Assembly (NCBI GenBank): GCA_963795805.1
Contig: CAWCIV010000001.1
Span: 778,749-842,748 of the forward strand
DNA: 64,000 nucleotides
Reading direction: 5' to 3'
DNA from: an uncultured Chloroflexia bacterium
Lineage (GTDB): Bacteria > Chloroflexota > Dormibacteria > CF-121
Program-made: the position numbers and the translations under genes
Notes under the pieces: generated by a model
Database searches by the model: none
Seen by the model: the letters and a program-made list of their open reading frames with translations, nothing else
Told to the model about the DNA's origin: nothing
In this document: positions 1 to 64,000 of the stretch, piece after piece
How positions within the stretch are numbered: position 1 is the stretch's first letter
Layout: each line of letters starts with the position of its first letter

Positions 1-389
1 TCTTCCAGAATCACGGGACTCGCCAATTCTCCACGCGAGCGACTCGCGGCCAGCCCCGTCGTCGGGAGATTGTCGCGGATTTCACAAGAGCCGAGCACGC
101 AGTCCGCCCCGACCTCGATCCGGTCGGTTGCGATCAGCGTGCAGCCGTTGAGGCGGGCGTTGCGACCAATCCGGATGACCGCCCGAGGATCGGTCGTGAT
201 CAGCCGGTTGACCTCCGCATGCGACCAGGCGTTGACATCGTCGTCAAGCTCGACGCGGCCTGGCCCTTGGATCCGCAACCGGCCGTTGCCGAGGAGTCCC
301 CGGCCGATGGTCACGCGGGATCCGGGCACGCGGTAGGAGAGAGTGGTGAGCCAGCCAAGGACCTGCGCGGCGGCCCGCTTCCCGTTCAT
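1..389 (-). CDS. Hexapeptide-repeat (left-handed beta-helix) acyltransferase, 3' end runs off the window
   Basis: Not in the ORF track. Manual translation from ATG at 389: MNGKRAAAQVLGWLTTLSYRVPGSRVTIGRGLLGNGRLRIQGPGRVELDDDVNAW...AVIRIGRNARLNGCTLIATDRIEVGADCVLGSCEIRD...PVILE, with typical [IV]xIGxx hexapeptide repeats. Confidence 0.75.
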   Translation of the reverse strand, partial: MNGKRAAAQVLGWLTTLSYRVPGSRVTIGRGLLGNGRLRIQGPGRVELDDDVNAWSHAEVNRLITTDPRAVIRIGRNARLNGCTLIATDRIEVGADCVLGSCEIRDNLPTTGLAASRSRGELASPVILE

Positions 390-461
390 TCGGGATCATT
401 CTGCCGGGCTCGGGCTAAGGATTGCGGCCACACATACACAAAATCGTGTAATGTAACGGGG

Positions 462-1968
462 ATGGTCGCCCGCGCGCTGTCCGGGACCACCTTCGGCCTT
501 GACGGGGTCCGGGTCGACGTGGAAGCCAACATTGCCGACGGGCTGCCCGGGTTCCATATCGTCGGTCTCGGGGATCGAGCGCTCCAGGAGGCCCGCGAGC
601 GGGTCAAGATCGCGATCAACAACAGCGGCTTCGAGTTCCCGGGGCGGAAGGTGACGGTCAACCTGGCGCCGGCTCAACTGCCCAAGCTGGGGAGCGGATT
701 CGACCTGGCGATGGCCGCGGCGATCGTCAGCGCGACGATGGATCGGGAGCTCGCCGCCGAGGCCGCCTGGCTCGGAGAGTTGGCGCTCGATGGACGCGTC
801 CGCGGCGTGCGCGGCGTGCTGGCGATCACGGCGCACCTGGACCGGCTCGGCGCTGGCCCCTTTTTCGTCCCCGATGCCAACGTGCGCGAGGCGCGCCTGG
901 CCACCAGCCGTCCGGTCATCGGGGTCAGCCATCTCCGTCAGCTGATCGACCACTGGCGGGATGGGGCGCCCATCCCGGATCCAGCACCACCCTCGATGCC
1001 CACCACCGGCATCCGCCGCCGATCCGGTCGACCTCGCTGACTTTTGCGGCCAGCCGCACGCTCGGCGGGCGCTCGAGATCGCCGCGGCTGGCGCGCATCA
1101 TCTTCTATTGGTCGGACCGCCGGGGGCGGGGAAGACGCTCCTCGCGCGCGCCCTGCCGGGAATTCTTCCGCCCTTGACGCCCAGGGAAGCGCTGGAGGTG
1201 ACGACGATCGCGTCCTGCCTCGGCAACCTGCCACCCGGGGGCGGGCTGGTCGAGACGGCGCCGTTCCGCGCCCCTCATCACAGCATCTCGCCGGCCGGAC
1301 TGGTGGGAGGCGGGGCCACCGTGCCGCTCCCGGGCGAGGTAACCCGCGCTCACCGTGGGGTGCTGTTCCTGGACGAGTTCACCGAGTTTCGCCGTGACGC
1401 GCTCGAATCCCTCCGTCAGCCACTCGAGGATGGCCGCCTGGCGGTGGCGCGGACCAGGGGTCATGCGGTCCTTCCCGGCCGGTTCATCCTGGTCGCGGCC
1501 CTGAACCCCTGCCCGTGCGGCTTTGCCGGCGAGCCCGGACGATGCCAGTGCACCCCGCTGCTGCGGGCGCGATACCACGATCGAATTTCCGGGCCGATTC
1601 GCGACCGGATCGATCTCCAGGTGACCGTGTCGCGCCAGCCCGCGGGCGATCTCATCGCGCCCGCCACGATGGCCGAGCCGAGCGCCACGGTGCGCGAGCG
1701 GGTTCTGCAAGCGCGAGCCCGCCAGCAGGCACGCCGGCCGCATGGTCCCCTGAACGGCGCCCTGACGGGACCGATGCTGCGCAAGGACGTCGTGCTGCCG
1801 GTGCCGGCGCGAAGCCTGCTCGAAACGGCGGCGGACCGCCTCCAGTTGAGCGGGCGGGCCATTCATCGCGTCGTGCGCGTCGCGCGCACGATCGCGGACC
1901 TCGAGGCCGCCCGGGACATCGGGCTGGACCACATTGCCGAAGCACTGCAGTACCGGGAGAGCGGATGA
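462..1968 (+). CDS. comM: YifB/ComM family Mg-chelatase-like AAA+ ATPase (frameshifted near 1000)
   Basis: The N-terminal Lon-like domain (GLPGFHIVGL...VTVNLAPA..PKLGSGFDL) is in ORF 219..1040. The AAA domain (GPPGAGKT, PFRAPHHS, GVLFLDEF, NPCPCG) is in ORF 961..1968. Single frame change; ATG 462 follows TAATGT. Confidence 0.9.
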
Positions 1969-2852
1969 CGGTCAGCCGCATCGCTGTGGATGATCCGACC
2001 TATCCGGCGCTCTTGCGACAGATCTTCGATCCACCCAATCATCTCTACGTCGATGGGTTGATCCCGCCTGGGCCGATGATCGCGGTGGTCGGATCGCGAC
2101 GGGCCACGCCCTACGGCTTGCGCACGGCCGAGCGATTGGCCAGGTCGCTTTCGGATGCCGGGGTCGTCGTCGTCAGCGGGCTGGCGCGTGGGATCGACGC
2201 GGCGGCGCACCACGGCGCGCTGCTCGGGGCAAGCCCGACGGTGGCGGTGCTCGCCACCGGCTTGGACCGCATCTATCCGCCGGAGCATACGGAGCTGGCT
2301 CGGGCGATCGCCGCCTCGGGCGCGGTCGTGACCGAGGCTGAAGCCGGCACGGCACCGTTGCCGAGCCGATTCCCGCCTCGCAACCGAATCATCAGCGGCA
2401 TGAGTCTGGGTGTGGTGGTCGTCGAAGCAGCCGCACGCAGCGGAGCGCTGATCACCGCGCGCATGGCGCTCGAGGCGAACCGCGACGTGTTCTGCGTGCC
2501 TGGCAGCGTCGAGAACCCGCTGGCTATCGGGCCGCACCAGTTGATCAGGGATGGGGCCAAGTTGGTGCAAACGGTTGAGGATGTGCTTGAGGAGTTTCCG
2601 ATGCTGCTCCCGGTCATTCCGCTCGCGCGTACGCGTACGCGCGCACACGCGCGCGCGGATTCGGGACCCACCGACCCCGATCTTGTCGCCGTTTGGGAAT
2701 TGCTTGATTGGGTAGAACCGCGCCATCATGATGACCTGGCGGCCATGCTCCGTTTAGAGAGCAAGGAAATAAGCCGGCGCTTGACTTTATTGGAAATGGG
2801 CAACTATATAATCGGCGACTGCGGTGCGGTCACGCGCCGTCCCCAGAACTGA
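1965..2852 (+). CDS. dprA: DNA-processing protein DprA (Smf)
   Basis: AVVGSRRAT.YG, VVSGLARGIDAAAH, FPPRNRIISG, VVEAAARSGALITA motifs; ATGA overlap with comM. Confidence 0.95.
   Translation: MTVSRIAVDDPTYPALLRQIFDPPNHLYVDGLIPPGPMIAVVGSRRATPYGLRTAERLARSLSDAGVVVVSGLARGIDAAAHHGALLGASPTVAVLATGLDRIYPPEHTELARAIAASGAVVTEAEAGTAPLPSRFPPRNRIISGMSLGVVVVEAAARSGALITARMALEANRDVFCVPGSVENPLAIGPHQLIRDGAKLVQTVEDVLEEFPMLLPVIPLARTRTRAHARADSGPTDPDLVAVWELLDWVEPRHHDDLAAMLRLESKEISRRLTLLEMGNYIIGDCGAVTRRPQN
2624..2657. other. 34-nt perfect alternating purine/pyrimidine tract (Z-DNA-prone)
   Basis: cgcgcgtacgcgtacgcgcgcacacgcgcgcgcg inside the dprA linker (ARTRTRAHARA). Confidence 0.8.
2781..2812 (+). promoter_or_regulatory. 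Putative sigma70 promoter of topA inside the dprA 3' end
   Basis: TTGACT (2781-2786) and TATAAT (2807-2812) in an AT-rich patch; 20-nt spacer (18 nt if TATATA is the -10). Confidence 0.55.
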
Positions 2853-2853
2853 A

Positions 2854-5190
2854 ATGGCAAACCCACTGATCATCGTCGAGTCACCCGCAAAGGCCAAGAC
2901 CCTTGGCCGGTTTCTTGGCGGGAAGTACGACATCCGCGCCTCGATGGGTCACGTGCGCGATCTCCCCAAGAGCACGCTCGGCATCGATCTCGACGATTCG
3001 TTCAAACCGGAATACGTCACGATCCCGGGCAAGGAAGCGACCATCAGGGATCTCAAGGCGGCCGCGAAGGGCGCGTCCGAGGTCTTGCTGGCCTCCGACC
3101 CGGACCGCGAGGGTGAGGCGATCGCCTGGCATCTCGCCAGCGTGCTGAAGCTCACCGAGCCCCGCCGCATCGAACTCCATGAGATCACGCCCGGCGCGGT
3201 GGAAAAGGCGTTGCTGGCGCTGCGGCCGATCAACCAGGACCTTGTTGATGCGCAGCAGGCTCGCCGCGTCATCGACCGGCTGGTCGGATACAAGCTCAGC
3301 CCGCTGCTGTGGAAGAAGATCCGCAAGGGGCTGAGCGCCGGCCGCGTCCAGTCCGTCGCCGTCCGTCTGGTCTGCGAGCGCGAAGCGGAGATCGAGAAGT
3401 TCATCCCGGTCGAATCCTGGAGTCTCGACGCCATGGTGGCGAAGCGGGACCTGCCGCAGCGGGTCTTCCCGGCGCGCTTCGTGGGGAAGCAGGGCGAGGA
3501 GAAACTCGACCTCAAGCAGGAACCCCAGGTCCGCGACATCATGGCCGCGCTCGAGGGCGCGACCTATCGCGTGCTCTCGATCGAGAGCAAGGACACGACG
3601 CGCAACTCCCTGCCGCCCTACAAGACGAGCACGCTGCAGCAGGACGGCTCCAACCGGTTGCGCTTCAAGCCGAACCGAACCATGAGCCTGGCCCAGCAGT
3701 TGTACGAAGGCATCGAGCTCGGCAGTGAGGGGCCGGTCGGTCTGATCACCTACATGCGAACGGACTCCTACCGGATCTCCGAGGAGGCCCTGACGCAGAC
3801 CCGCCGGTTCATCACCGACCAGTTCGGGCCGACCTATGCCCGACGCGACAAGGCCGACTGGAAATCGAAAGGAACCGGCACGGTCCAGGATGCGCACGAG
3901 GCCATCCGTCCGACCGATGTCACGCGGACGCCGGACGCCATGAAGAACTTTTTGACACCGGACCAGTTCAAGCTCTACAAGCTGATCTGGCAGCGATACA
4001 CGGCGAGCCAGATGTCGCCGGCACGGTTCGCCCAGACGCGAGCCGACATCGCAGGCGCCGATTACCTATTTCGCGCCACCGGGTCGGTGCTCGTCTTCGA
4101 TGGGTTCTACCGGGTCTGGGAGCGCGACAGCGAGAACGACGAGGAGAAGGAACTGCCGCTGCTCACCGTTGGCGAGGAACTCGACCTGCGCGAGCTGAAG
4201 CCCGAACAACATTTCACGCAGCCGCCGCCACGCTATTCGGAGGCGTCGTTGATCAAGGCGCTTGAGGAGCTGGGGGTTGGCCGCCCGAGTACCTTCGCCC
4301 CAACGATCGATGTCATCCAGACCCGCCATTACGTGCAGCAGGAGGAACGCCGGCTACGCCCCACCGACCTCGGCAAGACCGTGAACACCTGGTTGATCGA
4401 GCACTTTCCGGACATTGTCGATGCGGGCTTCACCGCCGAGATGGAGGAAGAGCTCGACGATGTCGAAGAAGGGCGCCGGCAGTGGGTGCCGATCGTGCGA
4501 GAGTTCTTCAAGCCCTTCCTCAAGACCCTGACGAAGGCCGAGGCCACGGAGCGGGTCAAGGTCCCGATGCGGGAAACGGGCGAAGACTGTCCCAAGTGCA
4601 AGGAGGAGGGCCGCGACGGACGCCTCGTCTATCGGATGAGCAAGATGGGCGAGTTCGTTGGGTGCTCCCTCTATCCGACCTGCGATTACATCCAGGGCCG
4701 GGAAGGCCAGGAGAAGGCCGCGCCCGCCAAGGAGACCGGGGAGCCATGCCCGACCTGCGGCAAGCCGCTCGTCGAGCGCAACGGAAAGCGCGGACCCTTC
4801 GTCGCGTGCTCCGGTTACCCGAAGTGCCGCTACGTCAAGCGGGAGATCAAGCCGGAGGATGTCGTTCCCGATCGGGTCTGCCCGAAATGCGGCAAGGCGC
4901 TCCTCAATCGGACCGGGCGCTTCGGCAGTTTCATCGGCTGCTCGGGCTACCCGCAGTGCCGCTACCTCGAGGGCGGCGCGAAAACGGTGACGCCTCCCGA
5001 GCCGAGCGAACTGCTGATGGACGATCCCTGTCCGCGTTGCGGCAAACCGCAGGTGATGCGCAAGGGAAAGTACGGGGACTTCAAGAGTTGCTCCGACTAC
5101 CCGGCGTGCAAGCCAGAGCGGGCGGCGAAGACCAGCACCAGGCCGCCGCGCGGCACTCGCGTCAAGAAGCCGACCGCGCCCGCCGCCTGA
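2854..5190 (+). CDS. topA: DNA topoisomerase I with four C-terminal zinc ribbons
   Basis: [55 protein letters not shown]; repeated CPxC..F.GCS.YP.C. Confidence 0.98.
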
Positions 5191-5194
5191 CGGC

Positions 5195-5300
5195 TATACT
5201 CAGGCCCGCGGATTAAACACGCCTCCCGACGGCGTCCGGGTTGCCCGAATGGGTCCGGCGGCCGAGCGACGGAGGCGGAAGCGTCAAAAACAAGGAGGAC
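5195..5300 (+). promoter_or_regulatory. rpsB promoter (-10 TATACT) and structured 5' leader (t44/S2-autoregulatory-like)
   Basis: TATACT 5195-5200; CGCCTCC (5220-5226) pairs with GGAGGCG (5271-5277); AAGGAGG SD before ATG 5307. The position matches known rpsB-tsf leaders. Confidence 0.6.
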
Positions 5301-5306
5301 GTTCGC

Positions 5307-6143
5307 ATGCCACTCGTCACGCTGAAACAGCTGCTCGAGGCTGGGGTCCATTTCGGCCATCAGACCAGCCGCTGGAATCCCAAGATGAAGCGGTACATCT
5401 TTACCGCCCGCAACGGGATTCACATCATCGATCTCCAGCAAACCGTCAAGCTACTGGATGATGCGTCGACCTGGGTCAAGGACGTCGTCGGGACCGGACG
5501 GACCGTCCTGTTCGTCGGCACCAAGAAGCAGGCGCAGGAGTCGATCGAGCTCGAGGCGCGGCGTTCCGGGATGCCCTACGTCAACCACCGGTGGATGGGT
5601 GGCATGCTGACCAACTTCACGGTCATGCGGCGCCAGATCGACCGGCTCAACAGCTTGCGGGCAATCCGCAACAACGGCGGGTTCACCGGTAGCAAGAAAG
5701 CGATCACCCAGCTCGAGGAGGAATATCAGCGCCTCGAGCGCTTCTTCGGCGGCATGTCTGATATGAAGCGGCTCCCGGGCGCGGTCTACATCGTCGATCC
5801 GCGCAAGGAGCACATCGCGGTTACCGAGGCGCGCAAGCTCGGAATCCCGCTGGTGGCGATCACTGATTCAAACTGTGACCCCGACGAGATCGACCACGTC
5901 ATCCCGGGCAACGACGACGCCATCCGGGCCGTCAAGCTGATCACCTCCAAGATCGCTGATGCCGCCCTGGAGGCGCGACAACTGATCAGCCCTGACGAGC
6001 TGACCGCGGCGCCCGAGACGCCGGTCACCGAGTTCGCCTTAGACGAGGACGAGGAAGAAGAGGACGAGAAAGGCCTCGCCGGGATGCCGACCATCGATGA
6101 GGCTGAGTTCTACGAGGACGAAGCCCTGGATGACGAGAAGTAG
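5307..6143 (+). CDS. rpsB: 30S ribosomal protein S2
   Basis: [22 protein letters not shown]; [12 protein letters not shown]; acidic C-terminal tail. Confidence 0.98.
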
Positions 6144-8040
<1,897 letters not shown>

Positions 8041-8051
8041 GCAGGCCTGCT

Positions 8052-8774
8052 GTGAATTCGTTGCCGCCGCCCGAGCACGTTGCGATCATCATGGACGGCA
8101 ACAGTCGATGGGCACGCGAGCGATTCCTGCCCCGCGTCATGGGTCACAAGGCCGGGATCGAGTCGATCCGGCGTGTGGCAGAAGCAGCCGATCGGCGGGG
8201 CATCCGAGTCCTGACCGTGTACGCCTTTTCCACCGAGAACTGGTCGCGACCACGGGACGAGGTCGATGCCTTGATGAACCTCTTTTCGGAGAGCATCCGG
8301 CGGGAGGTCGATGAGCTCGCCCGGCGCGGGATCGAGCTTCGCTTCTCCGGCCGCCTGCACGAGCTGAGCCAGGTCCTTCAGGACCAGATCCGGCAGGCAA
8401 ACGATCGCACTCGCATCGGGGCGAGGGCGGTGCTGAATATTGCGATCAACTATGGCGGCCGGATCGAGATCATTGATGCGATCCGCGAGCTTGCCCGAAC
8501 CGGAAACGATCTGACGAACCTGGACGAGCAGCAGATCTCCGAGCACCTCTACACGCGCGGTTTGCCCGATCCGGACCTGGTGATTCGGACCGCCGGCGAG
8601 ATGCGCCTCAGCAACTTTCTCCTCTGGCAGGCGGCCTACTCCGAGTTCTACAGCACGGCGACCCTCTGGCCTGACTTCGGCGAAGCGGACCTCGACGATG
8701 CCCTGGCGTCCTACCAGCGGCGCGTTCGCCGTTTCGGCGCGCGGCCCGAGGAGATCATCAATCGAGGTCGCTGA
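8052..8774 (+). CDS. uppS: Undecaprenyl-diphosphate synthase
   Basis: HVAIIMDGN.RWA, YAFSTENW.RP..EV, IRTAGE.RLSNFLLWQ. Confidence 0.97.
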   Translation: MNSLPPPEHVAIIMDGNSRWARERFLPRVMGHKAGIESIRRVAEAADRRGIRVLTVYAFSTENWSRPRDEVDALMNLFSESIRREVDELARRGIELRFSGRLHELSQVLQDQIRQANDRTRIGARAVLNIAINYGGRIEIIDAIRELARTGNDLTNLDEQQISEHLYTRGLPDPDLVIRTAGEMRLSNFLLWQAAYSEFYSTATLWPDFGEADLDDALASYQRRVRRFGARPEEIINRGR

Positions 8775-8820
8775 GTCGGAGGCCGGCGACCAGCCGCTCC
8801 GCCGTGCCCGTCGCGCCAAC

Positions 8821-9627
8821 ATGATGGCGCGGATCGCCGCCGCGGCCCTTCTCATCGCCCTCGTCCTCGCGATGCTGGCCGCCGGCTCCTTCTGGGTCTA
8901 CCTCGGCGGCGGCATCATTCTCGGCGCCGCCGTCCTCGAGTACTGGCAGTTGACCCGGGCCATGAGCGTCACGGCGCCCCTCTGGCTGCTCCTGCCCCTC
9001 AGTTACGGGCTGTTTCTCCACGATCGGCTGCCTGGGTGGGCAAGCTTGCCGTTCCTGCTGGCGGCGGCGACCGTGCTGGGGTTGAGCACGCAAGTCTTCG
9101 TCAAGGACTGGCGCCTCAGCCTGACTCGCTGGGCGCTGGCCGTCGGCGGCAGCCTCTACCTGGGATACTTGCTGAGCTTCTACCTCGCCCTGTACTTCCT
9201 CCGCCAGCCGGATCCAAACCACCTGGGCTTCGGCTACGTGATCGTGGTGTTTGGCTCGATCTGGGTGGGGGACACCGCGGCCATGGTGGCCGGGATGCTG
9301 ATCGGTCGCCACCCATTCTTTCCGCAGATCAGCCCGCGCAAGACGGTCGAGGGGGCGGTCGCGGAACTCCTGGCCACCGTCGTCTTCTTCGGCCTCGCCG
9401 GTCCGGTGATCAATATCGGTTTTCCACACAGCGTGATCCTGGGTCTCCTGATCGGCATCTTCGCCGAGATCGGCGACCTGGTCGAGTCCCAGATCAAGCG
9501 GAGCGCCGGTGTCAAGGACGCCAGCCGTCTGATCCCGGGGCACGGCGGCGTCCTGGATCGTATCGATTCGCTCCTGCTGGTCGGAGTGGTCGTGTACTAT
9601 TACGTCACCTTTTTGCACCTCACCTGA
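8821..9627 (+). CDS. cdsA: Phosphatidate cytidylyltransferase
   Basis: Multi-TM; ISPRKTVEG, GDLVES.IKR..GVKD...LIPGHGGVLDRIDS. The start may lie slightly upstream. Confidence 0.95.
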   Translation: MMARIAAAALLIALVLAMLAAGSFWVYLGGGIILGAAVLEYWQLTRAMSVTAPLWLLLPLSYGLFLHDRLPGWASLPFLLAAATVLGLSTQVFVKDWRLSLTRWALAVGGSLYLGYLLSFYLALYFLRQPDPNHLGFGYVIVVFGSIWVGDTAAMVAGMLIGRHPFFPQISPRKTVEGAVAELLATVVFFGLAGPVINIGFPHSVILGLLIGIFAEIGDLVESQIKRSAGVKDASRLIPGHGGVLDRIDSLLLVGVVVYYYVTFLHLT

Positions 9628-9677
9628 GCCGGCTCGCCGCGCCGGTCCCTTAACCAACGGTCGTTGCAGCTGAACAC

Positions 9678-10845
9678 ATGACATCTGTTTCCCGCTCCCC
9701 CAAACGTCTTGCCCTGCTTGGCGCCACCGGCTCCATCGGCCGACAGGTGTGCGATCTGGTCAGGCGCTACCCGGAGCGCTTTGAACTGCGGTGGGCGGTT
9801 GCCGGGCACGACCGGGCGGCTCTCGATGCCATCGCGGCTCGCCACCCAGGGACGCGGACACTGCTCGCCAATAGCCCCGGGGCTGACGCCACCATCGCCA
9901 CCACCGCCGTTTGCGACGCCATGCGCGACCCCGAGGTCGACCTGGTGGTGGTCGCGGTCGCGGGCAGCGCCGCGCTGACTCCGACGCTGGCCGCGCTGGA
10001 GTGCGGGAAGGACGTTGCGCTGGCCACCAAGGAGGTCCTGGTGATGGCCGGCGAACTCGTACGTGATCGGATGCAGCGACACGGCTCGCGGCTCTTCCCC
10101 GTGGACAGCGAACATAGCGCGATCTGGCAATGTCTGTGGGGCGAGCAGCGGGCCTCGGTCCGCAAGCTGATTCTGACCGGATCCGGCGGACCATTCCTGC
10201 GGCGGCCGCTCGAAAGGCTGGAGAGCGTGACGATCAGCGAGGCGCTCGCCCACCCTCGATGGAAGATGGGGCCGAAGATCACGGTCGATTCCGCCACCAT
10301 GATGAACAAAGGGCTGGAGATCATCGAGGCGCATTTTCTTTTCGAGATCGCGCTACCCGGACATCGAGGTGGTGGTCCACCCGCAAAGCGTGGTGCATTC
10401 GATGGTCCAGTTCATCGACGGTAGCGTCAAGGCGCAACTCGGCGTGCCTGATATGCATCTCCCGATTGCGATCGCGCTCGCCTTTCCCGACCGCCTGCCC
10501 GACGTTACGACGCCGCCGGATCTGGTGGAGATCGGCCACCTGGGCTTCGAGCCCGTCGATGACATCCGCTACCCGGCGCTGCCGCTGGCGCGCATGGCCG
10601 GGGAGATGGGCGGCACGGCACCCGCAGTGTTGAATGCCGCGAATGAAGATGCGGTGGCTCGATTCCTTAGCGGTCAGCTCCGATTTGTCGACATCATTCC
10701 CGCCGTCCAGTCGTGCGTCGATGCGGCACCCCGAGTCACCGAGGTTTCCCTTCAGGCAATCCTGGAGGCGGATCGCTGGGCGCGTGCCCACGTCGCCCGC
10801 TGGCAACCAAGCGCACCGGCGCGCCCCAGTAAGCGCCCCGCATGA
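9678..10845 (+). CDS. dxr: 1-deoxy-D-xylulose-5-phosphate reductoisomerase (frameshifted near 10352)
   Basis: [37 protein letters not shown] in one frame; VVHPQS.VHSMV...NAANE in the next. Confidence 0.93.
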
Positions 10846-11885
10846 GTCAGGTCATCATCGGGATCCTCGTCATCCTGATCTTCACGGGAATCGTCGTCGT
10901 CCACGAATCAGGTCACTTCTTGACCGCCAAAGCCGCGGGGATCAAGGTCGAGCAGTTCAGCGTTGGCTTCGGTCCGGTCCTGATCGGCCGCCAGATGGGC
11001 GAGACCCATTACGCGATCCGTGGCATTCCACTCGGGGGCTTCGTCAAGCTCGCGGGAATGGATGGGACGATGGATGCCGGTGCGCGCAGCTTCAATGCGC
11101 ATCCGCTTTGGCAGCGGTTTGGCGTCATCGTCGCCGGCCCGATCTTCAACCTGGCGCTAACGGTCCTCATCTTCTTTGGCGTCTTCCTGTTCGTGGGGAC
11201 CACCGACGTGCAGACGCCGGTCCACGTGAGCAGCGTTGATGCCAACACCCCGGCCAGTGCGGCCGGGTTGCAATCGGGTGACCTCATCCGCTCCGTGGAC
11301 GGCCGCACGATCTCGCAGTTCGATGACCTGCCGAGGGCGCTCAACGCCTCCAAAGGCGCCCCGGTCACGGTGGTCGTCGATCGCAATGGCCAGACGATAA
11401 CGATCACCGGGAGTCCGAAGCTCGACCCGGCCAGTGGCAACTACATCCTCGGATTCCATCCAGCGTTCGTGACGCATAAACTCGGGCCGATCGAGGCAGC
11501 CCCGTTGGCGATCCAACGCACCGGGGATGCGATCGCGGGAACGTTCACCGGCCTGTACCAGCTGGCCACCAACAAGAGCCTCGGCGGCTTCTTCGGCCCC
11601 AAGGGCCTCGAGGGGCCGGTCGGGATCGTCAAGACCACCGCGAAAGCCGCACAGGGTGGCGGGCTCAACCTGATCGGGATCGTCGCCTTCCTGAGCCTGA
11701 GCCTTGGACTCCTGAACATCCTGCCCTTCCCAGCCCTGGACGGGGGCCGGGCGGCCTTTCTGGTGCTGGAACTGATCCGCGGAAGGCCGGTGGACCCGCA
11801 GCGGGAGCAGGTCGTCCACTACGTTGGCTTGGCGCTTTTGTTTGGTTTGATCGCTCTTGTGACATATAACGATGTACTGAGGTGA
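10842..11885 (+). CDS. rseP: RseP/RasP M50 intramembrane metalloprotease with PDZ domain
   Basis: HESGH zinc motif, [22 protein letters not shown]. Confidence 0.93.
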
Positions 11886-11889
11886 ACGC

Positions 11890-12990
11890 ATGAGACCGCG
11901 CCGTAAGTCGATCCCCGTTCGTGTTGGTGACGTCGTTATCGGTGGCGCGGCCGAGATTGTCGTCCAGTCCATGTGTAAGTCGGACACGCGGGACGTTCAG
12001 GCGACCCTGAACGAAATCGGCCGGTTGAAGGACGCCAACTGCAAGATCGTGCGGGTTGCGGTCCCCACGAAGGAGGCGGCCGAAGCCATGATCGCGATCA
12101 AGAAGGGCTCCCCCTTGCCGATCATCGCCGACATTCACTATGACGCTCCGCTCGCGCTGCTGGCATTGTCCGCCGGCGTCGATGGGCTCCGGCTGAACCC
12201 CGGCAATATCAAGGATCCGGAAAAGGTCAAAGAGATCACGCGGCAGGCCAAGATCCGTGAGGTCTCGATCCGAATCGGCGTCAATGCCGGCTCGCTGCCA
12301 GGCCGGGCCAAGGAAGGCGCGGGCGTTCGTCCGCCGACCGAGGAGGTCGTCGAAGCCATGGTCAAGGCGGCCCTTGGTCACATCCACATCCTGGAATCGC
12401 TCGACTTCAACCTCATCAAGGTGTCGATGAAGGCCTCGGACCCGCCCACCATGATCGCGGCGAACCGCGCCATCGCCGATAAGATGGCCTACCCGCTCCA
12501 CCTCGGCGTGACCGAGTCAGGTCCGCCGCGGACGGGCTCAGTGAAGAGCGCGGTCGGCATCGGCGTCCTGCTTGAGGAAGGCATCGGTGACACCATCCGC
12601 GTATCGCTGGCCGGGGATTCGGTGGACGAGGTCGAGGTCGCCTACGGCATCATCAACGCGCTCGCGGAGAAGCAGACCGGGCCGAACCTGATCGCCTGCC
12701 CGATGTGCGGTCGTCTCGAGATCGACATGCTGCCGATGGTCGCCGAAGTCGAAAAGGCCTTGAAAAAGATCAAGCGCCCGATCAATGTCTCGGTGATGGG
12801 CTGCGTCGTCAATGGCCCCGGGGAGGGCCAGCACGCTGACATCGGGATCGCCGGTGGCAAGAACAAGGGCATTCTCTTCAAACACGGCAAGATCGTCGGC
12901 ACCTTCCCCGAGAAAGAACTTGTCCCGGCGCTGCTGCGCGAGCTCGACATCATCGCCGCGGAAGATGCGGCCGCGGCGGTCAAGACGTAA
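11890..12990 (+). CDS. ispG: HMBPP synthase IspG (GcpE)
   Basis: VQSM, ADIHYD, RLNPGN, RIGVNAGSL, GIGDTIRVSL, CP.CGR, MGCVVNGPGE. Confidence 0.97.
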   Translation: MRPRRKSIPVRVGDVVIGGAAEIVVQSMCKSDTRDVQATLNEIGRLKDANCKIVRVAVPTKEAAEAMIAIKKGSPLPIIADIHYDAPLALLALSAGVDGLRLNPGNIKDPEKVKEITRQAKIREVSIRIGVNAGSLPGRAKEGAGVRPPTEEVVEAMVKAALGHIHILESLDFNLIKVSMKASDPPTMIAANRAIADKMAYPLHLGVTESGPPRTGSVKSAVGIGVLLEEGIGDTIRVSLAGDSVDEVEVAYGIINALAEKQTGPNLIACPMCGRLEIDMLPMVAEVEKALKKIKRPINVSVMGCVVNGPGEGQHADIGIAGGKNKGILFKHGKIVGTFPEKELVPALLRELDIIAAEDAAAAVKT

Positions 12991-13070
12991 GCCCAAGGGC
13001 GCCGCTCGCGAGGGCCGTCGGGCCTGCGCAACCCCGCCCCGATGCGTGCTGAATTTATACTGACCGGCTA

Positions 13071-14528
13071 ATGGCCGAGCACGAGCAGCCGGGGTTTGTC
13101 GACAAGATCCGCAAGCAGTCTGAGGACTTCCCTGGTTGGTACACGGACGTCGTCAGGAAAGCGCAGCTGGCTGATTACTCCCCGGTCAAGGGATGCATGG
13201 TGATCCGCCCCTATGGCTACGCGCTCTGGGAGAACATCCGCGACGCCCTCGACGACATGATCAAGAAGACCGGCCACGAGAACTGGTACTTTCCGGCGCT
13301 TATTCCCCTCAGCTTCCTGCAGAAAGAGGCGGACCACGTCGAGGGATTCAAGCACGAATTCCAGACCGTGACGCATGGGGGAGGGAAGGAGCTCGACGAA
13401 CCCCTGGTGCTGCGGCCCACGTCGGAGACCATGCTGGCCAGCGTCCTGAAGAACTACATCCACTCCTACCGCGATCTCCCCCAGCTGACGAACCAGTGGA
13501 ACAATGTTTTCCGCTGGGAGCTACGCACGCGCCTTTTCCTCCGGACCAGGGAATTCCTCTGGCAAGAGGGGCACACCTTTCATGAAACGGCACCGGAGGC
13601 GCAGCAGGAAGTCGACACGATGCTCGACTGCTACCGGCAGATCGCCGAAGACTGGTGCGCCATCCCAGTCCTGACCGGTCGCAAGTCCGAGACCGAAAAA
13701 TTTGCGGGCGCCCAGTACTCCAAGTCGATCGAGGCCATGATGAAGGACGGCAAGGCCTTACAGTCGGCCACCTCGCACTACTTTGGCGACAACTTCAGCC
13801 GCGCCTATGACCTGACGTTCACTGGACGCACCAATGTTCTCGAGTATCCGTACTCAACCAGCTGGGGGTTGTCCACTCGCATGGTCGGCGCGGTCGTCAT
13901 GGCACATGGCGATGAGGGCGGCCTTGTCCTTCCCCCGCGCATCGCTCCGATCCAGATCGTCGTCGTGCCGATCTTCCGCAGCGATGCCGAGCGCTCGCAG
14001 ATCCAGACGGCTCTCGAGCCGGTGCTCAAGGCGCTCGATGACGACGATCTACGGGTGAAGGTGGACTGGCGCGACGAGCGGCCGGGCTTCAAGTACAACG
14101 AGTGGGAGCTCAAGGGGGTCCCGATCCGGCTGGAAGTCGGGCCGCGGGACCTGGCCAGGGGCGAGGTCACGCTGGTGCAGCGGCTCGATCGGACCAAGCA
14201 GGCGGTGCCGCTGGGTGACCTCCCCGTGGCCCTGCCCGCCATGCTGAATGCGGTCCAGACGGCGATCCTGGACCGCGCCCAGGAGTTCCGGGCCGCGCAC
14301 ACCGTCCACCTGGACTCGCTGGCCGCTTTGGGGCAGTACTTTTCCGGCTCGACCGGCTTCGCGGTCACGCCCTGGTGCGAGAGCCCGGAAGACGAGGCAA
14401 CCGTGCTGAAGGAGGCCCCGGGGGTGAGCACGCGGGTCATGTTGCCGGGGTCGGCTCGGCCGGCCGGGACGTGCGCGATCTGTGGCAAGCCTGCCACGAC
14501 CGAGGTGGTCTGGGCGAAGGCGTACTGA
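13071..14528 (+). CDS. proS: Proline-tRNA ligase (archaeal/eukaryote type)
   Basis: LRPTSET, FLRTREFLWQEGHT, SWGLSTR, WELKGVP.R.EVGPRD, C-terminal AKAY. Confidence 0.97.
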   Translation: MAEHEQPGFVDKIRKQSEDFPGWYTDVVRKAQLADYSPVKGCMVIRPYGYALWENIRDALDDMIKKTGHENWYFPALIPLSFLQKEADHVEGFKHEFQTVTHGGGKELDEPLVLRPTSETMLASVLKNYIHSYRDLPQLTNQWNNVFRWELRTRLFLRTREFLWQEGHTFHETAPEAQQEVDTMLDCYRQIAEDWCAIPVLTGRKSETEKFAGAQYSKSIEAMMKDGKALQSATSHYFGDNFSRAYDLTFTGRTNVLEYPYSTSWGLSTRMVGAVVMAHGDEGGLVLPPRIAPIQIVVVPIFRSDAERSQIQTALEPVLKALDDDDLRVKVDWRDERPGFKYNEWELKGVPIRLEVGPRDLARGEVTLVQRLDRTKQAVPLGDLPVALPAMLNAVQTAILDRAQEFRAAHTVHLDSLAALGQYFSGSTGFAVTPWCESPEDEATVLKEAPGVSTRVMLPGSARPAGTCAICGKPATTEVVWAKAY

Positions 14529-14592
14529 GCCTGCGCTGATTGGGCGCTCCGAGCTTCGGGGATAATTTCCTCATTGAGAGAGGGTCGCTGGC

Positions 14593-16740
14593 ATGCAATT
14601 TGCCGATCTCCTAAGTAAGGTCGGCTACCTCCCGCCGCAGGACGTGGAGGTCCTCTCGCGCGCCTACGAGGCGGCGGCCAGTGCCCACTACGACCAGAAC
14701 CGGCTTTCAGGCGAGAAATTCATCGAGCACCCGCTCAGCGTGGCCGGCATCCTTGCCGACCTCCAGCTCGACCGCGACACACTGGCTGCGGCGATCCTCC
14801 ACGACACCGTCGAGGACACCCACCTCACGATCGCGGATCTGGAACAGAGCTTTGGGCCCACCGTGGGAAAGCTCGTGGCGGGCGTCACCAAGCTGGAAAA
14901 GATCTCCTTCCACAGCCAGGAGCAGGCGCAGGCGGAGAACGTCCGCAAGATGCTGGTCGCGATGGCGGAGGACGTTCGGGTCGTGCTGATGAAGCTGGCC
15001 GACCGCCTCCACAACATGCGGACCGTGAACTTCCTGCCGGAGGTGCGGCGGCGCGCCATGGCGCAGGAGACCCTCGATATTTATGCACCGCTCGCGCACC
15101 GCCTCGGCATGTGGAACATCAAGTGGGAGCTCGAGGATCTGTCCTTCGCCCAGCTGCACCCCGAGGAGTACCAGGAGATCGTCAAGAAAATTGCCCGGAA
15201 GCGGAAGGAGCGGGAAACCTACGTCGACGACATCAAGGAGATCCTGGACCGCGAACTGACCGCAGTTGGGATCAAGGCGGACACCACCGGCCGCCCCAAG
15301 CACGTCTACAGCATCGCCAACAAGCTGGCTCTCGGCAAGGAGTTCGACGAGATCTACGACCTCTCCGCGATCCGGGTCCTGACCGATTCGATCAAGGATT
15401 GCTACGGTGCCCTGGGCGTCATTCATTCACTCTGGAAGCCAATCCCGGGTCGGTTCAAGGACTACATCGCGATGCCGAAGTCGAACGGTTACCAGTCCTT
15501 GCATACCACCGTAGTGAGCCACAGCGGCGAGCCGATGGAGATCCAGATTCGGACCCACGAGATGCACCGCACGGCCGAGTGGGGCGTGGCGGCGCACTGG
15601 ACGTACAAGGAAGGCGGCAAGGAGGACCGCAAGATGGACCAGCGCTTCGCCTGGTTGCGCCAGTTGATGGACTGGCAGAAGGAAGTGCTGGACGCGGAGA
15701 TGTTCGTCGACGCGGTCAAGGTCGATGTCTTCCGGGATGAGGTCTTCGTCTTCACCCCCAAGGGCGACGTGCTGGCGCTGCCGTCCGGCGCGACGGCCGT
15801 GGACTTCGCCTACCGGATCCATACCGAGGTCGGCCACCGCTGCATCGGCGCCAAGGCCAATAGCCGGATGGTGCCGCTCGACTATCAACTCCAGAACGGC
15901 GACATCGTCGAGGTGCTGACGTCGAAGGGTCCGCACGGCCCGAGCCGCGACTGGCTGGCCTTCGTCAAGACTGCCGGCGCCTCACAAAAGATTCGGGCCT
16001 GGTTCAAGAAGGAACGCCGCGAGGAGAACGTCACCAAGGGCAAGGAGTTGCTCGACAAGGAGTTCCGACGCATCCAGCAGCGCGCCCTGGCCTCGATCGG
16101 TGACGAGCGCATCCTGGAACTGGCTACAGAGTTTCGCTTCACGACGCTCGACGACTTCTATGCCGCGATCGGGTACGGCGATGTCAGCCAGCACTCGGTC
16201 CTGCTGAAATATCTCGCGGCCAGCCAGCCGGAGGTGGGGACCGCCGAATTCCCGCTGATCCCGCTGGTGCCGCAGTTCAAACCGACCGGCGAAATCGTGG
16301 TCAAGGGGGAACGCGGAGTCCTCACCCAGATCGCCCAGTGCTGCAAGCCGGTTCCCGGTGACCCGATCACGGGCTACATCACGCGTGGGAAGGGCATCAG
16401 TGTCCATCGCACCAGCTGCAAAAACGTGGTGAACGTGATCGTCAGCGAGCGGCTGGTCGAGGTTGACTGGGATACCGCCGGGCGCCAGCAATACCCGGTG
16501 GCGATCAAGATCGAAGCCTGGGATCGGACCGGCCTGCTTCGGGACATCGCGACCGTCATTGCCGAAAACAAGATCAATCTGACGGGCGCCGAAGTGCAAG
16601 TCTACGACGACAAGACCGCGATCATCTCGACGACTGTCGAGATCAGCAGCCTGACCCAGTTGAGCCGCCTGATGGAGCGCCTGGAAACGATCAAGGACGT
16701 CCACACGGTTGCCAGAGAAGGGAACCTGGCCGCTAGTTAA
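14593..16740 (+). CDS. relA: Bifunctional (p)ppGpp synthetase/hydrolase (long RSH)
   Basis: HD (LHDTVED), [34 protein letters not shown] and ACT domains. Confidence 0.97.
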
Positions 16741-16829
16741 CCTTTCTGTTTCCCGTTCGTTGCACTCCGCCGTCAAGCCACCGGGCTAGCAACGGCTCTC
16801 GTAACTTGGCGACCCTAGCATCGGGTTCG

Positions 16830-17750
<921 letters not shown>

Positions 17751-17760
17751 TCGATTCCGG

Positions 17761-20448
17761 ATGCGGATGCCGACGGTGCGGATGCCGACGGTGCGGATGC
17801 CGACGATGCGGATTCGTACCCAGATCATCCTGCCCTTTCTGTTGCTGATCCTCCTCCTGGGACTGGTCGGCACCTATCTGACGACGAGCCTGGTGGCTAC
17901 CTCGCTCGAGGAGCGGATCGCCCAGCAACTCGTGCAGGCGCACAACAGCGCGCTCGACTCGGCCGTCAAGCTGCAGGGCCGACAGATCGCCGCCCTTCGG
18001 CTGATCGCCAATACGGAGGGCGTGGACCAGGCGGTGCGAGCCGGCGACGTGAAGGCCCTTCGGGAGCTTCTCGTTCCGCTCGAGATCAACAACCGCCTCG
18101 GGACCGTCATCATCTTCGATGCCCGAGGGAAAGCCCTGCTGCAGATCGATCAACCGGACCCACGCAACCCGGGCGGCCTCGTGTTCACGAGCGGCGCCGA
18201 CCTCTCGAAGGATGCGGTCGTAAAGCCGGTACTGAACGGGACATACGACGGTTTGGGCGACAAGTTCATCGGTTATGAGGGAACACCGCCGTCGACGCTC
18301 GGCGCCGCCGGGCCGATCGTGGTCGGTGACCAGGTGGTCGGCGGAGTCCTCTTGCAAACGCCGCTGAGCGCCGTGCTCACGGACATGAAGGCGAAGTCTC
18401 AATCGCAGGTCCTCCTCCTCGACGCCGGCGGCCACCTCCTCGGAACAACAGTGGCCGGCGTCAAGAATGGTTTGCTCGACGACCGAACGCGGGCGTACCT
18501 CGACCTGGCCTCGCCTGGCCGGGCGTCGCGGCAGAGCGTCGGCATCCAGGGCCAGGCGTACGAGGTCCAATTCAGCCTCTTCTATCTCCGCCAACAGCCG
18601 GCGGGATTCCTCGGCGTCGCCATCTCCCGCGACGCGGTGATGCAGGCAGGCTTTCATTCCGCGGTCCAGATGACCGCATTGTTCACCGGCGTCGTGCTCA
18701 TCCTGCTGCTGATCGGCTATGTCCTGGCGCTTCGACTGACCCGGCCGATCGAGGAGTTGGTCGCGGGCACCCAGGCCGTTGCCCGCGGAGACCTGAGCCA
18801 GCGCCTGGCGGTCCGCCGGCGTGACGAGCTGGGCGAGCTCGGCGGCGCGTTCAACGCGATGACGGCCGACCTGCAGGAGCGGACCCGCGAACTCAACGAG
18901 CAGATGCGACGATTGGCGGCGCTGTATCAGACGAGCGTGGGACTTGGGAGCGAAGCCGAGCCCGGCGCCATGGCCGAGGCGATCCTTGGCATCAGCCTGA
19001 AGGCGCTGAATGTGAGCAAGGCTGCCCTGCTGGCCCGCAACCCGGAAACGAGTTGCCTCGAGGTCCGTGCCGTCGTCGGCCTTCCGGAGGAGTACTCGGG
19101 GCAGTTGCTCCGGCTGAGCGGCACCGCGCTGGCCGATGGATTCGAGGAGACCAGCTCCCAGATTGAAACTGTTATCGGCCTGGCCGGCGACTCGCGCAAG
19201 TGCCTGCGTCTCTTTGGTGAGCTGGCCAACGTCCAGCGCGCCTTCGTCGTGCCCCTCACGCGTGGCCAGCGCAATGCCGGCTACCTCGTGGTCGGGGTCG
19301 GCAGCGACTACGCCCTTCCCGAGCAGGATGTCGAACTCCTGCAGACGATTGCCACCGAAATGGCGATGATGCTGGAAAATGCCGACCTGCGGAAAAAGAC
19401 CCAGCTCCAGGCCCACCGCCTCGACCAGGCGATCACCGCCCTGGAAAAGATTTCACAGGCCCTGACCGCCGTCACGGTCGGGACGGACAACCTGCTGCGC
19501 GCGGTGGCCCATGCCACCTCCGAGATCCTCGACGTGCCCTATGCCTCGATTCACCTTCGCAAATCATCCTGGCGTGAGGAGTTCAGCGACGTCATCGTTC
19601 GGTGCACGACGCGCCGTGAGTTGGCGGCGGTCCGGGCAAGCGGCGATCTCGTTACGCAGCGGTTGGAGCGGCCCGAGCAGGTGCTGGAGCTCGAGCTATC
19701 CGATCCGAACTCCGGGGTCGCGGCGGCCCGGCGGATCGGCCTCGAGCGGGTCATCGGTGTACCGATGTGTCTCGCGGGCGAGATCGTTGGCGTCCTCGCG
19801 ATCCATATGCGCACGCCCCGCCGCCTGGAGCGGAGCGAGGTGCGCGTCCTGCAGACGCTCGCGAACCAGGCAGTCATCGCGATCGAGAATGCGGCGGCCT
19901 ATGAGCAAACCCGGCAACTTGCCACCACGGACGCCGTCACGGGCGTCGCCAACCACCGTGAGCTCGAGGCGCACGTCGAGCGCGAGTTGATTCGCGCCCG
20001 GAAAGCGAAGGAGTCGTTTGCCCTGATCATCTGCGACCTCGACCATTTCAAGGAGATCAACGACACGGCCGGTCACCCGGCAGGCGACGCCGTGCTGCGC
20101 CACCTCACGAAGCAGATCCTGGTTCCGGCGGTTCGCCCGAAGGACCTGGTGGCCCGCTACGGCGGCGACGAGTTCGTGCTCGTGCTGCGCGGCGCCGATG
20201 GGCGGGCCGCGATGCTGGTCGCCGAGCGCATCCGACGCGCGGTCGCCGGCCAGGCCGTCATGTATGACGGCAAGTCGGTTACGAATCTCTCCTTGAGCCT
20301 TGGGGTCGCCGTGTTTCCTCGCGATGGTGAGACCCGGGAAGCCCTCGTGCAGGCTGCCGACCAGGCGCTCTACGTCGCCAAGCGCACCGGGCGGAACCGC
20401 GTTGTCCGCAGTGAAACCAGTGTCGCCGGCACGCAATTGAGCGCCTAG
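17761..20448 (+). CDS. Membrane sensor diguanylate cyclase (TM-extracellular sensor-TM-HAMP-GAF-GAF-GGDEF)
   Basis: Two TM helices, HAMP (RPIEEL...GDLS.RL....DELGELG.AFN.M), two GAF-like segments, DLDHFKEINDTAGH..GD, RxxD I-site (RPKD), ARYGGDEF. Start is ATG 17761 or 17806. Confidence 0.93.
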   Translation: MRMPTVRMPTVRMPTMRIRTQIILPFLLLILLLGLVGTYLTTSLVATSLEERIAQQLVQAHNSALDSAVKLQGRQIAALRLIANTEGVDQAVRAGDVKALRELLVPLEINNRLGTVIIFDARGKALLQIDQPDPRNPGGLVFTSGADLSKDAVVKPVLNGTYDGLGDKFIGYEGTPPSTLGAAGPIVVGDQVVGGVLLQTPLSAVLTDMKAKSQSQVLLLDAGGHLLGTTVAGVKNGLLDDRTRAYLDLASPGRASRQSVGIQGQAYEVQFSLFYLRQQPAGFLGVAISRDAVMQAGFHSAVQMTALFTGVVLILLLIGYVLALRLTRPIEELVAGTQAVARGDLSQRLAVRRRDELGELGGAFNAMTADLQERTRELNEQMRRLAALYQTSVGLGSEAEPGAMAEAILGISLKALNVSKAALLARNPETSCLEVRAVVGLPEEYSGQLLRLSGTALADGFEETSSQIETVIGLAGDSRKCLRLFGELANVQRAFVVPLTRGQRNAGYLVVGVGSDYALPEQDVELLQTIATEMAMMLENADLRKKTQLQAHRLDQAITALEKISQALTAVTVGTDNLLRAVAHATSEILDVPYASIHLRKSSWREEFSDVIVRCTTRRELAAVRASGDLVTQRLERPEQVLELELSDPNSGVAAARRIGLERVIGVPMCLAGEIVGVLAIHMRTPRRLERSEVRVLQTLANQAVIAIENAAAYEQTRQLATTDAVTGVANHRELEAHVERELIRARKAKESFALIICDLDHFKEINDTAGHPAGDAVLRHLTKQILVPAVRPKDLVARYGGDEFVLVLRGADGRAAMLVAERIRRAVAGQAVMYDGKSVTNLSLSLGVAVFPRDGETREALVQAADQALYVAKRTGRNRVVRSETSVAGTQLSA
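17762..17813 (+). repeat. 15-bp tandem repeat (about 3.5 copies) at the start of the diguanylate cyclase gene
   Basis: tgcggatgccgacgg x2, tgcggatgccgacga, tgcggat; encodes (V/M)RMPT units. Confidence 0.9.
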
Positions 20449-20492
20449 CACCGCCGGGGATCGTGGCCGTCGTTCGCTAAGCTTTCGTGACA

Positions 20493-21764
20493 ATGGCTCC
20501 CGTGGCGCAGCGTGCTCGCGGCACGCATGACATCCTGCCCGCCGACCAGCCGTACTGGGAGGAAATCGAACGAACCATCAAGGCGGTGGTGGCCCGCTAT
20601 GGGTATCGCCGGATCGAGTCGCCGATCTTCGAGTCGACCGAGCTCTTTGTTCGCAGCGCCGGTCAAGACAGTGATGTGGTTCGCAAAGAGATGTACACGT
20701 TCGACGATCGTGGCGGGCGTTCCCTGACGCTGCGAGCCGAGGGCACCGCGCCCATCGTCCGAGCCTATTTCGACGGTGGCCTTGACCAGGAGCCGCAACC
20801 GGTGCGCTTGTTTTACCTGGGCCCATTCTTTCGCTACGACCGTCCGGCGGCCGGCCGCTTCCGGCAATTCCACCAGTTCGGCATCGAGACAATCGGCGAA
20901 GCCGATCCCTTGATCGATGTCGAAGCCATTGAGCTCGGCTGGCGCTGGTTCGAGTCGCTCGGCATCGCCTCATTGAGCCTTCGGCTCAACAGCATCGGCG
21001 ATGAGGTCTGCCGGCCGGCATACCGCGAGTCCCTACGAGATTATTATCGGCCCCATCTCGCTGAGCTCTGCGAAGAAGACCAGGTTCGCTTCGAGCGCAA
21101 TCCCCTCCGACTCTTGGACTGTAAGGATCCGCAGTGTCAGCCTTTGAAGGCCAACGCGCCGCGCATCGTCGACCAGCTGTGTGCGCCCTGTGCGGCCGCT
21201 TTTGCTCGGGTGAAGCAAGGCCTGTCCGCGGCAGGAATCCCATTCGAGCTCGACCCAACGCTCGTGCGCGGTTTGGATTACTACACCCGAACGGTTTTCG
21301 AATACCAGCACAGCAGCCTCGGGGGGGCGCAGAACGCGCTCGGCGGCGGGGGACGGTACGACGGGCTCGCCGAGGAGCTCGGCTACCGATCAACCCCCGG
21401 CATCGGCTTTGCGATGGGCATCGAGCGCACGCTGATCATCCTCAAAGACCGTGGGCCCGTCGAGGCGCCCGGCGTCGACGTCTACGTGGTGGCGCTGCGC
21501 GACGCCGACCAGGTCTATGCGCTCCGGCACGCCTCCAGCCTGCGAGCAAGCGGGCTTCGCGTCGTGCTCGATCCTGGCGAGGCAAGGCTCGACGCTCGTT
21601 TGCGGAAGGCGGCGAAGAAGGGTGCCCGCGTCGCGCTGATCATCGGCCCGGAAGAGCGCGAGCGGGGCGAGGCGGTGATCCGAGACATGCAGGCCAAGGC
21701 CCAGGTCACGGTGCCGGAAACCGAGATCGTGTCGACGGTGACGCAGACGCTGGGGCGGTCATGA
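20493..21764 (+). CDS. hisS: Histidine-tRNA ligase
   Basis: RGTHD, KEMYTF.DRGGR.L.LR.EGTA, LVRGLDYY..TVFE, GGGRYDGL. Confidence 0.97.
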   Translation: MAPVAQRARGTHDILPADQPYWEEIERTIKAVVARYGYRRIESPIFESTELFVRSAGQDSDVVRKEMYTFDDRGGRSLTLRAEGTAPIVRAYFDGGLDQEPQPVRLFYLGPFFRYDRPAAGRFRQFHQFGIETIGEADPLIDVEAIELGWRWFESLGIASLSLRLNSIGDEVCRPAYRESLRDYYRPHLAELCEEDQVRFERNPLRLLDCKDPQCQPLKANAPRIVDQLCAPCAAAFARVKQGLSAAGIPFELDPTLVRGLDYYTRTVFEYQHSSLGGAQNALGGGGRYDGLAEELGYRSTPGIGFAMGIERTLIILKDRGPVEAPGVDVYVVALRDADQVYALRHASSLRASGLRVVLDPGEARLDARLRKAAKKGARVALIIGPEERERGEAVIRDMQAKAQVTVPETEIVSTVTQTLGRS

Positions 21765-23542
21765 GCCGAACGGCTCGCACCCAGGGGGGACGGCTCCGGG
21801 CAGGCGATGTCACCCAGCGGGTCGAGCTGTACGGCTGGGTCCATCGCCGGCGGGACCACGGCGGACTGATCTTCATCGACCTCCGCGACCGCAGCGGGAT
21901 CGTACAGGTAACCTTCGATCCGGCCCACGCGCAGGCGTATGCGGCGGCGGCCGAGCTCCGTCTCGAGACGGTCATCCATGTGAGCGGGCCCGTGCGGCGG
22001 CGTCCCGCAGGCTCCGAGAACGCCGAGCTGGAGACCGGCGAGGTGGAGGTGCAGGCCGAGGAGCTGGTCATCCTCAACCGGGCGCTGACCCCACCATTTG
22101 CGATCAACGACGACACCAGCGTCGACGAACAACTGCGCCTCCGCTACCGGTACCTGGATCTCCGCCGTCCGCGAATGGCCCGGAACCTCGCACTCCGCCA
22201 TCGGATCTCGAAAGCGATTCGCGACTTCCTCGATCAGGAAGGCTTTCTGGAGATCGAGACGCCGGCCCTGATCCGCAGCACGCCCGAAGGAGCTCGGGAC
22301 TATCTCGTCCCGAGCCGTCTGAACCTGGGCCATGTCTACGCCCTCGCCCAGTCGCCGCAGCTCTACAAGCAGCTGCTGATGGTCGCTGGCGTCGACCGCT
22401 ACTTCCAGATCGTCCGCTGCTACCGCGACGAGGACCTCCGGGCGGACCGGCAGCCCGAGTTCACCCAGCTGGACCTCGAAATGTCCTTCGTCAGCGAGGA
22501 GGACGTCATCGACGTGATCGAACGCGCCTTCGCCTACACGTTCCAGCACGTCCTCGCGGTTCCCGTCGCGACACCGATCCGGCGGATCACCCATGCGGAC
22601 GCGATGCTCCGCTACGGCGTCGACAAGCCCGACCTCCGGTATGGGCTCGAGATCGCCGAACTAACCCCGGTCTTCAAGGGCACCGAGTTCAAGATTTTCC
22701 GCCAGGTTCTCGAGGCGGGCGGTGCCATCCGGGCGATTCGGATCCCCGGCGCTGCCGGCGCCCCGGCCAAGGAGATCGAAGCCTGGACCGAGGTCGCCAA
22801 AGCGGAGAAAGCCAAGGGGCTCGCCTTCTGGCATCTGGAGGCTGGCGGCTGGCGTTCGCCGATCGCCAAGTTCTTTTCCGACACCGAGCTGGCCGGGCTG
22901 CGGGACGCAACCGCGGCCCAGCCGGGCGATCTGGTGCTCGCCGTGGCGGACCGGACCGAGGTGGCCGCGGCCGCCCTGGGAGCGGTGCGGAAGGCGGTCG
23001 CACGGCAGCGTGGCATGATCCCCGCCGGCCAGTTCGAGTTCGTCTGGGTCACCGACTTTCCGCTCTTCGAGCGGAGCGCCGAGACCGGCGAGATCACCGC
23101 CGCCCATCATCCGTTCACTTCGCCTCGTCCGGAGGATCTCGCCATGATGACGACCGACCCGCTCAAAGTCCGGGCGCGCGCCTACGACCTCGTGCTGAAC
23201 GGAATCGAGCTGGGTTCGGGTAGCATCCGGATCCACGACGCCGAGATGCAGCAGCGGGTCTTCGCCGGCCTCGGGATGTCCCGCGACGAAGCCGAACGCC
23301 GATTCGGTTTCCTCCTCGAAGCCTTCGGCTACGGGGCGCCGCCCCACGGCGGCTTTGCCTTCGGCCTCGACCGGGTCGTGATGATCGCGGCCGGGGAGGA
23401 AACGATCCGGGAGGTGGTCGCCTTCCCGAAGAACCAGCAGGCCCAGGAAGTGATGACCGGGGCCCCCGCCCCGGCTGATCCGAAACAGCTTCGCGATCTC
23501 GGCCTCGAACTGAAGGGGCCGGAGAGAAAAGGCCCCTCGTAA
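21761..23542 (+). CDS. aspS: Aspartate-tRNA ligase
   Basis: GWV.RRRDHGGLIFIDLRD, STPEGARDYLVP, YRDEDLRADRQPEFTQ, PPHGG.AFGLDR; ATGA overlap with hisS. Confidence 0.97.
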   Translation: MSRTARTQGGRLRAGDVTQRVELYGWVHRRRDHGGLIFIDLRDRSGIVQVTFDPAHAQAYAAAAELRLETVIHVSGPVRRRPAGSENAELETGEVEVQAEELVILNRALTPPFAINDDTSVDEQLRLRYRYLDLRRPRMARNLALRHRISKAIRDFLDQEGFLEIETPALIRSTPEGARDYLVPSRLNLGHVYALAQSPQLYKQLLMVAGVDRYFQIVRCYRDEDLRADRQPEFTQLDLEMSFVSEEDVIDVIERAFAYTFQHVLAVPVATPIRRITHADAMLRYGVDKPDLRYGLEIAELTPVFKGTEFKIFRQVLEAGGAIRAIRIPGAAGAPAKEIEAWTEVAKAEKAKGLAFWHLEAGGWRSPIAKFFSDTELAGLRDATAAQPGDLVLAVADRTEVAAAALGAVRKAVARQRGMIPAGQFEFVWVTDFPLFERSAETGEITAAHHPFTSPRPEDLAMMTTDPLKVRARAYDLVLNGIELGSGSIRIHDAEMQQRVFAGLGMSRDEAERRFGFLLEAFGYGAPPHGGFAFGLDRVVMIAAGEETIREVVAFPKNQQAQEVMTGAPAPADPKQLRDLGLELKGPERKGPS

Positions 23543-23640
23543 GGTCCGCGCCGGACCGTGACGAGCGTTTTTCCGGGCCGTCACGAAATGCCAATCGCGC
23601 GCCACCGAGCGCGTAAGGTACGGAACTTACAGTAATGCCC

Positions 23641-24537
23641 ATGAACACAGCAGCCACCCTGGCAACGAAGGCGATGGCGGTTGCCCTGGGCGGCGTCCTC
23701 ACCACCGGAGGACTCTCGGCCGCCGCCGCTGGGCATACGACGACGACGATCCCGGCGACGCTCTACACGCCGACTGCGCTCGGTGCGCAGGCAACCTACG
23801 CCGTGTCGAACATCTACGCGAATGCGCCGGTGGGCACGGTAACCCTGGGCGGGGTTCCGTTCACCGTGGCGAACACCGCATGGGCAGGCAGCGGCCAGAC
23901 GTACACGGTCCCGGCCAACACGCCCAAGCCGACCTCGGTGCACCTGCTCCTGGACTCCTCGAACGCCACGCTCGCCTATAAGGGGCAGAACGTGGGACGC
24001 ATTCACCTGACCTTCAGCGACGGGAAGACGCAGGATACGAACCTGATCGCGGGCGCCAACGTCCGTGAGTGGTGGAGCGCATCGACACTGGTCGATACCC
24101 TGACCGATGCGAACGCGTCCACCGTGTGGACTGGCCAGGCCCAGCCGGCGATGGGCGTCACGGGTCCCGCGCGCATCGACAAGCTGATGGTGAGCATCCC
24201 GGCGACGAGCGCGAACCTGACGCAGATCAGCATCATCAACGTGGCCAATGCCCCGTTCTACGTCTTCAGCAGCGGCGTCACGGTCGGCTACCAGGCGCCG
24301 GTGGCGACTGGCGGTGGCAATAACAACGACGAAACCGGAAACAACAATAACGACCAGAAGGACACTGAGAAGGTCAACAAGCCGACGCCGAAGAAGCCGG
24401 TCGTAGAGGTGAAGAAGCCGGCCGCAAAGGCGGAGAAGACGGTCACGCCGATCGTGAATACGAAAAAGGCCGCGCAGGACGAGGTCAAGCACGACGAGAC
24501 CAGCCAGCATTCCGACGGCGGCCACCAGCGCGACTAA
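23641..24537 (+). CDS. Secreted hypothetical protein (beta-sandwich domain plus charged low-complexity tail)
   Basis: Signal-peptide-like N-terminus, Thr/Asn-rich beta region (GVPFTV, IHLTFSDG..Q...L..G.NVREWW), N/K/D-rich C-terminus; TACAGT 7 nt before ATG 23641. Confidence 0.75.
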   Translation: MNTAATLATKAMAVALGGVLTTGGLSAAAAGHTTTTIPATLYTPTALGAQATYAVSNIYANAPVGTVTLGGVPFTVANTAWAGSGQTYTVPANTPKPTSVHLLLDSSNATLAYKGQNVGRIHLTFSDGKTQDTNLIAGANVREWWSASTLVDTLTDANASTVWTGQAQPAMGVTGPARIDKLMVSIPATSANLTQISIINVANAPFYVFSSGVTVGYQAPVATGGGNNNDETGNNNNDQKDTEKVNKPTPKKPVVEVKKPAAKAEKTVTPIVNTKKAAQDEVKHDETSQHSDGGHQRD

Positions 24538-24546
24538 CATCGATAT

Positions 24547-24581
24547 AAAAAAAGGCCCGGCACCAAGCCGGGCCTTTTTTT
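24547..24581. terminator. Bidirectional intrinsic terminator
   Basis: AAAAAAA-GGCCCGG-caccaag-CCGGGCC-TTTTTTT. Confidence 0.92.
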
Positions 24582-24624
24582 GTTGCCACGCCCCGACTCG
24601 GCATGATCCGGTACACTCGCGGCG

Positions 24625-24897
24625 GTGCTCGCCGCGATCCCGCCGGCTTTCGTTCTAGCCCTGCTGCTCATCCTGCTCGGAACCCAGGTGGCTTACGTCA
24701 TCGCGCCGCGAGCGCCTCACTTCCTGGTCCGCCTGGGAATCAGCGCCCTCGCGGTGCTCCTGGGCGAGGTGGTGGGGACCGTGTCTCTCGGCCAGCGGCT
24801 GGCCCTCGGTGACCTTCACCCGGCGACCGACGTGGCTTTCCTCGCCGCATTCCAATGGCTCGCGGGTCGGATCAGCCGTCGTGAACAGGCCGTTTAG
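24625..24897 (+). CDS. Small three-TM hypothetical membrane protein
   Basis: 90 aa with three hydrophobic segments; TACACT 7 nt upstream of GTG. Confidence 0.65.
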   Translation: MLAAIPPAFVLALLLILLGTQVAYVIAPRAPHFLVRLGISALAVLLGEVVGTVSLGQRLALGDLHPATDVAFLAAFQWLAGRISRREQAV

Positions 24898-24961
24898 GGT
24901 GTCGCCGATCGCGGTAGAACCAATGGGACGTCCGGTCACGGATGTCGGGAGGACTGGGTAA

Positions 24962-25306
24962 GTGATCTGGCAAATTGGCGTGCTGCTGGTCGGAATCGGG
25001 ATTTTGCTGGCGAGCCTCTTTCTCGGCTTTATTCTCTTGAACCTAACGCGGAGCCTTCGGACGATCGAGGCAATCCTGAGTGTGACCCTCGACGAGGCCC
25101 GCCTGGCGCTCCCGGAGCTCCGACACAGCTTGCAGCAGATCGATGACATGGTCAGCGGTGTGAACGACAAGTTCACGGCGGCCGACCGAGCGATGAGCGC
25201 CACCGGCGCGGCTATCACCGGATTTCGGGAACGGATCCGGCATCGACTTGACGGCCTGGGCCGCCGCTCGGGTGCCGCTGCCAGCCAGGATCAGGAGGCC
25301 AGGTGA
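24962..25306 (+). CDS. DUF948 (YtxG-like) general stress membrane protein
   Basis: N-terminal TM followed by a coiled-coil; GGAGG SD. Confidence 0.65.
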   Translation: MIWQIGVLLVGIGILLASLFLGFILLNLTRSLRTIEAILSVTLDEARLALPELRHSLQQIDDMVSGVNDKFTAADRAMSATGAAITGFRERIRHRLDGLGRRSGAAASQDQEAR

Positions 25307-25794
25307 AAGAGAGCCGACCTCGAAGTCACAGCCCCGCCTCGCTGAAGGCGGCTACCGGTGCGGCCTACCTCACTGAGCTCAAGCTGCCTGCCGTCCCCGA
25401 GTACATCGTCGTAGCCAAACGGGCCGCGGCCTCGCTGGGCCTCGTCGTCGGGTTTTCGCTGCACGAGATCGACGACCTCAATATTGCGATCACCCAGGCC
25501 TGCGAGAACGCCTGCGCCGCCGCCACCCAGCAGTGGGGGAAGGGAAACGGCCAGCTGAAGCTCACCTTCAAGAGCGAGCCCCGGCGGATCGAGGTCGAGG
25601 TTCGCAGCGTGCCACCCAGGGCGGTCGAGATGCAGGCCCTGCAGGCCGTCCGGCGGGCGCGGCAGGAAGCCGAGCTCGACTATGAAACGATTGGACTGAA
25701 TATGATCCGGCTGTTCGTGGATGAGTTGCGGTATCACGTAGACAACCAGACGGGCAGCATGCGGATGAGGATGGTCAAATACCTGATCGAGTAG
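25303..25794 (+). CDS. RsbW/SpoIIAB-like anti-sigma factor with degenerate kinase motifs
   Basis: ELKLPAVPEYI.V...AA..G...GFS..EIDDL.IAI.QAC.NA and GL.MIR.FVDE pattern of HATPase_c_2 anti-sigmas; directly upstream of a SigB-like sigma factor. Confidence 0.85.
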   Translation: MKESRPRSHSPASLKAATGAAYLTELKLPAVPEYIVVAKRAAASLGLVVGFSLHEIDDLNIAITQACENACAAATQQWGKGNGQLKLTFKSEPRRIEVEVRSVPPRAVEMQALQAVRRARQEAELDYETIGLNMIRLFVDELRYHVDNQTGSMRMRMVKYLIE

Positions 25795-26570
25795 ACGCTC
25801 CGGCCGCGCGCCAATCCTCCGTCCGACCGAACCGAGAACTCGTCCGGCGGCTGTTCCTGAAATACCAGAAGACGAAGGATCCACAGGTCCGGCAGCAGCT
25901 TGTCGAGCTGTTCAACAACCTTGTGGTCTTCCTCGCCAAGAAGTTCAGCAACCGGGGCGAGCCGCTGGAGGATATCGTCCAGGTCGGCTATATCGGGTTG
26001 CTCCAGGCAATCGAGCGATTCGAGCCCCAGCGAGGCCTCGAGTTCTCAACCTTTGCCACCCCGACAATCGTTGGCGAGATCAAACGGTATTTCCGGGACA
26101 AGAGCTGGGCCGTCAAGGTGCCGCGCCGCCTCCAGGAGACGATGCAGCGCGCCGATCTGGCCCAGCAGCGGCTCCAGGCCAGGCTGGGCCGGCAACCCTC
26201 CGTCAATGAGATCGCCAAGGAGCTCGAGCTCGAACCCGAGGATGTGTTGGCGGCGATGGAGGCCAGCCCGGCTCAGCGGACCATCCCATTCGAGTCGACC
26301 GGTCCCGCCGCCAGGGAGGAGGACGGGCTCCAGCTCACCGAGCGCCTCGGCCGGGAGGATGAGAACCTCGACAAGGTCGAGCTCCAGGACCTCCTCGACC
26401 AGGCGATGCGCCATCTGAGCCCGCGCGAGCGGCGGATCATGTACCTGCGTTTCGTGGACGAACTGCCCCAGGCGGAGGTCGCGAAGCGGCTCGGCATCTC
26501 CCAGATGCACGTCTCCCGGCTCCAGCGCGCCGCGGTCGAACACCTGAAGCGGGAGTTGCCGGTCGGCTAA
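25791..26570 (+). CDS. SigB/SigF/SigG-family RNA polymerase sigma factor (start codon non-canonical or uncertain)
   Basis: EDIVQVGYIGLLQAIERFEP.RG.EFSTFATPTIVGEIKRYFRD.SW.VKVPRRL and region 4 Q.EVA.RLGISQMHVSRL. The frame is open upstream of GTG 25923 (RELVRRLFLKYQKTKDPQVRQQLVELFNNL) with no ATG/GTG/TTG. Confidence 0.92.
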   Translation, partial: VDAPAARQSSVRPNRELVRRLFLKYQKTKDPQVRQQLVELFNNLVVFLAKKFSNRGEPLEDIVQVGYIGLLQAIERFEPQRGLEFSTFATPTIVGEIKRYFRDKSWAVKVPRRLQETMQRADLAQQRLQARLGRQPSVNEIAKELELEPEDVLAAMEASPAQRTIPFESTGPAAREEDGLQLTERLGREDENLDKVELQDLLDQAMRHLSPRERRIMYLRFVDELPQAEVAKRLGISQMHVSRLQRAAVEHLKRELPVG

Positions 26571-26603
26571 TCTCGCTAGAATCAAGCAGGCGCGCAGCCA
26601 CAT

Positions 26604-29153
26604 ATGACCAGCGCCGAGATCCGCCAGCGTTTTCTCAACTTCTTCAAAGAGCGGGACCACAAGGTGTTGCCGAGCTCCTCCCTGATCCCGTTCGGCGATC
26701 CTACCCTCCTGCTTACCAGCGCCGGGATGGTGCAGTTCAAACCCTACTTCCTTGGGCAGGCGCGGCCGCCCCAGCCACGGGCCGTCACCTCCCAGAAGGT
26801 CTTTCGAACGGTGGACGTCGAAGTGGTCGGGCATGACGGCCATCACCTGACCTTTTTCGAGATGCTGGGGAACTTCTCCTTTGGCGACTATTTCAAGGAG
26901 AAGGCGATCCCGTACGCCTACCAATTCCTGACGGACGAGCTCGGGCTCGAGCCGGCGCGGCTCTGGGCCGGTATTCACAACGACGACGACGAGAGTTACC
27001 AGATCTGGACGACCAGCACCCCGATGCCGCCGGAGCGTATCCGGCGCTTCGGTGACGACTACAACTTCTGGGCAGCAGGCCCGACCGGGCCCTGCGGTCC
27101 GGACTCCGAGATCCACTACGACTGGGGTGCGGAGTACAGCTGCGGCCGGCCGGACTGCGGGCCAAACTGTGAGCACTGCGATCGCTTCCTCGAGATCTGG
27201 AACCTGGTCTTCATGCAGTGGGACCGCGATCAGGCCGGGAACCGAACGCCCCTCGAGAGGAAGGGGATCGACACCGGCATGGGCCTGGAGCGCATCACGG
27301 CCGTCGTCAACCTGGAGCGTAAGGGCGTCTTCGAAACCGACCTGCTCCGGCCTTTGATCTCCCACTGGGAAGAGCTGACCGGTCAGCCCTATCAATCGGA
27401 CGAGCGCGTTGACGTCTCCCTCCGGGTGCTGGCCGACCACAGTCGCGGCGCCACCATGCTGCTCGCCGATGGCGTCGCCCCCTCCAACGAGGGGAGAGGC
27501 TACGTGCTCCGCCGGCTGATTCGGCGCGCCATGGTGCATGCCCGCCGAATCGGAGCGCGGGAGGGGCTCTCGTCCAGCGTCCCGGCGGTGTCGGAGATCC
27601 TCGGCGGGATCTACCCCGAACTCGCGACCAATGTCCAGCAGATCAGCGAAACCTTACGAGGCGAGGAGGAGCGCTTTGCGATCGCGCTTCGCCAGGGAAT
27701 GGAACGGCTCGAGGGGCTGATCGAGCGGAACGCCCTGAGTCCACAAGAGGTGTTCTTCCTTCACGACACGCTTGGTTTTCCGATCGAGCTCAGCGTCGAA
27801 CTCGCCCAGGAACGGGGGATCAGGATCGATACGGCCCAGGTCGAGGCCCTGATGGAAGGCCAGCGGGCGAAGAGCCGGACATCGTCAGGGAGCTTCACGG
27901 GGCCGGTGAGCCGGACCGCGAGCCGCTTCGTCGGCTACGAGCAACTCGAGGCGGAGGCCAGGGTGGTCGACAGCTTCGAGGTCCCGGGCCATGGCGATCA
28001 GGGCGACGTCTTTCTGGACGTCACGCCCTTTTACGCCGAGAAGGGTGGCCAGATCTTCGACACCGGCCGGCTCGTATGGGACGGCGGCAGTGGCGAGGTG
28101 ATCGATGTCCAGCAGCAGGCCGAGGCGATCAGACACCGGCTGCGCGGCGCCAGGCGTCCGCAGGTCGGGACCCGTGTCCGGGCCATCGTCGATCCAGCGC
28201 GCCGCGCTGCCGTGGCTCGCCACCATTCCGCCACCCACCTGCTGCACCGGGCGCTCCGGGACGTGCTCGGGGAGGGTGCCGCGCAGGCGGGCTCGGCGGT
28301 GCTGCCGGATCGGGCCACCTTCGACTTCCGGTTTCCCCGCGCCCTCGAGCCGGTGGAGTTGGCGCGGGTCTCGCGCCTGCTCAATGAAAAGGTCCGAGCC
28401 AACCTGGAACGACGGGTCGAGGAACTCCCACTGCAGGCGGCGATCGAGAGCGGCGCGGTAGCGCTCTTCGATGAGAAATACGGCGAAACCGTCCGCGTGG
28501 TCTCATTCGGGACCTGGGCGCGAGAGCTCTGTGGGGGGACCCATGTGACGCGCAGCGGCGAGGTCGGATTCGTCCTGCTTGGCTCCGATCGGAGCGTCGC
28601 GGCGGGTGTGCGGCGCATCGAGCTGCAGGCCGGCGAGGCGGCCGAGGTCGCCGTGCAAGCGCGTGATCGTACCCTGGCCCAACTAAGCGAGGCCCTTCGG
28701 GCCGGCGTCCTTGAGCTCCCGGCGCGGGTGGAGAGCCTCCAGGCCGAGCTGAAACGGCTCCTGAAGGAGATCGCGCAGCTCAGGCAGCGCCTCGCCGCCG
28801 GCGGGGAGGCTCAGGTGGAAAAGGCGGAGGTCAGCGGCGTGACGTTGGTGCTGCAGCGGGTCGACGCGACCCCGCCGGAGCTGCTCGCCGTTGCGGACCA
28901 CGTGCTCAATGGCGCCAATGGCAACACGGTCGCCATCGTCGTCGGTGGGCGCAGCGTCGCCGTCAAGGTCGCCGCCCCGCTGGCGGACCGACTGCCGGCC
29001 GGTGCCCTCGTGCAGGCGTTCCAGGCGGTGGCGGGCGGGAAGGGAGGCGGACGTGGCCAGGTGGGCCAGGGTGGCGGGATCGACCCGGCTCGCGTCGACG
29101 ACGCCTTCCGCGGCGTCCAGGATTTCGTCCGCAAGCAACTAAAGGGACCATGA
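26604..29153 (+). CDS. alaS: Alanine-tRNA ligase
   Basis: DPTLL.TSAGMVQFK, HLTFFEMLGNFSFGDYFK, GPCGP.SEI, HSATHLL, ELCGGTHV, GKGGG. Confidence 0.98.
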   Translation: MTSAEIRQRFLNFFKERDHKVLPSSSLIPFGDPTLLLTSAGMVQFKPYFLGQARPPQPRAVTSQKVFRTVDVEVVGHDGHHLTFFEMLGNFSFGDYFKEKAIPYAYQFLTDELGLEPARLWAGIHNDDDESYQIWTTSTPMPPERIRRFGDDYNFWAAGPTGPCGPDSEIHYDWGAEYSCGRPDCGPNCEHCDRFLEIWNLVFMQWDRDQAGNRTPLERKGIDTGMGLERITAVVNLERKGVFETDLLRPLISHWEELTGQPYQSDERVDVSLRVLADHSRGATMLLADGVAPSNEGRGYVLRRLIRRAMVHARRIGAREGLSSSVPAVSEILGGIYPELATNVQQISETLRGEEERFAIALRQGMERLEGLIERNALSPQEVFFLHDTLGFPIELSVELAQERGIRIDTAQVEALMEGQRAKSRTSSGSFTGPVSRTASRFVGYEQLEAEARVVDSFEVPGHGDQGDVFLDVTPFYAEKGGQIFDTGRLVWDGGSGEVIDVQQQAEAIRHRLRGARRPQVGTRVRAIVDPARRAAVARHHSATHLLHRALRDVLGEGAAQAGSAVLPDRATFDFRFPRALEPVELARVSRLLNEKVRANLERRVEELPLQAAIESGAVALFDEKYGETVRVVSFGTWARELCGGTHVTRSGEVGFVLLGSDRSVAAGVRRIELQAGEAAEVAVQARDRTLAQLSEALRAGVLELPARVESLQAELKRLLKEIAQLRQRLAAGGEAQVEKAEVSGVTLVLQRVDATPPELLAVADHVLNGANGNTVAIVVGGRSVAVKVAAPLADRLPAGALVQAFQAVAGGKGGGRGQVGQGGGIDPARVDDAFRGVQDFVRKQLKGP

Positions 29154-30424
29154 AGCTCAAACTCAGAGACCGTCTCAAACGGCTGCGGCGCGGAGCGGAC
29201 TACGAAAACTTCTACACGGCTCTTGATATCGGAACCGAGTACATCAAGGCCCTGGTCGTCAAGCGCGAGGGCAAGAACGGCGTCGTGCTCGGTGCCTCAC
29301 GACAACGCCAGGTCTTTTCGGACATGCAGTCAGGGGTGCCGTCTGACATCCAGGGCATCATCGACAGCTGCGACCGGGCGATGTCGGCGGCGGAGGACAT
29401 GTGCGACACGATCCCGGGCCAGGCTGTGATCGGCATCGCCGGCGAGCAGGTGAAGGGCTTCAGCACCTCGGTGACGGTACCGCGTGCCGACCCGGATCTC
29501 AAGGTGAACGAAACCGAATTGCTTCGCACCCTTGAGATCGTCCAGAAACGGGCCCTTCGCGAGGCTCGCCACTCCATGAGCCTCGAGCTTGGCGTGCCCG
29601 ACGTCAACGTCAAGCTGATCAACTCCGCGGTCACGAATGTCAAGATCGACGGCTTTGCGGTCAGCAATCCGTTTGGGTTCCAGGGCCGCCAGATGGTGAT
29701 CACCGTCTTCAACACCTTTGCGCCCCTCACCCATGTTGGTGCGCTCCAGACGATCGCGGCTGAGCTGGACCTCGAGTTGATCGCGACGGTGGCCGAACCG
29801 TACGCCATGGCGCGATGTGCCGCGACCGACGAGGTATACGACGCCGGCGGCATCTTCATCGACATCGGCGGGGGCACCACCGATGTGGCGCTGGTGCGCA
29901 ACGGCGGCATCGAAGGGACCCGAATGTTCCCGATCGGCGGCCGCGTCTTCACCAAGAAGCTTGCCTCCCGGTTTGGCATCTCGTTTGCCGACGCGGAGGC
30001 GGTCAAGCTCCGGCATTCCAAGAACGAGTTACCTTCCGCGCATGCCGAGCGCGTGCATGCCGTCCTGAACCGAGACGCGGAGGTGCTGGTCGAGGGGGTG
30101 GCGATCACGCTGCAGGAGATGGCTCAAGGGGATCGGCTGCCCACCGCGATCTACCTGGCCGGCGGTGGCAGCGCCCTTCCGGAGGTACGCGACCAACTGG
30201 AAGCGTTCCCCTGGGCCGACAAGCTGCCCTTCGCTCGCAAGCCGGCGGTTCACGTGCTCCGGCCGGTCGACATCCGTGGAATCTATGACTCGACTGGTTT
30301 GCTCCTTGACCAACAGGACATCACGCCAATGGGCCTGGCGTTTCATGCGATCCAGCATCAGTCGGAGGAGCAGGCGCCTCTATTCGGGCTGATGCGAAGA
30401 GTACTCAAAGTGATGAAGGTATGA
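29150..30424 (+). CDS. FtsA-like actin-superfamily ATPase (outside the dcw cluster)
   Basis: Phosphate-1 ALDIGTEYIK, connect AEPYA, phosphate-2 IDIGGGTTD, adenosine LAGGGS.L; amphipathic C-terminus LFGLMRRVLKVMKV. Confidence 0.85.
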   Translation: MKLKLRDRLKRLRRGADYENFYTALDIGTEYIKALVVKREGKNGVVLGASRQRQVFSDMQSGVPSDIQGIIDSCDRAMSAAEDMCDTIPGQAVIGIAGEQVKGFSTSVTVPRADPDLKVNETELLRTLEIVQKRALREARHSMSLELGVPDVNVKLINSAVTNVKIDGFAVSNPFGFQGRQMVITVFNTFAPLTHVGALQTIAAELDLELIATVAEPYAMARCAATDEVYDAGGIFIDIGGGTTDVALVRNGGIEGTRMFPIGGRVFTKKLASRFGISFADAEAVKLRHSKNELPSAHAERVHAVLNRDAEVLVEGVAITLQEMAQGDRLPTAIYLAGGGSALPEVRDQLEAFPWADKLPFARKPAVHVLRPVDIRGIYDSTGLLLDQQDITPMGLAFHAIQHQSEEQAPLFGLMRRVLKVMKV

Positions 30425-30499
30425 GCACGACGAAACCTGACACCGTAACGACTGGACAATCGGTGACGTTTCCGGTATGACAGGCTGCGACCAAAGAGG

Positions 30500-32072
30500 A
30501 TGAAGACACTGGCCAAGCTGCTGTACGTCGAGGCGGACGAGGAGATCACGGACCTCGTCGACCGGCTTCGGGACCTCAGTCTCGAGGATGCGGTCACGTT
30601 CGTCGTGCCCGAACGCTCACGCGCCCTTCAAAGCCCGATGAGCTTCAGACTGCTCAAGCGGTATGCCGACAGCTACGGCAAGCACGTCAACGTGATCAGC
30701 GGCGACGCGCGGCTGCAGGCCCTCTCATTGGAAACCGGATTTTCGGCCTATCCAAGCCTGCTCGCCTACGACAGCGGGGCCGAGGTTCACCGGGCTGGAG
30801 GCCTAGAGGCCGAGACCACGCCGGCGATTGCGGCGGCGGGCCCGGTGGCCGCCCCGGCACGGCGTCGGGAAGCCCCGGTTGTTTCCGGTCCCCCGAAGCG
30901 TCCGGCACCGGCCGCGATCAAGGCAAGCCCCCCGTCGTTTCGCAATTACCGGCCCTACCTGATCGGGGCCGCCATCATCGGCGTCCTGGCATTGCTGGCG
31001 CTCGTGCTCTATGTTCCGACGGCGACCGCCACACTCTCCGTCCGAGGAACGCCCGTGGCGACCGAGGTTCAACTGATCGGCGCGCCAGGCACAGCCATTG
31101 GTTCGACGGATCACTTCACGACCCAGGCGCTCCACTCGAGCCAGTCGCAAACAGTCCAGGGGACCGCCACCGGGCAAAAACAAATCGCCGCCGTGGCGGC
31201 AACCGGCCGAGTGACCTTCACGCTGAGCTGCTTCCTGTGCACGGATAACCTGCCCAAGGGCCTTGTCGTTCGGACTGACGGGGGTAAGCGCTACGCGACG
31301 ACGCAGAAGGCAAGCATGACCGGACCCTTCGGTACGACGACCGTTCCGGTAAGCGCTGTGACCGCCGGGGCTGATGGAAATACCGACCCGCACACCATCA
31401 CAACAATCGAGGGCAACACGGATCCCGACAACTTGAAAGTTGACAATCCTCAGGCGACCACAGGTGGCGCCGACGCGCGCACCGCGACACTCGTCCAGCA
31501 GTCCGATATCGACAGCGTCGGAGCGGCGTTATGCGAAGGACGCGCTCCCGAAGGTCCAGGCGGACTTGACGACAAAGGCCGCCGGTCTCCACATGGTTCC
31601 CGTTGGGAACGGTGTCCAGACCACGGTCACCGCGGACCGCAAGGTGGGTGACGAGTTGCAAGCCCCGTTCAACTTCAACGTCACGGTCGCCGTGGCGGGC
31701 GATGCCGTCGCCTTCGACGAGAAGGCGGTCAAGGCTCTGCTGCAGAGTGCAATCGCGCATAAGATCCCGCCGGGATCGCAGTTGACCAACAATCCGAAAC
31801 TCACGTACGACCCGGTCAACCCCACCAGCGACGGAAATATCACGCTGAACGGCCATGCCGTCGGCAGCTACACCCCGGTCTTCATCGAGGCCAATATCCG
31901 CAGCAACCTGAAAGGCAAAACGCCATCGAGCGCCCATGTGTTCCTGCAATCCTTGCCAAACGTTGTGGACGCCCGAGTCACCCAGGCTCCCTTTGGACTG
32001 CCCTGGCTGCCCCTCTTCTCCTCGCGTATCACGCTGAAGATCCAGGAGGCCACGGGCAGCCCGAGTCCGTGA
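30500..32072 (+). CDS. Bitopic membrane protein with an extracellular baseplate-J/gp47-like domain (frameshifted near 31525)
   Basis: Cytoplasmic alpha/beta N-domain, Pro-rich linker, TM (YLIGAAIIGVLALLALVLYV), then ATG.VTF...LPKG.VV.T..G..YAT...VPV.A...GA.GN.....IT....V.N....TGG, resembling baseplate J. Joined from ORFs 30500..31651 and 31440..32072. The start may be CTG 30509. Confidence 0.75.
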
Positions 32073-32518
32073 GGATCCTCGCGATCGACCCCGGCACACG
32101 CCGCCTGGGTCTCGCGCTGAGTGATCCGTCGGGAACCGTCGCGCTTCCGCTTCGGGTGCTGACGCGGCGGTCGCAGCCGGAAGATCTCAAGGAACTCGCC
32201 GGGATCGTCAGGGAGCAGGGCGTGGAATTGGTCCTGGTCGGTCTGCCGCGGATGATGGACGGATCGATCGACGTGGCGGCCAGGAACGCACAGGCATTCG
32301 GGGCGGAGGTCGGGAAGGCAGCCGGGGTCCCGGTCGAATTCTGGGACGAGCGGCTGACCACGGTTGCCGCCGAACGCTTTCTGATCGAGCAGGGCAAACG
32401 ACGGTCGCAGCGGCGCCAGGATGTGGACCGGGTGGCGGCCACGCTATTGTTGCAGGGTTACCTCGACTATCGAGGTAGCCGAGGTTCAGGAGGCTCAGAT
32501 GCCGGACTTACCAGATAA
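32069..32518 (+). CDS. ruvX: Putative pre-16S rRNA nuclease RuvX/YqgF
   Basis: MRILAIDPG.RR.GLALSD, VGLP, WDERLTT, D.VAA..LLQGYL. Confidence 0.95.
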   Translation: MRILAIDPGTRRLGLALSDPSGTVALPLRVLTRRSQPEDLKELAGIVREQGVELVLVGLPRMMDGSIDVAARNAQAFGAEVGKAAGVPVEFWDERLTTVAAERFLIEQGKRRSQRRQDVDRVAATLLLQGYLDYRGSRGSGGSDAGLTR

Positions 32519-32783
32519 CGACGGCGAGAACCAGACCATCGAGCTGGTCAATGAGAAGACCGGGGAGGAAGAGAGCTACGTCGTTCACGACGTCGCGAAG
32601 ATCGAAGGCGAGACCTACTACGTATTGCAGGCGGAGGCCGACGAGGATCGCGTCCTGATCTTGCGCCGCGAGGGCGAATCGCTGGTCACGCTCGACGATG
32701 AAGAGCACGACCGCGTACTCGAGCAGCTTGAGGAATTCGAAGAGAGCGAAGCCGACGACGAGAACGGCGAGGTGGACCGCTAA
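32499..32783 (+). CDS. DUF1292 family acidic protein
   Basis: AGGAGG SD, ATG 32499; acidic, I.L.NE.GEE..Y...Y..L pattern; conserved ruvX-DUF1292-mltG context. Confidence 0.8.
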   Translation: MPDLPDNDGENQTIELVNEKTGEEESYVVHDVAKIEGETYYVLQAEADEDRVLILRREGESLVTLDDEEHDRVLEQLEEFEESEADDENGEVDR

Positions 32784-33839
32784 CTGGGCGTCAGTGGCCG
32801 GCCGCAGCCGTCGCGCAAGCGCGGCTGCCTGCCGTGGGTCCTGGTCGTCCTGTTCTTCATTCCAGCGGTGATTGGCATCCCTGGGGTGCTCGGCTACAAC
32901 TGGGTCCAGCACCAACTCCACAGCCCCGCGAATCCGGGCGGCGGAACGGTTCGGATCGTCGTCGCGCCAGGCGCCACTTTTCACGAGGTCGCCGACACCC
33001 TCCACCGCGCCGGGCTGGTCGATTCGACACTGGTCTTCGACCTGTATGCGCGGTATCGGCATCTCGACCGCAATATCCAAGCGGGCGCCTATCAGCTGGA
33101 CCGCAACAAGGACATGGTCCAGATCCTTCAGGCGCTTCAGACGGCGATCCCCGAGGAGCTCTTCGTCACGATCCCCGAGGGGTACACCATCAAGAAGACG
33201 GCGGCGATGCTGGACAAGGGCACCCTGATCAAGGGGGCCGACTATCTCAAGGTTGCCCAGCAGGGCCAGTTCAGCTATGACTTCCTCAGCGGGCGGCCCG
33301 CGGGCTCATCGCTCGAGGGCTTTCTTTTCCCCGACACCTATCTCGTGCCCCGAACCACGACCGCCACGCAACTGATCACCCTCCAGCTGGATGCCTTCAA
33401 GAAATTGTGGGACGCCAGCCGCAAGGACCTGGCTGCGCAGCGAAAGCTGACGCCGTTGCAGGTGGTGACGATCGCCTCGATGATCGAGCGTGAGGCCCTC
33501 TTCGATGAGGATCGGCCAGTGGTCGCGAGCGTGATCTACAACCGGCTGGCCGCAGGTTGGCCGCTGCAGATCGATGCCACTGTGCTCTACGCCAAGGGAG
33601 TCTGGCAATCGACGGTCACGCTCGATGACCTCAAGATCCAGTCTCCTTACAACACCTACCTGCATACGGGATTACCCCCCGGGCCGATCGCCAATCCAGG
33701 CCTGAAGGCGATCGACGCCGCCCTCAAGCCATCCCAGACCGGCTACTTCTTCTACCTGTCCGACTCGAAAGGTCACAACCATTACGCGAAAACCAACGAC
33801 GAATTCAATCAGCTCAAGAAGCAGTACGGGCTCGGCTAA
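32784..33839 (+). CDS. mltG: Endolytic transglycosylase MltG (CTG start proposed)
   Basis: TIPEG, LEGFLFPDTY, IASMIERE, ASVIYNRL, LQIDAT, SPYNTY...GLPPGPI.NPG. The N-terminal TM helix is complete only from CTG 32784. Confidence 0.93.
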   Translation: MGVSGRPQPSRKRGCLPWVLVVLFFIPAVIGIPGVLGYNWVQHQLHSPANPGGGTVRIVVAPGATFHEVADTLHRAGLVDSTLVFDLYARYRHLDRNIQAGAYQLDRNKDMVQILQALQTAIPEELFVTIPEGYTIKKTAAMLDKGTLIKGADYLKVAQQGQFSYDFLSGRPAGSSLEGFLFPDTYLVPRTTTATQLITLQLDAFKKLWDASRKDLAAQRKLTPLQVVTIASMIEREALFDEDRPVVASVIYNRLAAGWPLQIDATVLYAKGVWQSTVTLDDLKIQSPYNTYLHTGLPPGPIANPGLKAIDAALKPSQTGYFFYLSDSKGHNHYAKTNDEFNQLKKQYGLG

Positions 33840-34674
33840 GGGCGGCTCACGCCTCGTCCTGCTCGCCGACGCGCCAAGAGACCAGCTGGCGGAGGCCCTC
33901 TACGGGGCCGCCTTCGCGGCTGCCGGCATGCAAACCGTGTGTGAGTCGCAAACCGTCAGCCGGGCCGACCTTGGGGCGACGGTCGCCAGCATGCGGAACG
34001 ACGAAACGGTGCTTGGCGCGGCCGTGATGCGCCCCCACACGGTTGCCGTTACCACCATGCTCGATGGGCTCGGGCCCGAGGTCCAGTCTGTCCGTGCGGT
34101 CAACGTCATCAGCCACCGGGCTGGTGGCCTCGTCGGTTGGAATACCGACCGGCCGGCTTTCTCGCAAGCGCTGGAGGACGCGGGCTACCAGGCGCGGGGG
34201 CGGTCGGCGCTCATCCTGGGTGCCGGCGGGGCGGCACGAGCCGCTGGTGACGCGCTGCGGACTCAGGCATCTCGGGTCTATGTCGCGGGCCAGGACCTCG
34301 GCGAGGCGCGCGCCCTCTGCTACGACCTCGACATCAGCAGCGGTGGCCCGACGCCGCTCGGGTCGCTGTCGCTTGTGGTGCCCAAGGTCGACCTGATCGT
34401 CAACGCCACGCCGGTCGGCAGCGATGGGGAGTCCCGACCATTCCCGATCGAGTGGATCACGCCGACGCAGTTCCTTTTCGATCTCGTCTACGACCCTCCG
34501 ATGACACCGCTTGTGAGGGGGGCACGGGCCCGGGGCGCCCGGGCCATCAACGGCCTGACCATGCTCTTGAACCAGGCCCTCGCCGCCTTCGAGATCTGGA
34601 CCGGGACGTCTGCGCCGGAGCCGGCCATGCGAGCCGCGCTGCAGCGGGCGGTTGTCGGCAGGCTCGCCCCGTGA
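33826..34674 (+). CDS. Shikimate dehydrogenase-like protein with a divergent substrate-binding domain (start uncertain)
   Basis: AVN, NTD, ILGAGGAARA, VNATPVG, DLVYDP..T.L, GL.MLL.QA...FEIW. The N-terminal AroE-like segment continues upstream of ATG 33928. Confidence 0.8.
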   Translation, partial: TGSAKGGSRLVLLADAPRDQLAEALYGAAFAAAGMQTVCESQTVSRADLGATVASMRNDETVLGAAVMRPHTVAVTTMLDGLGPEVQSVRAVNVISHRAGGLVGWNTDRPAFSQALEDAGYQARGRSALILGAGGAARAAGDALRTQASRVYVAGQDLGEARALCYDLDISSGGPTPLGSLSLVVPKVDLIVNATPVGSDGESRPFPIEWITPTQFLFDLVYDPPMTPLVRGARARGARAINGLTMLLNQALAAFEIWTGTSAPEPAMRAALQRAVVGRLAP

Positions 34675-35342
34675 GCCACGTGCTCCTGGCCGGGCTCTGG
34701 GGCATCCTCGGCGCCGCCGTCGGCATGGGCGCCAACTACCTCACCCGGTGGCTGGCGCGCGTGGAGGAGCTCGAGTTCGCCCAAGGCCGGCGCGAGGTCC
34801 TCCTCATGCCGGCGCTCTGCCTCGTGCTCTTTTTTGTCTTCGCATTCAAGTACGGGTTCGGGCGCGTGCTCATCATCGACTCGGTGTACGTGGCTATCCT
34901 CGTGCAGGTCCTTGCCTTCGATTTCAAGACCCGCTACATCCTCGACCTGGTTATGTTCCCTTCGTGGCTGATCGCCTTCGGTCTCGCGTTCGTCACACCC
35001 TGGAATCCTTTTCTGACCTGGCCCTGGCCGGACTGGCGAACCGCTCCGGTCGCTGCGCTGATTGCCGGCGGCGTGTTCTTCCTCCTCTTTATCGGCGGGC
35101 AGTTGCTCCTGGGCGCCGAAGCCTTCGGGTTCGGAGACGTGAAGCTCGCCGTCTTCATCGGCATGGCGACGGGCATCTCAGACCTGCGCGTGGCGCACGC
35201 ACTGATCGACGGCGTGTTCCTCGGAGGGTTCGTGGCCCTCGTCCTGTTGCTCACGCGGATTCGATCCATGAGGGACGCCGTCGCCTATGGACCATTTCTC
35301 GCGCTGGGTACGATCGTGACCCTGTTCGTGCAGCCGCCATGA
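34671..35342 (+). CDS. A24 family prepilin peptidase (no N-terminal Zn/methylase domain)
   Basis: Multi-TM; AFD and FGFGDVKLA catalytic aspartates, YGPFLA C-terminus; GTGA overlap. Confidence 0.85.
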   Translation: MSHVLLAGLWGILGAAVGMGANYLTRWLARVEELEFAQGRREVLLMPALCLVLFFVFAFKYGFGRVLIIDSVYVAILVQVLAFDFKTRYILDLVMFPSWLIAFGLAFVTPWNPFLTWPWPDWRTAPVAALIAGGVFFLLFIGGQLLLGAEAFGFGDVKLAVFIGMATGISDLRVAHALIDGVFLGGFVALVLLLTRIRSMRDAVAYGPFLALGTIVTLFVQPP

Positions 35343-35818
35343 ACGCCGATGAACTCCTTGCTGGCGAGCGCGTGCTCGCCAGTGCCCGGCGTCATTGGAT
35401 CGTGATGTTGCGACCGACGGCGACCATCATCGTGGCGGCCGTGCTGGCCGCGGTCGTGGTGGCCATCCTGCCGCTTAGCTCGGAGGTGCACCTCTTCGGG
35501 CTGCTTGGGGTCTTGATCGTTGCGCTCATCCTCCTGAATTTCTTTTACCTGGGATGGCGATCGCAGCAGTACATCCTGACCGACCAGCGCGTCATCCTGA
35601 ACGAAGGCCTGATCTCCCGTTACTCGCGCTCGATCTTGATCGACCGAATCCAGGACCTGACCACCTACCAGGGGCTGTGGGCACGCGCCTTAAGCTTCGG
35701 CGACATCCAGCTCGAGTCGGCGGGGCGGGAGGGTGGCGAATGGCTGAGGACGGTACCCCGGCCGCAGCAACTCCGGAACGCCATCTTCGCGCAGATGGAA
35801 GCGCGCCGTACCCGGTAG
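35339..35818 (+). CDS. Bacterial PH (bPH_2) domain membrane protein
   Basis: GE.V....R.HW, two TMs, Y.LTDQRVI...GL, I.IDRIQD....Q.LW.R.L.FGDI.LESAG. Confidence 0.85.
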   Translation: MNADELLAGERVLASARRHWIVMLRPTATIIVAAVLAAVVVAILPLSSEVHLFGLLGVLIVALILLNFFYLGWRSQQYILTDQRVILNEGLISRYSRSILIDRIQDLTTYQGLWARALSFGDIQLESAGREGGEWLRTVPRPQQLRNAIFAQMEARRTR

Positions 35819-35833
35819 AATCCCAAGCCGGAC

Positions 35834-36391
35834 ATGGTCAACCCGAGCGACTTCCGAAACGGCATGACGATCGAGTGGGAGGGCGGCCTCTGGAGCGTGA
35901 TCGAGTTCCAGCAGGGCCAGAACGCTCGAGGCGATACGTTTTTTCGGACCAAGCTTCGCAATGTCCGTACCGGCGCCATCATCGATCAGAAGTTCCGCGA
36001 CAAAGACCGCTTCGCCCGAGCGCGCATCGAGAAGGTCGCCATGCAGTACCTTTACAGCGACGGTGATCGCCATTTCTTCATGGACATGGCCAGCTACGAT
36101 CAGCTGCCTATCAATGACGATCAGCTGGGCGACACCATGAAGTACCTGAAGGAGAACACGGCGATCTCGGTCCTCATGTACGAGGGGAACCCCCTCGGGG
36201 TCGAGCTGCCGACCACGGTCGATCTCAAAGTCACGGAGACGGCCCCAGGATTTCGCGGGGACACGGCCGCGGGTGGTGGGAAGCCGGCCACGGTGGAAAC
36301 CGGGCTAACGCTCAACGTGCCGTTCTTTGTGAACGAGGGTGACGTGATCCGGGTCGATACCCGGACCGGCGCCTACGTGGAGCGCGTCTAG
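35834..36391 (+). CDS. efp: Elongation factor P
   Basis: MQYLY.DG, FMD..SYDQ, PGFRGDT, KPATVETG, VPFFV.EGD.IRVDTR.G.YVER. Confidence 0.96.
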   Translation: MVNPSDFRNGMTIEWEGGLWSVIEFQQGQNARGDTFFRTKLRNVRTGAIIDQKFRDKDRFARARIEKVAMQYLYSDGDRHFFMDMASYDQLPINDDQLGDTMKYLKENTAISVLMYEGNPLGVELPTTVDLKVTETAPGFRGDTAAGGGKPATVETGLTLNVPFFVNEGDVIRVDTRTGAYVERV

Positions 36392-36744
36392 TGCCGGCAG
36401 ACCGGACGCTCGGATCGGTCAAGGTTGCCAACGAGGTCATCGCTCACATCGCCTCGCTGACAGCCAGCCAGGTGCAGGGTATCGTGGGCATGTACCCGGC
36501 TCGTGCCCGAGACGGCCATCGCCTCCTTCCGGTGACGACCTCCTACAAGGGCGTCCGTGTCGACATGGGTAATGATGCCCTCCAGCTGGAGCTCTTTCTG
36601 GTCGTCGATTCATCGGCCCACGTGCCGACGGTGGCCGCGGAGGTCCAGCGTCAGGTGGCGGATGCCATCGACAAGATGCTCGGGCTCGAGGTCCGGCAGG
36701 TGAACGTCTTCATCGGTGACGTTCGGTTTCCGGGAGACGCGTAG
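36391..36744 (+). CDS. Asp23/Gls24 family envelope stress protein
   Basis: G.VKVA.EVIA.IA, KGVRV, VQ.QV..AI..M.GL.V..VNV. Confidence 0.9.
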   Translation: MPADRTLGSVKVANEVIAHIASLTASQVQGIVGMYPARARDGHRLLPVTTSYKGVRVDMGNDALQLELFLVVDSSAHVPTVAAEVQRQVADAIDKMLGLEVRQVNVFIGDVRFPGDA

Positions 36745-36762
36745 TCGGGTAGGCTGCTGATA

Positions 36763-37215
36763 ATGGGACGGCGCCACCTGGCCCGCGAGCTCGCCCTCAA
36801 GGTCCTGTTCGAGCTCGAAACCGATGGCAGTGATCCCACCCGGTCGCTGCAGTACCATGCGGCGGAAGCACGCGCCGACGCGAACGTCACCGAGTTCGCC
36901 CGGGTGCTCGTCGCCGGGGTGATGGAGCATCGGGCTGCGATCGACGCCCGGCTGGCCGAGGCTTCGAGCAACTGGGGGCTGGATCAGATGGCCAAGGTCG
37001 ACCGGACGCTGCTCCGGATTGCCACGTTCGAGATCGAATTTCTTCCCAGCGTGCCACTGAAGGCCGCCATCAATGAATCGATCGAGCTGGCCAAGACGTT
37101 TGGCGGCCCGGATTCCGGAAAGTTCGTCAATGGGATCCTCGGCCGCATCGCCGCGGAAACCCCGGTGCGCCCCGCGGCGGCGGATGAGCCGGCCACCAGC
37201 GAGACGGTGCCTTGA
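36763..37215 (+). CDS. nusB: Transcription antitermination factor NusB
   Basis: R..ARELAL..LF, W.L..M..VDR..LR, INE.IELAK.FG...S.KFVNGIL. Confidence 0.96.
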   Translation: MGRRHLARELALKVLFELETDGSDPTRSLQYHAAEARADANVTEFARVLVAGVMEHRAAIDARLAEASSNWGLDQMAKVDRTLLRIATFEIEFLPSVPLKAAINESIELAKTFGGPDSGKFVNGILGRIAAETPVRPAAADEPATSETVP

Positions 37216-37433
37216 GCGAACCTGAGGTCAGTAGCCTCGATTACGAGGGCGCACTCGCCGAGCTCGAGCGTACCGTGCAGGCGCTGGGCAAGGAGCAGGA
37301 GGATCTGGCGGAGTCGGTCCGGATCTACGAGCGCGGGCTGGCCCTTGCCCAGCGGTGCAGCGAGCTCCTCACCCAGGCCGAGCGCCGCCTCGCCGACCTG
37401 TCGCCGGCGCCCGAGCGAGCTGGGGCCTCGTGA
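37212..37433 (+). CDS. xseB: Exodeoxyribonuclease VII small subunit
   Basis: YE.AL.ELE..V..L, L.ES...YERG..L...C...L..AE. Confidence 0.9.
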   Translation: MSEPEVSSLDYEGALAELERTVQALGKEQEDLAESVRIYERGLALAQRCSELLTQAERRLADLSPAPERAGAS

Positions 37434-37867
37434 CGCTCCTCCGCAATCCTTACTTTGTGGTTCCGCTGATCGCCTGGGCGATCGCGCAGGCCAGCAAGGT
37501 GATCTGGGATTCCGTGCTGATCCATCGCTTCAGCGTGCGACGGCTGGCGACGGCTGGCGGCATGCCGAGTTCGCACAGCGCCCTGGTCGTATCGCTCACG
37601 ACCATCATCGGGCGCCTGCAGGGGGTCCAGACGCCGCTCTTCGCGCTCGCGCTGATCCTGTCGGCGGTCGTGATGTATGACGCGACCGGCGTGCGGCGGG
37701 CCGCGGGCCAGCAGGCGATGATCCTCAACCGGCTGATCGATGATCTCTTCATCGCGCACCAGGGGATCCACCAGGAACGGCTTCGGGAACTGCTCGGTCA
37801 CACGCCGATCGAGGTGATCGCCGGGGCGGTCCTTGGCGTCGTCATCGGCCTTGGACTGGGACGTTGA
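37430..37867 (+). CDS. Divergent PAP2 family protein (DUF212)
   Basis: AQ..K, GGMPSSHSA, VVMYDA.GVRR.AG.QA, LRELLGHTP.EV..G. Confidence 0.92.
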   Translation: MTLLRNPYFVVPLIAWAIAQASKVIWDSVLIHRFSVRRLATAGGMPSSHSALVVSLTTIIGRLQGVQTPLFALALILSAVVMYDATGVRRAAGQQAMILNRLIDDLFIAHQGIHQERLRELLGHTPIEVIAGAVLGVVIGLGLGR

Positions 37868-38611
37868 TGGTGGGGGAGCGGGTGCGGCTCGACCAGGCGC
37901 TCGTCGGCCAGGGGCCTGGTGTCCTCCCGGCAGCGCGCGCAGGCCATGGTTCGGGCCGGCCTTGTTCGGATTGCCGGCCGCCCCGTGGACCGTCCGGATC
38001 AGCTGGTCGATCCGGCGGTGGAGGTGGAACTCCATAGCTCGACGGCGCCCGGGGGGTACGTCAGCCGGGGCGGCGAGAAGCTGGCCGCCGCCCTCGATAC
38101 GTTCTCCGTTTCCGTCGCCGGTCGCGCCTGTCTCGACGTTGGCGCCTCCACGGGAGGATTCACCGACGTGCTGCTCCGCCGGGGGGCGGCTTCGGTGATC
38201 GCGCTCGACGTGGGCTACGGCCAGCTCGCCTGGACGTTGCGGCAGGATCGGCGGGTCACGGTGCTCGAGCGCGTGAATATCCGCTATCTCGACGCACTGC
38301 CCGCCGTCGCCGACCTGGCTGTCATCGACGTGTCCTTCATTTCGCTGCGCCTGGTTCTGCCGCCGGTTCACCGCCTGCTGGCGCTCCCGGCCGACGTCAT
38401 CGCGCTGGTGAAGCCCCAGTTCGAGGTCGGCAAGGGCGCGGTGGGGAAAGGGGGCGTGGTGCGCCGCGCCGACCAGCAGCAGGCGGTGCTCGAGGGGCTG
38501 AATGCGTTTGCGGGCGGCACGGGGTACGCGGTTCTGGGTCAGACCGAGTCGCCAATCCTCGGGGCGAAGGGAAACCGCGAGTTCTTTCTCCATTTGAGAT
38601 CGCATGGCTGA
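37867..38611 (+). CDS. tlyA: TlyA family rRNA methyltransferase (homopolymer frameshift near 37912)
   Basis: MVGERVRLDQALV then SSRQRAQ...YVSRGG.KL, DVGASTGGFTD.LL, DVSFISL, LVKPQFE, SPI.G.KGN.EF. Confidence 0.92.
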
Positions 38612-39447
38612 GTCGGTCGGCATCGTCTGCCACCCGCGGATCGACATCGGCCAGGGGCCGGTGGTCGAGGCGCGCACCCGTCTCGAACGGCACGGCTACC
38701 ACGTCTGGACCTATTGCGCGACGGCCGAGGAACGGCCCGGGGCGCTGGATGCCAATCTCGATGGCACGCGGATGATCATCAGCATCGGCGGCGACGGCAC
38801 GCTGCTCTGGACCGCGGAGCAAGCCGCCGCGGCCGGTGTCCCTGTCCTCGGCGTCAACGCCGGTCGGCTCGGATTCCTCACCGAGGTCCGACTCGCCGAC
38901 ACCGGGGCGGCGCTCGACCGCTGGGCCGCCGGCGATTTCGTGCTGCAGCGGCGGGCCATGCTCGAGGCGCGCCTGGGCGACCGGGTCTACGGCGCGCTCA
39001 ACGACGTGGTCGTGCACAAGGGGATCGAAATCAACCTGATCCGAATCGAGGTCCTGGTCGACGGCGTCGAAGCCGGTCGGTTCGATGCTGACGGCGCGAT
39101 CGTCTCGACCCCCACGGGCTCGACCGGATACGCGCTCTCGCTCGGCGGTCCGATCCTGCATCCGCAGGTCCGGGCCCTGACCTACCTTCCATTGAATCCA
39201 CACAGCCTCTTCAATCGCCCGGTCGTTCTTCCGGATACCGCGCGGATCACGATCCGCCTGCCCGACGCGGCCGGCGCTGCTGACCTGCGACGGCCAGCGC
39301 ACGGCCTCCGCTGGACCCGGCGCGCAGGTGCAGATCGCGTCACCGCACGGCGTCGACCTGGTGCGCTTCATCGGCGACCAGAACTTCTTCAGCCTGCTGC
39401 GACAAAAGATCCGCTGGGGCCTTCCCCTGATGGACGGGATGCCGTGA
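38604..39447 (+). CDS. nadK: NAD+ kinase (frameshifted near 39270)
   Basis: GGDGTLL, GVNAGRLGFL, ALND, DG.IVSTPTGSTGYALSLGGPI; the C-terminus (LLTCDGQ...FFSLLRQKIRWG) is in a shifted frame ending TGA 39447. Confidence 0.9.
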
Positions 39448-41148
39448 TCCTGGAGCTGACGATCCGCAACCTCGCGCTCATCGACGAGTTGCGGGTGCCG
39501 TTCCGGCCTGGGCTCAACTTGCTGACCGGCGAGACGGGATCGGGCAAGTCGATCATCATCGACGCGATGAACCTGGTGCTGGGAGAACGGGCCAGCGCCG
39601 ACGCGATCCGCGAGGGCCGGGAGCAGGCCATCATCGAAGCGGCCTTCGAGGTGGGGGCTCGGCCGGCGCTCCGCCTGGCGCTCGAGGCGACCGGCTATGA
39701 GTGCCCGGATGGCGTGCATCATCCTGACCCGCGAGCTCAATCGCAATGGGCGAAGCCTCTGTCGCATCAACGGACGGGTTTCGACGGTGACGCAACTGAA
39801 AGGGATCGGCGACCGGCTTGTCGAGATGCACGGCCAGCATGAGCACCAGTCGGTCCTTCTGCCCGCCCGGCAACTCGACCTGTTGGACGCCTTCGGGGGC
39901 GCCGGTGCTGCGCGCCCTGCGCGACCAGGTGGGCGCCGCCCACGCTCGCTGGTCCCGGTCGCGACGGATGCTGGCGGAGACCGAGGCCGCGATCCAGGCC
40001 GATCAGCGGGAGCTCGACTTCTGGCGCTTCCAGCTGGATGAGATCGAGGCCATTCGGCCCGATCCGGCCGAGGAGGAGGCGCTCCTCCAGGAGCGCCGCC
40101 GGGCACAGCATGCGGAGCGGCTGGCGCGAGCGGTCGAGGGGGTCCACGCCCTCGACGCCGATGAAGGCCTCCGCTGTCCACGCGCTCTCGATCGCGGCCG
40201 AGCGCTTTCGCGGTCTCGAGGGCATCGATCCCGACCTCGACCAGATGAGCGATCTGCTCAATGAGGTGCTGCTTCAGCTTCGCGAAGCTTGCCGCCACCG
40301 CCCGTAACCAGGCGGACCGCTGGCAGATCGAACCGGCCCGGCTTGAGGCCATCGAGGTCCGTTTGCACCAGCTGGATCGCGTGAAGGCGAAGTACGGTGG
40401 ATCGCTGACCGCCACCCTGGAGGAGGCGGCTCGCCTCCGTGAACGTCTCGACACCGTCGAGCACCGGGACGATCGGATCGCGGCGCTGCGCGCCGCGGAC
40501 AAAGAACTCACGGCGAGCCTGGCCGTGGCGGCTGGGGAGCTCAGCCGGCATCGACGCAAAGCCGCCGCCAAACTCGAGCGCATCCTCGAACGGGAGCTGG
40601 CCGGTCTCAACATGCCGCGGGTCCGGTTCGCGGTGCAGGTCAGCCAGCAGGATGATGCGGATGGAGCCCCGGTCGATGACCGTCCTGTCCACTGCACGGC
40701 GACCGGCGTCGACCAGGTTGCCTTCCTGCTCGCCGCGAATCCAGGTGAGCCGCTCCTTGCCCTCGACCGCGCCGCCTCAGGCGGTGAGCTCTCCCGCGTG
40801 ATGCTCGCGCTCAAGGCGGTGCTCGCGGATGCGGATGAGACGCCGACCTTGATCCTCGACGAGATTGACACCGGCATCGGTGGGGAGACGGCCAACCGTC
40901 TTGCCGAGAAGATGGCGGCGCTGAGCCGCGGTAAGCAGGTGATCTGCGTCACGCACCTCGCCGCCATCGCCGCCCGAGCCGACCACCATCTCGCGGTGGC
41001 CAAGTCCCTGCAGCGCGGTCGCCACGTCACGGGCATCAAGGTGCTGCAACCCGCCGAGCGGGTGGACGAGGTCGCGCGCCTGATCGCGGGCGAGCGCGTC
41101 ACTGCCGCCGCCCGCGCCAGCGCCCGCGAGCTTCTGGCGCGCCGATGA
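39444..41148 (+). CDS. recN: DNA repair protein RecN (several frameshifts)
   Basis: L.IRNLALID, LTGETGSGKSI, EMHGQHEHQ, ASGGELSRVMLA, LDEIDTGIGG, QVICVTHL spread over successive frames. Confidence 0.92.
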
Positions 41149-41651
41149 CGGGGACGGCCATGCATCGCGTCACCCAGTTCTGGCGTCATACCTCCGCCCG
41201 GGTTATCGACGGCCGAGCTGGCGCGCAGTCGCGACCTGCTGGGCTCCGGCGCTGTCTGGATACTTCCTCGAGCTTCCGGTCAACGACCAGCGACATGGGC
41301 TGGACGTCCTGGAGACGCTGCGGACGCAACGAGCCCGAGGCCTCCCTGGTGCTGCAGCAAGCCGCCCTGCTCCATGACATGGGCAAAGCGGGCGCTGGGG
41401 TCTCCGTCGTGGAGCGCAGCGCGGCCGTCTTGCTCCGGGCAGCCGCGCCCCGGGTGCTCGGAAATGCTTCTGCACGCGCGCCCGGGATTCGCGCGCCGCT
41501 ACGGCATCTACCCGACCATGCCCGGATCGGTGCCGAGCGACTTCATGCCGCCGGGGCCGTGGAGCTCGCCGCCGTGGTGGCCGAGCACCATGCCCCGCAC
41601 CCGACGCTCGACCTGACGCGGCGGCTGCAACGCGCGGACGGGGCCAATTGA
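41145..41651 (+). CDS. HD-domain protein (frameshifted)
   Basis: AALLHDMGK, HARIGA, AEHH motifs. Confidence 0.7.
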   Translation: MTGTAMHRVTQFWRHTSARVIDGRAGAQSRPAGLRRCLDTSSSFRSTTSDMGWTSWRRCGRNEPEASLVLQQAALLHDMGKAGAGVSVVERSAAVLLRAAAPRVLGNASARAPGIRAPLRHLPDHARIGAERLHAAGAVELAAVVAEHHAPHPTLDLTRRLQRADGAN

Positions 41652-42398
41652 CCGAGCGCGCCTTGCCCGAGCGTGGAGCACGATCCGATCTACCTCGTCC
41701 GGACGGCGGCGTTCGACGGACCGATCGAGCTTACTCCTCAGCCTCGCCCAGCGGGCTGAAGTTGATCTCGGCGCCATCCCCCTGGCCTCCCTAACCGATG
41801 ACTACCTCCGCGAGGTCGAGCAGCAGCCGGCCGCCGCTCGATCAGATGGCGGCTTTCCTGGTCATCGGCGCCCGGCTGGTCCAGTTGAAGGCGGCCGGGC
41901 TGATGCCGCAGGCGCCGGTCGCGGAGGAAGAGGACCTGCTGGCCTGGGAGGACGCCATCAAAGGGCGGCTGGCGGAGTACAAGCGATTCAAAGAGCTGGC
42001 CGATTCGCTGATGCATCGGCATGCCAGCGGGCGGTTCACCTTCGCCGGGCTTCTCGAGCCCGAGGTGATCCCGCAAGCGCGCGTCCAGGTAAGCCTCGAC
42101 GCCCTCGCCACCGCCTTCCAGCACGTGCTCGACCGCCTGCCACCCCCTGACGAAGTCAGCTTCGAGATGGAGCACGTCTCTCTGGGCGAAAAATTGGACG
42201 AGCTCCGACACATGCTTGGCCGGCATGCCGGAGATGAACTTCAGCGCCGTCTTCAGCCGCAGTCGCAGCCGGTTGGAGGCGGTCGTCACGTTCCTCGCGT
42301 TGCTCGAGCTGATTAGAATCGGGGAGGTCAGCGTCATCCAATCGTCGGCGTTCACCGAGATCCAGGTTCGGTCACATGGGAGGAACCCTGACGAATGA
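41648..42398 (+). CDS. scpA: Segregation/condensation protein A (frameshifted)
   Basis: FDGPIELLL.L, FLVIGARL.QLK, VVTFLALLEL...G...Q...F.EI. Confidence 0.88.
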
Positions 42399-42950
42399 GC
42401 ATCACGACTGACGCGGCGACCGAGATTCGTGAGGCGGTCGCACTTGCAGGCTCCCTCGAGGCGGTCCTCTTCACCCTCAACCGGCCTGTGACACTGCTGG
42501 AGCTCCAGGAGATTCTGCAAGCGCCCCTACCCGTCGTGGAAGAAGCCGCGGCGGTCCTGCAAGGAGGCACTCCAGGGGCGCGGACTCTTCCTGCAACGGC
42601 ATCAGGACCAGTTGCAATTGGTGACCGACCCGGGCCAGGCGGATGTGGTCCGGCGGGTTCTCCGTCCCGAGTATCCGTCGCGGTTGTCGCCGGCGGCCTA
42701 CGAGACACTGGCGATCGTCGCCTACCGGCAGCCGCTGACCCGCGCCCGCATCGAGGAGATCCGCGGCGTGAACTGTGAAGCCGTGCTGGAAAGCCTGGAA
42801 GAGAAGGGCTTGATCGAGGAGACCGGCCGGCTCGAGGCGCCCGGAAACCCCCGACTCTTCGGGACCACGATGAAGTTTTTGCAGATTCTTGGTGTCAGCA
42901 GTCTCGATGAGCTTCCTCCCTTACCGCAATCCGGCTCAACCAGTTCCTAG
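42395..42950 (+). CDS. scpB: SMC-Scp complex subunit ScpB (frameshifted near 42570)
   Basis: LEAVLF, LS.AA.ETLAIVAYRQP.TRA.IE.IRGVN, G.P.LFGTT..FL. Confidence 0.92.
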
Positions 42951-43646
42951 CGCGCTCGGGCGTCGCGGCCCGGCGCAAAGCGGATCAGCTGATCGCGAGC
43001 GGGCAGGTCAGCGTCAACGGGCTTCCGGCAACGCCCGGGCAGGAGGTGGAGCCCGATGTCGACCAGGTCACGGTCGGCGGCACGGTGGTTCGACCCGTCG
43101 ACGAGGCGACGTACCTGCTCGTGAACAAGCCGGTGGGGGTTCTGAGCAGCGTGGGCGACCCACGGGGCCGGCCCAGCGTGGTGGATGGCCTTCCGCCCGG
43201 AAGCGCGCGGGTGTATCCGGTCGGGCGATTGGACCTCGACAGTCGTGGCCTGGTCCTGCTCACCGATGACGGTGACCTGGCCGCGAGGCTGATGCACCCG
43301 CGTTACGATGTCGAAAAGGAATACGTGGTCGTCATCTCGGGACATCCGGACGCGGACGCGCTTCGTCGATTGCGCGAAGGGATGGTGATCAACGGGGAAC
43401 ACTATGCGCCGATCGACGTCCGTGTCCTTGAACTCGGTGCGACCCGGTCGCGTGTGGCCATGATCCTGCACGAGGGCAAGAACCGCGAGATTCGCCGCCT
43501 CTGGCGTGCCCTCGGGCATCGAGTCCTCGACCTGCAACGGGTTCGCATGGACGGGCTCCGCCTCGGCGACCTGACCGAGGGGGCGTTTCGACCGCTCCAG
43601 AAGGACGAGGTGGCGGCGGCTGCGCGCCGCCGCCGGGCTGGCGTGA
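42929..43646 (+). CDS. rluB: rRNA pseudouridine synthase RluB/RsuA family (ATC start proposed; frameshift near 43615)
   Basis: S4 domain RLNQFLARSGVAARRKAD.LI..G.V.VNG; NKP.G, PVGRLD.DS.GL.LLT.DG, EG.NREIRR. Confidence 0.9.
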
Positions 43647-44323
43647 TCATCGCGATCGACGGTCCGGCGGGTTCGGGGAAGACGACGGTCGGCCGGCTGG
43701 TCGCCGAGGCCCTTGGCTTCGCGCTGGTGGACACGGGGCTCTTATTACCGGGCGGTCACGGTCGAGGCCACGCCGTCTGCGGGATCGCCGCCGATGACGT
43801 GGCCGAACTTGCCGCGTTGGTGGCCAAGATGCGCATCGAGATCCGCTGAACACCGACCCCGCATCCGGGCCAGCCGCAGGTCAGGGTCGATGGGCGCGAC
43901 ATCAGTCGCGAGGCAATGGACCCGGCGATCGCCGGCCGACCTGGCCAGCATCTCCCAGCTGCCGGAGGTGCGGCGCCTGCTGGTCGGAGCCGCAGCGTGG
44001 CAACCGGCCGGAGCCAACGCCGTGGTGCTCGGTCGGGACATCGGCACCGTCATCTTTCCCAGAGGCCGACGTCAAATTCTTCTTCACCGCGCCGGCGGCC
44101 GAACGGGCCGCGCGCGACGTCGCGCGCGAACTGGACGTCGCGTCCGGAGCGTGCTACCTCGGATGCCGTTCTCGAACAGGAAATCGAGCCCCGCGACCGG
44201 GCGGACAGCGAGCGGGAAAATGCCCCGTTACGGGCCGCACCCGATGCTATAATCGTCGCCACTGAAGGCAAGTCGGTGCGCCAGGTCTTCGATGAGGTGA
44301 TGCGCCGGCTGCCAAAGCACTGA
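43643..44323 (+). CDS. cmk: Cytidylate kinase (several frameshifts)
   Basis: IAIDGPAGSGKTT, DTG..YRA.T, GRDIGTVIFP, RD..DS.R...PL..A.DA. Confidence 0.88.
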
Positions 44324-44993
44324 TCGCTTTGAGCTATTCCCTCCTGACGCTCTCTTGCACGGCTCCTCACTCGTGTCCTGCTCGGCTCGAAGTTCCAGGT
44401 ACGCGGTCGGGAAGGCGTGCCCGGCAAAGGGCGCGTTCCTGATCGTGTTCGAACCACGTTGGCGCGGTCGACCCGCGCTGATCGGCGGCTGGGCGCCACG
44501 GCCGGTCTGGTTCATGGCCAAAGCCGAACTGTTCGTCGGCCGCTTGGCCTGGCTGATGCGGGCCTACCACGCCTTTCCGGTCATCCGCCATTCCGCCGAC
44601 CGGGCGGCACTACGCCGGGCATTCGACCTGCTCCGGGAGGGAAAAGCGGTCGTCCTCTTTCCCGAGGGGCACCGCTCCGAGCGGGCGGCTCTGCTCCGGG
44701 CCGAACCCGGCGCCGGCTTCATCGCCCGCCGATCGGGAGCCACGTTGTTGGCGCTGGGCATCACGGGGACGGAAAAGGTGCTGCCGCGCCACAAGCGGTT
44801 ACCAAGACCAGCGCAGGTGTCGATGGCCTTCGGGGCCCCTTTCACCCTGCCGGAGCTGACTCGCGATGGCAGCAAGATGGATCATCAGCAAACGGCCGAT
44901 TACCTGATGACGAAGATTGCCGAACTCCTACCGTTTGAATACCAGGGGGAGTACGCTACACCGGCGTCGAACCCGCAAAGCGCCAACGGATGA
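44320..44993 (+). CDS. plsC: 1-acyl-sn-glycerol-3-phosphate acyltransferase (5' part frameshifted)
   Basis: FMAKAELF, FPEGHRS, G..FIA motifs; the NHxxxxD region is disrupted. Confidence 0.8.
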
Positions 44994-46312
44994 AAAAAAT
45001 CTACGTTCTGGATACAAACGTTCTTCTCCACGATCCGAACGCGATCTTCTCCTTCGACGACAACGAGATCGTGATCCCGTTGATCGTCATCGAAGAGGTC
45101 GATGGCCAGAAGCGCCGGCAGGACGAGGTCGGCCGACACGCCCGCCTGATCGCGCACCACCTCGACGAACTCCGGGCCACGGGCAAGCTGTCCGAGGGTG
45201 TGGCGCTCCGTCACGGAGGATCGCTCCGGGTGGAGCTGACGCGACAAAACAACGGTCATCTACCGGAGGATCTCGATCCACACAAGGCCGACAACCAGGT
45301 CATCGCCTTGACCCTGCAACTGCGCGCCGATCACAGCGATACGCCGGTCATCCTGGTCAGCAAGGACATCAACGTCCGCGTCAAGGCCGATGCCCTGAAC
45401 TTGCAGGCACAGGACTACGAGACCGACAAGATGGTCCGCAATGACGAGGACCTGTACGACGGGATGACCACCTTACAGGTCACCCCTGAGGACATCGAGA
45501 CGTTCAACAAGACCAACATGTTCCAGCCGTCGAACGGGCGGCTCTACTGCAACCAGTTCGTCCATTTCAAGTCGCTGAACGGCACCAAGTCGAGCGCCCT
45601 CGGGCGGTTCGACGCCGAGTCGCAGCAGGTCGTCGGCCTGGCGCCGATGAAGAAGGAGGTCTGGGGCATTCAGCCGAAGAACCTGGGCCAGCGGTTTGCC
45701 TTCGACATCCTGCTGGACGACAAGGTCCCGTTTGTCACGATGACGGGCCAGGCGGGTACCGGGAAGACGCTCCTGGCGCTCGCGGCCGGCCTGAGCAAGG
45801 TGCTGGACCAGCACCGCTTTCGCCGGTTGCTGGTGACGCGGCCCGTGATCCCGATGGGCAAGGATGTCGGCTACCTACCGGGCGACAAAGACGAAAAACT
45901 TCGCCCCTGGATGCAGCCGATCTACGACAACCTCGAGTACTTGATGGGCTGCATCTACAAGGAACAGATGGCGGCAGACATGATCCGCCACATCCAGGAC
46001 AAGGGTATCTTCGAGGCCGAGGCGCTGACCTACATCCGCGGGCGGAGCATCCCGCAGCAGTTCATCATCGTGGACGAGGCGCAGAACCTGACACCGCACG
46101 AAGTCAAGACGATCGTCTCGCGTGCCGGCGAGGGAACCAAGATCGTGCTGACCGGCGATCCCAATCAGATCGACCACCCGTACCTGGACTTCCGCAGCAA
46201 CGGCCTCTGCTACGCGATCGAGAAGTTCAAGGACAATCCGCTGGCCGGCCACGTCACCCTCACCAAGGGTCAGCGGTCTGAGCTCGCCGAGCTGGCCGCC
46301 AAGCTCCTCTAG
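44990..46312 (+). CDS. PIN-PhoH family ATPase (PhoH2/YlaK type)
   Basis: PIN: YVLDTNVLLHDP, EE.D, DN.I, SKD.N.R; PhoH: GQAGTGKT, GYLPG...EKL.PW, IRGRS, DEAQN, GD..Q.D. Confidence 0.95.
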   Translation: MKKIYVLDTNVLLHDPNAIFSFDDNEIVIPLIVIEEVDGQKRRQDEVGRHARLIAHHLDELRATGKLSEGVALRHGGSLRVELTRQNNGHLPEDLDPHKADNQVIALTLQLRADHSDTPVILVSKDINVRVKADALNLQAQDYETDKMVRNDEDLYDGMTTLQVTPEDIETFNKTNMFQPSNGRLYCNQFVHFKSLNGTKSSALGRFDAESQQVVGLAPMKKEVWGIQPKNLGQRFAFDILLDDKVPFVTMTGQAGTGKTLLALAAGLSKVLDQHRFRRLLVTRPVIPMGKDVGYLPGDKDEKLRPWMQPIYDNLEYLMGCIYKEQMAADMIRHIQDKGIFEAEALTYIRGRSIPQQFIIVDEAQNLTPHEVKTIVSRAGEGTKIVLTGDPNQIDHPYLDFRSNGLCYAIEKFKDNPLAGHVTLTKGQRSELAELAAKLL

Positions 46313-46354
46313 GCTGCTGCGCGGCGGGTATGCCGGCCTAGTACCGTAGAGTCA

Positions 46355-49081
46355 GTGCAACGGACGCTGGTCGCGCTTGATCTCGAGACGACGGGCTTGA
46401 GCCCGCGCCTCGATCGGATCATCGAGGTGGGGGCGGTCCGGTTCCGAGGCGACGAGGTCCTGACCCGATTCCATTCCCTGGTCCGGCCTGAGGTTCCGAT
46501 CCCACAGGCGGTGCAGGAGCTGACGGGCATCAGGGATGCCGACGTCGCCGCGGCCTCCCATCCCGAACAGGTCCTGGCAGAGCTGATCGACTTCATCGGC
46601 GACAGCGCAGTGGTGGCCCACAGCGGACATTTCGACCTGTCGTATCTCGGCACCGGCGACGACGGTGTCACCCGCTATGAGCTGTTCGACACCCTGGACC
46701 TCGCCCGGATCGTCCTTCCCACCGCCCCGAGCCACAGCCTCCCGCACCTCTCCCGGAGCCTCGGCTTCACCCATAAACAACCGCATCGCGCTCTCTCGGA
46801 CGCGGATGCGGCCCGGCAGCTCTTCCTGTACCTCTGGGATTACGTGCGCGGCTTTCCCACCGAGCTCCTCGAGCGGATGCTGGAGGTGACCGACGGTTGG
46901 GACGATCCGGTGCACGATTTTCTGATCGGTGCCGTCGGCGCCGGCCCGGGCGGCGGCCCAACCCTTGCCCGACCGCCGGCCGCCGCGACCCCCGAACTGC
47001 GCGACGTCACGCCGTCGACGGATCCCCAGGCGATTCGCGCGCTGCTCGGGCCGGACGGCCCGATGGCGGAGCGGCTCGATGATTACGAGCTCAGGGAGTC
47101 GCAGCTCCAGATGACGCTGGCCGTTGCTCAGCTCTTCAACCGCGGCGGTCGCCTGCTGGTCGAGGCCGGCCCGGGAACCGGCAAATCGCTCGCCTACCTG
47201 GTGCCGGCCGTCCACCATGCGGTGGCAACCGGACAACGGGTGGTGGTGGCCACCAACACGATCACCCTGCAGGAGCAGCTTTTCAACAAGGACATTCCCT
47301 TTCTTCGGAGCTGGCTGCCGTTCGACTTCCGCGCCGCGCTCCTCAAGGGCCGCGGCAACTACGTCAGCCTGCGTCGCTGGAATCGCTACCTGAGCGCCCC
47401 CAGCCGACGGGCGGATGGCAGCTGGTTTCCAGACGAGGTTCGGTTCAAGCTCCGCATGCTGGTCTGGCTGGCGCAAACCCGAACCGGTGACCGGTCCGAG
47501 ATCAAACTCACCGGCTTTGACGACGTCTTCTGGCTCCGAGCCGCGTCGACCGCCAGTGATTGCCTCGCGGGTCACTGCGCGAACTACAAGACGAGGCAGT
47601 GCTTCTACTGGAACAGCCGGCGGGCCGCGCACGACTCGGACATCATCGTCACCAATCACGCGCTCCTGCTCGCGGATGCGCTCGCCGGCGGCTCGGTGCT
47701 CCCGGCGCATGAGCACGTTATCGTCGACGAAGCCCATCAGTTGGAAGAGGCGGCGGTCGGCGCGCTGACGCTGCGGGTGGGGGAGGAGGAGCTGCTCGAC
47801 AGCATCGACGGCACGATGACCTGGTTCAAGGCGGCCTGCGGCACCCCGGACGAGCGGCTCCGGGCAGAGGCGGCCGCCCTTCGGCAAAGTGCGATCCAGT
47901 TCTTCACCGAGGCGCGCGAGATGGTGCGGGCGACGCAACCAGCGGTCCCGCTTCGTCCTGGACGGGAAGAAGCGCTGGTTCTCGATGCGGCGGCCCGCCA
48001 CCTGCCGGAGGTTGTGGCGCTGCAACAGCGCGCCGGCAACCTGGTGCAGCGAGCCTCCGCCGTGATCGCGGCGCTGGAGAGCGCCGCGGCGCAGCTGTCG
48101 ATCGAGCCCGACTCGCACGCAGAGCGGGAGTTCGATCTGTTCACGTCGCAGCTCAAAGACCGAGCCGCCATCCTCGAGCAGGCCTTCCGAGGGCCCCGGC
48201 CAGACCGCTTGTACTGGATCGCGGTTGAACGGCGGACCGGGCGGGCGCTCGTGCAGGCGGCACCGACCACGGCCGGCCAGTTACTGCAGTCCCGTGCCTT
48301 CGCCGGCAAAGAAACCGTCGTCTTCACCTCGGCCAGTCTTGCCGTCGCCGAGTCGTTCGATTACTTCAAGCGTGGCGTCGGCCTGGCGGAGTTCAGCACG
48401 CACGAGATGGTATTGAGCTCGCCCTTCGACTACCTCTCCCAGGCGCTGCTCTGCCTGCCGACCGACCTTCGCGAGCTGACCGATCCGGCCTTTGTCGACC
48501 AGGTGGCCACCATTGTCGCCCAGGTTGGGGAGTTGATCGGCGGGCGGACGCTCGTCCTCTTCACGGCGCATCAGCAGTTGCAAGAGGTGGCTGCCCTGCT
48601 GCGTACCCGGCTCGGGCAGAGCCGGCTGCGCGTGCTGGCCCAGAACCTGGATGGGACGAGGCGGCAGCTGCTCTCCGAGTTCCAGGAAGATGCGCGGACG
48701 ATCCTGCTGGGCACAAGCAGCTTCTGGGAGGGCATCGACGTCCCGGGCGATGCGCTGTCCTGCGTCGTCATCGTGCGCCTGCCGTTCAAGGTGCCCAGTG
48801 ACCCGATGCAACGGGCCCGCAGTGCCACCCTCGCGGATCCGTTCGGCCAGCTGGCCCTTCCGGAGGCCGTGCTTCGCCTCAAGCAAGGGTTTGGCAGACT
48901 GATCCGGCGTCGCAGTGATCGCGGCGCCGTCGTCCTGCTGGATCATCGCGTCGGCAACCGGACCTATGGACGGGCCTTCCTCGAGGCGCTTCCCAAAGCG
49001 GCGGTTCACCTCGGGGCTTCGGACGAGATCGCGCCGGCGATCAGCCAGTGGTTGCGGCGTTCATCGCCGGCTCCGGTATGA
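46355..49081 (+). CDS. dinG: DinG family helicase with an N-terminal DnaQ-like exonuclease
   Basis: DLETTGL, HRA..DA; R..Q, EAGPGTGKS.AYL.P, VTNHALL, DEAH, SFWEGID, LKQG.GRLIR. Confidence 0.93.
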   Translation: MQRTLVALDLETTGLSPRLDRIIEVGAVRFRGDEVLTRFHSLVRPEVPIPQAVQELTGIRDADVAAASHPEQVLAELIDFIGDSAVVAHSGHFDLSYLGTGDDGVTRYELFDTLDLARIVLPTAPSHSLPHLSRSLGFTHKQPHRALSDADAARQLFLYLWDYVRGFPTELLERMLEVTDGWDDPVHDFLIGAVGAGPGGGPTLARPPAAATPELRDVTPSTDPQAIRALLGPDGPMAERLDDYELRESQLQMTLAVAQLFNRGGRLLVEAGPGTGKSLAYLVPAVHHAVATGQRVVVATNTITLQEQLFNKDIPFLRSWLPFDFRAALLKGRGNYVSLRRWNRYLSAPSRRADGSWFPDEVRFKLRMLVWLAQTRTGDRSEIKLTGFDDVFWLRAASTASDCLAGHCANYKTRQCFYWNSRRAAHDSDIIVTNHALLLADALAGGSVLPAHEHVIVDEAHQLEEAAVGALTLRVGEEELLDSIDGTMTWFKAACGTPDERLRAEAAALRQSAIQFFTEAREMVRATQPAVPLRPGREEALVLDAAARHLPEVVALQQRAGNLVQRASAVIAALESAAAQLSIEPDSHAEREFDLFTSQLKDRAAILEQAFRGPRPDRLYWIAVERRTGRALVQAAPTTAGQLLQSRAFAGKETVVFTSASLAVAESFDYFKRGVGLAEFSTHEMVLSSPFDYLSQALLCLPTDLRELTDPAFVDQVATIVAQVGELIGGRTLVLFTAHQQLQEVAALLRTRLGQSRLRVLAQNLDGTRRQLLSEFQEDARTILLGTSSFWEGIDVPGDALSCVVIVRLPFKVPSDPMQRARSATLADPFGQLALPEAVLRLKQGFGRLIRRRSDRGAVVLLDHRVGNRTYGRAFLEALPKAAVHLGASDEIAPAISQWLRRSSPAPV

Positions 49082-49950
49082 GCCTGTCATCCCGGGTGAC
49101 GGTCGGCCTGGCGCAGACCGACTCGGCATTGGGAGACCGTGAGCGCAATCTCGGCCATCACCGCGAGTGGGTGCGACGGGCGGTCGATGCCGGGGTTGAG
49201 CTGGTGGTGCTTCCTGAGCTCAGCCTCACCGGCTACTTCCTCAAAGACCTCGTCCCGGAGATGGCGATCACGCTTGACGGGCCCGTCATGAAGGAACTGT
49301 GTGCTCTGTCTGCGGACATCGACGTGGTCCTCGGCGCCGTCATCGAGGAACGGGACCATCGCTATTTCAACGCGAGTCTCTATTTCAGCGAGGGGAAGCT
49401 CGTCCACCTGCATCGAAAGGTTTACCTGCCAACCTACGGCATGTTCGATGAGCAGCGCTACCTGGCCTCAGGTGACCGCTTTCGAAGCTTTGCGACCCGC
49501 TACGGCCGGGTCGGCATGCTGGTCTGTGAGGATGTCTGGCATCTCTCGAGCGCGTACATCCTGGGGCTCCAGGGGGTCGACATGATCATCTGCATCTCGG
49601 CCAGCCCCGGACGCGGGATCACGACCGACGAACGACTGGGCACGGCCGAGTCGTACACCCTCCTGGGCCGGACCTACGCCCAGTTCCTGACGACGTTCTT
49701 TCTTTATTGCAACCGTGTTGGCTACGAGGATGGGGCCAACTTCTGGGGTGGCTCGATGGCGATCGGGCCAAACGGCGACATCATCGCCCAGCAAGAAGAC
49801 GCCGACGAGGCGCTCGTTGTCACCAGGCTCGACCTGGGTGACGTCCGGCGAGAACGCCTAGCCAACCCGCTCCTCAGGGACGAGCATCTGGAGTTGACGA
49901 TCAATGAGCTTCGGCAGGTCTGGCATGAGCGCACCCGCAAGCCGTTCTGA
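49078..49950 (+). CDS. Nitrilase/carbon-nitrogen hydrolase, probable glutaminase subunit of NAD synthetase
   Basis: E-K-C triad ([28 protein letters not shown]); overlaps nadE. Confidence 0.9.
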
Positions 49951-50779
49951 GGCTGTTTTCGAGCCGCTCGCCATCAATGGCGAGCTGGTGCGGAGAATCC
50001 TGGTCGGCTTCATCCGAAACGAAGTGCGAAAAGTCGGCTTCGAGCGTGTCATCCTCGGGCTCAGCGGCGGCGTCGATTCCAGCCTCGTGGCAACCCTGGC
50101 GGCTGAAGCGCTCGGGCCAAAGAACGTCAAGGCGGTCATCATGCCCTACCGGCGGAGCGACCCGAAGAGCCGCAGCGATGCCGTCGGCCTGATCACCCAG
50201 CTCGGCGTCGAGTCGCTCGAGGTCGATATCAGTCCCCAGATCGACGCCTACTACGCCCGCTTTCCCGAGGCGGACGACAAGCGGCGGGGCAACAAGATGG
50301 CTCGTGAGCGGATGACCATTCTCTACGACCAGTCCTGGGCCTGGCGGGCCCTCGTCATCGGGACGAGTAACAAGACGGAACTGCTGCTTGGTTACGGCAC
50401 CATCTACGGGGACATGGCGAGCGCGATCAATCCCATCGGCGACCTGTACAAGACCCAGGTGTGGCAGCTCGCCGACAGTGTGGGCGTTCCAACCGCGATT
50501 GTGCAGAAAGTCCCCTCGGCCGACCTCTGGGAGGGTCAGTCCGACGAGACCGAACTGGGATTTGGCTACCGGCTGATCGATCAGCTGCTCTACTTCCTCG
50601 TCGAGCGCCGTTACACGATGGAGGAATTGAAAGCCGAGGGTTTCGACGAGCCCTTCATCAACGACATCGTCCGGCGGGTGCGCGACAACCAGTACAAGCG
50701 GCGGCTGCCGGTGATCGCCAAGCTCTCATCGAGGACCATCGATCGCGAGTTCCGCTACCCGCGCGATTGGGGCCACTGA
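49925..50779 (+). CDS. nadE: NAD+ synthetase (single-domain)
   Basis: [46 protein letters not shown]. Confidence 0.96.
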
Positions 50780-50811
50780 ATGGCGCGGTCACCCTATTTC
50801 CCGTGACGTGA

Positions 50812-51498
50812 GTGCCGATCCTGTACGTCGTCTCCACCCCCATCGGAAACCTCGACGACATCACGTTGCGGGCGTTGCATGTGCTGGAGGCGGTGCCGTT
50901 GATTGCCGCGGAGGATACCCGGCACACGCTCAAGCTGCTCACGCACTTCGGGCTGCGGCGCCCGTTGATCAGCCTGCACGCCAAGAACGAGCCGCGACAG
51001 CTGGAGACGATCCTTGCGCGGCTGGCCGATCACGATGTGGCGCTGGTTTCCGACGCTGGCACGCCGGCGCTCTCCGATCCCGGCGTGCGGCTGGTCAGTG
51101 CCGCCGTTCGCAAGGGGATCGAGGTCGTTCCCATCCCCGGTCCGTCGGCAGTCCTGGCGGCCCTGGTGGCCTCCGGCCTGCCGACGAACCAGTTCACCTT
51201 CCTCGGGTTCATGCCGAGGAAACGTGGGGAGCTGACGCGGCTACTTCGGGACGCCGGCCAGGCCCGGCGGACGTTTCTGTTCTTCGAATCGCCGCATCGA
51301 ATCTGCAAGACCTTGGATATAATGGCGTCCACCCTCGGCCCCCGCTCGCTGGTGGTGGCGCGGGAGATCACCAAGGTCCATGAGGAATTCCTTCGTGGGA
51401 CGCCGGCGACGCTCCTGGAGCATTTCCAAAACGCTCCACCCCGTGGCGAGCTGACGGTCGTGGTCGCCGGCAGCGATTGGAGGCCTCGAGATGAATAA
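50812..51498 (+). CDS. rsmI: 16S rRNA C1402 2'-O-methyltransferase
   Basis: LYVV.TPIGNL.DIT.RA, AEDTR, VSDAGTP..SDPG, FESPHR, REITK.HEE. Confidence 0.96.
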   Translation: MPILYVVSTPIGNLDDITLRALHVLEAVPLIAAEDTRHTLKLLTHFGLRRPLISLHAKNEPRQLETILARLADHDVALVSDAGTPALSDPGVRLVSAAVRKGIEVVPIPGPSAVLAALVASGLPTNQFTFLGFMPRKRGELTRLLRDAGQARRTFLFFESPHRICKTLDIMASTLGPRSLVVAREITKVHEEFLRGTPATLLEHFQNAPPRGELTVVVAGSDWRPRDE

Positions 51499-53032
51499 GT
51501 TCTACGTGACCACCGCCATCGTCTATCCGAATGCGGCACCGCACCTCGGCTTCATCTACGAGCTGGTGGGGACCGATGCGCTGGCCCGCTACCACCGGCT
51601 CCTGGGCGATGAAACCTTTTTCCTGACCGGCACCGACGAGCACTCGCAGAACGTGCGCCGGAAGGCCGAGGAGGAGGGAGTCTCCACCGAGGCATTCACG
51701 GCGCGGATGGCCCAGCTCTATCGCGATATCGAGGCTCGCTTCCAGATCGGGTACGACCGCTTCATCCGGACCGAGGACCCTGACCACGTGCGCGGCGTGC
51801 AGGCCTTCATCGAGAAGATGCAGGCGCGCGGCGATATCTACAAGGGGGCCTACGAAGGCTGGTACTGCATCTCGTGCGAAGCGTTCAAGCAGGAGGCGGA
51901 CCTGAAGGATGGCTACTGCCTGATCCATCCCCAGCTAAAGGCCCAGTGGCTCAAGGAAGAGAATTACTTCTTCAAGCTGTCCGCCTACCAGGACCGGTTG
52001 CAGCAGCACCTCGACAAGCACCCGGACTTCATCCGGCCGGAGAGCCGGCGCAACGAGGTCCTTGGCTGGTTGAAATCCGGCCTTCAAGATTTCAGCATTT
52101 CCCGGTCGACGATCAAGTGGGGCATTCCCTTTCCGGGCGATGACCGGCACGTTGTCTACGTCTGGGGTGATGCGCTGGTCAATTACGCGACCGGGATCGG
52201 CTATGGCACGGACGAAGCCCGCTTCAAGAAGTGGTGGCCAGCCGACCTGCACGTCATCGGGAAGGACATCTCGCGCTTTCACGCCCTCTACTGGCCGGCA
52301 ATGCTGCTGTCGGCGGGCCTCGCGGTGCCGAAGCGGATCTATGCCCATGGCTTCCTGACGGTCCGCGGCGAGAAGATGAGCAAGAGCGCGGGAAACTACA
52401 TCGACCCGCTCGAGGCGGCCACCCGGTTCGGCGCCGACGCGGTCCGATACCTCCTGCTGCGCGAGTTGCCCTTCGATCGGGACGGCGACATCAGCTGGGA
52501 GTCGATGGTCGACCGCTACAACGCCGATCTGGCCAATGATCTCGGAAACTTCGTCTTTCGAACCATGAACATGCTCTGGCGCTACTTCGACGGGAAGGTG
52601 CCAGCCCCCGACGGCGATGCTACCGAGCTCGACGGCAAGCTGCGGGGCGCCTTCGAGCAGGCCGTTCGAGGGCTGGACAAACACATGAAGACCCTCGACT
52701 TCACGGGAGCGCTGGGGCTGACCTGGGACGCGATCAACCGAGGCAACAAGTACATCGAGGAATCAGCTCCCTGGGTGCTCGCGAAACAGTCCGACCAGCG
52801 CAAGCGCCTGCAGACCGTGATGTACAACCTGGTCGAGGCGATCCGGCTGACGGCTTACCTGATCTCGCCGTTTTTACCGGAGACCGCGCCGAAAATCAGT
52901 GCCCAGGTCAAAGCGGACCTGCGCGCCCCCTGGGTCCAGGCGCGCGAGTGGGGCCGGTTGGCTCCGCGGACGCAGACCAGCCTCGGCGGGGTGCTCTTTC
53001 CACGGATCGAGAAGCCGGAGCCGGTCGCCTGA
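51491..53032 (+). CDS. metG: Methionine-tRNA ligase (short form)
   Basis: YPN..PHLG, TGTDEH, YVW.DAL, IGKDI..FH..YWP, KMSKS.GN. Confidence 0.97.
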   Translation: MNKFYVTTAIVYPNAAPHLGFIYELVGTDALARYHRLLGDETFFLTGTDEHSQNVRRKAEEEGVSTEAFTARMAQLYRDIEARFQIGYDRFIRTEDPDHVRGVQAFIEKMQARGDIYKGAYEGWYCISCEAFKQEADLKDGYCLIHPQLKAQWLKEENYFFKLSAYQDRLQQHLDKHPDFIRPESRRNEVLGWLKSGLQDFSISRSTIKWGIPFPGDDRHVVYVWGDALVNYATGIGYGTDEARFKKWWPADLHVIGKDISRFHALYWPAMLLSAGLAVPKRIYAHGFLTVRGEKMSKSAGNYIDPLEAATRFGADAVRYLLLRELPFDRDGDISWESMVDRYNADLANDLGNFVFRTMNMLWRYFDGKVPAPDGDATELDGKLRGAFEQAVRGLDKHMKTLDFTGALGLTWDAINRGNKYIEESAPWVLAKQSDQRKRLQTVMYNLVEAIRLTAYLISPFLPETAPKISAQVKADLRAPWVQAREWGRLAPRTQTSLGGVLFPRIEKPEPVA

Positions 53033-53808
53033 TCGACTCGCACGCGCACCTGCTGCACCTGCGTGCGCCCCTCAGCCCAGAGGTGGCGATCGAGGAGGCG
53101 AGGGCGGCCGGCGTGATGGCGGTCATCAACATCGGTGACGACACGTCGGACAACCGACCCGGCATCGAGCTGACCGAACGGATCCCCGGCTTACGGACCA
53201 CGGTCGGCCGACATCCGCACGCAGCCGGCGACCCGCTTCCCGCGCCGGTGCGTCGTGAGCTCCGCGAACTGGCGAACCATCCATCGGTGGTTGGCATCGG
53301 CGAGATCGGCCTTGACTACCACTTCACGGAGTACCACCGCGTGCCGGCGAAGGCCCAGAAGGACACGCTGCGTCAGATGCTGGCCCTCGCCCAGGAGATC
53401 GAGAAGCCGGTCGTGCTGCACACCCGGGATGCCTTTGAGGACACCTTCGCCATCCTCGACGACTATCCGGGCCTTCGTGGCGTGTTCCACTGCTTCAGTG
53501 GCAATGCCGCGATGGCGGCCGAAGGCATTGCTCGTGGCTTCTACCTCTCCTTCGCGGCAACGGTCACCTACCCCGGCGCGCACGGCATCATCGGCGCGGC
53601 CAGCATCATCCCGCTCGATCGGATGCTGGTGGAAACCGACGCTCCCTTCCTGCCACCGCAGAGCCGCCGCGGCAAGCCCAACGCACCACGCTTCCTCCCG
53701 GAGACCATCGAGCGCATCGCAACCCTGCGCGGGGTGGCCGCAGGCGATGTCGCCGAGGCGACACGGCAGAACGCCATCGACCTGTTCCGGCTTCCCTACG
53801 CCAGCTAG
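53029..53808 (+). CDS. tatD: TatD family nuclease (CTG start proposed)
   Basis: [M]IDSHAHL, G.HP, IGEIGLDY, H.RDA, HCFSG, ETDAPFL.P. CTGA overlap with the metG stop; GGAG 8 nt upstream. Confidence 0.93.
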   Translation: MIDSHAHLLHLRAPLSPEVAIEEARAAGVMAVINIGDDTSDNRPGIELTERIPGLRTTVGRHPHAAGDPLPAPVRRELRELANHPSVVGIGEIGLDYHFTEYHRVPAKAQKDTLRQMLALAQEIEKPVVLHTRDAFEDTFAILDDYPGLRGVFHCFSGNAAMAAEGIARGFYLSFAATVTYPGAHGIIGAASIIPLDRMLVETDAPFLPPQSRRGKPNAPRFLPETIERIATLRGVAAGDVAEATRQNAIDLFRLPYAS

Positions 53809-54679
53809 CAAAGCGCCGCTCGACCTGGCGGACCCCGACGTGATCCGCGGCATCAGCCGCCGCTTCCAGATTCGTTACCAGCGCAAGTGGGGCCAGAACT
53901 TCCTCGCCGACCGCGGAGCCCTCGGACGGCTCGTGGATGCGCTCGAGCTTGCCGCGGATGGCCGCGTGCTCGAGGTCGGTCCAGGACTGGGCGTGCTGAC
54001 CGTCGAGTTGGCTCAGCGGGTCGCGCAGGTCGTCGCGGTTGAGATCGACCCCGCCTGTGTCCGAGCGCTCGACCTAACGCTTCGCGGCCTCGACAATGTC
54101 CAGATCGTCGAGGGCGACGTTCTGCGCACGCCCATCGGCGAGGTCGTCGAGACCCCCTACCGCGTTATCGGCAACATCCCGTACAACCTGACCGGGGCGC
54201 TGATGGTTCATCTGCTCGAGCAGCCGCGCACGGCGTCCCGGATTGACCTCCTTGTACAAAAGGAAGTCGCCGAACGGCTGGCCGCGCCCGCCGGGGCCTG
54301 GAGCCTGGCGACCCTCGGGGTCCGCGTCTACGGACGGCCGGAGATCCTGATGACCTTGTCGCCCGACGCCTTCCTTCCGCCACCACAGGTGGCCTCGGCC
54401 CTGCTGCGTATCGTGCCCGACGCCAGCCCCGCGCTCCCGCTCGACCTCCTGCCCGCCTTTTTCCGTTTCGTCACGCCCTTCTTTCAAGCGCGGCGCAAGC
54501 AGCTGGCCTTCGCCATGGCGCGCGGCCTCGGCGTCCCTAACGCGGAGGCTCGCGCCCGGTTGGCCGTTATCGGCATCGACCCGGCGCGACGTGCCGAGAC
54601 CCTGGGGCTCGAGGAGTGGAAACGGCTCTTCGACAAGGAGCGCTTGAACTGGAGACTCGATACGATACAGGCGCGTTGA
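53798..54679 (+). CDS. ksgA: 16S rRNA dimethyladenosine transferase (start uncertain, 53798-53840)
   Basis: KWGQNFL.D, LEVGPGLG.LT, VEID, GNIPYN, QKEVAERL, F.PPP.V.S, RAETL. Confidence 0.93.
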   Translation, partial: TPASKAPLDLADPDVIRGISRRFQIRYQRKWGQNFLADRGALGRLVDALELAADGRVLEVGPGLGVLTVELAQRVAQVVAVEIDPACVRALDLTLRGLDNVQIVEGDVLRTPIGEVVETPYRVIGNIPYNLTGALMVHLLEQPRTASRIDLLVQKEVAERLAAPAGAWSLATLGVRVYGRPEILMTLSPDAFLPPPQVASALLRIVPDASPALPLDLLPAFFRFVTPFFQARRKQLAFAMARGLGVPNAEARARLAVIGIDPARRAETLGLEEWKRLFDKERLNWRLDTIQAR

Positions 54680-55980
54680 AAGATCCCCGGGAAATCATCC
54701 TTCCCAGGCCACCCGGCTTTCGGACGGTCCTGGCGAATCACGACTTTCGCCTGATCTGGTTCGCGCAAATCGCTTCCCAACTGGGCGACAAGTTCCTCAT
54801 GTTTGCCCTGCTCGTCCTCACGTACAGCATCAGCCGGGCCAACACGCACGGAGCGGCGCTGTTCCTGGCGTATACGTTTCCGTCCGTCGTCCTCAGCCCT
54901 CTGGCCGGTGTCTATGCCGATCGGCACGACAAGAAGCGGTTGATGTTTGCCACCAATGCCGTGCGTGGATTCCTGATCCTCCTCATCCCGCTGAGCCGCT
55001 TCGTGCCCTATTTCGAGCACGTCACCTGGCATCTGCTCGTGATCACCTTTCTGTTTTCCGCCGTAGGACAGATCTTCGCGCCGGCGGAAGCGGCCTCGAT
55101 CCCGTTCATCGTCGGATCGGAGGAGCTGATGACCGCCACCTCGATGTTCACCAGCACGGTGATCGTGACGCTCCTGATCGCCGTCCCACTCTCGACGCTG
55201 GCGATCCGGTTCCTCGGGACGGACTCGCCGTACTGGATCGCCACGGCGCTCTTCGTGGGGGCGGCCGCGCTGATCTACCTGGTGCGCGCGGACCTCCACG
55301 CCCGACCACAACAGGGGCCGAATGCGCCGGACATCCTGTACGAGCTCCGCGAAGGGCTCGCCTACATCGCCTCGCGCCCGCTCGTTCGCTTCGCCGTCGG
55401 GCAGCTGAGCCTGACCATCACCGTGATCTTCTCGGTGTTCGTGCTGGCCCCGAGCTACATGAGCACCGTCCTGCGCCTGCAGGTCACCGATGTCTACCTT
55501 TTCCTGGCGCCGGCCGTACTCGGCATGCTCGGGGCGGCGTTTTACCTTGGCCAGTACGGCCGTAATATTCCGCGGAGCCGCCTGCTGATTGGCGGGCTAT
55601 TGTCGGCCGGCGTCACTCTGATGCTGATCGCTGCCGTCCCTTACCTGCTCGAGCGGTTTGTGCCAGGCCTCCTCGGCATCTTCCCGGTGGTCTTCGGCTT
55701 CATCGGCGGCATCGAGTTCGGGATGCTGTTCATTCCGGCGTTCACCGTGCTCCAGGAGAAGACCGAAGCCGAGCTGCGCGGCCGAATCTTCGGCGCCATG
55801 TTCACGATCGTCAATGCGGCGGTCGCGATCCCGATCCTGCTCGCCGGCGGCCTCGCCGACCTCTTTGGCGTCACGCGGGTGATCTTCGGCATGGGCGTCC
55901 TGCTCCTGTTGAGCGGGGCGATCTCCGCCTACCCCATGCGCCGCCCAAAGACCGGTCATTCTTCTGATCTGGCCTTATAA
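54676..55980 (+). CDS. MFS transporter
   Basis: About 12 TM; F..IW.AQ..S.LGD, G..ADR..KK, RGRIFG; TTGA overlap with ksgA. Confidence 0.9.
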   Translation: MKDPREIILPRPPGFRTVLANHDFRLIWFAQIASQLGDKFLMFALLVLTYSISRANTHGAALFLAYTFPSVVLSPLAGVYADRHDKKRLMFATNAVRGFLILLIPLSRFVPYFEHVTWHLLVITFLFSAVGQIFAPAEAASIPFIVGSEELMTATSMFTSTVIVTLLIAVPLSTLAIRFLGTDSPYWIATALFVGAAALIYLVRADLHARPQQGPNAPDILYELREGLAYIASRPLVRFAVGQLSLTITVIFSVFVLAPSYMSTVLRLQVTDVYLFLAPAVLGMLGAAFYLGQYGRNIPRSRLLIGGLLSAGVTLMLIAAVPYLLERFVPGLLGIFPVVFGFIGGIEFGMLFIPAFTVLQEKTEAELRGRIFGAMFTIVNAAVAIPILLAGGLADLFGVTRVIFGMGVLLLLSGAISAYPMRRPKTGHSSDLAL

Positions 55981-56000
55981 TCCGGGTTCGAAGCTCTAGC

Positions 56001-56077
56001 GGGCGCATAGCTCAGTTGGTACGAGCGCTTCCATGACAAGGAAGAGGTCACAGGTTCGACTCCTGTTGCGCCCACCA
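56001..56077 (+). tRNA. tRNA-Val(GAC) with encoded CCA
   Basis: GGGCGCA/TGCGCCC acceptor stem, GCTC/GAGC D-stem, CTTCC-ATGACAA-GGAAG anticodon arm, ACAGG-TTCGACT-CCTGT T-arm, ACCA end. Confidence 0.95.
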
Positions 56078-56159
56078 GCCATACTCCGCCAATTTGGACT
56101 TGAGCGGGAGGCGCTGGCGGCTCCTGACGGCATCCACGTCGTTCCGCGTTATAGGCGTG

Positions 56160-56237
56160 ATGGCTAAGGCAACTCGCTTCCGCCGCTGGCTCGCCCAGCT
56201 CCTCGATCACGTCCTCCTGCACGGCATCTGGAACTAA
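56160..56237 (+). CDS. Possible 25-aa small protein
   Basis: MAKATRFRRWLAQLLDHVLLHGIWN; GC3-rich codons; lies in the otherwise unexplained tRNA-to-dehydratase gap. Confidence 0.35.
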   Translation: MAKATRFRRWLAQLLDHVLLHGIWN

Positions 56238-56262
56238 GCCCGGCAACCACTAGCCTGTAGGC

Positions 56263-57204
56263 GTGGTGGCCCAGGTTTCCCTCCAGGAGATCCAGGCGGC
56301 TGCCGAACGCATTCGTCCGTACATCCTGCCGACGCCCCTGCTCCGGGGCGACGCCCTCGGGCCCACTGCTCCCTGGCTGAAGGCCGAAAACCTTCAACGA
56401 ACCGGCTCGTTCAAGGTTCGGGGCGCCCTGAATGCCGTCATCCAATTGACCGACGACCAGCGAACGCGGGGCGTGATCACGCTCTCGGCCGGCAACCATG
56501 GCCAGGCGCTCGCCTATGCCGCCCAGCTATTCGGCATCCCCTGCGTCGTCGTGATCCGGGAGGACGCGCAACGTACCAAGCTGGAGGCGATCGAGGGGTT
56601 CGGCGCCGAAATCGTACTCACCCCGGTTGCGACCTGGCAGGAGCGCCTCGAGGCCGAACAGGCCCGTCGTGGGCTTTACCTGGTTCATCCCTTCGATGAC
56701 GATGCTGTGCTCAACGGCCAGGGAACGGTGGGGCTCGAGATCCTGGCGGCGATGCCCGGCGTCGAGACGATCGTGGTGCCGGTCGGCGGCGGTGGCCTGA
56801 TCTCAGGCGTCGCGGTCGCGGCGAAGAGTCTTCGCCCGGAAGTCCGGGTCATCGGCGTCGAGCCCGAAGGCGCAGACGTGGTCAGCCGCAGTCTTACGGC
56901 CGGCCATCCAGTCACCCTGGACCGCATCGACACCGTGGCGGATGGCCTCGCGCCGCCATACACCCGCGCCAGGAACCTGGCTCTGGTTCGGCAATACGTC
57001 GATCAGGTGATCACGGTGACCGACGCGGCCATCCTCGATGCCCTGCGCGCGATCGTTGGGAAGGCGAAGCTTGTGGTCGAGCCGGGCGGCGCCGCGGCGA
57101 TTGCCGCCCTGACCACGATGGCGATTGAGGGGCCGGCGGTCGCGATCCTGACCGGTGGCAACGTCGATAGCGCCAGGCTTGGCCAATGGCTCGCCGTGCA
57201 ATAA
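56263..57204 (+). CDS. Threonine/serine dehydratase-like PLP enzyme (no ACT domain)
   Basis: KAENLQRTGSFKVRGA, SAGNHGQ, HPFDD, GQGT.GLE, VGGGGL.SG, EPGGA. Confidence 0.9.
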   Translation: MVAQVSLQEIQAAAERIRPYILPTPLLRGDALGPTAPWLKAENLQRTGSFKVRGALNAVIQLTDDQRTRGVITLSAGNHGQALAYAAQLFGIPCVVVIREDAQRTKLEAIEGFGAEIVLTPVATWQERLEAEQARRGLYLVHPFDDDAVLNGQGTVGLEILAAMPGVETIVVPVGGGGLISGVAVAAKSLRPEVRVIGVEPEGADVVSRSLTAGHPVTLDRIDTVADGLAPPYTRARNLALVRQYVDQVITVTDAAILDALRAIVGKAKLVVEPGGAAAIAALTTMAIEGPAVAILTGGNVDSARLGQWLAVQ

Positions 57205-57216
57205 TTTCGCTCGACC

Positions 57217-57654
57217 ATGGCAGAAGCCGGGAGCCTTAAGGCCGACAGCGTCACGGTGCTAATTTTCGAAAACGACCCCCGGCAAGCGATTGCCTATCGC
57301 GAGCTCTTCGAGGCCGAGGGCTACATCGTCGAAACGCCGTCGCCCACGTCTGATGTGCAGGCCCTCTGTGAGCGGACCAAGGCTGAACTCGTCTTGTTCG
57401 ACATGAACATCTGGGAGGCCGATACAGCCTATGTGTACGGCGTGCTCATGGCGGCGCAGGGGTTGACGCGGCCCGTGATCATTGCGCTCTGCACCCTGCC
57501 TCATCAGGTCAGGCGGGCGAAGCGATTCGGTGCGGATGGCATCTGGATCCGCGGCGTGGATGACGCGGCTGAACTCCCACGCGTGGCCGCTGACCTGCTC
57601 GCTCGTCGCAAGGCGGGCAGCCTCAAGCCTCGCGTCCCTGCGACGCCGCTCTAG
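57217..57654 (+). CDS. Atypical single-domain response regulator
   Basis: VLIFEND, LFEAEGY.V, LVLFDM, PVIIAL, GAD receiver pattern; the conserved Lys position reads Arg. Confidence 0.75.
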   Translation: MAEAGSLKADSVTVLIFENDPRQAIAYRELFEAEGYIVETPSPTSDVQALCERTKAELVLFDMNIWEADTAYVYGVLMAAQGLTRPVIIALCTLPHQVRRAKRFGADGIWIRGVDDAAELPRVAADLLARRKAGSLKPRVPATPL

Positions 57655-57698
57655 TTCGACACATTTTTCCCCAAGTAATCCTCTGCCCCTTTTCAATG

Positions 57699-57748
57699 TG
57701 TGGATAAGGGCGATGGAAGCTTGACACGCTTGGATCGGAGAGGATAAT
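57699..57748 (+). promoter_or_regulatory. DnaA box plus sigma70 promoter
   Basis: TGTGGATAA (57699-57707) is the reverse complement of the consensus TTATCCACA; TTGACA (57721-57726), 16 nt, GATAAT (57743-57748). Confidence 0.7.
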
Positions 57749-57822
57749 CATTAACGCGCCGGGGGAAACGGTTTCGGCAGAGACCGCATCAAGGCAAGGG
57801 AGTCAGGGAGGTCGCTCACGGT

Positions 57823-58101
57823 TTGAAACAAACCACTCCGCTTAAGGTTTGCGCTCGTCAGGGTTGTCAGGCGCTGGTCAAAAAGGTGACAGCAAAATAC
57901 TGCAGCATCCGCTGCTGTGCCACCGACCCCAATCGCCAAGAACGGCTCAGACGGCAAGCCCGCAGGGCTCCAATCCTCCCCCTGGCGCATCAACTGACCA
58001 TCATGTTCCAGGTGCATTCGGACATCGAGGGCTCCCTCGATGATCGGGTCGGGAGTCGCGAGGACGTGCCCGCGGGTCTGCAGCGGCTGCGAGCTGTCTA
58101 A
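57823..58101 (+). CDS. Small Cys-rich (treble-clef zinc-finger-like) hypothetical protein
   Basis: CARQGC-x10-YCSIRCC; GGGAGG SD upstream of TTG; own promoter. Confidence 0.75.
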   Translation: MKQTTPLKVCARQGCQALVKKVTAKYCSIRCCATDPNRQERLRRQARRAPILPLAHQLTIMFQVHSDIEGSLDDRVGSREDVPAGLQRLRAV

Positions 58102-58127
58102 GCCCCGACCACGTAGACCTCGCTTCG

Positions 58128-58159
58128 TATAATCGGCTGACCCAAACGGGGGTTCAGTC
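58128..58159 (+). promoter_or_regulatory. thrS -10 element and SD-occluding leader hairpin
   Basis: TATAAT 58128-58133; GGCTGA-CCC...GGG-TCAGTC stem ending at the ATG. Confidence 0.5.
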
Positions 58160-59893
58160 ATGAGCGAGGATCTGGAGACACTCCGCCACTCGACCGCGCA
58201 CGTGATGGCGGCCGCCGTCCTCGACCTGTTTCCGGGCACGATCATCGGGATCGGCCCCGCCACGGATGAGGGCTTCTATTACGACTTCGGCTTCAAGGAA
58301 CCGCTTCCGGCCGATCAACTCCCCAGGATCGAAGCCCGGATGCGCGAGATCGTGAAGACCGCGCCTCAGTTCGTCAAAGAAGAACTGCCGCGTGATCAGG
58401 CGGTCAAGCTCTTCGCTGACTCCTTCCAGCCGCTCAAGCTCGAGGTGATCGCGGACAAGGTGACGGATGGCACGGCGCGCGTCTACCGAACCGGCGACTT
58501 CGTCGATCTCTGTCTCGGTCCCCATGTTGCCGATGCCGGCAAGCTCGGTGCTTTCAAATTGCTGTCGATCGCCGGCGCGTACTGGAAGGGCAGCGAAAAA
58601 AACCAGATGCTTACAAGGATTTACGGGACGGCGTTCCCGACGCAAGCCGAGCTCGATCATCACCTGCGGGCGCTCGAGGAAGCGGCCAAGCGCGACCATC
58701 GCAAGCTCGGCAAAGACCTCGACCTGTTCATGATCGACGAGCTGGTCGGCCGTGGTCTGCCCCTGCTCACCCCCAAGGGTGCCGCCATCCGGCACCAGAT
58801 GGAGGACTACATCCTCAGGCTCGAGCGGCGGCGCGGTTATGCGCACGTGCACACACCGGATATCGCCCGACTCGACCTCTACAAGGTCAGCGGCCACCTC
58901 GAGCGGTACCGCGACTCCATGTATGCGCCATCGGAGATGGAGGACGAGCAATGGCAGCTGCGGCCGATGAACTGTCCCCACCACATCCGGCTCTTCCAGC
59001 GGCAGGCGCACAGCTTCCGCGATCTACCTGTCCGGTTGGCGGAACTCGGCACCGTCTATCGCTATGAGAAGTCGGGTGAGGTATCTGGCCTCATCCGGGT
59101 GCGCTCCTTCACCATCAACGACGCCCACATCTTTTGCCGCCCCGATCAGCTGGACGAGGAATTCGAGCGGGTGGTCCAGCTCATCCTCGAGGTCTATCGG
59201 GCCTTCGGCATCACCGACTTTCACTTCCGGCTTTCGCTGCGCGATGACTCCAGTCAGAAGTGGATGGGGGACCCTGCGGTCTGGGAGAAAGCCCAGAGCG
59301 CAGCCCGACGTGCCTTGCAGGCCGCCGGCCATCCGTTCACCGAGGCGCCGGGGGAAGCCGCGTTCTACGGTCCCAAGCTCGACGTGCAGATCAAGGATTC
59401 GATCGGCCGGGAGTTCAGTCTGTCGACCAACCAGATCGACTTCCTCTTACCGGAGCGGTTCGGCCTCGAATACGTCACCTCGGAGCAGGCCATGGAACGG
59501 CCCGTCATGCTGCATCGGGCGCCGATCGGGTCGATGGAGCGCTTCATGGCCTACCTCATCGAGCACTATGGTGGCGCCTTCCCGGTCTGGCTCGCCCCTG
59601 TCCAGCTCACCTTCATTCCGATTGCGGACCGCCACGTCGACGCCGTTACGAAGCTGGCCGAGCGGTTTCGGGATCGTGACCTGCGGGTCGAGGTCGACGC
59701 CAGGGCGGAGCGGATGCAGGCCAAGATCCGCCATGCCCAGCTGCAGAAGGTGCCCTACATGGCCGTGGTCGGTGACAAGGAGTTGGAGGGCGGCACGCTC
59801 AACATTCGGCGGCGGGCGGGCGGCGACCAGGTGGCCGTGTCCGTCGACGAATTCCTCAACCGGTTGGACGAGGAGGCGCGGTTACCGCTCTAG
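58160..59893 (+). CDS. thrS: Threonine-tRNA ligase (lacks the N-terminal TGS domain)
   Basis: RHSTAH.MA.AV, GFYYDF, DLC.GPH, RDHRKLG, RPMNCPHH, R.F...DAHIF, GEAAFYGPK.D. Confidence 0.97.
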   Translation: MSEDLETLRHSTAHVMAAAVLDLFPGTIIGIGPATDEGFYYDFGFKEPLPADQLPRIEARMREIVKTAPQFVKEELPRDQAVKLFADSFQPLKLEVIADKVTDGTARVYRTGDFVDLCLGPHVADAGKLGAFKLLSIAGAYWKGSEKNQMLTRIYGTAFPTQAELDHHLRALEEAAKRDHRKLGKDLDLFMIDELVGRGLPLLTPKGAAIRHQMEDYILRLERRRGYAHVHTPDIARLDLYKVSGHLERYRDSMYAPSEMEDEQWQLRPMNCPHHIRLFQRQAHSFRDLPVRLAELGTVYRYEKSGEVSGLIRVRSFTINDAHIFCRPDQLDEEFERVVQLILEVYRAFGITDFHFRLSLRDDSSQKWMGDPAVWEKAQSAARRALQAAGHPFTEAPGEAAFYGPKLDVQIKDSIGREFSLSTNQIDFLLPERFGLEYVTSEQAMERPVMLHRAPIGSMERFMAYLIEHYGGAFPVWLAPVQLTFIPIADRHVDAVTKLAERFRDRDLRVEVDARAERMQAKIRHAQLQKVPYMAVVGDKELEGGTLNIRRRAGGDQVAVSVDEFLNRLDEEARLPL

Positions 59894-59921
59894 GGCAGGT
59901 TTGGGCGGCGACGGGGCATGC

Positions 59922-60017
59922 TATACTCCCGCATGCTAAGAGAGGCTGTCCGACTCTCACCTTCAGGCCGGGCCGAAGAGGTCACGGGACAGAAGATAGC
60001 CTCGGCTATCTTTTTTT
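59922..60017 (+). promoter_or_regulatory. infC-rpmI-rplT promoter and L20-leader-like attenuator
   Basis: TATACT 59922-59927; AGAGG-CTGTCCG-ACTCTC-ACC...GGT segment resembling Firmicutes L20 leaders; followed by a terminator. Confidence 0.7.
59993..60017 (+). terminator. Leader (attenuator) intrinsic terminator
   Basis: AAGATAGC-ctcg-GCTATCTT followed by a T-tract. Confidence 0.85.
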
Positions 60018-60037
60018 GTTTCAAGGAGGTTTGATCC

Positions 60038-60655
60038 ACGGCATTTAGGGAACTTCGGATCAACGACCAGATCCGGGCGAGCGAAGTACGCGTGATTGAC
60101 GATCAGAACGAACAGATGGGTGTCATGACCATCGATCGGGCCAAGGCCCTGGCGGTCGAGCGCGAGATGGACCTGGTCGAGGTGGCGCCCCAGGCGCAGC
60201 CACCCGTCGCACGGATCATGGACTACGGCAAATTCAAATTCGAGAGCTTAAAGAAAGACAAGGATGGACGCCGCAAACACAATGTCATCAAGGTCAAGGA
60301 GATGAAGCTCCGGCCGAAGATCGGGGAGCATGACTTCCAGACGAAGTTCCATGCCGTCAAGTCGTTCCTCGAAGAGGGCGACAAGGTCAAGCTCACCATC
60401 ATGTTCCGTGGCCGCGAAATGGTTCACCAGGACATCGGCAAGAAGCTGCTGGACCGGATGGCGCTGGAGCTCAAGAACATCAGCAGTGTGGAGCGGACGC
60501 CCCTGCTCGAAGGGAAGAACATGATCATGATCCTGGCGCCGGCCGTCAGCGCGACCGCCCCCGCCACCCCGGCGGCACCCGCAGCCGCACCGACCCAGGC
60601 GCCCGCCCCGGCCAAGGCGCCCGCCCCGGCCAAGGCGCCGGCGCCGAGGACGTAA
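60038..60655 (+). CDS. infC: Translation initiation factor IF-3 (ACG start; Ala/Pro-rich tail)
   Basis: AAGGAGGT 60023-60030, in-frame TGA 60032, then ACG-GCA-TTT-AGG-GAA-CTT-CGG-ATC-AAC ([M]AFRELRINDQIR); PPVARIMDYGKF, FRGRE. Confidence 0.96.
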   Translation, partial: TAFRELRINDQIRASEVRVIDDQNEQMGVMTIDRAKALAVEREMDLVEVAPQAQPPVARIMDYGKFKFESLKKDKDGRRKHNVIKVKEMKLRPKIGEHDFQTKFHAVKSFLEEGDKVKLTIMFRGREMVHQDIGKKLLDRMALELKNISSVERTPLLEGKNMIMILAPAVSATAPATPAAPAAAPTQAPAPAKAPAPAKAPAPRT

Positions 60656-60665
60656 AGGAGTCACC

Positions 60666-60872
60666 ATGCCAAAGATCCGCACTCACCGCGCGTCGGCCAA
60701 ACGCTTCCGTGTGACCGCCACCGGAAAGGTGGTCCGCCAGCACGCCCAGAAGAGCCATCTGCTCGGCCACAAGAGCGCCCGCCGCAAACGGCAGTACAGC
60801 AAGCTGCTGGTCCTGACCGGGAAGGACGCGCGCCGGCTGCGTCGCGTCGCACCATACCTGGAGGGGAAGTGA
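60666..60872 (+). CDS. rpmI: 50S ribosomal protein L35
   Basis: MPKIRTH....KRF.VTATGKV, HLL..KS. Confidence 0.96.
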   Translation: MPKIRTHRASAKRFRVTATGKVVRQHAQKSHLLGHKSARRKRQYSKLLVLTGKDARRLRRVAPYLEGK

Positions 60873-60873
60873 G

Positions 60874-61233
60874 ATGCCGCGCGTAAAGCGGGGCGTGGCG
60901 GCCCACAAGCGCCACAAACGGCTCCTCGCCCTCGCCAAGGGCTTCCGCATGACGCACCGGACGCTCTTTCGGCCGGCCAACGAGGCCGTGCTGCATGCGC
61001 TGGAGTACGCCTATCGCGACCGGCGTGTCCGCAAACGCGACATGCGCAAGCTCTGGATCGCGAGGATCAACGCCGCGACGAGAAGCCAGGGCGTGCCGTA
61101 CAACCAGTTCATGCACGGTCTCAAGTCGGCGGGCGTCAATATCAATCGCAAGATGCTTGCCGAGTTGGCCGTCCGTGACCCGGAGTCGTTCAGCGAGCTG
61201 ATCACGATCGCGAAGCCGCCGGCCAAAGGGTAA
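60874..61233 (+). CDS. rplT: 50S ribosomal protein L20
   Basis: MPRVKRG, AYRDRR.RKR..R.LWI.RINAA, NRKMLAELA. Confidence 0.97.
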   Translation: MPRVKRGVAAHKRHKRLLALAKGFRMTHRTLFRPANEAVLHALEYAYRDRRVRKRDMRKLWIARINAATRSQGVPYNQFMHGLKSAGVNINRKMLAELAVRDPESFSELITIAKPPAKG

Positions 61234-61388
61234 GATTGAAAGCGACGATGCGGAACGGGTTGCGCTTCGCCTTTATCGGGCCGGCACGAGGCCGGCTCGG
61301 GTTGAGTTAGCGCCGCTCAGCCAGATCGACTCGTCCGCCGGCTTGCCCCAACGATGTGAATTCGGCGCGCCCTGGAGGATTGGTGAAC

Positions 61389-62420
61389 GTGCAGCAGGCT
61401 GACGGCAAGGGCCTCGACAAGCTTCTGACCGAGGCGCGCGCGCGGATCGCGGTCGCCGCCGACGAGCCGGCGCTGGAACGCCTTCGCGTCGAGCTGCTGG
61501 GAAAGAAAGGGGCGGTCACGGCCGCGCTCCGGGGCGTGGGCGCGCTTCCCGCCGACCAGCGCGCGGTCATGGGTGCGCGAGCCAACGCCGTCAAGGCGGA
61601 GATCGATACCCTGCTGGCCGACCGTGGCCGGCAACTCCAGGCGACGCGCCTCGCGGCGCTGGCCGAAACGGAATGGGCTGATGTGACGTTCGTGCCTGGC
61701 CCATTGCGTCGCGGGCATCTCCATCCCCTGACGCGCATCCTGCGCGAGGTCAAGGAAATCTTCTCCCGCCTCGGCTATGAGGTCGCGGTCGGTCCCGAAG
61801 TCGAAGACGAGTTCCATAACTTCGAGGCCCTCAACATCCCCGCCGAGCATCCGGCCCGGGAGACGATGGACTCGTTCTACCTCGACGGCCATGGGCTCCT
61901 GCTACGGACGCACACCTCACCGGTCCAGATCCGCTTCATGGAGCAGCACCGACCGCCGATCCGCATCATCGCCCCCGGAACCGTGTACCGGCGCGACGCG
62001 ACCGATCCGGCGCACGGCTCGCAGTTCAACCAGATCGAGGCACTGTGCGTCGATCGCGACATTCGATTGTCCGATTTGAAGGGCACGATCGAGTACTTCG
62101 CCCGGTCGCTCTTCGGGCCGGATCGCCAGATTCGCATCAGTGGCGACCACTTTCCGTTCACGGAGCCGAGCATCGGCGCGGCCGTATCCTGTGGGATCTG
62201 CGGCGGTACAGGATGCCGCAGCTGCAAGCAGGGCTGGCTGGAAATCATGGGCGCGGGCATGGTGCACCCCCAGGTCCTTCGCAATGGGGGAATCGACCCC
62301 GACCTGTATTCCGGCTTCGCCTTCGGCGCCGGCCTCGAGCGGCTGGCGATGTTGAAGTACAACGTCGCCGACCTGCGGCTGTTCCTCGAGGACGACGTCC
62401 GCTTCTTGAGGCAGTTCTAG
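61389..62420 (+). CDS. pheS: Phenylalanine-tRNA ligase alpha subunit
   Basis: G.LHP, NFEALNIP..HPAR, LLRTHTSPVQIR, FPFTEPS, GFAFG.GLERLAM; GGAGG SD at 61374 (start GTG 61383 or 61389). Confidence 0.97.
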   Translation: MQQADGKGLDKLLTEARARIAVAADEPALERLRVELLGKKGAVTAALRGVGALPADQRAVMGARANAVKAEIDTLLADRGRQLQATRLAALAETEWADVTFVPGPLRRGHLHPLTRILREVKEIFSRLGYEVAVGPEVEDEFHNFEALNIPAEHPARETMDSFYLDGHGLLLRTHTSPVQIRFMEQHRPPIRIIAPGTVYRRDATDPAHGSQFNQIEALCVDRDIRLSDLKGTIEYFARSLFGPDRQIRISGDHFPFTEPSIGAAVSCGICGGTGCRSCKQGWLEIMGAGMVHPQVLRNGGIDPDLYSGFAFGAGLERLAMLKYNVADLRLFLEDDVRFLRQF

Positions 62421-64000
62421 GTGCGCTACTCGCTGGCCTGGCTGAAGGACTACGTCGAGATCCCTGATCGCCAGCAGCTGATCGACCGGCTCACCCGCGC
62501 CGGGAACGAGGTCGAGCGCGTCGTCGATCAGGGAGGCGACTTCGAGGGCATCATCGTCGCCCGCGTCGAGGCCCTTCGACCGCATCCCAACGCCGACAAG
62601 CTCCAACTGGCCCTGCTCTCCACCGGGGGGACTGCCGTTGAGGTGGTGACGGGCGCCACCAACCTCGCGGTCGGCGATTCGGTGCCGCTCGCGGTCACGG
62701 GAGCGCGACTCAAAGATCGACGGATCGAGCGCCAGGTCTTTCGCGGGATCCCATCGGAGGGCATGCTCTGTTCGGCCATCGAGCTCGGGGTGGGCGAGGA
62801 TGCCGCAGGGATCCTCATCCTCGATCCGGGCGCCGTGCCTGGCGAGGACGTTCGCAAGCTCTTCCCGACGGACACGATTCTGGAGATCGAGATCAAATCG
62901 AACCGACCGGATCTGCTCTGTCACGTGGGCATCGCCCGCGAGATCAGCGCCCTCGTCCGCGTCCCATTGCGGCCTCCGAGTGCGAGCGCGACGACGGCCC
63001 TGCCATCGGAGCCGCTCGTCCGGCTGGAGTACGCGCGCGCCTGTCGCCGCTTCGTGGCCCGCCGGTTCACCGGCATCAGGGTCAGCCCGTCGCCGGTCTG
63101 GTTGCAGGCGCGCCTGCGAGCGGCCGGGGTGCGCCCGATCAGCAACGTCGTCGACATCACGAACTACGTGATGCTCGAGCTCGGCCAGCCGATGCACGCC
63201 TTCGACCAACGCGGCCTCGACGGGGCGCTCGTGGTCCGCCAGGCTCGCCCGGGGGAAACGCTCTCCTGCCTCGACGGCAAAACGCGCGACCTGCGCCCCG
63301 AGGACATCGTCGTGGCGGACGGGTCACGGGCCCGCGCGCTGGCCGGCATCATCGGTGGAACCGACACGGCCGTCGGCGCGGCGACGACCGACATCGTCCT
63401 CGAGGCGGCGACGTGGGAGCCGCGCCAGATCCGGGCGTCGTCGCGTATGCACGGCGTTCGCACCGAAGCCTCGTCCCGCTTCGAAAAGGGACTCAGCCCT
63501 GCCATCAGCGCGCCGGCGATCGAGCGCGCGACGGCCTTGATCGCGGAGCTTGCCGGCGGGAGACCGGTCGGGCACAACGACGTCTATCCCGATCCGCTGG
63601 TGCCGGTGTCGCTCGAGCTGAACGCGGCGCGCATCGACCGCGTCCTCGGCGTCGCCATCCCGCTTGAGGAAGCTGCCGCCATCCTCGAGCGGCTTGCCTT
63701 CGCGGTTCGCCTGACCAGCGACCAGTTGACAGCAACCCCCCCGGATTTCCGCCTCGATTGCACCATCCCCGAAGACCTGGTGGAGGAGATCGGTCGAATC
63801 TACGGTTATGACCGCGTGCCGAGCACGCTGCCCGGCCAGCGCATGCCGGTGCGCGATCTCTATCAGCGGCAGGATGTCGATGAGATCGCGCGCGATCTGC
63901 TGGTCGGGCTCGCCTTCGATGAGGCGCTTACGAACAGCCTGGTCAGCGAAAAGACCACGGCGGACATCCGGTTACCGGCTGCCCCGGCCGCCCGTGCGCG
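62421..64000 (+). CDS. pheT: Phenylalanine-tRNA ligase beta subunit (runs off the window)
   Basis: MRYSLAWLKDYV, HPNADKL, SEGMLCS..ELG, NRPDLL...GIARE, VVDITNYVMLELGQPMHAFD, EAS.RFEKG, DLVEEIGRIYGYD. Confidence 0.97.
   Translation, partial: MRYSLAWLKDYVEIPDRQQLIDRLTRAGNEVERVVDQGGDFEGIIVARVEALRPHPNADKLQLALLSTGGTAVEVVTGATNLAVGDSVPLAVTGARLKDRRIERQVFRGIPSEGMLCSAIELGVGEDAAGILILDPGAVPGEDVRKLFPTDTILEIEIKSNRPDLLCHVGIAREISALVRVPLRPPSASATTALPSEPLVRLEYARACRRFVARRFTGIRVSPSPVWLQARLRAAGVRPISNVVDITNYVMLELGQPMHAFDQRGLDGALVVRQARPGETLSCLDGKTRDLRPEDIVVADGSRARALAGIIGGTDTAVGAATTDIVLEAATWEPRQIRASSRMHGVRTEASSRFEKGLSPAISAPAIERATALIAELAGGRPVGHNDVYPDPLVPVSLELNAARIDRVLGVAIPLEEAAAILERLAFAVRLTSDQLTATPPDFRLDCTIPEDLVEEIGRIYGYDRVPSTLPGQRMPVRDLYQRQDVDEIARDLLVGLAFDEALTNSLVSEKTTADIRLPAAPAARA

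What the first reader, a model, noticed from the sequence alone, without database searches (positions are those of the whole stretch)
29150..33839. Actin-like ATPase plus bitopic baseplate-J-like protein in the alaS-ruvX-mltG operon: candidate uncharacterised trans-envelope system
Seen: an FtsA-like protein with intact actin motifs and amphipathic termini, not linked to ftsZ/dcw genes. It is followed by a protein with a cytoplasmic alpha/beta domain (its end, RLLKRYADSYGKHVNVISGDARLQALSLETGF, recalls STAS folds), a Pro-rich linker, one TM and an extracellular baseplate-J/gp47-like region. No sheath, tube, spike or other phage genes are nearby. The pair overlaps alaS (ATGA) and ruvX (GTGA) and precedes the peptidoglycan terminase mltG. 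Established: bacterial actins work with bitopic partners (MreB-RodZ, FtsA-FtsN, PilM-PilN), and baseplate J forms ring-like wedge assemblies in contractile tails. Inference: a domesticated phage baseplate fold linked to a cytoskeletal actin builds an envelope scaffold for division, shape or spore/dormancy morphogenesis. This is the strongest candidate for a novel system in the window.
Basis: partly seen in the sequence, partly recalled or inferred. Interest (0 to 1): 0.78.

Follow-up and report, generated by a model that had tools for sequence, protein, structure and literature searches.

The report
FtsA-like ATPase with baseplate-like membrane partner
Between the housekeeping genes alaS and ruvX-mltG this soil bacterium carries a strongly conserved, unstudied gene pair, a second FtsA-type actin-like protein and a single-pass membrane protein whose outer part is built like a phage baseplate wedge, which probably links an internal scaffold to the cell envelope.

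Summary
Window 29150-30424 encodes a 424-aa FtsA-type actin-fold protein with intact nucleotide motifs. 30500-32072 encodes a ~523-aa bitopic protein: a 95-aa cytoplasmic alpha/beta domain, a disordered linker, one TM helix and a Baseplate_J ectodomain. One extra base at 31529-31531 breaks this copy's frame, and contigs of 4 of 4 public runs lack that base.

The genome has a canonical ftsA-ftsZ pair in a dcw cluster and an MreB elsewhere, so this is a third actin homologue. On a small tree it is the sister clade of FtsA.

The order alaS, actin-like, partner, ruvX, mltG recurs in:
- 76 of 76 Dormibacteria loci (actin-like gene directly upstream);
- 15 of 20 loci from other Chloroflexota families;
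- 42 of 42 low-GC metagenome contigs of at least 9 kb.

A complex prediction places the partner's N-domain on the actin-like protein (ipSAE 0.77; best control 0.00), at columns invariant on both sides. In one Chloroflexota genome the same ectodomain is fused to Ser/Thr kinases.

No paper on the pair was found. The ring, spore and "domesticated phage" claims are not. The function is still inferred. Earlier notes of this scan describe the same module in other genomes.

The parts
26604..29153 (+). alaS (alanyl-tRNA synthetase, 849 aa), the upstream border of the slot
   Evidence: ORF. tblastn found it upstream of the pair in 69 of 76 Dormibacteria loci. Named from its sequence and from synteny; no family scan was run on it.
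29150..30424 (+). FtsA-type actin-fold ATPase paralogue (424 aa). It has phosphate-1 (DIGT), phosphate-2 (DIGGGTTD) and adenosine (GGGSALPE) motifs and a C-terminal amphipathic helix.
   Evidence: PF14450 58.3 bits and TIGR01174 107.2 bits, below the 175.85 cut-off. Motifs. 24% identical to the genome's own FtsA. Sister clade of the dcw FtsA. C-termini.
30500..30784 (+). Cytoplasmic N-domain of the partner (residues 1-95): a four-strand, four-helix alpha/beta domain, nearly invariant within the class. It is the predicted docking site for the actin-like protein.
   Evidence: AF2 pLDDT 92.0. Alignments. Complex ipSAE 0.77 against 0.00 for controls.
30797..30937 (+). Pro/Ala-rich disordered linker (about residues 100-146)
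   Evidence: pLDDT below 50 at 101-130 and 133-142. Length varies among homologues.
30938..31012 (+). Single transmembrane helix (residues 147-171). Basic residues lie on its N-terminal side, so the N-terminus is read as inside.
   Evidence: Helix 147-171 in the model. Sequence. The topology is an inference.
31019..32072 (+). Baseplate-J-like ectodomain (residues about 174-523). Its frame is broken by one extra base at 31529-31531.
   Evidence: PF04865 40.6 bits. Foldseek E 9e-8 to phage baseplate wedge proteins. VIA Z 15.0 for 8kea_d (rmsd 34.4, 152 aligned) and Z 12.8 for Mu 9ki1_H (rmsd 2.1, 91 aligned). Frameshift.
32069..32518 (+). ruvX (YqgF-type nuclease, 149 aa). Its start overlaps the partner's stop codon.
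   Evidence: PF03652 138.9 bits. The same 4-base overlap occurs in 28 of 62 Dormibacteria loci measured.
32421..32783 (+). DUF1292-like small acidic protein. The true start is probably later than 32421.
   Evidence: PF06949 21.4 bits, below the cut-off of 24.
32784..33839 (+). mltG (YceG-family). The first canonical start is GTG at 32868, but a TM-like segment is in frame upstream of it.
   Evidence: PF02618 278.7 bits. Upstream frame.

Best explanation
The two genes encode a two-protein module that spans the cytoplasmic membrane.

How I think it works:
- The first protein is an ancient paralogue of FtsA. It keeps the ATP-binding motifs and a C-terminal amphipathic helix that would hold it on the inner face of the membrane.
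- It binds the small, highly conserved cytoplasmic N-domain of the second protein through the segment between its phosphate-2 and adenosine motifs (subdomain IIB in actin-fold proteins).
- The second protein crosses the membrane once and displays a multi-domain ectodomain homologous to phage baseplate wedge protein J.
- The pair thus couples a nucleotide-dependent cytoplasmic scaffold to an extracytoplasmic binding or oligomerising module. Its most likely role is in cell-envelope growth or division, beside the ruvX-mltG genes with which it appears to be co-transcribed.

Shown: the gene pair, its domain make-up, its fixed position and wide conservation, and its separateness from FtsA and MreB.
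Predicted: the direct contact.
Inferred: membrane tethering, polymerisation and the envelope role.

In this assembly the partner gene carries a one-base insertion. It is either an assembly error or a very recent private mutation.
For: Identity of the parts:
- Family hits.
- AF2 model of the partner, pLDDT 90.2.
- Fold matches to baseplate wedge proteins of phages A-1(L), phiCD508, Mu, phi812 and P1, diffocin, T4 gp6 and T6SS TssF, with Z from 15.0 down to 8.2.

A third actin homologue:
- Canonical FtsA (PF14450 147.7 bits, SHS2 105.2) followed by FtsZ lies in a dcw cluster at C1:392-401 kb. MreB lies at C1:463886-464887.
- On a tree of 24 proteins the 10 alaS-linked proteins form one clade (SH-aLRT 98). 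It is sister to the 6 dcw FtsA proteins (97), with MreB as outgroup.

Conservation:
- Dormibacteria loci: actin-like gene directly upstream of the partner in 76 of 76; alaS upstream in 69 of 76; ruvX downstream in 62 of 76. The missing cases are cut by contig ends.
- Class Dormibacteria genomes with the partner: 46 of 46. Sampled Chloroflexota genomes: 225 of 401 (a floor).
- The same block occurs in 15 of 20 loci from other Chloroflexota families.
- It occurs in 42 of 42 low-GC metagenome loci of at least 9 kb. There the actin-like protein is 42-48% identical to the window's, against 32-42% for alaS.
- An empty site, alaS-ruvX-mltG with nothing between, is seen in G091.

Binding:
- ipSAE 0.77 in three runs (0.78, 0.77, 0.76). 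The best of 3 controls scored 0.00.
- That mark was reached by 58 of 80 solved complexes and 2 of 110 mismatched pairs.
- Partner pLDDT was at least 84, and the runs agreed in at least 90% of contacts.
- Several interface residues fall on columns that are invariant in both alignments: partner E15, I16, T17, V20, R24, L51, Y55; actin-like F260, V312, L313, G316. The rest of each interface lies in the same conserved stretches.

Nucleotide motifs: canonical in all six commonest variants of the other-Chloroflexota group (13 of 14 sequences shown) and of the low-GC group (47 of 53 shown).

Modular ectodomain: the same TM-plus-ectodomain is fused to Hanks-type kinase domains in two tandem genes of G111 and in an Atlas cluster.

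Operon: no terminator-like site on the + strand between 25500 and 34810, plus overlapping stop and start codons.
Against: - There is no experimental or expression evidence of any kind.
- The complex score is a model's own confidence and used my own alignments, so its calibration holds only roughly.
- The actin-side motif GGRxFT is a general actin-fold feature, so its conservation is partly structural.
- The partner's presence does not track mltG. Families f15, f18, f26 and f29 have mltG in 25/25, 12/12, 11/11 and 7/7 genomes but the partner in 1/25, 0/12, 0/11 and 0/7. Five Dormibacteria genomes with the partner gave no mltG match.
- Two lineages have alaS-partner-ruvX with no detectable actin-like gene beside it (L095 and L100).
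- One Dormibacteria subclade has a degenerate phosphate-2 motif, GARTTT, in 24 of the 56 sequences shown. ATP use may therefore not be universal.
- The window's own copy is frameshifted.
- The N-terminal 80 or so residues that precede the barrel domain in phage J proteins have no counterpart in the model. Baseplate-like assembly therefore cannot be assumed.
Confidence: 0.55

Rival explanations
1. The pair is an assembly platform for a surface fibre or a secretion system, working like PilM-PilN of type IV pili or GspL of type II secretion. The ectodomain would serve as the outer alignment part.
For: - PF11104 PilM_2 scores 33.7 bits on the C-terminal half.
- A type IV prepilin peptidase gene (PF01478, 32.2 bits) lies 1.6 kb downstream of mltG.
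- Earlier notes of this scan report a sortase beside fused forms in CPR genomes (not checked here).
Against: - TIGR01175 pilM scores 37.7 bits, below the cut-off of 133, whereas ftsA scores 107.2.
- The PDB profile search gives FtsA 79.7 bits over positions 13-285 and PilM 49.9 bits over the C-terminal half only.
- No pilN/O/Q, secretion ATPase or pilin gene lies in the block in any of the three groups of loci. Each has alaS before the pair and ruvX-mltG after it.
- No PilM sequence was included in the tree.
Confidence: 0.12
2. The module is mainly a sensor. The baseplate-like ectodomain reads the state of the envelope, and the actin-fold protein acts as a nucleotide-dependent switch or adaptor rather than as a filament.
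For: - The same TM-plus-ectodomain is joined to Ser/Thr kinase domains in G111 (two tandem genes of 840 and 836 aa; Pkinase 156.9 and 139.3 bits) and in an 834-aa Atlas cluster.
- This recalls kinases with sensing ectodomains (recalled).
- The phosphate-2 motif has decayed in one subclade while the interface is kept.
Against: - The actin-like protein is more conserved than alaS across phylum-level distances.
- It keeps the FtsA-type build and a C-terminal amphipathic helix, as filament-forming membrane tethers do.
- No output domain or regulator is conserved beside the pair.
Confidence: 0.18
3. The second gene is a remnant or a component of a phage tail or contractile injection system.
For: - The Baseplate_J hit and the fold matches.
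- The genome does hold a tail-like cluster with sheath, gp25 and another Baseplate_J gene.
Against: - That cluster is on another contig (C4:1225771-1234905).
- The alaS-linked gene sits in a fixed housekeeping slot in hundreds of genomes.
- It has a cytoplasmic domain and a TM helix that phage J proteins lack.
- No sheath, tube or gp25 gene lies nearby.
Confidence: 0.03
4. In this particular genome the partner gene is a true pseudogene and the module is no longer working.
For: - One extra base at 31529-31531 splits the frame.
- 6 of 63 untruncated Dormibacteria loci also lack a long open frame from the match start.
Against: - Contigs of 4 of 4 public runs lack one base at 31531 or 31535. Two of them differ from the window at only 3 other letters over about 270-350 bases.
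- Both halves are 91% identical to P0002 with no other stop or decay.
- The closest locus, L005, is in frame.
- The assembly's completeness is 89.68% in 4 contigs, which would fit scattered indel errors.
Confidence: 0.2

Closest known systems
FtsA with its bitopic divisome partners such as FtsN (FtsA: TIGR01174, PF14450; structures 7q6f and 7q6i)
   Same: - It is the best sequence relative: 107.2 bits to TIGR01174 and 79.7 bits to 7q6f over positions 13-285, which covers the region of the 1C insert.
- It has actin-fold motifs, a C-terminal amphipathic helix, and a single-pass membrane partner predicted to dock on it.
   Different: - It is a separate clade, 24% identical to the genome's own FtsA.
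- It scores below the family cut-off, and Pfam's SHS2_FTSA model does not detect it.
- It is not linked to ftsZ.
- Its partner contributes a folded 95-aa domain, not a short peptide, and carries a baseplate-like ectodomain.
- That FtsN binds FtsA through a short cytoplasmic peptide is recalled, not tested.
MreB-RodZ (elongasome actin and its bitopic adaptor)
   Same: A cytoplasmic actin homologue is bound by a folded cytoplasmic domain of a single-pass membrane protein that has an extracytoplasmic domain. Its neighbours relate to cell-wall enzymes. (How MreB-RodZ is built is recalled.)
   Different: - MreB is the outgroup in the tree, and the genome has its own MreB.
- The N-domain is a beta-alpha repeat rather than the DNA-binding-type fold recalled for RodZ.
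- The predicted contact lies in the IIB segment.
PilM-PilN and GspL (actin-fold platform proteins of type IV pili and type II secretion)
   Same: An actin-fold protein of the FtsA/PilM branch is coupled to, or in GspL fused with, a bitopic protein (recalled).
   Different: Scores to PilM models are weak. No pilus or secretion genes lie in the conserved block.
Baseplate wedge protein J family (Mu gp47, P2 J, T4 gp6, T6SS TssF; PF04865)
   Same: - Sequence hit above the cut-off.
- Fold match across the barrel and C-terminal domains, model 230-520 against chain residues from about 83 to the end, Z 15.0 down to 8.2.
   Different: - It is anchored in the membrane by a TM helix and has a cytoplasmic domain.
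- The first 80 or so residues of phage J proteins are not matched.
- No sheath, tube, gp25 or I/TssG-like partner is nearby.
- It is a core chromosomal gene.
Bitopic Ser/Thr kinases with sensing ectodomains (PASTA kinases such as PknB or PrkC; recalled)
   Same: In Chloroflexota the same TM-plus-ectodomain also follows a Hanks-type kinase domain. The ectodomain therefore behaves as an exchangeable outer module.
   Different: The ectodomain is baseplate-J-like rather than PASTA. The window's protein has no kinase domain.

Membership tests
FtsA (TIGR01174 / PF14450) | Actin-fold nucleotide motifs: phosphate 1, phosphate 2, adenosine | tested here: met
   DIGT, DIGGGTTD and GGGSALPE are present and conserved in the three groups of loci.
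FtsA (TIGR01174 / PF14450) | Score above the curated equivalog cut-off | tested here: not met
   TIGR01174 scores 107.2 bits against a cut-off of 175.85. The domain model PF14450 is passed (58.3 against 31.8).
FtsA (TIGR01174 / PF14450) | SHS2 (1C) insert | tested here: inconclusive
   PF02491 was not reported at E <= 0.1, while the genome's own FtsA scores 105.2 bits. The region still aligns to FtsA's insert. No structure of this protein was predicted.
FtsA (TIGR01174 / PF14450) | Gene beside ftsZ in the dcw cluster | tested here: not met
   Canonical ftsA-ftsZ lies at C1:398790-401353. This gene lies between alaS and ruvX.
FtsA (TIGR01174 / PF14450) | Falls inside the FtsA clade | tested here: not met
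   It is a sister clade with long stems (SH-aLRT 98 and 97) on a tree of 24 proteins with no PilM included.
FtsA (TIGR01174 / PF14450) | Binds the FtsZ C-terminal peptide | not tested
PilM (PF11104 / TIGR01175) | Family score, and neighbouring pilN/pilO genes | tested here: not met
   TIGR01175 scores 37.7 bits against 133. PF11104 scores 33.7 bits on profile positions 180-295 only. No pilN/O lies in the block.
Baseplate J (PF04865) | Sequence match above the gathering score | tested here: met
   40.6 bits against 21.1, residues 223-326. Homologues carry the same Pfam label.
Baseplate J (PF04865) | Multi-domain wedge fold | tested here: met
   Foldseek probability 1.00 with 330-356 aligned columns. 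VIA Z 15.0 for 8kea_d (rmsd 34.4, 152 aligned) and Z 12.8 for 9ki1_H (rmsd 2.1, 91 aligned, 29% identity). The high global rmsd shows that the domains are set differently.
Baseplate J (PF04865) | N-terminal part that precedes the barrel domain in phage J proteins | tested here: inconclusive
   Alignments begin at model residue 229-231 and chain residue 74-121. Model residues 174-229 are unmatched.
Baseplate J (PF04865) | Part of a tail or injection gene cluster (sheath, tube, gp25, I/TssG) | tested here: not met
   Only housekeeping neighbours. The genome's sheath, gp25 and J cluster is on contig C4.
STAS domain (N-domain of the partner) | Fold match that stands out from other alpha/beta folds | tested here: inconclusive
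   Best Z is 7.3 and none reaches 8. STAS chains score Z 6.0-7.2 (rmsd 3.0-3.6, 84-91 aligned), tied with CoA-ligase, mutase and receiver folds. Foldseek finds no hit at E <= 0.001, and Pfam and NCBIfam find no hit.

The most novel reading that the evidence does not exclude
This is a third, ancient actin-based envelope machine, beside the FtsA divisome and the MreB elongasome. It would have been inherited by the common stock of Chloroflexota (including Dormibacteria) and the candidate phyla radiation. In it, a membrane-bound FtsA-like filament organises, through a dedicated docking domain, an array of baseplate-wedge-like modules outside the cell. The fold known from phage baseplates would then have a cellular counterpart of comparable age.
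Probability: 0.3. Interest if true: 0.9.

Novelty: new variant of a known kind. Interest (0 to 1): 0.74.

Why it matters
Bacterial actin homologues with bitopic partners organise division, elongation and pilus assembly. Here a further pair of that kind is more conserved than alanyl-tRNA synthetase across very distant lineages. It sits in a fixed core-genome slot in many Chloroflexota and in low-GC, probably CPR, genomes. Little is known about the envelope and division of these groups. The pair also puts a phage baseplate fold on the cell surface as an exchangeable ectodomain, which is used by Ser/Thr kinases as well. If it is confirmed, it gives a concrete, testable entry into the cell biology of these mostly uncultured groups. 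It also bears on the question of shared ancestry between cellular proteins and baseplate proteins.

Tried and rejected
- **First locus scan.** The 63-row alignment had no stretch conserved enough to search with. I used a narrower alignment instead. That pattern found only Dormibacteria-type records.
- **Long forms as fusions.** P0304 and P0295 (691-703 aa) show no actin similarity (hhalign probability about 0.1). Pfam found nothing in their N-terminal parts. I therefore did not verify the fused actin-ectodomain proteins that earlier notes report in CPR.
- **Taxonomy from cluster names.** It gave little.
- **Link to peptidoglycan.** I tried to tie the partner's presence to mltG. There is no strict co-occurrence, and one search used a stricter first look, so its absences are uncertain.
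- **N-domain fold.** No match stands out.
- **MreB long branch.** The long MreB branch in the tree made me suspect indel errors in the assembly, but the gene is in one frame.
- **RNA.** No RNA holder was listed for the stretch. The runs laid were contigs only, so expression is untested.
- **Promoter and terminator scan.** It was no better than shuffles.
- **Literature.** Searches found no paper on the pair. Passages of PMC10608941 cover only dcw genes in Dehalococcoidia. The term search of the main text of PMC10633639 found no occurrence of FtsA, baseplate, MltG or alaS. Its supplementary Tn-seq tables could not be seen and may hold fitness data for Saccharibacteria homologues.

Full report
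**What is there**

On the + strand the window carries, in order:
- alaS, 26604-29153;
- a 424-aa ORF, 29150-30424, whose ATG overlaps the alaS stop;
- after a 75-base gap, a gene running 30500-32072;
- ruvX, 32069-32518, whose GTG overlaps that gene's stop;
- a DUF1292-like ORF;
- mltG, ending at 33839.

Upstream lies a sigma-70 family gene. Downstream lie aroE, a type IV prepilin peptidase, a bPH_2 protein, efp, an Asp23 gene and nusB. No terminator-like site lies on the + strand between 25500 and 34810, although that scan is no better than shuffles.

The genome (3.2 Mb, 4 contigs, 89.68% complete) belongs to the Dormibacteria by the names on its closest protein relatives. The genome tool files this group as a class within a large phylum. 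From the range of genome sizes and the Atlas labels I read that phylum as Chloroflexota.

**The first protein**

It matches FtsA best:
- PF14450, 58.3 bits;
- TIGR01174, 107.2 bits, below the equivalog cut-off of 175.85;
- pilM TIGR01175, 37.7 bits;
- MreB models, about 25-30 bits.

A profile of 26 family members finds solved FtsA first (7q6f, 79.7 bits, positions 13-285). PilM follows (3jc8, 49.9 bits, C-terminal half only).

The phosphate-1 (DIGT), connect (VAEPYA), phosphate-2 (DIGGGTTD) and adenosine (GGGSALPE) motifs are all present. The last 15 or so residues form a conserved amphipathic pattern in every lineage examined. From sequence alone I read this as a membrane-targeting helix of the FtsA type.

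It is not the cell's FtsA. A canonical FtsA (PF14450 147.7 bits, SHS2_FTSA 105.2 bits) followed by FtsZ sits at the end of a run of ORFs that I read, by position only, as a dcw cluster at C1:392-401 kb. An MreB sits at C1:463886-464887. The two FtsA-type proteins are 24% identical over 344 residues.

On a tree of 24 proteins from six genomes plus six further Dormibacteria loci:
- the 10 alaS-linked proteins form one clade (SH-aLRT 98);
- it is sister to the 6 dcw FtsA proteins (97);
- MreB-type proteins are the outgroup.

No PilM was in that tree.

**The second protein**

In this assembly it is split into two frames. Homologues are single proteins of 516-560 aa. The closest, P0002 (523 aa), is 91% identical to both pieces. 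The break is one extra base at 31529-31531.

Contigs from 4 of 4 public soil runs leave out one base at 31531 (X1, X2, X4) or 31535 (X3). Those of X1 and X2 differ from the window at only 3 other letters. Of 63 Dormibacteria loci not cut by a contig end, 57 have one long frame of 522-593 codons. The shift is therefore private to this assembly. Whether it is an error or a fresh mutation cannot be told here.

An AlphaFold2 model of P0002 on 63 sequences (mean pLDDT 90.2) shows four parts:
- an alpha/beta domain, residues 1-95;
- a disordered Pro/Ala-rich linker;
- a TM helix, 147-171;
- a beta-rich multi-domain ectodomain, 174-516.

Pfam places Baseplate_J on residues 223-326 (40.6 bits). Foldseek's best hits are baseplate wedge proteins of phages phi812, A-1(L), Mu, XM1 and phiCD508 and of diffocin (E from 9e-8 to 4e-5, 330-356 aligned columns).

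The second aligner gives:
- Z 15.0 for 8kea_d (rmsd 34.4, 152 aligned);
- Z 14.9 for 9gb2_A (rmsd 32.1, 142 aligned);
- Z 12.8 for Mu 9ki1_H (rmsd 2.1, 91 aligned, 29% identity);
- Z 8.7 for T4 5iv5_A (rmsd 42.0, 149 aligned);
- Z 8.2 for TssF 6n38_I (rmsd 2.5, 85 aligned).

The large global rmsd values mean that the domains match but are arranged differently. The first 80 or so residues of the phage proteins have no counterpart.

The N-domain, modelled alone (pLDDT 92.0), is a generic four-strand beta-alpha repeat. Its best Z is 7.3 and none reaches 8. STAS domains are among many tied hits, and Foldseek finds nothing at E <= 0.001.

**Conservation**

The partner family is large. It has 6802 representative clusters at E <= 0.001 and 221 at E <= 1e-30. 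Its forms are an N-domain form of about 520-600 aa, a form of about 360-400 aa without the N-domain, and longer forms.

In 76 Dormibacteria-type loci:
- the actin-like gene lies directly upstream in 76 of 76;
- alaS lies before it in 69 of 76;
- ruvX lies after the partner in 62 of 76.

The missing cases are all cut by contig ends.

Across 401 sampled genomes of the phylum, the partner was found in 225 at E <= 1e-10. This is a floor, because a stricter first look was used. Within the class it was found in 46 of 46 genomes. These tallies include genomes flagged as unpublished.

In 20 loci from 17 genomes of other families:
- 15 show the actin-like gene beside the partner, next to alaS;
- 2 (L095, L100) show alaS-partner-ruvX with no detectable actin-like gene;
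- 3 are extra copies elsewhere.

One genome without the pair has alaS, ruvX and mltG directly adjacent, an empty site (G091).

A scan of metagenome contigs with the N-domain motif of a low-GC subgroup returned 80 loci. All 42 loci of at least 9 kb (GC 0.30-0.55) have the actin-like gene directly upstream. alaS lies before it in 38 and mltG after the partner in 38. In these contigs the actin-like protein is 42-48% identical to the window's. alaS is only 32-42% identical.

The Atlas lists look-alike clusters labelled Chloroflexota, Saccharimonadota and Minisyncoccota. The low-GC contigs are therefore probably CPR bacteria, though their taxonomy was not given.

Within Dormibacteria the actin-like protein stays at 75-96% identity (the 120 best hits). 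The partner's N-domain is almost invariant, while the rest of the partner drops to 55-60%.

**Do the two proteins touch?**

One complex job was run with the actin-like alignment and the N-domain alignment:
- ipSAE was 0.78, 0.77 and 0.76 in three runs;
- the best of 3 controls scored 0.00;
- the mark was reached by 58 of 80 solved complexes and 2 of 110 mismatched pairs in the tool's calibration, which holds only roughly because my own alignments were used;
- partner pLDDT was at least 84, and the runs agreed in at least 90% of contacts.

The interface on the partner is residues 13-24, 44-55 and 70-74. On the actin-like protein it is 99, 146-149, 260-270 and 308-320.

Several of the named interface residues are invariant columns of the class alignments: E15, I16, T17, V20, R24, L51 and Y55 on the partner, and F260, V312, L313 and G316 on the actin-like protein. 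Other invariant residues (L19, L52; G263, G264, R265, E311) lie inside the same stretches but were not themselves named as contacts.

Residues 260-320 lie between the phosphate-2 and adenosine motifs. In actin-fold proteins this is the segment that forms subdomain IIB (established knowledge). As I recall, it is also where FtsA holds the FtsZ tail. Part of this conservation (GGRxFT) is a general actin-fold feature. This is a prediction, not a measurement.

**A further clue to the ectodomain**

In genome G111 two tandem genes (840 and 836 aa) join a Hanks-type kinase domain (Pkinase 156.9 and 139.3 bits) to a Baseplate_J region. An Atlas cluster of 834-aa kinases aligns to partner residues 165-518.

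The TM-plus-ectodomain is therefore an exchangeable outer module serving different cytoplasmic heads. That fits a binding, sensing or oligomerising role outside the membrane better than a role as a phage part.

The genome also has a real tail-like cluster with sheath, gp25 and its own Baseplate_J gene. It lies on another contig (C4:1225771-1234905).

**Reading**

The best-supported account is a two-protein trans-membrane module. A membrane-associated, nucleotide-binding FtsA paralogue docks the N-domain of a bitopic protein that presents a baseplate-wedge-like ectodomain.

Its role in envelope growth or division is inferred from three things:
- the family of the first protein;
- analogy with FtsA-FtsN, MreB-RodZ and PilM-PilN;
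- the fixed neighbours ruvX-mltG.

The evidence against a simple tie to peptidoglycan is real. Several families have mltG in every genome but no detected partner, and five Dormibacteria genomes have the partner without an mltG match. One Dormibacteria subclade has lost the canonical phosphate-2 motif (GARTTT) while keeping the interface.

The rivals are a pilus or secretion platform, a sensor, a phage remnant, and a pseudogene in this genome. They are weighed in their own sections.

**Novelty**

Six literature searches found no paper on the pair or on a non-phage Baseplate_J envelope protein. I saw only search listings and abstract beginnings, plus passages of PMC10608941 and PMC10633639. Supplementary tables were closed.

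Earlier AI notes of this same scan describe the same module in other Dormibacteria, in Limnocylindria and in CPR genomes, where fused forms with a sortase are reported. They agree with what I found independently. The fused forms were not verified here.

I rate it a new variant of a known kind: an actin homologue with a bitopic adaptor, here with an unprecedented ectodomain and an unusually wide and strict conservation.

Noticed in passing
G000 contig C4:1225771-1234905 (outside the window): A phage-tail or contractile-injection-like cluster: sheath (PF04984, 72.4 bits), gp25 (PF04965, 82.6 bits) and a second Baseplate_J gene (56.1 bits, 687-codon open frame). It is unrelated in position to the alaS-linked gene.
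   Followed up: partly
L089:4160-6682 and L089:6921-9431 (genome G111): Two tandem genes encode a Hanks-type Ser/Thr kinase domain followed by a Baseplate_J-like region (840 and 836 aa). The Atlas also lists an 834-aa kinase cluster with this build in Chloroflexota.
   Followed up: partly
window 32784-32867: The hydrophobic N-terminal segment of MltG (RKRGCLPWVLVVLFFIPAV...) is in frame upstream of the first ATG/GTG/TTG, which is at 32868. The same holds in the closest relative, L005. The gene probably starts at a non-canonical codon right after the DUF1292 stop.
   Followed up: partly
L039, L043, L046, L048, L051, L053 and other loci (alignment A5): One Dormibacteria subclade has a degenerate phosphate-2 motif (DIGARTTT or DVGAATTQ instead of DIGGGTTD) in the actin-like protein, while the predicted partner interface is kept.
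   Followed up: partly
L103 (genome G091, C1:2280000-2298000): An empty site: alaS, ruvX and mltG lie directly adjacent with no actin-like or baseplate-like gene between them. This genome still has a canonical FtsA and MreB-type genes.
   Followed up: partly
L095 and L100 (genomes G228 and G250): alaS is followed by the baseplate-like partner and then ruvX, with no detectable actin-like gene in between. I did not check whether that gene lies elsewhere in these genomes.
   Followed up: no
L085, L086, L087, L094 (genomes G273, G147, G111, G138): In these larger genomes the alaS-linked partner is 891-963 aa long. Several hundred extra residues lie between the N-domain and the ectodomain.
   Followed up: no
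L025, L027, L029, L052, L058, L064: In 6 of 63 untruncated Dormibacteria loci the partner frame is interrupted or short when read from the match start. These may be assembly errors in metagenome bins or artefacts of where the match begins.
   Followed up: no
window 34452-35342: A type IV prepilin peptidase (PF01478, 32.2 bits) lies in a long ORF whose first part overlaps the end of aroE. A weak PilM_2-like match (23.2 bits) lies on contig C4:773957-774418.
   Followed up: no
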